Source: Eledone cirrhosa
Lineage: Eukaryota
Assembly: GCA_964016885.1 (NCBI GenBank)
Contig: OZ024749.1
Coordinates: 2,356,001 to 2,420,000, forward strand
Direction: 5' to 3'
Length of the DNA stretch: 64,000 nt
A program made the position numbers and the translations under genes. A model generated the notes under the pieces. It was not told the origin of the DNA and made no database searches. It saw only the letters and a list, made by a program, of their open reading frames with translations. Below are positions 1-64,000 of this stretch, in pieces (positions within the stretch are counted from its first letter, which is position 1; each line of letters opens with the position of its first letter).

Positions 1-47
<47 letters not shown>

Positions 48-49
48 GC

Positions 50-111
<62 letters not shown>

Positions 112-125
112 GTATATATATATGC

Positions 126-193
<68 letters not shown>

Positions 194-251
194 GTATATA
201 TACATATATATATATACACACATATATATATATACATATATATATATATAC

Positions 252-336
<85 letters not shown>

Positions 337-485
337 CATATATATACATACATACATACACACATATATATATACATACATACACATATATATATATATA
401 CATATATATATATACAATGATATATATATATATATACATACATATATATACATATATATATATACATACATATATATATATATAC

Positions 486-517
<32 letters not shown>

Positions 518-708
518 ATACATACATATATATATATACATATATATATATATACATACATACATCCATACATATATATATACATACATACATACATACA
601 TATATATATATACATACATACACATATATATATATATATATATATACATACATACACATATATATATATACAGACTTACATACATATATATATACATATA
701 TACACACC

Positions 709-746
<38 letters not shown>

Positions 747-762
747 TATCTATATATACATA
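1..762. repeat. (TA)n/(TACA)n/(CA)n compound microsatellite
   Basis: Direct inspection; source of the YIYI/HIYI pseudo-ORFs. Confidence 0.98.
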
Positions 763-1275
763 ACTGTCCCTGTGTCTATGAGATCGTGTGTGTGTGTAGA
801 GATACACTCACAAACACACACGATCTCTGTCTTACACATTACATTAATACATAAGCCAGATCCCCTTACATTCTCTATCTTAATAGGAAGAAACCGAGAG
901 AGCGTCTTTAAACATTTGCTAAGCAGGCGAGATACAAGCAGCAATATCTATATCATGGAAACTGTTATTAATGGTTGTAACTGTTTCCATTTAATCTATA
1001 ATACTGTAAATATGTCGGATATCAGCAATGGTTTTACTGACGCCACATACAGTCTTATAGATCCATCTACCATCGTCTATTATTTCTAGAGGCTATCATT
1101 TATATACCAGTTCCATGTATTAATGGAATTGGATAGCTGTAAAAGATGGTGTCTCCACCGACTCACGTTTCCCTACGTGGCGGCGCGAGACTTCTACGCC
1201 AGGCATTAAAACTGTTTCGGTTATTTGTCTCGTTGTCTGTTTCGCACGTTCTCATTTCCTTCTCTCTCGCTCCAC

Positions 1276-1329
<54 letters not shown>

Positions 1330-1354
1330 TAAACACACACACACGCCCGCACAC

Positions 1355-1446
<92 letters not shown>

Positions 1447-1713
1447 ATATATATATCAACGTCAGGAAATTAACGACGAAAACAAAACAAAACGAAAAAC
1501 AATTTTTAAGCAGAAACCTTAACAAATTATTTAAAAAAATATATTCAAACGAAGGACACAGAACAGCAGGTCTTCGGCCGTTGGGATGGATTTAGTCAGT
1601 TTCGACCTATACCACGTGTTACTCCTGGAGTAACACGTGGTTGTTTAGTTCTTCTTTACACCTCAATCACTCACCTTCCTATTGTTTGATTTATTCCAGA
1701 TTTATTCCAGATT

Positions 1714-1840
1714 TTACTGGTACTTTATTGTATCGGCTCCGTAAGGATAAAAGGCAAAGTTAACATCGGTAGGATTTGAACCCAGACCGTAAAGGGCCAT
1801 AACTCTATGCTACAAAGCAGGGTGTCTGACGCTCTATCGA
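1714..1840 (-). mobile_element. tRNA-derived SINE, family S1, degraded copy
   Basis: Matches other copies (tactggtacttt...aaggcaaagttaac...gatttgaac, B-box gttcaaatc on the minus strand). Confidence 0.8.
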
Positions 1841-2094
1841 ATATTAATAACTGTAATGTTAAGGTGTGACAGTGTAAGTTGCGTTGGCATAAACAGTGGC
1901 GCTCTGATAGATTAAATCGATCCATCGATCTAGCTTAGCTGCTCCAATAAACAGAAAGATAGAAGGATGGGGATAGGGGTGTACTGTGTGGGGTTGTTTG
2001 GTATGAAGACTGAGGAAGACAGACACATTTCTATAGAGACGTTCTTGGGTAGGTATTGGTGTCGGGCATACAGAGACACACTGTGAGACACACT

Positions 2095-2551
2095 AATACG
2101 CACACACACATGTTTGTGTGTGTATTCTCGTACATATGCATATATATACATACAACACCCATATATATATCCATATACACACATATCCACACACATATAT
2201 ATACACACATATATATATACCCGTATACACACATATACACATATATATATACCCATATACAAACATATATATACCCATATGCAGACATATCCACACACAC
2301 ATATATATATATACCCATATACACAGACATCCACACATATATATATATATATATATACACATATTAACACATATCCATACAGACACACACACACATATAT
2401 ATATACCCCTATACACACATATCCACACAGACATATATATATACACATATTCACACATATCCACACACACACACACACACGCATATATATATATACCCAT
2501 ATACACACATATCCACACACACATATATATATACACATATTCACACATATT

Positions 2552-2587
<36 letters not shown>

Positions 2588-2862
2588 GACCCATATGCAC
2601 ACATATACACACATATACATATATACCCATAAGCACACAAGTCCACATGTATAAACCCATATACACACATATCCACATGTATATATACCCATATACACCA
2701 TACATATATACCCATATGCACACATATCCACATATACATATATACACATATACATATATACACATATACATATATACACATATACATATATACACATATA
2801 CATATATACACATATACATATATACACATATACATATATACACATATACATATATATACATA
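2095..2862. repeat. compound (CA)/(TA)/CCCATA microsatellite
   Basis: Direct inspection. Confidence 0.95.
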
Positions 2863-3075
2863 TAGACGAAAAAGGGGGTGACTTTGATGTGTTCCAAATG
2901 AAGATTATTTTTGCATGATGCTAATGAAATCGATTAGGGCTGTGTGGGGTGGGGGATGGGAGTAGCATACGATAACATATTGGTTAGCATGCAGACTATG
3001 ATTTGCCATCATCTGTTATGGTAACCTGCCAATGCACCACAGCATGCATGAGTAACATGTAGAATTAAACCTGCA

Positions 3076-3610
3076 TACACACACACACACACACACACAA
3101 ACTCACTCACAAACTCACTCAGGCACACACACACACACAGAAACACGCACACACACTCACTCAGACACACACACACACACAGAAACACACACACACAAAC
3201 TCACTCAGACACACACACACACAGAAACACACATACCTACTCACTCAGACACACTCACAGAAACACGCACACACAAACTCACTCAGACACACACACAGAA
3301 ACACACACAGAAACTCACTCACACACACACACACACAGAAACACACACACAAACTCACTCAGACACACACACATTCACAGAAACACACACACAAACTCAC
3401 TCAGACAGACACACAGAAACACACACACAAACTCACTCAGACACACACACACACACAGAAACACACACACAAACTCACTCAGGCAGACACACACACACAC
3501 AGAAACACACACACACAAACTCACTCAGACACACACACTCACAGAAACACACACAAACTCACTCAGACACACACAAACACACACAGAAACACACACACAA
3601 ACTCACTCAG

Positions 3611-3641
<31 letters not shown>

Positions 3642-3670
3642 CACACATACATACTCACTCAGACATACCC
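3076..3670. repeat. CA-rich minisatellite (aactcactcagacacacac...agaaacacac unit)
   Basis: Recurring unit with variable (CA)n length. Confidence 0.9.
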
Positions 3671-3836
3671 ACGCACGCACCCATATATATATATATATAT
3701 GTGTGTGTATATGTATGGAAGCATGCATGAATTAATTCATGTATGCACACGCACTATGCAGATACACGTAAGACATATACAACACGCACACTTATATATA
3801 AACATGTTTATATATATATATATTTATGTTTGTGTG

Positions 3837-3882
<46 letters not shown>

Positions 3883-3892
3883 CATATATATG

Positions 3893-4203
3893 TAGGAGGT
3901 GAGTTTTATTGTAGTACAATAAAGCAATGCAGATATCGGATAAGAAGCACTCTACAGTTTGTAGGACTGGAGTATATATAATATATAAGATCAAAAGATG
4001 GCTAAATGAGTTCCATGTATTTTACTATGCGCATTTCAAAAACAAATATCATCATGTGTTTTTTTAATCTTCATATCATGTCCTCCTATTTTATCTGATG
4101 AAAACACAAATCTTATTGCATGATGATATTTGTTTTTGAAATGCGCATAATAAAATACATGGAACTCATTTAGCCATCTTTTGATCTTATATATTATATA
4201 TAT
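3893..4203 (-). mobile_element. HHR-bearing fold-back element (Penelope-like pLTR derivative) in (TA)n
   Basis: About 83-bp inverted arms 3973-4056 / 4119-4203; tail at left reads actccagt...actgtagagtgct on the minus strand. Confidence 0.75.
4087..4157 (+). ncRNA. type I hammerhead ribozyme, intact core
   Basis: Stem I tattttat/ataaaata, CTGATGA, stem II aaacacaaat..atttgttttt, GAAA-T-GCGC-A-TA (palindromic loop III, AUA cleavage site). Confidence 0.85.
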
Positions 4204-4818
4204 AAATAGATTTTGAGTATATGTTGGTTGTATACCAACACCTCAGTATGCAAGCAGGAGCACTCGACGAAGTGCGCAGGTTGGTTTGGTTACTCCGGAG
4301 TAATGTAAAATAAAGTAAAATAAATAAGTCAAATGTTTAAAATTTAGCTTCGTTTATTCAACCACCTTGTTCCTTCTACCACTTTATCAATTTGTTAAGC
4401 TAACTCCAACAATAACAACACTACCAACACAAGAATTGAGGTCAGATGTACCTAACAATAACAAGAACAACAACTACAGATTGGCTTGCCTCAGAAAGAA
4501 TTTCTATAGACTTTTGAATGAGGAATGTTCTAGCAACTGACCAATGAGAGGAGAAGAGGCCCATTGACACTGAAATTCGTTTGTTTGAATTCATATGATT
4601 CCAGTTCCTCAGTGAAATAACAACCTAACCAGGAACTGGGCATATCAGAGTATTGACACAATTATACACCTCAACAACATATGTACTTGTCTATACCACA
4701 CTAATTGGGACTGCCTGACGAGGTCACAGCCAAAGATGGCTGTCACCGAAATATATATAGCAGTAATAAACGAAGCTAAATTTTAAACATTTGACTTATT
4801 TATATTACTTTATTTTAT
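4204..4818 (-). mobile_element. HHR-bearing pLTR-like element with about 50-bp inverted repeat
   Basis: 4308-4358 is the inverse of 4765-4818; tail at left contains gtcgagtgctc on the minus strand; flanked by TA. Confidence 0.7.
4710..4764 (+). ncRNA. type I hammerhead ribozyme, intact core
   Basis: actgc CTGACGA ggtcacagcc-aaagat-ggctgtcacc GAAA T ATAT A TA gcagt. Confidence 0.9.
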
Positions 4819-4843
4819 ATATATATATATTTATGTTTGTATG

Positions 4844-4881
<38 letters not shown>

Positions 4882-4897
4882 TATATATGTATATAAA

Positions 4898-4978
<81 letters not shown>

Positions 4979-5151
4979 GTGTGTGTATGTATGTATGTAT
5001 TTATATAATCGATATCGATAACAACCGCTGCACGCAAATGTCTTATCCATGTCTTCTCCTTCCAGAACTGTATTTGTAGAAAGAATCTTTTAGTGAACTC
5101 TAAATTAGTTTCTTTCTCCCTCATTCCTAGATCTCTAAAACAGACGTACTT

Positions 5152-6045
5152 ACCACACACACATACATATATATATACATACACCACACACACACATATA
5201 TATACATACACCACACACATACATATATATATATACATACACCACACACACACATATATATACATACACCACACACATACATATGTATATATACATACAC
5301 CACACACACATATATATATACATACACCACACACACATATATATATATACATACACCACACACATACATATATATATACATACACCACACAGACATACAT
5401 ATATATATACAAACACCACACACACACATATATATATACATACACCACACACATACATATATATATACATACACCACACACATACATATATATATACATA
5501 CACCACACACACACACATACATACACATACATACACACACACAGACATACATATATATATACATACACCACACACACACATACATATATATACATACACC
5601 ACACACACACACACATACATACACATACATACACACACACAGACATACATATACATACACCCAAACCTCACACACACATACATATACATACACCCAAATA
5701 CACACATGCATACATATACATACACCCAAATACACACACATACATATACATACACCCAAACACACACACACATACATATATATACCCCCAGACACACACA
5801 TTCATATACACACACCCAGACACACACAGACATACATATACATAAACCCAAATACGCACACATACATATACACACACACAAACACACACACATACACATA
5901 AATACACCCAAACACACATACATATACACCCACACACACATACATATACACACACCCAAATACACACACATACACATAAATACACCCAAACACACATACA
6001 TATACACACACCCAAACCTACGCATGCACACATTCATAGATATAT
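5152..6045. repeat. compound CA/TA microsatellite (catacaccacacac, acccaaa units)
   Basis: Direct inspection. Confidence 0.95.
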
Positions 6046-6064
6046 ATAATAAAGGTTTCTTATA

Positions 6065-6239
6065 TAGGCACAAGGCCAGCAATCCCGGGGGAGGGGAAAG
6101 TACTTTATTTTATCGACCCCGTAAGAATGAAAGGCAAAGTTAACCGCGGTGGGATTTGAACTCAGAACGTAAAAGGCCGTAACTCTATGCCACTAAGCAT
6201 GTGGTACGGCGTCCTACCGATACTGCCAATCCACCACCA
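6065..6239 (-). mobile_element. SINE family S1
   Basis: A-box (tggcagtatcgg) and B-box (gagttcaaatccc) on the minus strand, conserved body gcctttcattcttacggggtcgataaaataaagtac. Confidence 0.85.
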
Positions 6240-6276
6240 TTACCATAATAATGCTTTCTTTCTTTCTTTATTATTT

Positions 6277-6311
<35 letters not shown>

Positions 6312-6325
6312 TTGTTTATTATTTT

Positions 6326-6950
6326 CGGTGGATTGGCAGTATCGGTAGAGGGTCGGACGCCATCTTAGGGTGGTGGATTGGCAGTATCGATAGAGGGTCG
6401 GACGCCATGTTAGGGTGGTGGAGTGGCAGTATCGGTAGAGGGTCGGACGCCATCTTAGGGTGGTGGATTGCCAGTATCGGTAGAGGGTCGGACGCCATCT
6501 TAGGGTGGTGGATTGGCAGTATCGATAGAGGGTCGGACGCCATGCTAGGGTGGTGGATTGGCAGTATCAGTAGAGGGTCGGACGCCATGTTAGGGTGGTG
6601 GATTGGCAGTATCGGTAGAGGGTCGGACGCCATGCTAGGGTGGTGGAGTGGCAGTATCAGTAGAGGGTCGGACGCCATGTTAGGGTGGTGGAGTGGCAGT
6701 ATCAGTAGAGGGTCGGACGCCATGCTAGGGTGGTGGAGTGGCAGTATCGGTAGAGGGTCGGACGCCATGCTAGGGTGGTGGAGTGGCAGTATCGGTAGAG
6801 GGTCGGACGCCATGCTTTCCATCCCTTTACGATCTGAGTTCAAATCCCGCCGAGGTTGACTTTGCCTTTCATCTTTACGGGGTCGATAAAATAAAGTACC
6901 AGTAATGTACTGGTTAATTGCTGGCCTTGTGCCTAAAGTAGAAACCATTA
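6326..6950 (+). mobile_element. SINE family S1 with tandemly amplified 5' head
   Basis: About 11 x 45-bp head units followed by the B-box and normal SINE body and tail. Confidence 0.9.
6328..6815 (+). repeat. 45-bp minisatellite (ggtggattggcagtatcggtagagggtcggacgccatgctagggt), about 11 copies
   Basis: Period 45, seen as a 15-aa repeat in the ORF track. Confidence 0.95.
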
Positions 6951-7499
6951 TTTTAATAATGCCATATAAGGCAATGGGTTTTAAAGAACAAAAATCAAAA
7001 GAAAAATGAAAAAAAGTGAATGCATAGATTAGGGAAGTCGCAATCTTTAGTGAAATCGCGACATTGTTTTAAACAAAATGGACTCTGCTTCAGGCCGGCT
7101 AATTTGTGACAGTTTTAATAATTCATAGACAGGATGTCATTATGTGTGTGTAGTGTGTGGTGTGTGTGTGTGTTTGTGTGTGCTTGTGTGGTGTGTGTGT
7201 GTTTGTGTGTGTATGTATGTAGTGGTTGGTGGTGTGTGTGTGTTGTGTGTGTATGTATGGAGTGTGTAGTGAGTGTGTGTAGTGCGTGTGTGGTTGTGCG
7301 CGTGTGTGCATGTTTTAGTGATTATGTGCGTGTGTAGTGTGTGTGTGTGTGTGTTTATTTGTGCGTGTGCTGCAGGATGAAAGTAGCAGACGGTAATTGA
7401 TATGTGACGAAGGTCGAACTGTTGATGATGTCACTACTGGAAATATTACTAGAACAATATATTCCCCCCCCCCCCCCCACACACACACAAGTGCAGAGA

Positions 7500-7750
7500 G
7501 ATCTCCAGATATAAAGCAATGCCTGTGCCGTGAAGCTTTTATAGTGATCAAAGGCACCGCACAAAGCCAGTCCCACTCTCTTAACCAAGATGATATTTAC
7601 CAAAAAGAAGAACAAGTCAACATCATTGGATACCATCAGAGTTGCAGGTGTTATATCAGAGCTTTCCTTCTCCTAGAATTCTGCCTTGACAAAGTCGTTG
7701 GCGACTAAACTGGCAACCCAACCAAGGTTTCTTGGTGAAGAGGGTGACCT
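7500..7750 (-). mobile_element. possible RTE-type LINE 5' UTR remnant
   Basis: Minus strand ctaggagaaggaaagctctgatataacacct resembles 53198-53229 and RTE 5' UTR motifs as I recall them; abuts (TACA)n. Confidence 0.35.
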
Positions 7751-8039
7751 GATATACATAGATACATACATACATACATACATACATACATACATACATA
7801 CATACATACATACATACATACATACATACATACATACATACATACTGGGCCACTATTTGCTCATCCCAATAGTGAGAGATGGGGAGAGCGGGAGAGAGGG
7901 AAGCAGTGACAGTGAGAGTTTGGTTCTTTTGTGTTCAGACCTGGTGTATATAAGAGAGAATGTGCCTGAATGCTGTTTCTTGTACAACATATATACATTC
8001 ATAGATCCTGACAGACAGACTGACAGCATTTTAGTGTCA

Positions 8040-8530
8040 CATCATATCCCTCCAACAACATCTACGAACGCCAAAGCATAGGAACCCATCTATTGAGCAA
8101 ATCTATCTACATTCGACGGATAAGATCATGAGAGTTGGGAAGGAGTTCCTTGAGAAATATTCCCTGTCTGATAATCAAAAGCTCACACCCAGGGAAATTG
8201 CTCAGCAATACCGTAATTAATCAATTGATGAAGAACTGCATTCTTATCAACAAAAAAAAAAAAAAAATCATGCATGGATATGTTGCCAGGAAGCTCCAGA
8301 GTGAGAGTAATATAGATAAGCAAAGTAGTCTATCTTGGACCAACAACCGCTATATTGGCTCCCACTTTGAAGGATACGCTTTTGCAATCCAAGAACAGGA
8401 AATCAACACGAAATACCTGATTCACAAAAGAGATAGGGATGCAGGAAAAACACCTAGATGTGATAACAAGTGCAGATTCTGCAGAATTAACATCGAGGAT
8501 GTCACCCATGTCATAATCAGCTGTCCAAAA
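8040..8530 (+). pseudogene. R4/Dong-like RLE LINE fragment (post-RT region with CCHC)
   Basis: EGYAFAIQEQEINTKY...CRFCRINIEDVTHVIISC; DNA similar to 11272-11552. Confidence 0.85.
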
Positions 8531-8669
8531 AATGTTTGTATATATTTTTATATACTATACTATACTTGAACGCTGTCACAGTTCTCCTGCCAATATATAT
8601 ACAGTATATAAAGAGATAAATAGATCGATACACACATATATATTGCTTCCCTTGTCGGAAATAACACAT

Positions 8670-9390
8670 GACCTACCCTTATTCAGTGCTTTGCTAACTC
8701 ATTCCTTATTGTAGGTCGACTTTGCTTGCCCACAGCCAAAGCTTTGATTTTAATAAGCTCCCACTTGTATCATTTTATCCTAGATTTAATAATTAACTAA
8801 TTAATTTAATTAGATAATTCTGTTGATTGGTTAATTATTTGTGTTTGTTTAATAACATCTGGTTGAGAGCTTTTATTCGGAATGTTTGAGCGGAAATATG
8901 TTTCCTTTGTTAACACTTTGAATTTACCCGCCAAAAACTGGAGGTTGCTTCTCTGTTGGAAACAACACGTGACAACGAAATGTTTGAAGGCTGTCCATTG
9001 TAGCGGTCGTATTTAGTTTGTTCACACCAGTTTGAGGCAGAACGGAATCCCTGTTGATGAAATGAATCCCCTGTTCGATTATGGGATACCACAAGCTTAC
9101 GTGTTACGTAAGTTGGATAAATGATATCGGATTCATAGAAACATATCGGACGTATTGCAGAATATCGTCCGATCTGTCCAGCTCTGTTTTTTAAACTGTT
9201 AGTTCTTTCATGACTCTGGAATTGTATGGTTAGTTTTTGCCTACAGCAATTTTCAATTTGTCAAGCTATTTAAACGTATGTTATTACTCTAAGGACCTAC
9301 CCTTATTGAGTGCTTCGCTAACTCATTCCTTATTGTAGGTCGATTTGCTTGGCCACAGCTAAAGCTTCGATTTTACTAAGCTCCCCTTCT
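8670..9390 (+). mobile_element. HHR-bearing element with about 93-bp direct terminal repeats
   Basis: 8670-8763 matches 9294-9386 (gacctacccttatt.agtgct...gtaggtcga...aagctccc), followed by (TA)n. Confidence 0.7.
9051..9181 (+). ncRNA. type I hammerhead with long stems II and III, core C3U variant
   Basis: ctg TTGATGA a-atgaatcc...ggattcat-a GAAACA-t-atcggacg...cgtccgat-c-TGTC cag. Confidence 0.7.
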
Positions 9391-9416
9391 ATATATATAT
9401 ATATATATACATACAG

Positions 9417-9495
<79 letters not shown>

Positions 9496-9498
<3 letters not shown>

Positions 9499-9606
9499 GG
9501 CATCTCGATTTCCGTCTATCAAATTAGATTCACAAGTCATCGGTTAACCAGAGGTGCTGCGCAGTTGGTCTGAACCCGGAGGTTTATATCTTCCAAGCAA
9601 ACTCCT
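9496..9606 (-). mobile_element. degraded SINE of a third family
   Basis: ttccgtctatcaaat...cacaag...gaggtgctgcgcagttggtctgaacccgga with a B-box-like ggttcagacc on the minus strand. Confidence 0.45.
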
Positions 9607-10091
9607 TTATTTCTGAATGTGGTGGAATTTAGACGGAGAGTTTAGAGTGAATGGAACAAACACCACAAATCCTCGTAATTATTGTAACCGCTAACTCTAA
9701 CGATTCTCTTTATGTACCGTCATCATAGCATGGATAAATATTCTGTTTACAATTTCAGTAATGACCGAAGAAGCAACACGTGATGTCCTGTCTATCATAT
9801 GTGAATGAACATTAACCAATTACTTAGTGAAACTCTTCCAGACAATAAAGAGTTTGATTTTTCTTTTTTCAGTTACGGGAAACTGAATAAATAAATAAAT
9901 AGGTTAAATAAAATACAATAATATAAAGAAATAAGAATTGTTATTCAATTAGTATTTTATAGAGGATCTTTGCTGGAAATTAAAACTGTCTGCTCTTAAT
10001 AGATAGTAAAATAAAAGTTTATATTTTTCTCCTCCTTCGTACTTGTCTCTTTATTTTACGCTCCGTCATGTTTTCTTTTCAATATTTCAGA

Positions 10092-10151
<60 letters not shown>

Positions 10152-10469
10152 TCTCTCTCTCTCCTTCTCTCTACCTCCCTCTCTATTCTCTCCCCCTCCC
10201 CCTTCTCTCTCCTCACTACCTTCCTCCCTTTCTCTCTCTCCCCTCTCTCTCCTCTCCCTCGGAATTCAGACGAAAAATACATAGATACATACATATATAC
10301 CCACATACATAGTTACTTACATACATACATACACACATATATACATGCATACATACAAAGAAACAAACATACATACAAACATACATACAAACATACAAAC
10401 ATACATACATAGAAACATACATATATATATATAGATACATACATACATAGAAGCCCTCCAACTTGCTAA

Positions 10470-11552
10470 AGTCCCAGACATTATTATCAGGGCCATAGAG
10501 AAGCTGTCTTCTTCTTGTGTCTAAAGTTAAAGACAGAGAGGGAGGACTCTATTTTCACTGATAAAATAAAATATCGCAGGGGTATATTTCAGGGAGACAG
10601 TCTCTCTGTGATATTATTCATCTTGTCATTAAACCCCTTGTCCTTTCTGCTCAAGAAATATGAAGGATACATCATTGGCTCACAGGAGGAAAGAAATACG
10701 AACCTAATCATAATTTCTTTGTGGATGATCTGAAACACTATACCAAGAACATGGATGGGATGAAGAAAAATCTTGACCTGGTTACAACGTTCTCAAAGGA
10801 TATAGGAATGGAGTTTGGCCAAGATAAATGTTCATACATGACTGTAAAGCGGGGAAAAACAACAACCCAATCTAGCAACATTGTCATCAATGGCCTAACT
10901 GTTTCACCGATATCTGATGAGGACTGCTACAGATACTTGGGGATAGATGAGAAATTATCCTATAATGGTATCTGTAATAAGGAACGCGTAACCAGGGAAT
11001 ACTACACCCGATTAAGAAAGATCTGGTCATCGGAAATCTCTGCGCAAAATAAAACTGGCTCACAATGTGTTTGCTGTGCCTGTTCCAACACCAACGTTTG
11101 GAATACTCAATTTGACGATAGATGAAATCCGAGCAGTTGATGTTAGAACTAGAAAAATACTAAACAACACCGGAAACCTCTACATCAACAGTGACATAGA
11201 CCGCCTTTACTTGAAACGTAAGCAGGGAGACAGAGGCCTAACATCAGTCTAGAGTGTATTTGAATGTCGCATCATATCCCTCCGACAACATCTACGAACC
11301 TCGAAGCGTATGAGCCGGTCTCTCGAGCAAGTCTATCTGCATGAAACAGATAAGATCATGAGAGTTGGGAAGGAACTCCTTGAGAGATATTCCCTGTGAT
11401 ATAATCAAAAACTCACACCCAGGAAGTTCGCTCAGCAGTATCGTAGTGAATCCATGGATGAAAAACTGCATGCTTATCAGCAAAAAAATCATCCATGGAT
11501 ATGTTGCCAGGAAGCTCCAGAGTGAGAGTAATATAGATAAAGAAAGTAGTCT
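10470..11552 (+). pseudogene. R4/Dong-like LINE reverse transcriptase fragment, frameshifted
   Basis: IKYRRGIFQGDSLSVILFILSLNPLS, (V)DDLKHY, FSKDIGMEFGQDKC, YRYLGI, SDIDRLYLKRKQGDRGL. Confidence 0.9.
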
Positions 11553-12192
11553 CAATAAAAGAGTTGTTTTGGTATTCTAGAATCCTTCATCCTGGCAAGG
11601 TGACCACTCCAATGGAGTCGTTGCTTAAGCAAAAGAGCTTCTATACTGTCAAAGATAGAGCTTTCCAAAATCTCGGCATCACTGATGTGGTGCCTCCAGT
11701 GAACGCCATGGATCCGTCTGAGACACATCTGATGGAAACACTCCAATTGCTTAAGGTGGTGCCGATATGTGACCTAGGTCTCGCAGGTATAAAGAAGAGA
11801 AGAGAGCACACATGCCTTGTACACCTTTACCTTTGTCTTCTTGCATGTCTCGTCGACCCCCGAGTCGCCTTTCTAGCTTTCCGAAAGCATCACTTGCTTT
11901 CCTAATCCTTAGTGAGATTTCACTATCAAGGTTGCTGTATCGATTGACAGTGCTTCCCAGGTAGACAAACTGATCAACCACTCCAAGTCGTTTACCATAC
12001 ACATAGATATTTGGTTCACTGTACTGCTTACCAGGGGCAGGTTGGTACATGACGACCATTTTCTTGCGACTGACAGTCAATCCTGGGGCAGTGCAAGCGT
12101 CAGAAAATGCATTCAAAATGTGCTGCATATCACTCTCTGTATGCGCTACAAGATCGTAATCATCTGCATACAAGAGGTCTCTTATGATTGAT
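11553..12192 (-). pseudogene. RTE-clade (BovB-like) LINE RT fragment
   Basis: IIRDLLYADD, VDQFVYLGS, RIRKASDAFGKL, FHQMCLRRI, RLHWSGHLARMKDSRIPKQLFY. Confidence 0.9.
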
Positions 12193-13109
12193 GTAAATAC
12201 ATACACACATACATACATACATACATTCTTGCGATTCAAGGGATGACAATTTCTTTTCATTTACAACCTTGCCACCAGGAAGGTGGCCGTTCAAAAAAAT
12301 ATACTCGAAATTAAGAGAAAGAGATAACATGCATACATACATACAAACAAACAAACAAACAAACAAATAAACATACATATTATAAAGAAACTAAGTAAGA
12401 TGACTGCTGAGGCTTGACACTTTTGTCTTCCCGATACGGATGGCTGATGAAGGTCTGTGTTTGGGTGCAGCTCAGTGGATAGTGTGTGTTTTGCTTACGA
12501 GTTGGGGCAATCAACCGACTTATTTTCAAGCACGCACGCGCGCACACGCACACACGCGCGCACACGCACACGCGCGCGCGCACACACACATTCTGTATGT
12601 ATATGTGTGTGTGTATATATATATATATAGAGAGAGAGAGAGTGTACGAATGTCAGCTAAATGTTTTCAGCGATCTTCGCCACGACGCTCTCACTCGATT
12701 GGATAACAAGCTTGGAATTGAGAATTAGTGATTAAGACGTCATTGTTTTCGTAATGCTACATCCGTTTCAAATTCCTGGTCGGATCTCGTGTCAGTGCAT
12801 CAGTCTCTCTATAATAGTAATTGAAAGTGATATATGTAGAGGATTGCGTAATATCAGCAGATATTGCGTCATCAGCAGGATGTCCAACTCAACATTTTAG
12901 ACTTTAAATCGAACACAAATATATAGAAGATTGACGTGTCGAATCTAGTAGTTAAATGCAGTCATGACACGTGCCCACTAAATAAGAGGACGGTTTCTAG
13001 GTGAGAAAAACACGTAATGGTGGGCTAGATTAAGGCATCTACAATTCCCGCTAAAAAAGAATTCGACCAGTTTCAAACATGTATACACAAGTGCTGAATT
13101 GCAATATGC

Positions 13110-13186
<77 letters not shown>

Positions 13187-13188
<2 letters not shown>

Positions 13189-13423
13189 AGAGAGTTTAAC
13201 CCCGACGGCAGAGCTCAAGCCGTTTCGACGGCTATTTCTGGACTAAATTAGAATTTTTATTTACCACGCTAAAAATTCTAATTTAGTCTCGAAAAAGCCG
13301 TCGAAACGGCTTGAGCTCTGCCGTCGGGGTTAAACCTTTTCCTATTACCCACTCTACTACTCTGAGAATTGAGTACTCTGGTGCGTTATGGTCCATCTGG
13401 TTTCTTACAACACCTCCTTCGTT
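13187..13423 (+). mobile_element. fold-back element family A (half-HHR palindrome plus tail)
   Basis: Palindrome 13187-13342 with GAAACGGC-ttgagctct-GCCGTC; tail actctactac...attgagtactctgg; TA on both sides. Confidence 0.85.
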
Positions 13424-13712
13424 ATATATATATATATAAATGGAATAGAACGAAACGAAATTTCAGTTCTCACTCTTAATACGGCACTTACTTATATACA
13501 TACATTCATACATACATATATATAGTCTTCGATGTTTCTTCTCAACCGAAATACCCAAGTCGCCGATTCCTGACTATACCAAGATTATGGTAAGGCTATT
13601 ACAATAAAAAGACACTCCACCCATGTAAATACAATGAACTAATGAATCTAGTGCGGTGTCCCTTCATAAAACTCTTAGGCAAATAAACGTGGCTACATTT
13701 CATGTATATAGA

Positions 13713-13849
<137 letters not shown>

Positions 13850-13935
13850 CACGATGGATACAGTAAAAACCTGTTAGACCATTACACCCCAGAGGAGTAC
13901 TCAATCCCTGGTGTAGTAAAGAATGGTTATATGAA
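13850..13935 (-). mobile_element. tail remnant related to family A
   Basis: Minus strand ...tactacaccagggattgagtactcctctgg...taatggtc... ending at (TA)n. Confidence 0.5.
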
Positions 13936-14315
13936 TGAGTCAGGACGCCAACGTCTAAACTCTAGCTGTTGAAACAACATGATCGCAGCCGGCGGTGTAC
14001 CGACTCTTTCATATTAGATAGATATATAGACAGAGAGATAGATATATAGAATGCTTCAGTAATGCACAGGGGTTAGTTGTATTAGCAATTATTCTCATTT
14101 TCTCATGATATATTCTTAGGAGTCTTTCAGAGTTGTGTCCAATTGTATGAAGATATATTATTGAGTTTTTAAGTATCATCTTGTTATACGTTACTTAGTC
14201 TTATCCACTCCTATCTACAGAACACTTGCCTCAGTAAACAATTCTACACACTCAGCTATGCACTTTTACTTATACACATAATTACCTATATATACACACA
14301 TTTACACACACACAC

Positions 14316-14316
<1 letters not shown>

Positions 14317-14394
<78 letters not shown>

Positions 14395-14425
14395 CATCTA
14401 TCTATCTATCTATCTATCTATCTAT
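14317..14425. repeat. (TCTA)n microsatellite
   Basis: Direct inspection. Confidence 0.97.
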
Positions 14426-14574
14426 TGTTATACTTGGGAAGGATCATATTTGTGTAATATTGCCAGAATTAATAACATATATATATGTTAATAATTATAT
14501 ATATATATACATGAATTATCATCAATATATATATGACTTTAGACCAGCAGACCACATCCCCAGCATATACAATG

Positions 14575-14663
<89 letters not shown>

Positions 14664-14889
14664 GTGTGTCGGCGCGCGGTCCTGTGTGCGTGACTGGCTG
14701 GAAGACAGTGTCTACTCTTCAAGAAGCTAAAACATGTTTCTAAATCTACACAGAGCATCACAACTGCTCTCAATATTGTAATGTTGGAAATGTATGCCAC
14801 TATATTACTCTTTAATTATCCCTTATCTATTCATGTATTCAAAAAATTATCTCAAAATTTTTGTGAATATAATTAAATATTTGGCCTTC

Positions 14890-15325
14890 CTTTCTCTCTC
14901 ACTCTATCTCTCTCACTCTCTCCCACTCTCTCAGTCTCTCTCACGCTTCATTTCTCTCTCTTCCATTCTCTCTCTCACTCTCTCTCATTCTCGCACTCTT
15001 CATTTCTCTCACTCTCTCACACTCGATCACTCTCTCACTCTCTCTCATTCTCGCACTCTCTCTCACTCTTCATCTCTCATTCTCTCTCACTCTCTCTCAT
15101 TCTTTCTCACTCTTCATTTCTCTCACTCTCTCACACTCGCTCACTCTCTCACTCTCTCTTACTCTCTCTCACTCTCTCACTATCTCTCACTCTCTCACTC
15201 TTCATCTCTCTCTCTCTCTCACTCTTCATCTCTCTCTCTCAATCTTCATCTCTCTCTCTCAATCTCTCTCACTCTCTCACTCTCTCTCACTCTTCATTTC
15301 TCTCTCTCTCTCTCTATCTCTCACT
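14890..15325. repeat. CT-rich compound repeat (tctcac units)
   Basis: Direct inspection. Confidence 0.9.
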
Positions 15326-15531
15326 TTCCCCACTCCATCCTTCCCTCTCGCTGTTCCTATTTCTTTCTATATTCTATTTGCTCCTTCTTCTCCTCGTCTC
15401 TGCTACAATATCACGTGGTTTCCTCTCTCCCTTTCATCCTCCAATCAATAACGAGCCAAACTCTTTGAATACCGAATATCTATCATGACTTCATCTTTGC
15501 ATATATCTATCAGTCTATTAGTCTGCCTTCT

Positions 15532-15637
<106 letters not shown>

Positions 15638-16390
15638 TGTATGAAAGTATATATATTTGTATGTTAATAAGTATGTCTGTATGGATGTATCTGTCTATAC
15701 ACCTAATCGTCTGTCTATCCAGTTATCGATTCAGTAGTTTCCATTAACATCTTAAGACGTCTACCTACCTGTGTTTCCTGTCACATTCCCGTAGCAAAGG
15801 AAATCCACAGCTACCTATCTACCCCTGAACCAACCAGTCTCATGATGTCTTACCTGCATACCCCTCTTACTTATCACCTTATTTACCTATCTATTCACAT
15901 AACACATCGCCTCATGTCTATCCCTTTCAAGTATTTCAATTAAACGTGTATATACTGATGCAAAGGCTGCGATTTGGCAGTCATTAAAATGTCGGCTAGA
16001 ATACTTTATAGCTTTGTTCCGGCTCTCAACGCTCTAATTTCAAATATAACTCATTTTTCGTTGTCGATAAGAATATACCACTCTGGTTCTAGGGTTGATT
16101 CCCATATCTTCTGTACCAATATCTCCTTCTTTAGTAGAAATCATTTATGTTCAGACCTGGAGGGAAGATAGACTCCACCAGCTTTTAAAAAGAGTCCAAT
16201 GAACACCACATGTTGCTACAGCAACCCCAAGACTCAATCAGGAGTTACGGTTACATACATAGATATATTTATGTGCGCTCTCTCTCTCACTCATTTCATC
16301 ACATGTTTTTATTGCTCACAGCCAAAATGTATGATTTACGTCACCCTCTCTTTTAAAGTAGACAAGTTAGTTGCAACATTCTGTCTTACC

Positions 16391-16523
16391 TCATTCGTTA
16401 CCATATTTCTATCCTACCCCATTCGTTACCATATTTCTATCCTACCCCATTCGTTACCATATTTCTATCCTACCCCATTCGTTACCATATTTCTATCCTA
16501 CCCCATTCGTTACCATATTTCTA
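16391..16523. repeat. 28-bp minisatellite (ccccattcgttaccatatttctatccta), about 5 copies
   Basis: Exact period 28. Confidence 0.92.
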
Positions 16524-16742
16524 TTTGCAATCGTGAAGTTGTGAGTTCAAATCACGGACGAGGTGGTACGTTGTATCCTTGAACAAGACATTTTACTTCA
16601 CGTTGCTTTTTCTGTCAGGAGTTGCAACCGGTCGATAGTATCAGCAATGGAAAACCTGATGGAAACATTGTTTCCTTGGTCCGATTTGACGAGTTCCACC
16701 CCACTCAGCAAGCGAATGTCGCCTGGGATCGTGTTGATCGGT
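16524..16742 (+). mobile_element. CORE-type SINE family S2, 5' truncated
   Basis: gagttcaaatc B-box, ccttgaacaagacattt CORE-like motif; matches 42317-42540. Confidence 0.75.
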
Positions 16743-17244
16743 CAGAGTGAGAGAGAATGATGAAAGGTGAAGTTTAACTGGGTCGGGTTTGAACTGAGAA
16801 TGTCAAGTGCTAGAATAAATACCACACAGTATTTTATCCACAGCTCTACCGATTCTGACAATCCATAAACTTCCAAATAGCTCGTAATATGACTAACATA
16901 CTGAACAATATCTATACATAAATCTGAGCGGCATCCGTCCGTCACACAATGTATGTGTGTGTGGGAATGTATATGTGTGCAAAAAAGAAGGCAGGGGATG
17001 GTGAAAAAAAAAAACGATAGCAAAATATCGGCTGGCGTTCCATTTGTTATGCTGTGTGTGAGTGTATGTGTATGTGTGTGTTTGTGTATGTGTGTGTTTG
17101 TATAAATGTGTGTTTGTGTGAATGTATGTGTTTGCTTGTGTAAATAAATGTGTATTTGTGTGAATATATACATCTGTGAGTGTATATTGTTGTGTGTTTG
17201 CGCGTTTTTATTTAAATACTAATACATATAAATGTATGCATATG

Positions 17245-17282
<38 letters not shown>

Positions 17283-18490
17283 CACACATATATGCACACA
17301 TACACACATACACACGCACACACACATATATATATATATATACACACACATATATATATATACACACATATATATACACACACACATATATATGCACACA
17401 CACATACGTATCAGCTTGTTGTAAAATGTTCTAGACTAATAATTGTTCTGACGTAGAATTACGGTGGAATGGTTTCAGATAAATATAAACATTTTAAAGT
17501 AAATATTTCTGTATTTTAAAAGCTGGCGGATGTTTCAGGCAGATTGGTATGAAAGAGTTGTTTGACTGATGTTTGAATTGGTAGAGTCGCTAGTCATAAG
17601 CCTGGATAACACCAATATCTGTCAATTAAGTAGCATTCAGTAATTGGTTGATATAATATTTTATTTTATTAATCCTCCAAGAGAAGGAGAGAGAATCAGA
17701 TTGGTAGATATGTGAAACGAGAACTGAACGAGACTAGAGAAGTAAATACAGCTTTGTATTATATTTGACACTGGCAAGAGTTTCCGTATCAACCACCTAT
17801 ATATGGAAATAATTAAATATACAGATGATGTAATATAATCGATATTTTACACCACCGACATCTGTGATTGATTGTTCATATGAGATATCGATGTCGGATA
17901 AAAATTGGATTTATCGCTCTGCGACATTTCAATAAGTAAATTATCGATAGCACTAACACAGTGTGATTCAAAATAAAGGCCTATGTGAACCTATATACTC
18001 TACATAGAGTCCTCAGATTCAGATATTTTGCAATTATTATATGTGGTTAACACGTAAACACCTTGGGTTACGTTAAGAATACATACAGCTGTGTATATAA
18101 AGGTCCCATTGAGATCCTACGTCACAACCTAAACGATAAAAAGCGCAAAATAAAAATGCGAGTGTTTTCATAGGAAGGGACTAACTATGTAAGAATATGC
18201 CTGGAAGATTATTCAACAAAACTTAAAGTTAGATTAGAGATGTGAACCATTCAATATAAACTATTGAAGTGCTGGGTAATACGAAATACTGTTTAGAAGA
18301 TGTTGGAATTGAACCACAGGACGGATTGGAAGAACAGTTGAGTGTTATATATTATAACAGAGAAAATCGGCCACAGCGAAAAAAAATCCGTATCCCTTGA
18401 CTTTCCCCGAGTATTCTAACCGTAGAATTGAGTTGAGCGACCTCTGGCAAACTTCGTTTCTCTCTCTCTCTGTATATATATATATATATA

Positions 18491-18680
18491 GGAAAATGTA
18501 TGACCCCGACGGCAGAACTCAAGCCATTTCGACGGCTATTTCTGGACTGAATAGCCGTCGAAACGGCTTGAGCTCTGCCGTCGGGGTCATATATTTTCCT
18601 ATTATCCACTCTACTACCCTAAGTATTGAGTACTCTGGTGCGTTATGGTCCATCTGGTTCCTTACCACAACTCCTTCGTT
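18491..18680 (+). mobile_element. fold-back element family A
   Basis: Palindrome 18491-18599 plus attgagtactctgg tail, flanked by TA. Confidence 0.85.
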
Positions 18681-18726
18681 ATATATATAAATATATATAT
18701 ATAAACATAAATATATATATATATAT

Positions 18727-18940
18727 ATCGATCAACTTTCGTCAAATCGGACCGACGAAACAATACTTCCATCGCTCTTTCCAATTGCTAATACTATCTA
18801 TTGGTCGCAACTCCAGGTAGAAGGTGCAAAGTGAAATAGAGTGTCTTGCTCAAGGACATAACGCATCACCCAGTCGAAGAATCGAACTCACAACCTTACT
18901 ATTGCAAATCCCATTCTCTAACTACTCTGCCATGCGCCAT
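18727..18940 (-). mobile_element. CORE-type SINE family S2
   Basis: Reverse complement of 42317-42540 (gtgtcttgctcaagga; aatcgaactc; ctaactactctgcca). Confidence 0.8.
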
Positions 18941-19013
18941 CACACACATGCACACGTAATATATTATTCTGATGCACAAGAAAAGGAATATATATATATA
19001 TATATATATATAA

Positions 19014-19194
19014 AACGGAGGAAATGTGGGAAGGAACCAGGTGGACCATAACGCACCAAAATACTCAATACTTAGGGTAGTAGAGTGGGTAATAGGAACG
19101 AGTAGGACACCGACGGCTGAGCTCAAGCCGTTTCGACGTCCAGAATTAGCCGTCGAAACGGGTTGAGCTCAGCCGTCGGGGTCCTACTCGTTCC
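19014..19194 (-). mobile_element. fold-back element family A
   Basis: Tail at left, palindrome 19095-19194. Confidence 0.85.
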
Positions 19195-19285
19195 TATATA
19201 TATATATATATATATAAAAATGAAAAGAATAGAAATTATTGTGAGCAAGAAGCCAACAGTATTCCATAATATATATATGTACATA

Positions 19286-19327
<42 letters not shown>

Positions 19328-19834
19328 TAGATTTCTGTAAAAGTTGGTATTCTTAACGTTGTTGTCAAAATATCACTTATTTCCCTTACAGTTACTTAAG
19401 CTTGATGGATCGGTTGTGAAAAAAATATATATTAAATATAATATTTCAACAGGAATGGTGGGTAACAGTAAAAAAAATCTCATTTGTTTTACTTTGTGTC
19501 ACAATCTTGATTTATCGAGTGTATTTATAGAGGCGTGTGAGTCCTGCTAGAGAAACACATAGTTTAACGTTAACGATGTGTGTTCACGATCATTTTCTTA
19601 TAAGCTTTCATATCTTTCCTGACTAATATAAACTTTCCTCGCCATATTTCTTACAAAAGTCTCTCACTGTGGATTTTGTAAATAAATTTGAAAATAATAA
19701 ATTTAGAAAAATAACTTTTCTCATTTCGAAGTCGGTGTTTGGATTGTAATGAAGGTTGTAACATAAAATGATGTTAGAATATAGACAGTTTAGTAGCATA
19801 GAACCAGCGGGGGGAGGGGGTGTATAAGGGAAGT

Positions 19835-21262
19835 GTAGCCTACATGGGGCGGTGGAGTGGTACATTACATGGGGAGGTGGGCGTAGACTACATGGGGAGT
19901 TGGTGTAGACTACATGGGGAGGTGATGTAGACTACATGGGGAGGAAGGGTAGCTTACATGGGGAGGAAGGGTAGACTACATGGGGTGGTGGTGTAGACTA
20001 CATGGGGAGGTGATGTAGACTACATGGGGAGGAAGGGTAGCTTACATGGGGAGGAAGGGTAGACTACATGGGGTGGTGGTGTAGACTACATGGGGAGGCG
20101 GTGTAGATTACATGGTGAGGTGGTGTAGATTACATGGGGAGGAAGGGTAGACTACATGGGGTGGTGGTGTAGACTACATGGGGAGGCGGTGTAGACTACA
20201 TGGTGAGGTGGTGTAGACTACATGGGGAGGAAGGGTAGACTACATGGGGAGGCGGTGTAGACTACATGGGGAGGTGGTGTAGACTACATGGGGAGGAAGG
20301 GTAGTTTACATGGGGAGGAAGGGTAGACTACATGGGGTGGTGGTGTAGACTACATGGGGAGGTGATGTAGACTACATGGGGAGGAAGGGTAGCTTACATG
20401 GGGAGGAAGGGTAGACTACATGGGGAGGCGGTGTAAATTACATGGTGAGGTGGTGTAGACTACATGGGGAGGTGATGTAGACTACATGGGGAGGAAGGGT
20501 AGTTTACATGGGGAGGAAGGGTAGACTACATGGGGGGGGGTGTAGACTACATGGGGAGGTGGTGTAGATTACATGTGGAGGAAGGGTAGTTTACATGGGG
20601 AGGAAGGGTAGACTACATGGGGGGGGGGGGGTGTAGACTACATGGGGAGGTGGTGTAGATTACATGTGGAGGAAGGGTAGACTACATGGGGAGGTGGTGT
20701 AGACTACATGGGGAGGTGGTGTAGATTACATGTGGAGTAGGGGTAGACTACATGTGGAGGTGATGTAGCCTACATGGGGAGGTGTAGACTACATGTTGAG
20801 GAGGGGTAGACTACATTGGGAGGTGGTGTAGAGTACATGGTGAGGAGGGGTAGACTACATTGGGAGGTGGTGTAGAGTACATGGTGAGGAGGGGTAGACT
20901 ACATGTGGAGGTGATGTAGCCTACATGGGGAGGTGTAGACTACATGTTGAGGAGGGGTAGACTACATTGGGAGGTGGTGTAGAGTACATGGTGAGGAGGG
21001 GTACACTACATGGGGAGGTGGTGTAGACTACATGGTGAGGTGGTGTAGATTACATGTGGAGTAGGGGTAGACTACATGTGGAGGTGATGTAGCCTACATG
21101 GGGAGGTGTAGACTACATGTTGAGGAGGGGTAGACTACATTGGGAGGTGGTGTAGAGTACATGGTGAGGAGGGGTAGACTACATTGGGAGGTGGTGTAGA
21201 CTACATGGTGAGGAGGGTAGACTACATGGGGTGGTGTATACTACATGGGGAGGAACAGATTA
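19835..21262. repeat. about 22-bp G-rich minisatellite (gtagactacatggggaggtggt), about 60+ copies
   Basis: Direct inspection; variant units recur in blocks. Confidence 0.97.
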
Positions 21263-21554
21263 CATATACCGCTTATATACCACATGGGAAAGCAGCATGA
21301 CTGAACATTGAAATAGTGTATGAAAATATTCTAGTGTAATACGACGTTAGAAATAGCAGCCAAAAACTAAATCAGCTTAAAACAATGAAGGAGTGACGGT
21401 GGTGAGACGGAGAAGAAGACTAATGATGTGAGTTTCAGATATATGGGGAGATGTAGAGTGGTTAGAGAGATGTGTAAAATACTGAATGTGGTGCAAGGAG
21501 GTTAGGGCCGAAACCACTTGACACCACGGTCGGGATTTTACATATCTCTGTGTT

Positions 21555-21640
<86 letters not shown>

Positions 21641-21678
21641 TACACATATATATATATATATTTATATATATTATAATT

Positions 21679-22028
21679 GAGGGCGGCTGCCCGCGTTAGA
21701 AGGTGCTAAATGTTCGGTCGCCCTCATGTCTCTGATCTTCATCAGCACCATGGATGTTGTCTATTATATTCCTCTGTTATATTTCGAATACCTGATGATG
21801 TCACCTGTTTCATACTGAACCCGGTCATTGAAATAATCATAGTTTAATAAACCTGTTAAGGAATTCCACCAGTCCAGCCTCCTGTTATTTTATAATAATT
21901 AACTCCGTACTCGCACCACCAACTGCACAAACAAACCCTGGTGAGCCGCATTACGTCGAGTGCTCTCCCTAATATTACATCGAGGTGGAATGACCAGATC
22001 TATCCGGTGGTGAACCAACAAACCTAAA
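21679..22028 (+). mobile_element. family C HHR element; degenerate HHR at 21788-21845
   Basis: Homologous to 32998-33391; atacCTGATGA...GAAAtaatcATAgt; tail gtcgagtgctctcc...aaccaacaaacctaaa(TA)n. Confidence 0.8.
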
Positions 22029-22088
22029 TATAAATATATATATATTTATATATATATTTAAATAAATATTTATATAAATATATATATT

Positions 22089-22119
<31 letters not shown>

Positions 22120-22269
22120 TTATATATACATATATTTATATATATATTTATATATATATATATATAAATATATATATATTTATATATAAATATATATATT
22201 TATATATAAATATAAATATAAATATATATATATATATAAATATATATATATATATGTATATATATATAA

Positions 22270-22341
<72 letters not shown>

Positions 22342-22345
<4 letters not shown>

Positions 22346-22725
22346 CATGAATCAAAGTTCTGTTTAAACCATTTATTCGCTTACAATTGTTTCTTCCAAA
22401 CCGAGGTTTGGAGTCTTCGGAGCAATTTTTCAATGATTTTTTTACATACAAGTATGTAAAAAATCATTGAAAATTTGCTCCGAAGACTTCAAATCTCCGT
22501 TTGGAAGAAACAATTGTAAGCGAATAAATGGTTTAAACAGAACTTTGATTCATGTAATTTCTATATAACTGCTCTGTAGAACAACTGATGTTGTTACATT
22601 GAGCTATTTATCTTACTGGTAATAAGGTAGTAATAAATTACTGCCTTTCACTATTTAGGGTTTAAAATATATATAACTATAACAGGTTTTAGTATATACA
22701 TAACCATAAATAGTATCCTTAATAC
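22342..22725 (+). mobile_element. fold-back element, about 108-bp arms, HHR in each arm
   Basis: Centre tttacatac-aa-gtatgtaaa at about 22450; tail hairpin gctctgtagaacaac-tgat-gttgttacattgagc. Confidence 0.85.
22475..22523 (+). ncRNA. hammerhead motif (CCGAAGA, U4C variant); mirror copy 22377-22425 (-)
   Basis: ttgct CCGAAGA cttcaaa..tttggaa GAAAC AATT GTA agcga. Confidence 0.7.
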
Positions 22726-23762
<1,037 letters not shown>

Positions 23763-23984
23763 CTGCCTAATTATGGTAGATGTCAATGATTGGTGTTACA
23801 TATGCCAGAAACTATCTCGTCGATGATCCGAGAAAGTGACGTTACTGTGAAGTAGCCTTCATTTCTCACACTTCAAATATATCGTTCACTGATATGTTGT
23901 TATCACCACCATCACCACCACCATCACCATCACCATTCTCACCATCATCATCATCGTCATCACGTTATTCACTACATATTAGTC

Positions 23985-23992
23985 ATCTACTA

Positions 23993-24059
<67 letters not shown>

Positions 24060-24178
24060 AAATACTGCTACTACTACTACTACTACTACTAGTGTCACTA
24101 CTAGTACTACTACTATTACTACTAGTGTCACTACTACTACTATTACTACTACTACTCCTACTACTACTATTACTACTG

Positions 24179-24215
<37 letters not shown>

Positions 24216-24216
24216 G

Positions 24217-24251
<35 letters not shown>

Positions 24252-24436
24252 AAATACTGCTGCTACTACTACTACTACTAGTGTCACTACTAGTACTACT
24301 ACTATTACTACTAGTGTCACTACTACTACTATTACTACTACTACTCCTACTACTACTATTACTACTGCTACTACTACCACTACTACTACTGCTACTACTA
24401 ATATTACTACTACTACTACTGCTACTACTGCTACTG

Positions 24437-24488
<52 letters not shown>

Positions 24489-24534
24489 CACCACCACCGC
24501 CACCACCACCACCACCACCACCACCACCACCACC

Positions 24535-24608
<74 letters not shown>

Positions 24609-24612
24609 CAAC
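23985..24612. repeat. (CTA)n/(CCA)n trinucleotide repeat with internal duplication
   Basis: Source of the poly-L and poly-V pseudo-ORFs. Confidence 0.97.
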
Positions 24613-25389
24613 ACCATATTTATGGAGTTTTTAATCACGTACAGATCTTTTTGTCTTTCTTTGATTCTCTTTCTCTCCCACTATCCCTCTCTCTTGTCGG
24701 CCTACTCTATCCCTCTTTCTTCCCCCTTTCCTTATATATATATATATCCCGCTTTCCTAGCATACTTCTCTCCCTCCATCTCCCTCGCTGTTTGTCTCCA
24801 AATCTCTCTCACCATCACCCCGTCATATTACCTCCCCCCGCTCCCTCTTATCGATACCAATCTCAGTATTTACGGTTAGCTTGAAAAGATATGTCGATCA
24901 AATTCCATCAGATTACAAACATGTATTGCACAGAAATCTAAAAAGTATATTGACAATAATAACACCAATAACAAAAATAATAATATAATAATAATACGCA
25001 GAGTGATAAACATAAATGTATTAAGATATTTTTAAAAATAAGACTCATAATGACAATATGAACAACAACAATAATAACACAAAAGAAAAACATTAATATT
25101 AGTTATAAAACATAAATATGAAAGGAAAATGAAGGAATTATTTTTATTAACATCGTAAAACATAAACCATTAGAAACGACGAAAGAAAGGAGCGAGAGAG
25201 AGAGAGGAAGAGGAAGGGAGAGGGAGGGGGATATAGATAGAGGGGGAGAGGAGATATAGGCAGGGGGAGGGGGAGAGAGAAATAGAAACAGCAACAATAT
25301 AAGAATGAAAATTATTATGAAGAATAAATTGTAGAAAGGAAAGAAGTATTTGGATAGTGATGTGAGATTGACTGGGAGTTATATAATAA

Positions 25390-25578
25390 CTGTTTCTATT
25401 TTGGCACAAGGCCAGCAATAACCCCAGTGTATTACTGGTACTTTATTTTATCGACCCCGTAAGGATGAAAGGCAAAGTTAACCTCGGCGTGATTTGAACT
25501 CAGAATGGCAAGGGCCCTAACTCAATGCGCCAAAGCATGGCGTCCTACCCTCTACCGATACTGCCAATCCACCGCCCT
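25390..25578 (-). mobile_element. SINE family S1, full length, with TSD-like flanks
   Basis: Flanks gagttatataataac / gagttatatataataac. Confidence 0.88.
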
Positions 25579-26277
25579 GAGAGTTATATAATAATAACAT
25601 TTGTACTGCCTCATCGTTTTTCTGTTTTTTTGTTCTCTGTGTACTTTTTAAAACACTGTGTCATCCACAACACTGGCGCAGAACAAAATACCTGTTGATA
25701 ACGTGATATTCCTTGTTCGATCATTATACCAAAAGCTTATTGTTTTAAGCAGACAGTATTATTGATTTAGGTGTCACAGAAACCCTGTACTGGATTATAC
25801 CATCAATTCCAGGGTTCCGGGTGAATATGTCATTTATTTTGTCTGACCCGTTTAGCTTGACTCGTTTTTTGGCTTAGGTGTTTAATGGCTTCTTAACCGC
25901 CTTCTCAGTATGTATCGCCTTTATAACCTATGTTTATTGCTCTAGTCTTTTAGCCCATGGAGCGCTTGCCAGCATGACTCGGAATTTGCGTTGCGTTTCG
26001 CTTTTTCTACCCGCCGAAATGCGATTCTCACTGAATTTATATTTGAATTTATATATATATATATATATTGATGTGAGATTGACTATGAGTTATATATATA
26101 TATATATTTATATATACGAGAGACAGTAAAAAAACAAGAGGGGCAGAAAGAAGGGAATAACTCCCTGAAAGTTATATTAAAAAAACACACGAATGGAAAG
26201 AAGAAAATGGAAGATTGAAGGATACCGTGGATGGGATATCTTAATGGTTTGTATATCTTACTGAGAAGAAACGGCCA

Positions 26278-26354
<77 letters not shown>

Positions 26355-26357
26355 ATA

Positions 26358-26593
26358 CTACAACGGGTCCGACGAGCCGCAGATTAGAGAGTCGGGTAAG
26401 ATCGATACAAATCAAACCTTGAGCCGATCAGTGGCGAAACGCGCGTCACCAACCAATAAATGTAATGAAGGAGTAACTAATTGTCCTTGTTATCTTTTCA
26501 CTATAATACACTCTGTCTAGCTCTACACATCGACACTGAAGTGAACCTAAATATGGAGTGCTCACCCGGGTGAACCTACAGTAACTCCCTGGA
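26358..26593 (+). mobile_element. HHR element with tail, in (TA)n
   Basis: HHR followed by aataaa and tail cactc...ggagtgctc, ending at (TA)n. Confidence 0.7.
26366..26450 (+). ncRNA. hammerhead motif (CCGACGA variant, long loop II)
   Basis: ggt CCGACGA gccgc...gtggc GAAAC GCGC GTC acc. Confidence 0.7.
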
Positions 26594-26869
26594 TATATAT
26601 ATATATATATATCCAGGGAGTTACACACACATATATATATATATCTTATATATACGTATATATATATATATACGTATCTTATTCGTTTTTTCCCGTTCTT
26701 TGCCAGCGAACGTTTCCACGAACCAAAGTATCGTTTTCCTGTCTTCCTCCGGTTGCAACGTTTTTTGAAATATCCAGTTCTGCGTTTACAGATTGACTTT
26801 GTTAGTTTCAGAAGATCCCGTTAAGGGTGAAAGCAGCGATTCTTTGCTTAAACTTAATCTGTTATTTTA

Positions 26870-27025
<156 letters not shown>

Positions 27026-27032
27026 GTATATA

Positions 27033-27120
27033 ATATCCCGATAGAATTCGGGAGGTGACACTCTCAAGAAAGGTACTCAATACGTTAAAACGATTGAAAC
27101 AATTCTTGTCCTGTAGAAAT
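27033..27120. mobile_element. family B remnant
   Basis: Inverted tail aaggtactcaatac followed by gaaacaattcttgtcctgtagaa, homologous to 30747-30769. Confidence 0.6.
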
Positions 27121-27604
27121 AATTCCTGGATTAAAACGAATATATAGAGGGGGGCGGGGTGTTGATAGATTGTAGAGAAATAGGTGAGAAGAAGAAGAGG
27201 GGAGGGAGAAGGTGTAGGAGAGGAACGTGAAGTAGAAGTGATAAAAGGGGTGTGTAGTTGGTAGGGGAGTATTTGGCGGGGGTGTAGTTGGAAGGGGAGT
27301 AGTTGGAGAGGGGGGTGTTGGAGGGGCGGGGTGTATAGTTGGAGAGGGGTGTAGTTGGAGGGGTTGTGTGGTTGGAGGGGAAGGGTGTAGTTGGAGCGGG
27401 GTGCGATACCGGAAAAGAAAAGGAGGCCGCTTGATAGATTGCAGAAAAAGGAAGCTGGAAAATGTTCATACGCTTACATGTTGTGGAGTGTGTGTCTGTG
27501 CGTGTGTGTTTGTCACGCAGGCGTATGTGTGTGTGTTCGTGTGTGTATCTCACGTAAGCGTCTGTGTGTGTGTGTGTGACGCAGGCGTGTGTGTGTTTGT
27601 GCGA

Positions 27605-27642
<38 letters not shown>

Positions 27643-28024
27643 CGTTTTAGATATTATTGACGTGATTGTTTGAGAATCTTCAGTATATATGTCTGTAAGA
27701 CACACACATACATAGATATACACAGATACACACACATACATACGTATACACAGACACATTCACACACATAGAGACAAATACACATACTCACACACATACA
27801 CACACTGAAACATGTATGAACTGAGACAGAAAAAAGGAGAGAGTCAGACTGAATAATATAGAAAAGGAGATTCAATGATTTAATGTGATACAGAGAGGGG
27901 GAGAGAGAGAGAGAGAGAGGGGGGGGGAAGTGAGAGGGAAAGAGGGGTGAAAGAGAGAGAGAAGATAGTGAGAAGAAGATATAGAGATATAGAGAAAGAG
28001 GGAGATAGAGAAAGAGATATATGG

Positions 28025-28063
<39 letters not shown>

Positions 28064-28365
28064 TAGATAGAGAGATAGATAGAGATCAATAGAAATTAGA
28101 CTGGATGCAGAAGAAATATCTAGAATTTGCCCCCCCCCCCCTCCCCTCCCGCATCAACCCGCACCCTCTCACCCCCTATCACCTCCCCACGTATGTATAT
28201 TTGTATGTATTAATGTTTATAACATTAAAAAGTTAAGACAACAAAAAAGAAAGAACATTAAGATAGGAAATATTATCAAATAACTGTGGAGCTTAGGTTA
28301 GATGGTGGTGGTGGTGGTGGTGGTACTGTGGTGGCGGTGGTGGTGGTAGTGTTGTACGATGGTGG

Positions 28366-28437
28366 ATACCGTAAAGGGCCGTAACTCTTTGCCTGAAAAC
28401 ATGGCGTCCGACTCTCTAACGATACTGCCAATCCACC
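28366..28437 (-). mobile_element. SINE S1 head fragment
   Basis: cgtaaagggccgtaactc...atggcgtccgac...gatactgccaatccacc. Confidence 0.75.
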
Positions 28438-28642
28438 AGACTGTACAGAGGGTTATGTATCATACTTCCTTAAAAAGATGTTTGAAACAAATGTACACAC
28501 ACACACACACACACATACACAGACACACACACACACATATACACACATACACACACACACACACATACACACACACACACACATATATATATATAAGGAT
28601 CAACGGAAGCAGCGTTGCACTTTCAGTTACTTTAACACCATT

Positions 28643-29042
28643 TCAAACCTTGATATGCCCATGACGAGGCGACACTTCTTTCTTGACACGAGTCAAACCT
28701 TGATATGCCCATGACGAGGCGACACTTCTTTCTTGACACGAGTCAAACCTTGATATGCCCATGACGAGGCGACACTTCTTTCTTGACACGAGTCAAACCT
28801 TGATATGCCCATGACGAGGCGACACTTCTTTCTTGACACGAGTCAAACCTTGATATGCCCATGACGAGGCGACACTTCTTTCTTGACACGTGTCAAACCT
28901 TGATATGCCCATGACGAGGCGACAGTTCTTTCTTGACACGAGTCAAACCTTGATATGCCCATGACGAGGCGACACTTCTTTCTTGACACGAGTCAAACCT
29001 TGATATGCCCATGACGAGGCGACTCTTCTTTCTTGATACGAG
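28643..29042. repeat. 50-bp minisatellite, 8 near-identical copies
   Basis: tcaaaccttgatatgcccatgacgaggcgacacttctttcttgacacgag, period 50, no spacers. Confidence 0.97.
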
Positions 29043-29209
29043 AAAGGATATGCTGGTTTCCAACAATTACTGGTAGCTTTAGTATCTGATCACAGTGTAC
29101 AAACCAGCGGAAGATATATATTCATGTAGCTAATTACATAAATTTCTAGTAAATTTTTTGCAGACACTGTACAGGCTGTGCCATAAAAAGTGGGAAGAAA
29201 TAAAAAATA

Positions 29210-29500
29210 AATAATAGATATGAATGCTAGAAAAGTATTGGAGTACTATGAGCAAACCCAGCTTAATGACAAGAATAGAATAATGGGTATAAATGCATTA
29301 GCTCTCTCTGTTATAACCTACAGCTATAACATAATAAACTGGAAGTTAAGTGAAGTGAAATGCCAATACAGAGAGAAAACAACCCAACAAAGCACCCACG
29401 TATATATGGAATCCATCAACTCAAGTGCTTATGTAGATAAAATATAACTGGCAAGAATACATTGAGAGGCGGAAGAGTGGCTAATACAATAAGTGAACTA
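29210..29500 (+). pseudogene. highly degraded R4-like LINE fragment
   Basis: LNDKNRIMGINALALSVITYSYNIINWK resembles LNSRNAISAVNS.AVSIIRYSAGILRW of the 46.9-kb element. Confidence 0.55.
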
Positions 29501-29918
29501 TTAGAAAGAAGGGAAAATAAGAAATAGCCATAGAGAATTCTATTGGTGGAGAGTAATATCACAGAACCTTTTAGGATTTCAGGATCAAAAGGAATTGTAA
29601 ACTGGCTAAGAGGTTTTTAAGCAATCCATAGGATGCTAGTAGTGTGTCTGGATCTTTCAGAATATTTCGATATGAATAGAGGGCGGAAAAGAGAATAAAA
29701 CATCAGGGGGGAAAAAATAATATTACACACAAAAAATACTGACGGACCCCCCTCCCCCCACACTCACACACACATACACACATACACACATACAGACATA
29801 CACACACGTATAATTAGTTACATTCATCCAGCTTTCTCTCTCAGTCTCATATATATGTATATGTATATGTATATATATATATATACACATATATATATAC
29901 ATATACATATATATATAC

Positions 29919-29974
<56 letters not shown>

Positions 29975-30162
29975 TTATTTCAGTATTCACCGTTTCCTCG
30001 GGGATTTCATGAGAGCTAGATCACATATCACATCATATTTATAATCTTACTCGAATAAACAAGACAAAAGCAACAAACACAAAACAACGGGAAGCATTGC
30101 ACAAATTATTTTTGCCACAAAAAAATGTGTCCATATATTATGTATAGTGTGTATGAGTTGGT

Positions 30163-30332
<170 letters not shown>

Positions 30333-30365
30333 GTATATATATATACATATATATATATACATATA

Positions 30366-30433
<68 letters not shown>

Positions 30434-30434
<1 letters not shown>

Positions 30435-30638
30435 CGATATTAACAAATGGAAAGTATATTTATAAAACCATATTTATTTCATTATACACCAAGTTAAATT
30501 ATGGTGTGCTTTCATCAGATAAAATATAATATAGATCAGTTTTATAAATATTTTTACTCCAAATATTTGTTGAGTGCTTTATATCAGTTATAAAAATATT
30601 TGCTTGTTGTATCCCAACAATTTAAATAGAACTTTTAC
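30434..30638. mobile_element. family F element (inverted partial HHR arm plus tail)
   Basis: Homologous to 33646-34066; tcatcag retained; tail actccaaatatttgttgagtgct. Confidence 0.8.
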
Positions 30639-30660
30639 ATATATATATATATATATATAT

Positions 30661-30858
30661 AAGTTTTAATATAGATGAGATTCTACAGGACTAGAACTGT
30701 TTCATTCTTTAGAAATCATCAGGAATCCTGATGATTTCTAAAGAATGAAACAGTTCTAGTCCTGTAGAATCTCATCTATATTAAAACTTTTATACTCTGC
30801 AATGTATTGAGTACCTTACTTACTGTGATTACCTCCGATTCAACCCGGAATAACGTAC
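30661..30858 (+). mobile_element. family B fold-back element, 64-bp arms around a 1-nt loop
   Basis: Centre a30725; tail tactctgcaatgtattgagtacct; TA flanks. Confidence 0.88.
30678..30728 (-). ncRNA. type I hammerhead; mirror copy 30722-30772 (+)
   Basis: Minus strand: ggattc CTGATGA tttctaaagaat GAAACAG-ttctagtc-CTGTA gaatct. Confidence 0.8.
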
Positions 30859-30894
<36 letters not shown>

Positions 30895-30993
30895 CACACA
30901 CATATATACATATATATATATATATATGTATGTTATATATATATAATAAAATAATAGGAGGCTGGACTTGTGTAAATCCTTGACAGGTTTATT

Positions 30994-31051
30994 ATACTAT
31001 GATCATTTCAATGACCGAGTTCCGTATGAATCCGGTGATATCATCAGGTAT
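30994..31051 (-). ncRNA. type I hammerhead, family C
   Basis: Reverse complement of the 33138-33195 motif with few substitutions. Confidence 0.8.
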
Positions 31052-32918
31052 TCGAAATGTAACAAAGGAATATAACAGACACAATCCATGGGGCTGAAAA
31101 TCATAAACAAGAGGACGACCGACCATCTAGCATCTTCTACCTTAGTCGGTCTCCCTCAAGTGTTAACTATTCGGTCTACTTATGACCATCTACACAAACG
31201 AAGACGGCTGAGCTGCATTACCTTGAGTACTCTCCATAATATTACATCGAGATTGACTATACGGAATGACCAATTCTATCCAGTGGTGAACCAACAAACC
31301 TAAATAAATAATGCTCCAGAAATGTTTAGCACTTTCCGATGTAATAATGAACAGCGGCACTGACTCCAGTGTAGAGCTATCGCCAGCATGGGACTGACTA
31401 ATCTACTTACCATTTAGATTTTGGCTGCTCTGTGCTTTGTCTACCGCCCACCTGGTCCAATGCTGCTTCCCTGTCGGGAATATTCAGACTTCGGCAAAAT
31501 TCTACGGATTATACTGTAACCTGTATTGTATTGATTGAATTCTCTACCCTATACTTCAGGGCCTTCGTGACTCACAATGAATTCTGAGACTCGAACATAC
31601 ACTAGGTATCACCTGATACCATTCCATCTCTTCCATCCTCTATATCTATATGTATTATCTAACTACAACTTGATCTATATTGTATTTTACCTGTGTTTTG
31701 ATTTCTCCGATATGTTCTTATATACTTTCGTTTTATTCCATCACCACCCTAGCTATGGTGGCGTTTTATTTATGTATTTTTATTAATGTATTTTTATTAA
31801 TGTATTCTTATCTTTGTATTCTACTTTTATTTATTTATGTATTTTTGTTTATTGTTCCTTTTATTTAGGTTTTCACTCGCTTTACTCTCATTATGTACTT
31901 ACCATTGTACTCATTAGCACACCTCACGAGAATATTACTCTCTGTACCCTTATATATCCTCCAACCCACCAAAGAAACAGACTTCTTATAACCCGGACTA
32001 ACTGGGGACTCAAAAATAATCTATTTGCGCATTTCATCTGGTTTTACCACTTTCAACCTCCCATCACGGGTGTGAATATATAATAATCGTTTGGTTACAC
32101 GCGATGATCCGACTGATGTGGCGGCTTTCCCGGCTGCCCGCCTGGCGCTCTAGTGCATAAGCCTTCCTTGAGTACTTGGAAAAATAAATTTCCCCGTCTT
32201 TCGGTAAATGAAATTACTCGGAGCGGATTGCTTCGCCCCGGGGCCCGCCGCGCCGCCGGTTTTGACCGCCATATAGTACCTTTAAATTCTAGGTTTAATC
32301 ATAACTATTAGCTGTATCATGCCACCCTCTTCTGGCACGTAAACAAATCCCCCTCCTGTGTGAATTAATAGTATTCGTTTGGTATAGCGATGGCCCGACG
32401 GCGATGGTAGACTTCCCGCTAGCACACCCGAAGCCTAAGACAGTCACATCCTAGAGTACTCGGAAAAATTAATTTCCATCTCTTTCGCTAGACGATATCA
32501 CTCGGAACGGCTGACACGTGGTTAGGAAGGGCTGGCCGGAGTCCGCAGTCGTCGCGTGTTATTGACTGCTAAACAAGGGCTTAATCTTTACTCTATATCC
32601 CACCCTGAAAACTTATCGAGAATCTCTATAATACACTTAAACTTTTTCACATAAGACTTTCTCTGTAAATTCTTTAACTAAATCTCACAACCCAAACCTT
32701 AAACTTTTTTTTAACTATTTACATTTTTTAAATGTTTTTAATTCTTTAATTTCATCCTATAACTTTAAACATAAGTTTAACGTTCCAATTTTCTGTCCAC
32801 ACATTATACCATACAGACACCCACTATATGCCTCTCTTAAGATATAGGTTCTTCGGAAAAACATTTTTCGCAACAATTTCTAACCTGATTGTAGCATGAC
32901 CGTAACGCTGACTTTTCT

Positions 32919-32951
<33 letters not shown>

Positions 32952-33137
32952 TCTTTCACGGGAAGGTAGTACATTATAAGCATTCGCTCCCCTCACCAGA
33001 TGGTCATAAGTAGACCGAATAGCCAACACTTTAGGGCGACCGACTAAGGTAGAAGATGCTAGATGGTCGGCCGTCCTGTTGTTTATGATTTTCAGCCCCA
33101 TGGATTTTGTCTGTTATATTCCTTTGTTATATTTCGA

Positions 33138-33195
33138 ATACCTGATGATATCACCGGATTCATACGGGATCCGGTCATTGAAATGATCATAGTAT
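33138..33195 (+). ncRNA. type I hammerhead, family C, intact core
   Basis: atac CTGATGA tatc-accggattc-atac-gggatccggt-catt GAAA T GATC A TA gtat. Confidence 0.85.
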
Positions 33196-33591
33196 AATAA
33201 ATATTTCAAGGATTTACACAAGTCGAGCCTCCTGTTATTTTATTATAATAATTAACTCCGTACTCACACCACCAACTACACAAACGAAGACGGGTGAACT
33301 GCTTTACGTTGAGTACTCTCCATAATATTACATCGAGATTGACCATACGGAATGACCACTTCTATCCAGTGGTGAACCAACAACCCTAAATACTATATAT
33401 ATATAAATATATATATATTCATGTAAGTATGCATTTTTGTATGTTTGTTTATATGTATATATATATGTTGGTTTTCATAAGAATCCATGGAGAAAGCCTC
33501 GCATTTTTCAGAAGTTGGAAATTTATCAAAGATACTTGTGTGACTGGTTCGCTCATACTTTATATGAAATTAAGCGTACAATGTGTGTCTG

Positions 33592-33645
<54 letters not shown>

Positions 33646-33651
<6 letters not shown>

Positions 33652-34066
33652 ATTAAATAAATGGAAACTATATTTATAAAACCATATTTATTTCATTATA
33701 TATATTTCAGGGATAACATATTAACAATATGCTATGCCTTCCTCAGACAAAATACAATATAAACAGCTTTATAGATAAATAGATTCGACATACCGTAACA
33801 ACATCTACTTGGGAAGTAGATGTTGTTACGGTATGTCGAATCTATTTATCTATAAAACTGTTTATATTGTATTTTGTCTGAGGAAGGCATAGCATATTGT
33901 TAATATGTTATCCCTGAAATATATATAATGAAATAAATATGGTTTTATAAATATAGTTTCCATTTATTTAATATTGTAAATATACTCCAAATATTTGTCG
34001 AGTGCTTTTATATCAGTTATAAATATTTACTAGTTGTAACACAACAATTTAAATATAACTTTCCAC
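33646..34066 (+). mobile_element. family F fold-back element, about 165-bp arms, 3-nt loop
   Basis: Centre ctactt-ggg-aagtag 33811-33813; tail actccaaatatttgtcgagtgct. Confidence 0.9.
33870..33935 (+). ncRNA. type I hammerhead; mirror copy 33689-33754 (-)
   Basis: tattttgt CTGAGGA aggcatagcatatt-gtt-aatatgttatccct GAAA T ATAT A TA atgaaata. Confidence 0.88.
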
Positions 34067-34104
<38 letters not shown>

Positions 34105-34134
34105 CTGTGTGTGTGTACGTGAGCGTGTGTCAGT

Positions 34135-34216
34135 CCCAGGTTCAATCTTACTCAAATAAATTTGAGTGTAAACAATAAAATGTGTGGAATGAAACAGTTC
34201 TAGTCCTGTAAAGGCC

Positions 34217-34218
<2 letters not shown>
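34135..34218. mobile_element. family B remnant
   Basis: gaatgaaacagttctagtcctgta identical to 30743-30766. Confidence 0.65.
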
Positions 34219-34304
<86 letters not shown>

Positions 34305-34559
34305 GTATATATATATATATGCGTGCGTGTGTGTGTGTGTGTGTGTTATAAATATAGATAATACACGTGAGTGTATATGTGTATATCTATATGTGTAAAT
34401 AGATATACAGATAGACGTAGCCAGATGCTGATTAATAATTATATTAAAATGGCTAATGAGTTTTGAAGAAAACGCAAATATGTCGCTATAATTATTGGTT
34501 AACTCCGAGCTATCCCCGTTAACTCCGAGGTTCAATTCCGAGAGTTTTATACAATTGTT

Positions 34560-34900
34560 CATCAGAAATAAGAAAATAGCGGTGGTAAACCTTTGCAGCG
34601 ACACATTCTCTAGCGGTAACCTGGTGTAGTCTGCGACTAACCCAGGCTCTGCTGCACTTTGGGCCGAGGAGGGCAAACCCTCCTAATATCCGTCGTTCTC
34701 CGATAGTTTTGCAGTCGAGCCCGTGGCAGTGGAGACTGCTGGTGTCCTTGGCTCTAAGGCAACCTCCCTACTTACCACAATCGGCCCAGAGATGGCTGCT
34801 ACCCGTAAGTCTGGGCATTGCGAGCTGGAATGGCTCTTCCAGCGCGGCTGCCTCACTTTCCTCCGGGGAAACGCCTTCGCTATTCTCTACTCCGAGGCTT
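34560..34900 (+). pseudogene. CRE-like LINE C-terminal restriction-like endonuclease fragment
   Basis: CSDTFS..NL..SATNPGSAALWAEEGK..Y...EPVAVETAGVLG...WLFQR..LTFLRGNA, with in-frame stops. Confidence 0.7.
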
Positions 34901-35477
34901 CGGTGGCGCGAGCGCCTGGGCCCTTTTTGCTCATAATAGTGAGAGAAGAGGAAAACGGGAGAGACGGAGGCAGTGAAAGTAGGAGTTTGTTCCTTTGTGC
35001 CTGGAACTGGTACATATGTAAATGTTTCACGGACACACACTCACCACATCCAATATTTGCCAGGAAACCTAATTAAGAGATTTGACTATTCCACCACCAT
35101 ATTTTTAATGAAAGCATTGACTAGCATATTCAGGGTTTTAAATATTATTAGGTTAACCTCGGGCAACTTTAGCTAATATTTCTAGTAAGAACTTCATATC
35201 GATACATGGTTAATCCTAGAGAATATGTTGTACTACGACGTAACCATTATATCAATGGAGACATGATAACGACTTTAGTTTACATAATAATTGGCAAATA
35301 TGTGTTGTCGTGTAAATGTCTGTCAAATTGTACTCCTATAGTTGTTGCTGTGGAAGATCACTTCCACATGTTATGTATCTAGGAGTAATAAATAATATTA
35401 TCGAGTATTTGTTCTTGTATAATATATTTTATAAATCCAATTCCCCTCTTTTGTACTCAGGCTGATCCTAACGTGTA

Positions 35478-35544
<67 letters not shown>

Positions 35545-35545
<1 letters not shown>

Positions 35546-35748
35546 GAAAATGTTAGACCCCGACGGCAGAGTTCAAGCCGTTTCGACGGCTATTTCTGGA
35601 CTCAAGTCCAGAAATAGCCGTCTGAGTCCAGAAATAGCCGTCCAAACGGCTTGAGCTCTGCCGTCGGGGTATAACATTTTCCTATTACCCACTCTACTAC
35701 CCTAAGTATTGAGTACTCTGGTGCGTTATGGTCCACACCTCCTTCGTT
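35545..35748 (+). mobile_element. fold-back element family A
   Basis: Palindrome with a duplicated agtccagaaatagccgtc centre, plus tail. Confidence 0.85.
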
Positions 35749-35766
35749 ATATGTATATATATATAT

Positions 35767-35916
35767 CGAAGGAGTTGTGGTAAGGAACCAAATGAACCAT
35801 AACGCACCAGAGTACTCCATACTTTGGGTAGTAGAACTCAAGCCGTTTCGACAGCTATTTCAGAAATAGCAGTCGAAACGGCTTGAGCTCTGCCCTCGAG
35901 GTTCTGACCCTTTTCC
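35767..35916 (-). mobile_element. fold-back element family A, internally deleted
   Basis: Tail at left, centre gctattt-cag-aaatagc. Confidence 0.8.
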
Positions 35917-36305
35917 TATATATATATACATATATATATATATGTTAGTGCATAGAGATATATAAATATATAGATGACTTCCCGTACAATAATCAGTACA
36001 AACAGCCTTGTGCAGTGTACTTTAATTTTCTTCAATTATTTTCCTGTCCATAAATATATAGCTCTTTTCTCATGTAGGATTCTCAAATACATTTTGTATG
36101 ATTCTATCTGTGTCAGTGCATATATTGGTATGTTTGTGTCAATAGGAGCGCATGCGTAGTTATGCGCATGTTTCAACATTCATTGCTTAAAAAAACACAC
36201 ATATGTTTATACATTTACAAACATACATACACCCACACGCATTATATATTACACACACACACACACACCAACACACGAATATATATATGCATATATATAT
36301 GTATA

Positions 36306-36387
<82 letters not shown>

Positions 36388-36574
36388 TATACATATATAT
36401 ATGCATATATACATGTATATGCATACATATTTATATATACATACCTGTATATAATCATACATATATACATATATACATACATACATACATACATATATAC
36501 ACATACGTATTTATATATATACATAGATATATTTTTATATATACATATATTTATATACATACATACATACATAC

Positions 36575-36635
<61 letters not shown>

Positions 36636-36660
36636 TATATATATATATACACACATATAC

Positions 36661-36726
<66 letters not shown>

Positions 36727-37101
36727 GTGTGTGTGTGTGCATATAAGTCTCCCCTTTTATTGCGTCAATGTGTATCGGAATATATTCATTGTAAAAGAAA
36801 ATAACTGTATTTCTCAAATGAACACCATTTTCGTTTCAGCTAATTTTGTTATTATTATTATTATTGTCATTATTGTTGTTGTTGTTGTTGCTGTTGTTAT
36901 TATTATTATTATGTGCCTATAGTAGAAATCATCATCGTTATTATTACTGTTATTATTATTATTATTATTATTACTTCTATAGATCTTTCCATTCCATTGT
37001 TCGTTTCATCACTCAGCTAGGCAATGGAGTTTGAATGCACCTAAATAACGATATTGAGAAAAATACGAGAGGGGGAAAAGGAGAGATAGATATAGAGATA
37101 G

Positions 37102-37172
<71 letters not shown>

Positions 37173-37542
37173 TAAGTTGGATAGTGAAATAGTAGAAATA
37201 TGTGAGTGACTGTATGTATGTATTTTTATATACAACATATGCCTCGCCTTCTCAATATTTTTCTTCTATGTGAATGCTTATATGGTGTCGTACAAACACA
37301 CACACAATTATATATATATATATATGTATATATGTATATATATATATATATATTTGTCTGTGTGTGTGTGTATGTATATATAATTTACTGTGTGTGTGTT
37401 GTGTGTGTGCAACAGAACTTTTTTCGTTTATCTTTCGTTGTCTCTCTCTATGTGTAGATTATATGTAGATATGTATGTAAGCATTTCTTTCTGGTTTTCT
37501 ATCCATATATGTATCTATCTATGCATCTATCCACACACACAC

Positions 37543-37610
<68 letters not shown>

Positions 37611-37636
37611 ACATATATATATATATGTAAATGTAT

Positions 37637-37727
<91 letters not shown>

Positions 37728-38179
37728 AATTATACATATATATAAAACTATCTATCTATATATCTAGATGTGATAGAAACGAAAGTTGTTCTCTATCCTT
37801 CATTTTATCGTATGTGTCTATCTATCTTATCCGTCTATCAATATATTCTGAACAAAAGAATAGCCCCCCCTCTAACACAAACTCTCTCTCATCTTCCCGT
37901 CTCACTATCTTAACATCTACGCCATTTTTCTACGCTCCGTTTCGCTGATGTTGTGTTAGTTTGCTTACAGTTTTCACATCAATGCGTTTTCTACAAATCA
38001 CTTAGCTTGTCTGTTGGCGTTCTGGATTATCTGAGTGACTAAGGGTTATTAAACCTGATGTAATCTTTGCTAAAAGAAAAAGAAACGAAAACTACAAGCG
38101 AATTTTATCGGTAACAATAGAAAAGAACCACCAGAATCTAAACAACAGCCATGATAAAAATAAGAAAACAATAGAGAAT

Positions 38180-39770
38180 GAACACCACAACCAACACCAC
38201 CATCAAGACTACCACCAACACTACCACTAACACCAACACCACCACTAACACCACCACCAACGCCACACATCAGCACCACACTCAACACCACCATCAACAT
38301 CCCCATCAACACCACCAACACCTCAATCATCAACACTACCAACACCACCACCAACACCAGCACCACCTACACCACCACCAACTCCAACACCAACACCACC
38401 ACCAACACCACCATCGATACCACCACCAACACCACCACCAACACCACCACCAACACCACCATCAACACCACCATTAACACCACCACCAACACCACGAACA
38501 ACACCACCATCAACACTACCACCAACACCACCATCAACACCACCACCAACACCACCATCAACACCAATACCAACATCACCACCAACACCACCACCAACAC
38601 CACCACCAACACCACCATCAACACCACTACCAACACCACCACCAACACCACCACTAACACCACCATTAACACTACCACCAACACCACCATCAACACCACC
38701 ACCAACACCACCATCAACACCACTACCAACACCACCACCAACACCACCATCAACACCACTACCAACACCACCACCAACACCACCACCAACACCACCACCA
38801 ACACCACCACCAACACCACCACCAACACCACCATCAACACCACCATCAACACCACCACCAACACCACCATCAACACCACCACCACCAACACCACCAACAA
38901 CACCACCAACACCACCACCAACACCACCACCAACACCACCACCAACACCACCATCAACACCACCATCAACACCACCACCAACACCATCAACACCACCATC
39001 AACACCACCATCAGCACCACCACCAACACCACCACCAACACCACCATCAACACCACCACCAACACCACCACCAGCACCACCATCAACACCACCATCAACA
39101 CCACCACCAACGCCACCACCCACACCACCAACACCACCATCAACACCACCAACAACACCACCACCAACACCACCACCAACACCACCACCAACACCACCAC
39201 CACCAACACCACCACCAACACCACCACCAACACCACCACCAACACCAACACCAACACCACCACCAACACCACCACCAACACCACCATCAACACCACCATC
39301 AACACCACCACCAACACCACCACCACCACCAACACCACCACCAACACCACCACCAACACCACCACCAACACCACCACCAACACCAACACCACCACCAACA
39401 CCACCACCAACACTACCACCAACACCACCACCAACACCACCACCAACACCACCACCACACCACCACCAACACCACCACCAACACCACCACCAACACCAAC
39501 ACCAACACCACCACCAACACCAACACCAACACCACCACCAACACCACCACCAACACCACCACCAACACCACCATCAACACCAACACCAACACCAACACCA
39601 CCACCAACACCACCACCAACACCACCACCAACACCACCACCAACACCACCACCAACACCACCACCAACACCACCACCAACACCACCACCAACACCAACAC
39701 CAACACCACCACCAACACCACCACCAACACCACCATCAACACCACCACCAACACCAACACCAACACTAAC
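38180..39770. repeat. (CACCACCAACAC)-type 12-bp/CAC repeat, about 1.6 kb
   Basis: Source of the GGGV and VVVL pseudo-ORFs. Confidence 0.97.
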
Positions 39771-39878
39771 AACAAAGCAAAGTTAAGAATGGCAGCAATC
39801 GTTACAACTCCACTCCACGCAAACGCTAAAGTCACGAGCGTACACATACATACACACAACACACACACACATGCACAC

Positions 39879-39933
<55 letters not shown>

Positions 39934-41267
39934 CAGAATCGAGAAAGATGTATTGAATATACGAATTATTGGTAAACTAGAAATTAGAAGAGTAATAACC
40001 AAAATACCCTATATTATGTTTGTTTTGGGGTGGGTGGGGTGTATGTTCCTGCGTGTGTGGGGGGTGGGGTATTCATGTGTGTGTTGAGTGGATCGGGGGG
40101 GTATGTTCGTGTGTGTGTGGGGGGGGGGGTATATTTGTGTGTGTGGAGAGAGAGATAGCAAGAGCAGGCATGCGCGGTCATTACTGTGGATGAATGTTTG
40201 GTGGAAGTAGTTGTAAATATTTCGTAAAAAAAGAATTTCCAGAATCTAGTTAAAAACTACATTAAACGGGGAAAAAAATAAAAAATAAACAACAGTAGAA
40301 ACACAAAACAAACAAACAAAAAGCGATAGACGTAAATGGCTACATTATACGGGTATCAGTATTTGTAGGCAGACACACACAGGCGCACATACACACACAC
40401 AAATACACACACACTCATACGCACGCACACACGCGCGCACACACACACACACATCGTTAAAACATATCTACGCAAAAGCAATCGTCATCCCGACCATTAC
40501 AATAAAAGGACACCCACACGCATGTATATATATATATATATGTTTGTGTATGTGTGTTTGTGTGTATGTGTGTGTTCGCGTGTGTGTGCAGAACATTAAC
40601 ACCATATGGGAAGAATAGAATGCGAAGGCGAAATCATGAAAGCAATCAAACTAGTAAAGAATCTCCCCTGAAGAATGCTGAAGAGGAATATATACTTCTT
40701 GGAGGAAAGATTACTTTCCACGACATAATCACCAAATAAATTAACTCGAAGAAACCAACAAAAGAATAATAGAACGGAAGACGGAAACCAGAATAAGAAG
40801 CTATGTCTGCTAGCTTGAAAGATGGCTTCCTTTTCTTGAAATCCGGGTTGAAATTAATGCAGAATGGAGTTCTTGCCTATGGAAGAAACGCTAAGAAAAT
40901 TGAAGACCTATAGTTTTTGATCGTCCGAGGAAATTCCATCTAAGACATTTGGAGACAATCGAGATGAGTTAGATGTGTAATTTGGTCGAAATTCTATTAA
41001 TCATAACTCTCCAGGAAAAATACTTGAATAATTAATCTCACTTGTTTTTTTTTTTGTGGTGGGAAGGAGTTCCATATGTGTATAAACACGCACACATATG
41101 TATATATATATAACGGCATTCCTGTCTTAACGACATCACCACTTTCTCCGCTTGGCCTGTTTTTCCCCCCTTTTGGAACTTTTCCCCCGTTGATGGGCGT
41201 GAGCCCGAAATATTGGGATTAAAATCTCTACTACGGTAACCCTTCTACCTTTGTTTTGTTTTCATCT

Positions 41268-41373
41268 TTGTCTCTCTCAACTTTCACTTTCACCTGTTTT
41301 TCCTATCTATATTTCACTTCCTACCTCGAGATTTCCCTTTGCATTGTTGTGGCTTTCTTAAATACGTATTTTT
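41268..41373 (+). repeat. dispersed repeat, near-identical to 62287-62411
   Basis: cctttgttttgttttcatctttgtctctctc...cttaaatacgtatttttt shared; both close to (TA)n. Confidence 0.75.
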
Positions 41374-41411
41374 ACACATTTCACAATGCTTCAAGCAAAC
41401 TTTAACATCCT

Positions 41412-41446
<35 letters not shown>

Positions 41447-41528
41447 GTGTGTGTGTGTGTGTGTGTGAGTGTTATGGTTTGCATGAAGTAGGTGGGTGAT
41501 ATATATATATATATATACAGTTTATACG

Positions 41529-41586
41529 TGTCCAGAAATAGCCTTCGAAACGGCTTGAGCTCTGCCGTCGGGGTCATACTTTTTCC
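41529..41586 (+). mobile_element. family A single arm
   Basis: gtccagaaatagcc.tcgaaacggcttgagctctgccgtcggggtcatacttttcc(TA)n. Confidence 0.75.
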
Positions 41587-41605
41587 TATATATATATATA
41601 TATAT

Positions 41606-42072
41606 AGTTGTTATATAGTAAGGTGCATTATTGGTTGTGTAAAATGTTCCAATAACTTTATGTTAGCAATATTAAGTTCTCCACGCTTTTGTATATCTCC
41701 AATTCCATTCAAGGGAACAGCTAGATGATGTAAAACGGGGTATATGTATCAAAATGAAAACCCGAAGGCAAGGTAAAATTCCAATCATTTAATCACGTCA
41801 CATGTTTCAATAAGAGATAGATCGATTGTGAAGCCATGATCGTTTATCACTGATCTCATCAGGTGAAAATGAATTGTCTTCAAATTCTTGATATGAGGGA
41901 GAAAAAATAACGATGTTCTCCCTCATATCAAGAATTTGAAGGCAATTCATTTTCACCTGATGAGATCAATGATAAACGATCATGGCTTCACAATCGATCT
42001 ATCTCTTATTGAAACATGTGTCGTGATTAAATGATTGGAATTTTACCTTGCCTTCGGATTTTCATTTTGATA
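41606..42072 (-). mobile_element. fold-back element, about 157-bp arms (41747-41903 / 41916-42072)
   Basis: Inverted repeat with an HHR in each arm; putative tail at left ending in (TA)n. Confidence 0.8.
41953..42026 (+). ncRNA. type I hammerhead; mirror 41793-41866 (-) has GAC at the cleavage triplet
   Basis: tcac CTGATGA ... GAAAC ATGT GTC gtga. Confidence 0.78.
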
Positions 42073-42316
42073 TATCAAGGTTATCCGGCAGCTATCAACA
42101 GATGTAGAAGAGAGTTTTAAAATCTGAACAAATGACAATGAATGTATTGCACGACAAAGTATTAGCAAGGAGGTCTTCATAAATATAAAACATCCCTATG
42201 GGGTTAAGGGGGGAGACTTTAGACTACCAAGTTTTCATGACAATCTGAATAACGATACTTTAAACATTTGAATTAACAATCCCATATCCGATATTTTCTG
42301 CTAAGCCATTCTACTT

Positions 42317-42540
42317 GGTGTGATGGCGTGTGGCTGAGTGGTTAGAGAATTGGATTCAAAATCGTGAAGTTGTCACTTCAATACCTGGACCGGGTGATGT
42401 GTTATATCCTTGAGCAAGACACTTTATTTCATGTTGCTCCTTCTACCTGGAGTTGCGACCGATAGATAGTATTAGCAATCGTAAAGACCAACGGAAACAT
42501 TGTTTCCTCGGTCCGATTTGACGAAAGTCGATCGATCTCT
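42317..42540 (+). mobile_element. CORE-type tRNA SINE family S2, full length
   Basis: A-box tggctgagtgg, degenerate B-box, CORE-like ccttgagcaagacacttt. Confidence 0.85.
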
Positions 42541-42815
42541 CTTATACTACTTGCAACAGAACATTCAATCGACAATAATTCTTAGCAATTTTAAATGTTT
42601 AACGAATGAGCAGATCTCCGAATATAAGTTCTGTATCTACGGGAACCAGACCCTATTGTCGTGTGTGTGGGGGGACACTTATGTTGGCAAAGTTGAACTT
42701 TGACATATTTAAAAGAGGTTTTTGTGTGTGACTTCGATTTGTTTTCAGCCAGTTATTAAGATTTCATTAGAGCCTTACTAACAGAGCTTTGAATATAATC
42801 ATAAATTATCATGCG

Positions 42816-42927
<112 letters not shown>

Positions 42928-43028
42928 CAATGAGATACTTAGTTGTAGATAAATTCGAACAGAATCCAAACGATTAAAATTCCATGATTTCTTTTATATA
43001 TTTGGCATCGTGATACACTGGCATTCAT

Positions 43029-43106
<78 letters not shown>

Positions 43107-43197
43107 GTATATATATATATATCTATTTGTGTGTGTATATATATATGTATGTATTTATATATTTGTGTGTGCGTGTATATATATATATTTATATATT

Positions 43198-43228
<31 letters not shown>

Positions 43229-43237
43229 TTATATATT

Positions 43238-43268
<31 letters not shown>

Positions 43269-43556
43269 GTGTGTGGTGTGGGAGTGAGTGTGTGTATCCT
43301 AGTTCTATTGAAGTGTCTACAATGTATTATCAATGAAAGTATCGATGGGAGATGAGGAAGAATGGAAAGGATCAAAGTACACAATATGGAAATAATGAAA
43401 AGCAATGAAGACATAATTGAAATCGAGATGACAAATTTGAATAAATAATTGAAGTATTGTGTCAAATCTAGGAGAATAGAGTAGGTGATAGAGATATAGA
43501 TCACATATAAGTATCATATATATAGACATATTTATGTGGAAACGTGTACATGTATG

Positions 43557-43647
<91 letters not shown>

Positions 43648-43711
43648 AGAAAATTTCGCTCTACATGGCTGAATAGAATAAATCTAATCTGAGTTTTTCG
43701 AATATTAATAA

Positions 43712-43891
43712 TTGTTTCTACTTTTGGCACAACGCCACCAATTATCTCAGTACATTACTGGTACTTTATTTTATCGACCCCGTAAGGATTAAAGGCAAAG
43801 TTAATCTCGGCGGGATTTGAACTCAGATGGTAATTGGACGTAACTCTGCTGGAAAGCATATTCGACCCTCTACCAATACTGCCAATTCACC
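43712..43891 (-). mobile_element. SINE family S1 inserted in an HHR element
   Basis: S1 body; 3' junction identical to that of the 45135 copy. Confidence 0.85.
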
Positions 43892-44100
43892 AATAACATT
43901 CGATTCGTTTGCAATTATGCAGACAAGCCTCAATTTTATAGCCATGTCAGTAGAATGAACACTTCATTCATGCTCTTGTGTTGGCATGCCAACAGAACTG
44001 TGGACACTAATGTTTCTGGGCATCAACCATCATCAGTACAGCTAAACTGTCAAACTGTCAGAGATAGTGAAAATATATGTTATTTTCAAAAATACACAGT

Positions 44101-44602
44101 GACTGATCGGCCTGATTTGCATATTAGCAGACTGGCTGATCAGTCAGATCTACATATTAGCAGACTGGCTGATCAGTCAGATCTACATATTAGCAGACTG
44201 GCTGATCAGTAAAATCTACATATTAGCAGACTGGCTGATCAGTCAGATCTACATATTAGCAGACTGGCTGATCAGTCAGATCTACATATTAGCAGACTGG
44301 CTGATCAGTAAAATCTACATATTAGCAGACTGGCTGATCAGTCACATCTACATATTAGCAGACGGGCTGATCAGTAAAATCTACATATTAGCAGACGGGC
44401 TGATCAGTAAAATCTACATATTAGCAGACTGGCTGATCAGTCAGATCTACATATTAGCAGACGGGCTGATCAGTAAAATCTACATATTAGCAGACGGGCT
44501 GAGCAGTCAGATCTACATATTAGCAGACGGGCTGATCAGTAAAATCTACATATTAGCAGACTGGCTGATCAGTCAGATCTACATATTAGCAGATCCACTG
44601 AT
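44101..44602. repeat. 33-bp minisatellite (cagatctacatattagcagactggctgatcagt), about 15 copies
   Basis: Period 33; about 3 inverted units also at 44823-44920. Confidence 0.95.
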
Positions 44603-44965
44603 CTTCTGCCAACACAAGAGCAAGAATGAAGTGTTCATTCTACTGATATGGCTATACAATTGAGGCTTGTCTTCAAAATTGCAAACGAATGTAATGTTAT
44701 TATTTATATTCGAAAAACTCAGATTACATTTATTGTATTCAGCCATGTAGAGCGAAAAATTCTTTTTTATTTCAATTTGTCAAAGCCGGCCATTTATCGC
44801 TCGTATACAGGAAACTGACTTGCCAGTCTGCTGATAAGCAAATCTGACTGATCAGTGGATCTGCTAATATGCAGACCTGACTGATCAGCCGGTCTGATAA
44901 TATGCAAATGAGGCCGATCAGGCATATATTTTCACTAGCTCAGACAGTTTGGCAGGTGAACAGTG

Positions 44966-45013
44966 AGCTGTACTGATGAAAAGTGATACCCAGAAACATT
45001 AGTGTCTACAGTT
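44966..45013 (+). ncRNA. type I hammerhead; paralog 43996-44043 (-)
   Basis: agctgta CTGATGA aaagtgataccca GAAACA-ttag-TGTC tacagtt; stem II better preserved in the paralog (tgg..cca). Confidence 0.72.
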
Positions 45014-45134
45014 ATATTCGCATCCCAACAGAAGAGCAAGAATGAAGGGTTCATTCTACTGACATGTCTTTAAAAATGAGGCTTGTCTGCATACTTGCAA
45101 TGTTATTAATCGAATGTTATTATTAATATTCGAT

Positions 45135-45321
45135 AGGCGGTGGATTGGCAGTATCGGTAGATGATCGGACGCCATGCTTTGGAGGATACAGTTACCTCCC
45201 TGTATGATCTGAGCTCAAACTCCGCCGAGGTTAACTTTGCCTTTCATACTTACGGGGTCGATCAAATAAAGTACCAGTAATGCACTGGGTAATTGCTGGC
45301 CTTGTGCCAAAAGTAGAAACA
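45135..45321 (+). mobile_element. SINE family S1 with 15-bp TSD
   Basis: attattaatattcga at 45119-45133 and 45322-45336. Confidence 0.9.
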
Positions 45322-45353
45322 ATTATTAATATTCGAAAAACTCAGATTACATT

Positions 45354-45413
<60 letters not shown>

Positions 45414-46174
45414 TTTAGAAACACACAGATACATGCGGACACACACATATATACATGAATGCATCCGCACCCAACTGTGAGTTAAGGGTGCCAACTTCAC
45501 CGATGTTGCTCAATGAATGACCGGGACAGACCAATTCGGTTGAACTAGACTGAACCAGTATCAGAGTTAAAAATACATTATGAAGAGAGAAGAAACATTT
45601 AGATATAATTAGTAATAAAATGTATCATACCTAAATTGCTCCTAAATTCCTCGACTACGTAGTTTCGTGGCATAAACAAAAACAATATATCATAAAGATA
45701 TAGAGTCCCTGCGAGGTCTGCCGACTTATCAAGAGGATACCTCATTTTACTAGTCTCAAGAACGCGTCTACACGACGTGAGAAAGAATCCGCCTTTTGGG
45801 ATTCTTTCTCACGTCGTGTAGACGCGTTCTTGAGACTAGTAAAATGAGGTATCCTCTTGATAAGTCGGCAGACCTCGCAGGGACTCTATATCTTTATGAT
45901 ATATTGTTTTTGTTTATGCCACGAAACTACGTAGTCGAGGAATTTAGGAGCAATTTAGGTATGATACATTTTATTACTAATAATATCTAAATGTTTCTTC
46001 TCTCTTCATAATGTATTTTTAACTCTGATACTGGTTCAGTCTAGTTCAACTGAATTGGTCTGTCCCGGTCATTCATTGAGCAACATCGGTGAAGTTGGCA
46101 CCCTTAACTCACAGTTGGGTGCGGATGCATTCATGTATATATGTGTGTGTCCGCATGTATCTGTGTGTTTCTAA

Positions 46175-46229
<55 letters not shown>

Positions 46230-46404
46230 AATGTAATCTGAGTTTTTCGAATATTAATAATTGTTTCTACTTTTGGCACAAGGCCAGCAATTACCCAGTG
46301 CATTACTGGTACTTTATTTGATCGACCCCGTAAGTATGAAAGGCAAAGTTAACCTCGGCGGAGTTTGAGCTCAGATCATACAGGGAGGTAACTGTATCCT
46401 CCAA
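45179..46404. repeat. about 1.2-kb palindrome, about 610-bp arms, centre about 45795
   Basis: gaaagaatcc-gccttttg-ggattctttc; arms include an HHR element, a TA tract and part of a SINE. Confidence 0.92.
45852..45941 (+). ncRNA. degenerate hammerhead (TTGATAA core); mirror 45648-45737 (-)
   Basis: tcctc TTGATAA gtcggca...tgccac GAAAC TACGTA GTC gagga. Confidence 0.62.
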
Positions 46405-46621
46405 TTTGTCTTGGAACTTCTGGTTATAGCTGCACCCGAATATAATTGGTTTTTAAATAATTTCACTATAGCGTGTTCAATGTATTTCACCCCCGTTTAT
46501 GGCTTATAGTGTTACTATAGAGCTGTCAATGTAGTCCACACTTTATCGCAAATAACTACATTTCTGTCAGGTAGCAATTACTTTTGCTTGAAGCTCTAAG
46601 ATGGTCGTCCGATGCTCTTAC

Positions 46622-46799
46622 ATAGGCACAAGGCCATCACTTTTGGGGGAGGAAAACGTCGATTAAATAGACCCAGAACGTTACCGGTCCTTTCTTTTAT
46701 CGACTCCGTCAGGATGAAAGGCAGAGTTAACCTCGACGCGATTTGAACTCAGATCATAAAGGGCCGTAACTCTGTGCTGAAAAGTATGGTGTCTGACGC

Positions 46800-46800
<1 letters not shown>
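46622..46800 (-). mobile_element. SINE family S1 variant
   Basis: aggatgaaaggcagagttaacctcg..gatttgaactcag body. Confidence 0.8.
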
Positions 46801-46871
<71 letters not shown>

Positions 46872-46872
<1 letters not shown>

Positions 46873-48360
46873 CCGTATTTTCAGCAATGATATATGTATG
46901 CAATTTGGTATTAGTAAGTGTGGAGTCCTTGAGATGAAGAGAGGTAGATTGAGCAGAAGCAACGGAATCCAGCTACCAACAGGTGAGATGATAAAGGAAA
47001 TTGACACTGAAGAGGGACACACGTATTTGGGTGTTCTGCAGGCTGATGACATCAAAAACAAAATAATGAAGGAATTGATAAGATCTAAATACATTCGGAG
47101 AGTAACGAGCGTATTAAAGTCACACCTGAACAGTAGGAATGCCATAAGTGCAGTAAATTCCTGAGCTGTGTCTATTATTAGGTACAGTGCGGGAATTCTG
47201 AGATGGAATGTTGCTGAACAAAAAGAAATGGATAGGAAGACTAGGAAGCTATTGACTATCTACAACATGTTCCACAAGATGAGTGATGTCGATAGACTCT
47301 ACTTAAGGAGATTTGAGGGTGGAAGAGGTCTTATCAGCATAGAGGACTGTGTTCAGATGGAGAAAAACAACCTATACAAATACGTGACTGATAGTAAGGA
47401 GCCAATGCTCAGAATTGTACTGAAGGAGAGGACAATAGACCAGGGGATGTTCAAGGAGGAAATAACAACAAGGAGAAAGAGCAGCCTTCATGAAAAATCC
47501 CTTCATAGTACCTTCTTTGAGAAAACTGAATTTAGAGATCCACAGACATGGAACTGGTTGAAAAGAGGAGACCTTAAAAAGGCTACAGAAGGAATGCTAA
47601 TGGCTGCGCAAGAGCAGGCCCTCAAAACGAAGTGGCTGAAACACCATATTTACAAGGAGGAGGCTAGCCCACTGTGCAGGATCCGTGGGGACAGAGAGAG
47701 GAGACTGGCTCACATTGTATCCGAGTGTAAACACCTAGCCCAGACTCACTATAAAGGCTGGAGACATGATGTGATGGGCAGGGTGATCCACTGGCACCTA
47801 TGCAAAGTAAACAATTTACCACATTCTGAGAAGTGGTATGAGCATAAGCCAGAGCCGGTGATAGAAAACGATCAGGTGAAGGTGCTGTGGGATTTTAGGA
47901 TAGAGACGGACAAGAAACTGGAAGACAATAGACCTGACCTGGTGGTTTTGGACAAGGAAAAAAGATCGTGCCTGATTGTGGATGTGGCCTGCCCATTCGA
48001 CAAGAGAGTGCAAGAGAAGGAGAGGGAGAAAATTAACCGATACCAGGACTTAAAGTGGGAGGTAAAAAGGATTTGGAATTGCCACGAAGTCAAAGTGGTC
48101 CCGATTGTTATAGGCGCACTAGGAACTATCTCAAAAAGTTTCCAGGGATGGTTAAAGAAAATTGGCCCCGCCACGCTTTTTGGAATACTTCAAAAGACAT
48201 GCTTGCTTGGAACAGCAAGAACCCTCCGATACGTCCTGAATATCTGAGGCTGCAGGTAGTGGCTTGATATTCATTTCAACAAACTTTCCAGTTAACTAAT
48301 ATCAATGACTGAGACTCAAAGAACAATGATAATAATAATAATAACTATAATAATAATAAC
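46872..48360 (+). mobile_element. 5'-truncated R4/Dong-like RLE LINE in (TAA)n
   Basis: MQFGISKC, TYLGV, DVDRLYLRRFEGGRGL, degenerate CCHC, DNRPDLVV..D..CPFD..EKINRYQDL..VVPIVIGALG; one stop at 47162; (AAT)n on both sides. Confidence 0.92.
47168..48247 (+). pseudogene. C-terminal part of the LINE ORF (thumb, zinc knuckle, PD-(D/E)xK endonuclease)
   Basis: 359-aa open stretch with RLE motifs. Confidence 0.88.
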
Positions 48361-48416
48361 TATACGCGGGTTTCCTGGGATTTGCGATAAAGCAAGATAA
48401 ATGCAACTATAATAAT

Positions 48417-48602
48417 TGTTTCTACCTTAGGCACAAGGCCAGCAAATACCCAGTGCATTACTGGTACTTTATTTTATCGACCCCGTAAGGATGAAAGGCA
48501 AAGTCAACCTCGGCGGGATTTGAACTCAGATCGTAAAGAGACGTAACTATGCTGGAAAGCATGGCGTCCGATTCTCTACCGATACTGCCAATCCTCCGCC
48601 CT
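48417..48602 (-). mobile_element. SINE family S1 with 16-bp TSD
   Basis: atgcaactataataat at 48401-48416 and 48605-48620. Confidence 0.92.
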
Positions 48603-49275
48603 ATATGCAACTATAATAATAATAATAATAATAAGGGAATATTACGCACATGGTGGATAGGGTATTATGGAATCGTTCCCGTAAGTTTTTAATTTTTTAC
48701 ATATTTAAAACAATTATGATAGAATAATTCTTATTACAAATGGGACATAAGATACCAGTCATACTCTCAGGCAGTGGCAACGCATAACATTATGGCATAT
48801 GGCTCTAATATTTAATATTTAATTTTGTATCAGAAATTTTATAGTCAAAAAAGAAAATGGTTACAAATGGTCACAAAAGGAGAGAAAACAGCCAAATAGT
48901 TTCACCACCAACACCACCACCGCCGCCACCACCTCCACTACCACAAACAATTTAGCTAGATACAATAACACCATCACAACACCATCACTACAGTATTACT
49001 ATCCCATCACCACCGTCACCACTGCATCACCGCTACCACCACTATTCCTCCACTACCTCCTGTTAAGAGAGGGATGGTAGTAGGGCCACTAAACATGACT
49101 AGAAGCGAGGAAGTCACCAAAAGATATGAAAAGATATAAATAGACTGATTTAGTGACCCGGTCAAACAGTTAACATCAACACCAAAAACATAATAATTAT
49201 TGTTGTTGTATCTCTAAACTCTCTCAAAATGTTTAGTTTAAACGATGTCAAATCTAAACTATAATATAATAATAA

Positions 49276-49435
49276 TTGTTTCTACTTTTGGCACAAGGCC
49301 AGCAATTACCCAGTACATTACTGGTACTTTATTTTATCGACCCCATAAGGATGAAAGGCAAAGTTAACCTCGACGGGATTTCAACTTAGACAGTAAAGGG
49401 ACGTAAATATGCGAGAAAGCATGGCGTCCAACCCA
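49276..49435 (-). mobile_element. SINE family S1, 5' truncated
   Basis: S1 body and tail. Confidence 0.85.
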
Positions 49436-49659
49436 TGCAACAACAAAAGAAAAACAAATTTCAAAAGTTTTGAACGCAACAACCCCAACTTCCCTCGTAG
49501 CTAAAATCAAAAATTGCCACAGCAGCAACAACAACACTAGTAACCGATGTTACTGGCCTTGATAAACAAAAAGAAAAAAAAAACAAACTAAGTCAGACAT
49601 TCAAACATTACAATGAAACTTATGCTTATTTTTTAAAGTTTTTATCTATTTGTTTGTTT

Positions 49660-50778
49660 ATTTATTTATGTTCGTCTACAACGTGATGGTGCCACGCTAA
49701 AAGCGGGGGTTTTACATAAAAGTAACTTTAATATTAATAAATAACAATAAACTATATATAATAAAATAACAATTGAAATCCCCAGTAGGGGGAACATTAC
49801 TGCAGGGTTGTTTTACACCCCGTGGATAGAACAACCCTCAATACCAGGAACACGTTTTGTAGGTGTTCCTGTCTTCCCTCTTTATCTTCCTCAACCTACA
49901 GAGAAGGCCCATTCACTCGGGCCATTTTTGCCACATTCACCCACCTTTCAGCGAATTTACTGGGGTGTAGCACCTCTCTCTCCATTCTCACCTTCCTTCT
50001 GAAGTGATACTTAAAGAAGGGGATAAGTTGTTGTCCGGAGAGAAAGGTGTTTGCCCTCAGTCCTTTTAACCTCGTCCACCATATTACCTCTTTCGTCATA
50101 GCCACCAGACAGAGGAAAACCGCCTCTCCTTCGTTCTTAAATGAAGGCGGCGGGGTGATCCTCACGATGGACTCGGCTGACAACTGGATGCGTCCCACAC
50201 GTGACAGCAGCTGTTCGACATAATTCCACAGGTCGGTTACCCCTGGGCATTGAACAATTGCGTGCATAATGGTTTCGATGTCCTGCTCGCTTCTTGGACA
50301 GGTCCTTTTGGCAGGATCTTTGCCAGGGCGCCCGTGCCTGTAGATTTTGTCTCGAACTAGTAGAGCTCCTCGGTAGCACTGCCAGGCCAGAGACCTCTGG
50401 AAGTTATCCATAGGCCCTGGACGGAAAGTCCTCCCGAACAGACTGGTCAGCTTGTCCTCCTCGATGCCTAGAGTTTCCCCGAGAACGTCGTCGCACTTAT
50501 CCTCCACTAATCCCCTATAGAATGTCGAAGTGGAGTCTCCGCTGATTGCTGTTTCCGCTTGGTAGAGGGCTGTGAGCGCCTGTAGGCACTCGAGGTGCCA
50601 GGCACCCATTTTCGGTCTTCGCTTGACCCAGGACTGCAGCTCTGTTAGTGAGAGGAGTTGTGGAAGAGCTTGTCTCACAAACGACAGCCACACCGGTTCA
50701 CCGGTCAGGAATACCTGGAGATGGCGTAGCCTCAGCGCATGTTGCGCATCATCAGCCACGGCATCCCCAGACCTCCGT
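49660..50778 (-). mobile_element. 5'-truncated Tx1/L1-like LINE (zf-RVT C-terminus plus 3' UTR)
   Basis: FQRSLAWQCYRGAL...CPRS..DIETIMHAIVQCP; homologous to 57170-58300; (TCTA)n at its 5' junction. Confidence 0.88.
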
Positions 50779-50785
50779 TAGATAA

Positions 50786-50843
<58 letters not shown>

Positions 50844-50979
50844 GGATTGGTTGGTTGATTGATAGTTAGTTAAATCCAATTGGAATCAATCACAGCATTA
50901 CAACAGTTTTGGAAACAGCAAATATCCTGCAGGAAGTTCTATATAAGATTACATAACTTGGTAAGAAGTCATTTAAATG

Positions 50980-51046
50980 ATCCAGCGATAATAAGATCCA
51001 GTGTTAATAATATCCAGTGTTAATAAGATGCAGTGTTAATAAGATC
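50980..51046. repeat. short tandem repeat aagatccagtgttaat, about 4 copies
   Basis: Direct inspection. Confidence 0.7.
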
Positions 51047-52394
51047 GTCACTGTCCAAGTAAAAGATAATAATAATAATATTATTTTTACATAAAATTAT
51101 TTGATTATATTCCATAATTATGTAAGCACACTTATGACTGGTTCTGATTTTCTTGTAAATATTACTTTTAACATATGATGTATATATGCATAAAGCAAAT
51201 GATATACTGTATAATGTGTGATGTGTATAATCCGGTGTGTTTATTTCGGGGGATTATCAATGTATGTAGTAAGATATTTTGTCGTAGGTGTCGTGACGAC
51301 ACTCGGCAAGAAATAGAAAGACAAACGGAAGGAAGAGAAAAAGGACAGATAGCAATAGTATCAGTGACATTGGTGAAGTTACACAAATATTGTGACAGTA
51401 AAGATAGTAATGTGGAGAGGTGGGAGTATCTATAACAATGAGTGGGGAAAAAAGGAGGAAGTAACGTATAAAATTATAAACAAATGAAAAATTTGCTATA
51501 CCTTAGGTACCTTAGATAAGGACACAAATGTGAGAAGTTTCCCCTGTAAATAGAAAAAAGAAGAAAAGGTCAGACTTATTTTTACAGCTTTTAACTTTGG
51601 CAAAACAGATACTAAACTGGCATACTATGAAAAAAAACTGTCTTTTTCATCTCATCTCATCTCATTGTGCATGAATTCTACAGAACATTGTTAACAGTTC
51701 TCAGAAGTATTTGGCACTCCTGTGAGGACAACGATGAAAATAGAAAAATAACGAAATTTGTACAAACGATTGGAAAGTTGTATGTTAGTTCTGATTATTG
51801 TATTTACTGTTTAAAAAGGGTTAAACTCCAAAACATTTTCGAAAGTGAAAGTAGCAACAAATAATAAATATAATAGAATAAACAAATACATGAATAAAAT
51901 TAAAAACATACATACACAAAAGCAACCGAGAGATTGCGAGAGAGCAAACAAAAAAAAAAAATAACTGACATAACGTTGGTACAAAATGTCTGACTTCAAC
52001 GACAAATGACATCAAACAAAAGCGAAATCAATGCGACAAAGATATGTGAAAACGAAATTACGTCAACTGCACCTAAATGTAGCGGATGTAATGTAATACT
52101 ACAGTGCAATGTTATATATAGTAAGTAGTTTACACAGTAATAGAGAGTAAACTAACATAAAATATTATTAGAATATATTTGGCAATACCGGAGCAAAGTT
52201 GAAAAATGAAGGAATACAAGGAATAATTGAATAAGTAGTCAATCGAACGCCAATTTTACTCCACCATTGCCTTTCTCAAGCCTTCCTTGCCTCTCTCTAG
52301 GTATATATATATCGTAACACGTACGTATATATATACATTTCTACACCGATATATATATATATATCTATACACAAACAGAGGGTTAGCCATGATG

Positions 52395-52983
52395 AGTCCA
52401 AGTGTGTGTATGTGCGTATGTATTCAAGTGTGTGTATGTGCGTATGTATTCAAGTGTGTGTATGTGCGTATGTATTCAAGTGTGTGTATGTCTGTATGTA
52501 TTCAAGTGTGTGTATGTGCGTATGTATTCAAGTGCGTGTATGTGCGTATATATTCAAGTGTGTGTATGTGCGTATGTATACAAGTGTGTGTATGTGCGTA
52601 TGTATTCAAGTGTGTGTATGTGGGTATGTATACAAGTGGGTGTATGTGCGTATGTATTCAAGTGTGTGTATGTGCGTATGTATACAAGTGTGTGTATGTG
52701 CGTATGAGTCCAAGTGTGTGTATGTGCGTATGTATTCAAGTGCGTGTATGTGCGTATGTATTCAAGTGTGTGTGTATGTGCGTATGAGTCCAAGTGTGTG
52801 TATGTGCGTATGTATTCAAGTGCGTGTATGTGCGTATGTATTCAAGTGTGTGTATGTGCGTATGTATTCAAGTGTGTGTATGTGCGTATGTATTCAAGTG
52901 TGTGTATGTGCGTATGTATTCAAGTGTGTGTATGTGCGTATGTATTCAAGTGTGTGTATGTGCGTATGTATTCAAGTGTGTGT
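52395..52983. repeat. 26-bp minisatellite caagtgtgtgtatgtgcgtatgtatt, about 22 copies
   Basis: Period 26. Confidence 0.95.
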
Positions 52984-53782
52984 TCTAACCTATTTCTGTA
53001 TGTGTAAATGGGGAAAAATAGGATTAGGCAACATCCATGTTTTAATCCTGAACATGGGTTGTGTATATATAAATAATTGTTTCTCATATTATACATACAC
53101 CACTACACACACACAGACACGCACACACGCACACACACACACACACATATATATATATAGTGGAGCGAGAAGCTCTAGTCTTCATTAGGACATCTCCATA
53201 GGAGAAGGTCACTCTGATATAAAACCTACCATTTTGTTTGTATCCAGTGATGTAGACAAGTTATATTTTTGCACAAATGCCTTCGATGTTGAGAGAGTTG
53301 GACTGGCCCCGTGCAGGGCCTTTCCTCACTTCAAAAAGCTTCAAGGATAGGCATCGCTTGATATGTGGTATTTTATGCGATGCATGGTATTGCTGACCAT
53401 AGGTAAGTCCCTAACAGGATTAAAAAGCCATGTCCGTGTTGCTCATACTTAAGTAACAAGGCAGACAGACAGACAGATAGCTTCATAGATAGAGGGAGAG
53501 ACAGGAAGTTAGGGAGGTACACATAGAAAGACAGACAGACAGACATTTATATACCTGGGTAGACATTAAGATAAATAGATTGATTATTAGACACACATGC
53601 AGTTATCTATGTATCTATTTATGTAACTATCTATGTAACTAAGTATCTATCTATCTATCTATCTATCAATCTATCTATCTAACGTAGGTGGCAACCTCAT
53701 TTTTCGCCCCCAAAGGGGCGAAAATTTAATTTGAAGTTAATTTGAAAACTGTTTAATTTTTTAAAATATTTTGCGATCAGCT

Positions 53783-55452
53783 ATGGCAAGCGTTCAAAGA
53801 ACGCGAGCGAACGTTGAAGAAGGAAAAAGAAAAGAAGAAATAGACTCTAAAGTTGCTAAAAATTCTGCCTGTATCGAGGTAGTTGACAACAAAGTTTTGT
53901 GTAACGAAAGTCAAGTAGACGACACAAACAAAATTGAATCGCACAGTGAACCACATAGTATACAACACACACCAAAATCAGCAGAAAAAACAATTGACAC
54001 AACTACAAACGGAAAACCCGACAACCACAACAACAACGACAACAACAAAATAACTTATACAGAAACAGTCACAAGTAATAATAACGTTACTTCTAACTCC
54101 GCATGTATTGGCGTCACCATGGAAACCAATATGGACAACAAAAATAAAAACAAGATCGAACAACACATAGTACAACAGACGGAAAAAACAACAGAAAATA
54201 AAACCAGTGACACAACTACAAACGGAAAACCCGACAACCACCACAACAACAACAACACAAAAAAAAACTTTTGCGCAAACAGTCATCAAGACACATGAAT
54301 TCAAGGATCTCGATATCTCCAATGCGAAACAGATGCTCTCTGAAGCAAAGGAGTTTATCACTTTCGGTGACAACGGGGGTTTCAGATAAACTCACCCCCA
54401 GAAATTCGTCTGGAAACATTTCAAAGGACAATTACCTTCAGAACTGTTTCAAATGAAACAAAACGACCAGCATTCCTCAGTCAAGGGGAAATTAAAGCAA
54501 CCTTATTAAAGATATTGCCAGACATCGACTTTATGCAGAGGGCCAAACAGTACGGGAGTATTTCAGTACTCCTCAAAAGAGAGGCCCTTGCACAAAGATA
54601 TTCAGTGACGCCAATACTGTCACAAAAATACACCGTTTTCCCTACATACCTGGGAAAAAGGACACAAAACATTAGAGTTTCAAACATACCACCAAATATT
54701 AATATTTGGTGGATATTGGCAGGAATTTTAGAAGAGAGAAAAGACACTATTCTCTCCATGAAAAAGTCAACCAGACACACCTGGTCTGGTACAAATTTGG
54801 AGATTCTGGTGCAAATGAGCCCGGAAAGAATCTTCAAAATACCATAAAAAGTGCTGGTGGACAACAACAGCCACTTAAACATTGCAGTTGAGGGACGAAA
54901 ACCACATTGCTTTTGTTGCAATAGCACCACACACCTAAAGGCCTCCTGCCTTTTACAAACACGCTCAACCAAAACAATACAAAAGAAAACAGTGTTACCA
55001 ACACCAACACAAAAACAACCACCACCACAACAACAACTCAGGAAAGAAGCAAGCACACCAAAACAAACAGCCACTCAACCTAGAACAACAGAAAAAACAC
55101 AGACAACACCCCTGAAGAACACAGCCCCACCCCATTCCACTTCATCAAACACTACCACAAACACACACACACCGAAACACCACTACCACACAACATACCC
55201 CTACCCCACACACCTGACGATGATTATTCATCGACGCATGAGGCTGTTTCTCCTTCTTTAAGTGAAGAAGAGGGAGAGCCGCGGAAATCTAAAAAACATA
55301 AAAAGAGACACCACAAAACTCCCAAAACTCCAATAACCAACACCAACACACAACCACAGACACAAACAACAACACAAACAACACCACAGTCAAACATCAC
55401 CCTATCAGCAAAACCAACACCAACACCACCCAAACACAAGCACCCAACATAA
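53783..55452 (+). pseudogene. LINE ORF1 (gag-like), disrupted
   Basis: IRVSNIPP; CFCCNSTTHLKASC zinc knuckle; internal direct repeat gacacaactacaaacggaaaacccgacaacc at about 53996 and 54209. Confidence 0.7.
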
Positions 55453-55847
55453 AAAGAAAACTCCCGGACGAACAACAAACTAAAACAACACAACAAAAAC
55501 GCAAACAATACGCATACATCAACACAAACAACAAGAGTTTGATGGAGGTCATCTTCTAAAACCCCAAGGTGGACACGGAGGGCAAAACTTTCGTCAAGGC
55601 AGAATCGTCTCCACACCTTAAACTTATAAGGGTTTCTATAGAGACCTAGAGTGACCTGAAAAATAAATTTTCACAGGACGTGGGCAACCCCTGCCAGAAA
55701 CCCATCAACCGCGTCCTGTTAAAATGTTTCCCCACCCCACCCAACACCCCATCCAGCACCCAAATGGAGATTGAACAACCCGATCTCCAGGAAACGAAAA
55801 AGTGAGTGCAACTTTTCGTCCTTTTTCTCCAACTTTTCTTCACCAAC

Positions 55848-58067
55848 ATGGCTAGTTTACAAGTTCGAACCGCGAATGTGCGTGGCCTAGGGATGCCCTG
55901 GAAACAGGGCCTACTTTTAAACGACTTAGGTCACACAGTATGGATGTGATAGCCATCACCGAGTCCAGGATCCACAACAGGCAGCAACTAACCTCCATCT
56001 TCGACGACTTTGAGATCTGCGCATCTCTCTGTCAGCCAGGAGGTGGAGGTGGAGTGGCTGTCATGTTTCGGAAGAACCTGGACGTCGGAGTACAGCAAGT
56101 ACACTTGGACCCGGAGGGTAGACTGGTAGTACTAGACGTGAACAGTATTGGAGGTGGAGCCTTCAGACCCGTGGCCGTCGTTGTCCCGACCGGGCAATCG
56201 CAATCACGGCCGGACTTCTTTAAGCGTCTAGAGTCTTTTCTGGGAACGACTCGCTCCTTACTTTTAGTGGGGGACTGGAATGGTATCCGAGATGCACGAT
56301 GGGACTATGTGGGAGCATGTCCCAGTAGAGAGGGTGCAACAGCCTCAAAACTTTAATCGGCCAATTCCAACTGGCCGATAGGTATCGACTCGATTTCCCG
56401 ACTGCACCACAGTGGACGTGGGCAAACTGCAGCGGGACATCTAGATCGTATTTAGATAGGTTCTTCATTAGAGAAAGGGACAAGGAGATGTTAAGCTGTC
56501 CACGAATGCACATGGTTGCTTATTCAGATCCCATATTAATCGTCTGCTTAGTCAACCATGATAGAACACATAGACAGGGACACGGATACTGGAAGCTGAA
56601 CGTGTCGTTCCCGGCACGCAAAGCTTACAGTGAACGGCTAAGTCAAGCAACAGTGAACGGGAGCCATCGTCCACAATAGATGGTGGTAGTCTCTCAAGAA
56701 AGCAATTAGAATAGAATCGATAGGGTATAGCAGAGAGTTAGCCTTAGAGAAAAACAGAATAGAAAGAGAACTAGTAGCCAAGGTAGAGGAGGCACTTAGA
56801 AGTGACAACGCGGCTAGAGTGTTACCGTCGAGAACGACACTGGACCAGTTCTTCGATGCGAAACACGAAGGCTGCGTGGCCAGAAGCAAAACACGTGCTC
56901 TAGGAAACGAAGGAGCGAAAGCTGTCAGCTGGGTCCGAGTGGCGGAGGTGTTTGCACTCATCCAGAAGTGGGCGGAGTGCAAACTGTCCTTGAAAGGTCG
57001 ATCGGAGGTGGCGAACACTTTCATAGCGCCCGTCATCTACTACCGCTTGACTGTTGTGCCTTGTTCCCGTGAACACCCTGCCAAGATGGAACGCATGCTC
57101 TTCCAGTTTCTGTGGAAAAAGCAGGCTCCGCTGGTGAGGAGATCCGTCTGCTGTCAGCACCCTCCCAACGGAGGGCTGGGAAACCCGAGGCTGATGATGC
57201 GCAAACATGTACTGAGGCTGCCGCATCTCCAGGTATTCCTCACCGACCCCCAACCGGTGTGGGCTCCGTTTGTGAGACAGGCTTTCCCACAGCTCGTCTC
57301 GCTGACGGAGCTGCAGTCCTGGGTCAAGAAAAGACCGAAAACGATGGGCGCCGGGCACATTGAATGGGCTCAGGCGTTGACTGTCTTCTGGCAAGCGGGC
57401 GCAGCAATCAGTGGAGACTCCACTTTGACATTCTATAGAGGGATTGTACTTTACAAGGGCGACGACGTGCTCGGAGAGACTCTGGGGTCGAAGACGATGA
57501 ACTCACCAGTCTGTTTTGTAGGACTTTCCGCCCGGGACCTATGGACAACTTCCAGATGTCCCTGGCCTGGCAGTGCTACCGAGGAGCTCTACCGGTTCGT
57601 GACAAGATCTACAGGCACGGACGCCCCGGCAGGGATTCTTCCAAGAGGACGTGTCCAAGATGCGCGCAGGACATTGAAACGGCCTGCACGCAAGTGTACA
57701 CTGCCCGTGCGTAACCAGCCTGTGGAACTATGCAGAACAACTACTGTCGCGTATGGGACAAATCCAGTTGACTGCCGAGTCCATAGTAAGGATCAAACCG
57801 CCAGCCTCCTTCAAAAACAAAAGAGAGGCGGTTTTCCTCTGTACGGTGGCTATGGTGAAAGAGGTTATATGGTGGACGAGATTGAGAGGGCTGAGGACAG
57901 ATGCCTTTCTCTCCGGACAACAATTGATTGCCTTCTTTAAGTATCACTTTAGAAGGAAAATCAGAGTGGAGAGAGAGGCACTGCACCCCAGTAAATTTAC
58001 TGAAAGGTGGGTGAATGAAGCGAAAATGGCCCGAAGGATTGGGCCTTCTCTGTTTATAAGCCTTTAG
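55848..58067 (+). pseudogene. LINE ORF2 (APE endonuclease plus C-terminus), frameshifted, RT absent
   Basis: MASLQVRTANVRGL, DVIAITES, LLVGDWN, SYLDRFF, GYWKLN, then LSLKGRSEVANTF...GGLG. Confidence 0.85.
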
Positions 58068-58300
58068 GTTGAAGAGGAGAGCAAAAGGAAGAAAGAAGGA
58101 CTTGCACAACACGCTCCTGGAGTTGAGGGTTGTTCTATCGACGGGGTATTAAACAACCCATTTGTGGCGCCTCCCCCCTATTGGGGATTTCGATTGTTGT
58201 AATTGTTTGTTTTTATATATTTTACACAACTGTATATAAAATCCCCGTCATGTCTTTGTATTGTCCCCCTTTCTTGTGCGCCATTGTGGCGAATAAAAAA

Positions 58301-58353
<53 letters not shown>

Positions 58354-58850
58354 ACTATCTATCTATCTATGTATCTATCAATCTATCTATCTATCTATCT
58401 CTCAATGTATCTGTCTATGTAGATATATAAATATATAGATTAGACAAGAATATCCAGGCACTTCAACTACATTCATAATCTGAGGCTCATGACGGTCTTG
58501 GTCCCCCTCAAAACGTTCTATACACAGACACATACATTTATTCTTACCCCTTCGATGCTTCTCTCCCGTCTATAATTCTCCAATATTCGCACAGACCTTC
58601 CAAAATAACTAACTACAGACACGTTTCCCCCCTGTAAATATGTTCCTATTTTCCTTTCACTCATTTTCTTCCCATGTCTTTTGCCCTCTCTTATATATCC
58701 TCTCTTCTGTCTCATTCTATCTCTCTGTGATAGACTGACACATGTTAACACTCTCTCGATTATATCAAGCATATTGAACAAATATCTTATTGTTTTCACG
58801 TGCATTATTCATATATATATACATAAATATCTATATCTATATGGATATGG

Positions 58851-58963
<113 letters not shown>

Positions 58964-58976
58964 TATATATATAAAT

Positions 58977-59039
<63 letters not shown>

Positions 59040-59528
59040 TAACCACATAGATATAACCATATATATATGTATATACATGAAGATAGATGTGTAGATAGAT
59101 AATATATAGATATCATTGAACAAAAAATAGAAAGCATTAAGTCATTGAATTTTAGGAATTCGAATTAATAAAAATATGCTGATGTGTTGAAGAGAGAAAA
59201 AAATAGAACATATACTTCAAATAAGATGATAGGTAATCAAATGAAATGCCCCCTGGCGGATTCATTTGAAAATGATAAGAAAACCAGACATAGTTAAAGT
59301 TTTGTTGTTATATATATATTGTATTCATAGATACATAATATGAGAAAAGAAGGAAGTGATATATAATTTCTAAACATCAATGCAGACATGTTGCAATTTT
59401 AGAATACAGAAATCCACACAATGAAGTAAAATAAATGTAAGGAATCTCTCTTCACAAGTGTATTTATGTCTGTATGTGTGTATATACATATACGAATTAT
59501 ATATATGTATATATATACATATATACAT

Positions 59529-59591
<63 letters not shown>

Positions 59592-60128
59592 CACAGACAC
59601 ACACACACACACACATATATATGTAACATCTGAATCAACCATGTTTACTTAAATTCCCTATACATTAAAAGTCTTCTCAAAATTGTTGAGACTACTAAAA
59701 AAGAATAAAAAGAGAGGACAAACTCTATTGAAAACATAATTACTAAAGAATGTATGATACATTATAACAATGAGAACATAAAGAAACTGACATATTCAGC
59801 CACACACAGAAACACACGCATTTATTCATTCAGCCATATACACAACGAAGCACACATTTCTCCCGTTATGTAATATGGCGTTCTTACAAGTGGAGAAGCC
59901 ATCTTTGTTTAAAAGAATTAATTTTATTTAAAAATATTCTTTTCACAACAAAGCTACAGCCAACACAAATTTGGAAATTCTGCATTGTCTTAGAACCTTA
60001 TCCTTTAAGGGACACGTATTATGTGTGTGTGTGTGTGTGTGAGTGTGTGTGTGTGTGTGTGCGTATATATGTATGTATGTTTTGGGGGTGCTTTTTTATG
60101 GAGCGAGAGACCCCTAGTTTTCATATGT

Positions 60129-60191
<63 letters not shown>

Positions 60192-60267
60192 AGAAAAACC
60201 ACAATCCCTCCATCTCAATTCTACTTTTGAAAAGCAGAAGAACGGCGAAACCGGTAAAGGAACCAAT

Positions 60268-60335
<68 letters not shown>

Positions 60336-60562
60336 TATATTTGCTTTGCAAGGTTTTTGATATGAAATCGTGTGTCGAAACAAATATTGTTATATTTGGG
60401 GAGGGTCATATTGTGTAAGGAGGGAACATGATAATAGTATCACGAAAGAACTTTGTTAGACCATATATATATTTTTTTAAACGATGGTCAATGATAAACA
60501 TTGATTCCCAAATAGTAAGTGTGTTCTCTCATTATTTCTGGCAATATTACAATATTATTACA

Positions 60563-60740
60563 AGGCAGTATCTGTAGAGGGTCGGACACCATGATTTGAC
60601 GCATAGAGTTACGGCCCTTGCCATTCTGAGTTCAAATCCCGCCGAGGTTAACTTTGCCTTACATCCTTACTGGGTCGATAAAATAAAGTACCAGTAATGT
60701 ACTGGGGTATTGCTGGCCTTGTGCCAATAGTAGAAACAAT
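60563..60740 (+). mobile_element. SINE family S1
   Basis: S1 head, B-box and body. Confidence 0.88.
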
Positions 60741-60780
60741 TATTACAACAATATGACCCTCCCCAAGTATAATAATAATA

Positions 60781-60972
60781 ATGTTTTTCTACTTTAGGCA
60801 CAAGGCCAGCAATGACGCAGTGTATTACTGGTACTTTATTTTTATCGACCCCGTAAGGATGAAAGACAAAGTTAAACTTGGCCGGATTTGAACTCAGAAT
60901 GGCAAGGGTCGTAACTCTATACGTCAACGCATGGCGTCCGACACTCTACCAACACTGCTAATCCACCGCCCT
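60781..60972 (-). mobile_element. SINE family S1, tail-to-tail with the previous copy
   Basis: S1 full length. Confidence 0.88.
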
Positions 60973-60973
60973 C

Positions 60974-61018
<45 letters not shown>

Positions 61019-61029
61019 TATATATATAC

Positions 61030-61098
<69 letters not shown>

Positions 61099-62405
61099 CA
61101 ACTTAACAACTACCTTGCTAGTCGATACATCGATCTCCACCGATCAATCGACCCTCTGAAACGATCAATGACCTAACTCTCTACCTACATCTGACTTCTG
61201 TTTATATTGTTCAAACTCACACGCACGCACACGCACGCACACACCCACACAAACACCACACATATATACATATATATATATATATGTGCATGTGTGTGCG
61301 TGTACCTTTGGTTCCTAGCTAAAGTACTTTTACTCGAGATACTGAGCAAGGTGTCGACTCCACAGCTCATATTTGCTACACCACCCGACCCCCTTATCCA
61401 CACAATCAGGCCTTAAACATTCTAGCAAATCAAGTATTTATTCACTTATTTCAAAGCAATATATGTATGAATGTATGTATGTTTGTATGATATATATATA
61501 TGTATGTGTGTGTGTGTATGTGTGTATGTGTGTATGTGTGTATGTGTGTCTGTGTCTGTATATGTATATATATATACGTACAAATCAATGTACCCATCTA
61601 TTCCCTGTTATAACTTTAATTCGTTAGCAATCTCAATCATCGTACTTCTTTTGCTTTCTTTTATTTTTTACTTAAACTTCATAATAATAAAAATAACTTA
61701 ATAATAACTAAATAATAACAATTAACGAAATAAATAAAATATTTTATAGAAATTAAAGAAATATACAAAATCTCACAAAGAAATTATTTTTTCCTCTTAT
61801 TTTCTTCGCTCAAATTTTTACTACCATCACATCAATTATATTCTTTCGCTTAAAGTTAGTGTTGAGAAAAAAAGAATGGGCGTAAAAGTGCAAACCCCTT
61901 TTTCATTACGGTTAGCGATTATATTCTTATTTTCCTTTTTTATATTGTACTTATTGTTTTTTTTTGTTTTCATGCAACAAAAAAAAAAAGATTAAAAAAA
62001 TGTTTTTTTTTTCCTGATCCTACATAATAAAGTAAAATGGAATTAGATAATGTGGAAATTTCATTTTCAATCAGTTGATTCTCAATAAAGGAAGTAATCA
62101 AATATGATAAAGCAAGTAGCGATTGGAATGCTACTTTGAGATAAGATAATGAAAATTAAGAAATTAAGACATTACATTAATCACGGAACATAAAAGGAGA
62201 AAGCAGTGAATAGTAAAAATGAAACGTTATGTATAAATATCTCTCGTTACTATCTAGCTAACAACCAAATGACGTATATATATATACCTTTGTTTTGTTT
62301 TCATCTTTGTCTCTCTCAACTTTCACTTTCACCTGTTTTTCCTATCTATATTTCACTTCCTACCTCGAGATTTCCCTTTGCATTGTTGTGGCTTTCTTAA
62401 ATACG

Positions 62406-62484
<79 letters not shown>

Positions 62485-63542
62485 GAAAATATAGAAATTA
62501 ATGTCAGCAAGAAGCCAACAGTATTTCATAATATATAAGTGACTATAACGTCAACATGGAAAATAATTAACGTAAAATGTGGGCAAATAATTCAAACTCA
62601 ATTAAAAAAAATATCAAGACAGAGATTTTATCCACAGATTTTGTGAAATCCAGGGAAAAAACCAATAGGGTCTTAACTCAGAATAAAATAAAGTTTAAAT
62701 ACTCATCCTTCAATTTGGAAAAGCTACAAATGCTCTAAATAGTCTATATATATATGGCAGTATATACAGAAAGACACACAAAGAGGTATGTTCAATTACG
62801 GGGTATAGAGTACCACTCTGGTGGTATTATATTCACGGTGTTGGTAACGCCCCCTTTGAGAACCCCTGCCTAACACTGACTATTTAGTCTGACGGTTATT
62901 TCATTGACATAACATCTGGAAGTGCTGTAATATACTCTCTCGTTACCAACAATGTTATTCGTTTTTAAAAACCTAGGTCCAGAAATGTACCGTATCATAG
63001 CTTGACACAACCATATTGTCTCTCTCCTCATATCAACCCTACTTCAACATTTAATATTCTCAAAACTAAATACAAATTAACAACACTATCTTCTCGCTAA
63101 ATTATATTAATACAAAGCTCTAACCACTCTGCCAATTTGCCATCATTTATATCTAAGTAATTATTTATCACAATTAGACTTCTTAACAATTAGGCCCAAT
63201 TATTGAAGCAAAGATCAATATTTACACATACCGTATAATTAAGCTTAAATATCAATTCCCATTAGATATAATTATGTTCTTGCTGCATAAGTAACATATA
63301 TTTACCAATGCCACACGTTTTTTAGACATCTTAGATAGCATTGTTGTTGAGGTCATTAACTGTTCTACTTCTCTCTTAATACGTATTTAAATTCAAGTTA
63401 AAAACAAAAGATGTATCTTCAAATCATTTTATAAATATCTACGAACGTTTCAATTTTTGTGCTGTCAGCTGACACTAAAATAGCCTCAGGACACACACAC
63501 ACCTATACATATATATATATATACACATACACACACCTATAC

Positions 63543-63573
<31 letters not shown>

Positions 63574-63582
63574 TATATATAT

Positions 63583-63817
63583 ACGATATTAATAAATGGA
63601 AACTATATTTATAAAACCATATTTATTTCATTATACATATTTCAGGGATACCAAATTAAATTATGGTATGCCTTCATCAGACAAAATACAATATTTAACA
63701 GTTTTACAAATAAGCTTTGACGTACCCTTTTAAAATGCAACCATTATTTTTGGAAGCCATCCGGATAGTTATAAAAATATTTACTTGTTGCATCCCAACA
63801 ATTTTAAATAGACCTTT

Positions 63818-63820
<3 letters not shown>
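63583..63820. mobile_element. family F element (inverted arm plus tail)
   Basis: Homologous to 33646-34066. Confidence 0.82.
63624..63688 (-). ncRNA. type I hammerhead, family F
   Basis: Minus strand: tattttgt CTGATGA aggcatacca...tggtatccct GAAA T ATGT A TA atgaaata. Confidence 0.85.
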
Positions 63821-63856
<36 letters not shown>

Positions 63857-63860
<4 letters not shown>

Positions 63861-63990
63861 GGTTTCTACAGGACTAGAACTGTTCCATTCTAAAGAAATC
63901 ACAATTTCTATATTAAATTATGTATATACTCTGCTATGTATTGGGTACCTTGCTTATTGTGGTTACGCCCGATTAAACCCGGGATAACCC
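63857..63990. mobile_element. family B element remnant
   Basis: ctacaggactagaactgtt.cattct inverted arm plus tail tactctgctatgtattgggtacct. Confidence 0.75.
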
Positions 63991-64000
63991 TCCCCCACAC

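Follow-up and report, generated by a model that had tools for sequence, protein, structure and literature searches.

We analyzed a 64,000-nucleotide stretch of the Eledone cirrhosa genome (hereafter the window) and found that two related GC-rich units within it belong to a 2.09-kb element, which we read as an ORF-less, non-autonomous Penelope-like element (PLE) of the Hydra type. Each unit is predicted to fold into a long rod bearing a Y-shaped head, and the heads hold, in reversed order, the two strands of a bulged helix from the element's own 3′ tail. We take the units to be cis components of the element's RNA, and we tentatively put forward, just short of even confidence, the model that they may provide additional binding pads for the RT-endonuclease of an autonomous Hydra element, recruiting or holding it.

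The Host Is a Penelope-Like Element without a Reading Frame

At its left end the element has an inverted, tail-less copy of its 3′ region (32998 to 33256), which lies on the minus strand at 30932 to 31191 (inverted repeat I1; 92.7% identity by BLASTN), contains an antisense hammerhead, and adjoins a (TA)n tract. The plus strand then carries a partial-tandem copy of the tail at 31185 to 31306 (93.4% identical to 33271 to 33392), a pseudo-LTR remnant that sets the monomer length at 2,086 nt, followed by a 5′ body without an ORF (31307 to 32069), the two units, a type I hammerhead (33138 to 33195), and a one-sided tail (33256 to 33392) that lies between two end classes of insertions and is followed by (TA)n. 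The tail-to-body junction of the window element recurs in many copies. With a partial tandem forming a pseudo-LTR, an inverted truncated copy, and a one-sided tail, the element that hosts the GC-rich units has the PLE layout, given in the relevant passages of PMC8557442 as a partial tandem with an inverted tail-less copy.

The plus-strand hammerhead comprises stem I (ATAC/GTAT), a CTGATGA-T ... T-GAAA core that is intact in 65 of 129 copies, and a palindromic helix III, and cleavage is predicted after 33191. Its type and its position in the pseudo-LTR are those of PLE hammerheads with a palindromic helix III in the section of PMC4209133 that treats them. The first-pass annotation had called the element ribozyme-bounded, which holds for the right end, where the sense hammerhead lies; the left hammerhead is the inverted copy. 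Among 162 3′ ends, 56 fall at 33240 to 33260 and 97 at 33385 to 33392, and an A/T-only stretch follows 111 of them. No conserved reading frame was detected in the element body among 29 copies, and an RT-EN ORF with the RWK, DKT, and CxCx5C signatures is absent from the element, such ORFs occurring in other families of the genome. We read the element as non-autonomous and Hydra-type because it forms a large family, has the PLE layout, a Hydra-type hammerhead, and (TA)n ends, and lacks a reading frame in its body. Genome-wide there are 1,270 exact matches to the head pattern (none to reversed controls) and 98 to the 5′ pattern, and an element search returned 41 matches from the 40 scored among 1,434 candidates. 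The family itself may already be present in repeat libraries.

Relatives of the element were also seen in other arrangements. One locus (L136) holds three full monomers of one subfamily in a head-to-tail tandem over about 7 kb. At 21697 to 22030 of the window a solo 3′ fragment (hammerhead and tail) of an older subfamily sits in (TA)n, a type of fragment with 2,733 candidates genome-wide. A branch-point-like CTGAC lies at 32900 to 32975 together with a pyrimidine tract and a sequence resembling an acceptor, which in some copies reads TTACAG; they possibly represent the 3′ end of a retained intron, as in other PLEs, and a donor was not identified.

Two Diverged Units Are Predicted to Form Rods with Y-Shaped Heads

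Unit 1 (32070 to 32274) and unit 2 (32358 to 32574) lie on the plus strand with their starts 288 nt apart, and the spacer between them (32275 to 32357) belongs to the duplicated period. They had been described as two related units of about 200 nt, and BLASTN agrees (70.9% identity over 158 columns, E 1.2e-10), the homology extending to about 32274 and 32574 after alignment of older copies. Every shared motif named earlier was found in the units, and their surroundings are AT-rich as claimed: GC is 53% in unit 1 and 50% in unit 2 versus 36% elsewhere in the monomer. The conserved heads are themselves AT-rich (GC 37 to 38%). The first-pass annotation was also right that there is no ORF (none of at least 100 aa in the element) and that no known family can be assigned: Rfam gave no match at gathering score, nor any at E ≤ 10 for the units in the window or for six older copies, and covariance models of Rfam families (snoRNA, SRP, 5S, IRES, and ribozymes) matched neither the window nor those older copies. 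It had weighed a known transposable-element fragment or an ncRNA pseudogene; the host is indeed a transposable element, and the units are neither a decayed coding fragment nor a pseudogene of a known ncRNA. Open reading frames beside the units at three loci (L121, L128, and L207) are read as separate nested insertions, which have a different hammerhead or tail or are set off by a (TA)n tract.

Folding was assessed with 72 of 107 extracted units, aligned across several subfamilies, 58 of these 72 rows falling into seven groups of at least three copies. All seven groups had z-scores of −1.9 to −2.9 on the plus strand, and scores on the minus strand ranged from −0.1 to −2.1. The predicted structure is a long irregular rod closed by GUUUGG/CYAARC, at whose top a GAGUR/YACUC stem and two hairpins form a Y-shaped head of 60 nt. 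Unit 2 of the window, with a full rod closed by GUUUGG/CUAAAC, folds better than shuffled sequences (z −2.57); unit 1 of the window does not (z −0.87), and in this subfamily unit 1 is short of about 16 nt in its 3′ arm, its rod closing in a shifted register. A hairpin with a ttcccg loop, proposed earlier, appears only when a shortened unit 1 is folded; in full-length folds the ttcccg stretch pairs with the 3′ arm of the long rod. Unit 1 could also form a 5′ pseudoknot (GUGUG/UACAC), which several subfamilies have lost.

The earlier suspicion of selection on RNA structure finds some support: rod arms co-vary between subfamilies. In the aligned units, 83% of cells pair, versus 33 to 48% for slid partners. 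When one unit type was folded and the other tested for retained pairs, six tests in old subfamilies gave P values of 0.0002 to 0.083, and the window's own subfamily showed no significant retention (P 0.26 and 0.36); on the minus strand P ranged from 0.10 to 0.98. Pairs with double compensatory changes were not clearly above chance (18 versus 22.4 in shuffled data; P 0.049 to 0.46 in the six old unit-1/unit-2 tests). The two-clade structure overwhelmed mutual information between column pairs, and default alifold on noisy copies yielded little. In an alignment-free test of 12 groups (119 of 161 units, at most eight per group), the 5′ and 3′ arms were never taken from the same copy, and cognate arms exceeded the stability expected from row and column effects by 5.2 kcal/mol, for groups that are related to one another. 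The effect was negative in all 12 groups and none of 20,000 permutations was as low; on raw values the cognate arm outranked all other partners in only 2 of 12 rows. Subfamilies in which rod segments have been deleted or replaced still make paired rods below the same head.

The Heads Contain the Tail Motif in Permuted Order

The tail motif of the window element (33255 to 33316, plus strand) consists of ACTC-CGTA (33255 to 33262), an AC-rich loop, and TACG, a TT bulge, and GAGTAC (33305 to 33316). In an alifold structure of 60 of 96 tails, ACUC-CGUA pairs with UACG-[UU]-GAGU, and the motif can be written as RCUC-N4...N4′-UN-GAGYRC, a helix with a UN bulge. The heads hold the same two strands reversed, N4′-UN-GAGURC coming first and ACUC-N4 after the two hairpins. 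Head 1 (32164 to 32223, plus strand) thus reads TTCC, a TT bulge, and GAGTAC (32164 to 32175), two hairpins, and ACTC-GGAG (32216 to 32223); head 2 (32448 to 32507, plus strand) reads TCC, a TA bulge, and GAGTAC (motif at 32454), two hairpins, and ACTC-GGAA (32500 to 32507). The GAGTACT word noticed earlier as common to units and tails reflects a real link, the motif proper being GAGTRC, one strand of the bulged helix; GAGTACT in unit 1 is private to the window copy (1 of 30 close copies), and 197 heads have GAGTGCT in 127 cases and GAGTACT in 36.

With a lenient criterion the motif was too common to be informative (371 of 691 in the background), and a strict test took its place. The strict motif in tail order was found in 66 of 101 of the family's own tails, in 36 of 92 other sites near (TA)n, and in 40 of 426 background sites; in head order it was found in 119 of 169 heads, in 2 of 426 background sites, and in none of 101 tails. 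Even the loose form arose in only 212 of 200,000 shuffled heads. Heads and tails have variable positions in common, the second bulge base and R. All heads descend from one sequence, so that the motif match counts as one event, and it was noticed after the fact. Because none of 198 unit copies has (TA)n within 260 nt 3′ of the unit, the heads are not insertion ends.

The bulged helix is not confined to this family. At the loci examined it lies about 50 to 70 nt before (TA)n in five other families. One of the five is an ORF-bearing family with CxCx5C, CxxC, and CxH signatures, in which it lies 3′ of the hammerhead and 7 of 36 ORF ends have the motif within the examined flank. Published coral and sea-cucumber Hydra elements carry it as well: in the consensus sequences of PMC8557442 File S7 that bear on this point, Hydra-2_Amil and Hydra-2_Ajap have a readable motif at their 3′ ends, including a GCUC/GAGC co-change, the ends of Hydra-1_Amil and Hydra-1_Crog show a partial likeness only, and two further Hydra consensus sequences stop before a tail.

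Within the window, this bulged helix was also observed in tails of further families that target (TA)n, at 30800 to 30860, 13371, 18628, 35711, and about 60048 (minus strand), the last of these tails belonging to the ORF-bearing Hydra-type family. Near-perfect palindromes with hammerhead-like cores at 30656 to 30794 and 33640 to 33984 represent other Penelope-like families flanking the element.

The Two-Head State Arose Twice

Similarity between the two units of a single element ranges from 81% (locus L132) down to about 50 to 59% (59% in the window), and that between their heads from 91% down to 68%; in the least diverged subfamily the duplicated period measures about 360 nt. A very young subfamily (L256 to L280), with 40 matches at ≥98% and copies that are 98 to 99% identical, lacks unit 2 and has two unit-1-type heads. 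In 18 of 25 loci its two unit-1-type copies stand about 505 nt apart and are 94.5% alike; the seven remaining loci are 5′-truncated and start downstream of the first head. Because this subfamily lost unit 2 yet re-duplicated unit 1, the two-head state arose twice. The young subfamily is the best material for probing and expression work. Two contig sets of one sample span the whole element with many variants and are uninformative on expression.

Probable Constraint on the Heads of Master Copies

Changes fixed in subfamilies number 0.13 and 0.23 per column in the heads versus 0.55 to 0.58 in the flanks (P 1e-5 when 36 of 67 copies are grouped; 1e-4 when the number grouped is 49), counts made among real copies that are lower bounds on the changes, and drawn from a set biased by its inclusion of families found by the head pattern. 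The rates of private changes are equal in heads and flanks, near 0.03. Among copies found without the head (39 to 52 of 66 in groups), fixed changes were 0.10 in heads versus 0.19 to 0.29, a weak signal with P values of 0.03, 0.10, and 0.10; in these copies constraint on the rod did not differ from that on the flanks. A separate comparison of heads with the spacer alone gave P 0.03. Between subfamilies the heads thus change two to four times less than the flanks. The head is likely under constraint, short of a firm demonstration, and this constraint acts on master copies and not on inserted ones.

Search for an Autonomous Partner and for Homologs Elsewhere

No sequence-similar autonomous partner was detected in 30 GIY-YIG loci, 30 Hydra-ORF loci, and 20 longer stretches; the structural motif is what the element was found to have in common with ORF-bearing Hydra families. 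The assignment of these ORFs to a Hydra-like clade rests on the motifs described in the relevant part of PMC8557442; Pfam gave them no name. No head was found in ORF-bearing Hydra families among 77 sources scanned, the high scores coming from the window and one known family copy. At one locus (L236, 3582 to 5921, minus strand) a near-complete Hydra-type ORF, open over 780 aa and bearing RWR, DKT, and CxCx5C signatures, lies inserted in the (TA)n that follows a tail of the family.

Viral contigs gave no matches to the head pattern and 29 to the 5′ pattern, which we regard as chance matches, 2 of 29 reaching 12.7 bits on the pattern alone. Eleven pattern matches in metagenomes were likewise rejected, the best, at 24 bits and selected by the pattern itself, lying inside a 576-aa bacterial frame. 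Within the genome, searches by pattern and sequence may miss remote homologs outside the family. In the literature covered, which leaves out Repbase, Dfam, and most subscription journals, units of this kind are not described and the motif strings were unmatched.

A Model of Enzyme Recruitment and Its Alternatives

The two end classes flank the bulged helix, from which we infer that the helix is the likely recognition element. In our model, the partial-tandem locus would be transcribed, and the transcript perhaps cut at the hammerhead; the borrowed protein would recognize the tail helix, and reverse transcription would start at one of the two sites flanking it, with insertion into (TA)n. The heads would bind the same protein yet, we propose, could not prime, as the strand running to the start site in the tail folds back in the head to form part of a three-way junction. 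The rods would keep the heads folded and exposed, so that rod sequence could drift while pairing is kept. In this way heads may strengthen the grip of the element on an enzyme that many families have to share; two-headed master copies would outcompete others, and inserted copies would decay neutrally. Penelope enzymes are relatives of telomerase. Several observations weigh against the binding-pad model. The pair of hairpins in the head matches the motif in conservation yet is missing from tails, which the model does not explain; the window subfamily pair lacks significant pair retention; double compensatory changes are scarce and cognate arms seldom rank first on raw values; the constraint is weak once head-based sampling is removed, and rods do not differ from flanks; the motif match counts as a single event; and the search for an autonomous partner found none. 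The model supplies a precise binding hypothesis, with natural mutants, for RNA choice by Penelope RT, one that separates binding from priming, and if right it would show a route of parasitism by added internal lures that is distinct from plain 3′-end mimicry; the motif might also find use in RNA-templated insertion tools. If it is wrong, what is left is a non-autonomous element of an ordinary kind, whose RNA has a conserved domain in need of another explanation.

A stronger version, which we consider less likely than not, holds that the heads are avidity lures evolved by a retroelement parasite: circularly permuted, non-priming, twice-multiplied mimics, on RNA stalks, of a cross-phylum motif through which Hydra-clade Penelope enzymes would recognize their template; as part of it, and with the same reserve, the 60-nt head might be a portable aptamer able to load any RNA onto a Penelope RT-endonuclease and would define the PLE recognition element.

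The units might instead bind a host protein that stabilizes, exports, or localizes an uncapped, ribozyme-cut or circular RNA, the match to the tail motif being incidental. They would then work like the retroviral CTE or the RTE of IAP elements, known RNA export modules. Such a role would suit rods that are long and imperfect, bear conserved hairpins at their tips, and were both retained as a pair and duplicated anew, and it would suit hairpins that are conserved in heads though missing from tails. We nevertheless think it unlikely, since the head positions that never vary coincide with those of the tail motif, the variable positions also being the same in both, and the scan of 77 sources found no heads in ORF-bearing Hydra families.

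It is improbable that the units are a neutral relic, an old fold-back and chance tandem duplication that hitchhiked, with the apparent constraint arising from sampling and shared descent. Such a history would accommodate the P values of 0.03 to 0.10 obtained once head-based sampling is removed, the poor fold score of unit 1 in the window, the scarcity of double changes, and the fact that between the window and older copies the units are no more alike than the flanks. It sits badly with heads that stay 68 to 91% alike while whole units fall to 49 to 81%, with the advantage of cognate arms, which independent decay would not be expected to produce, and with the independent re-duplication.

We give still less credence to an origin of the units by capture of an ncRNA, of host or foreign source and box C/D-like or otherwise, that was duplicated once and is now a passenger. 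Older subfamilies have GAUG(A) near the 5′ base of the rod and YUGA near its 3′ base, words that we take to resemble C and D boxes, and a possible branch point, pyrimidine tract, and acceptor lie near 32900 to 32970. Several large subfamilies, however, have lost the box-bearing rod base and kept the head, alignment folding places the box letters in an ordinary helix, Rfam has no match, and all matches examined lie inside the present element family. The first-pass annotation had spoken of cargo; in the sense of a passenger ncRNA, ribozyme, or IRES, this description finds no support in units without an ORF, a ribozyme consensus, or an Rfam match. A new self-cleaving ribozyme or IRES, for which only size and a branched fold speak, is very improbable, the monomer having no downstream ORF and already possessing a hammerhead, and the units giving no match to Rfam ribozymes or IRESs and, by eye, no hammerhead or HDV consensus.

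Relation to Known Retroelements

A parallel to the binding-pad model is offered by SINEs, in which a non-coding parasite shows a stem-loop of its partner LINE that is recognized by the borrowed RT; the present element differs in that extra, permuted, and apparently non-priming copies sit inside it on long stalks, and no Pol III head was identified. Among PLEs, it resembles the C-terminal-EN elements of the Hydra clade (Craig et al. 2021, PMC8557442, in the passages on that clade) in its partial tandem, inverted 5′ copy, one-sided tail, and (TA)n target, and most hammerheads of that clade, to judge from the relevant entries of File S2, likewise have a U after CUGAUGA and before GAA. The bulged tail helix is visible in two of the consensus ends published there and is not described in the same passages, which also differ from what we find in that our element has no ORF, a tail of about 140 nt versus 30 to 40, and two internal rod-and-head units.

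Poseidon PAc of the green anole reverse transcribes from two internal sites flanking its tail, and its protein needs RNA 3′ of the internal start sites and has a binding site near the tail for which the motif is not defined in the relevant portion of Frangieh et al. (2024, PMC11167929). The AC-rich loop and AT-rich target are common to both elements, and in ours two end classes flank the tail helix; unlike ours, Poseidon PAc is autonomous, belongs to another clade, and, in the account given there, has no decoy copies. Non-autonomous Chlamys elements such as MRC1 are also ORF-less PLEs with pseudo-LTRs and, according to the section of PMC8557442 concerned, MRC1 depends on an autonomous family through its 3′ end. 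It is of another clade, and internal motif copies are not described for it there, whereas our element has its motif in common with other families and no sequence-similar partner was found. Animal non-LTR retrozymes, proposed to be non-autonomous PLE derivatives (Cervera and de la Pena 2020, PMC7229834; Li et al., 10.64898/2026.07.22.740005; in the parts that concern their origin), are non-coding with a type I hammerhead as well, but those described there form tandem arrays of ~300-nt monomers, each with a hammerhead; our element, which in its way of working resembles a non-autonomous PLE or a large retrozyme, is dispersed, with a 2,086-nt monomer, PLE-type ends, and duplicated internal units (a 290- to 500-nt repeat) that contain no hammerhead.

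Farther upstream in the window, a degraded LINE-like coding fragment was observed at 29000 to 29650, which by its motif is presumably R4/Dong-like, and a 50-nt tandem array lies upstream of it at 28543 to 29142.
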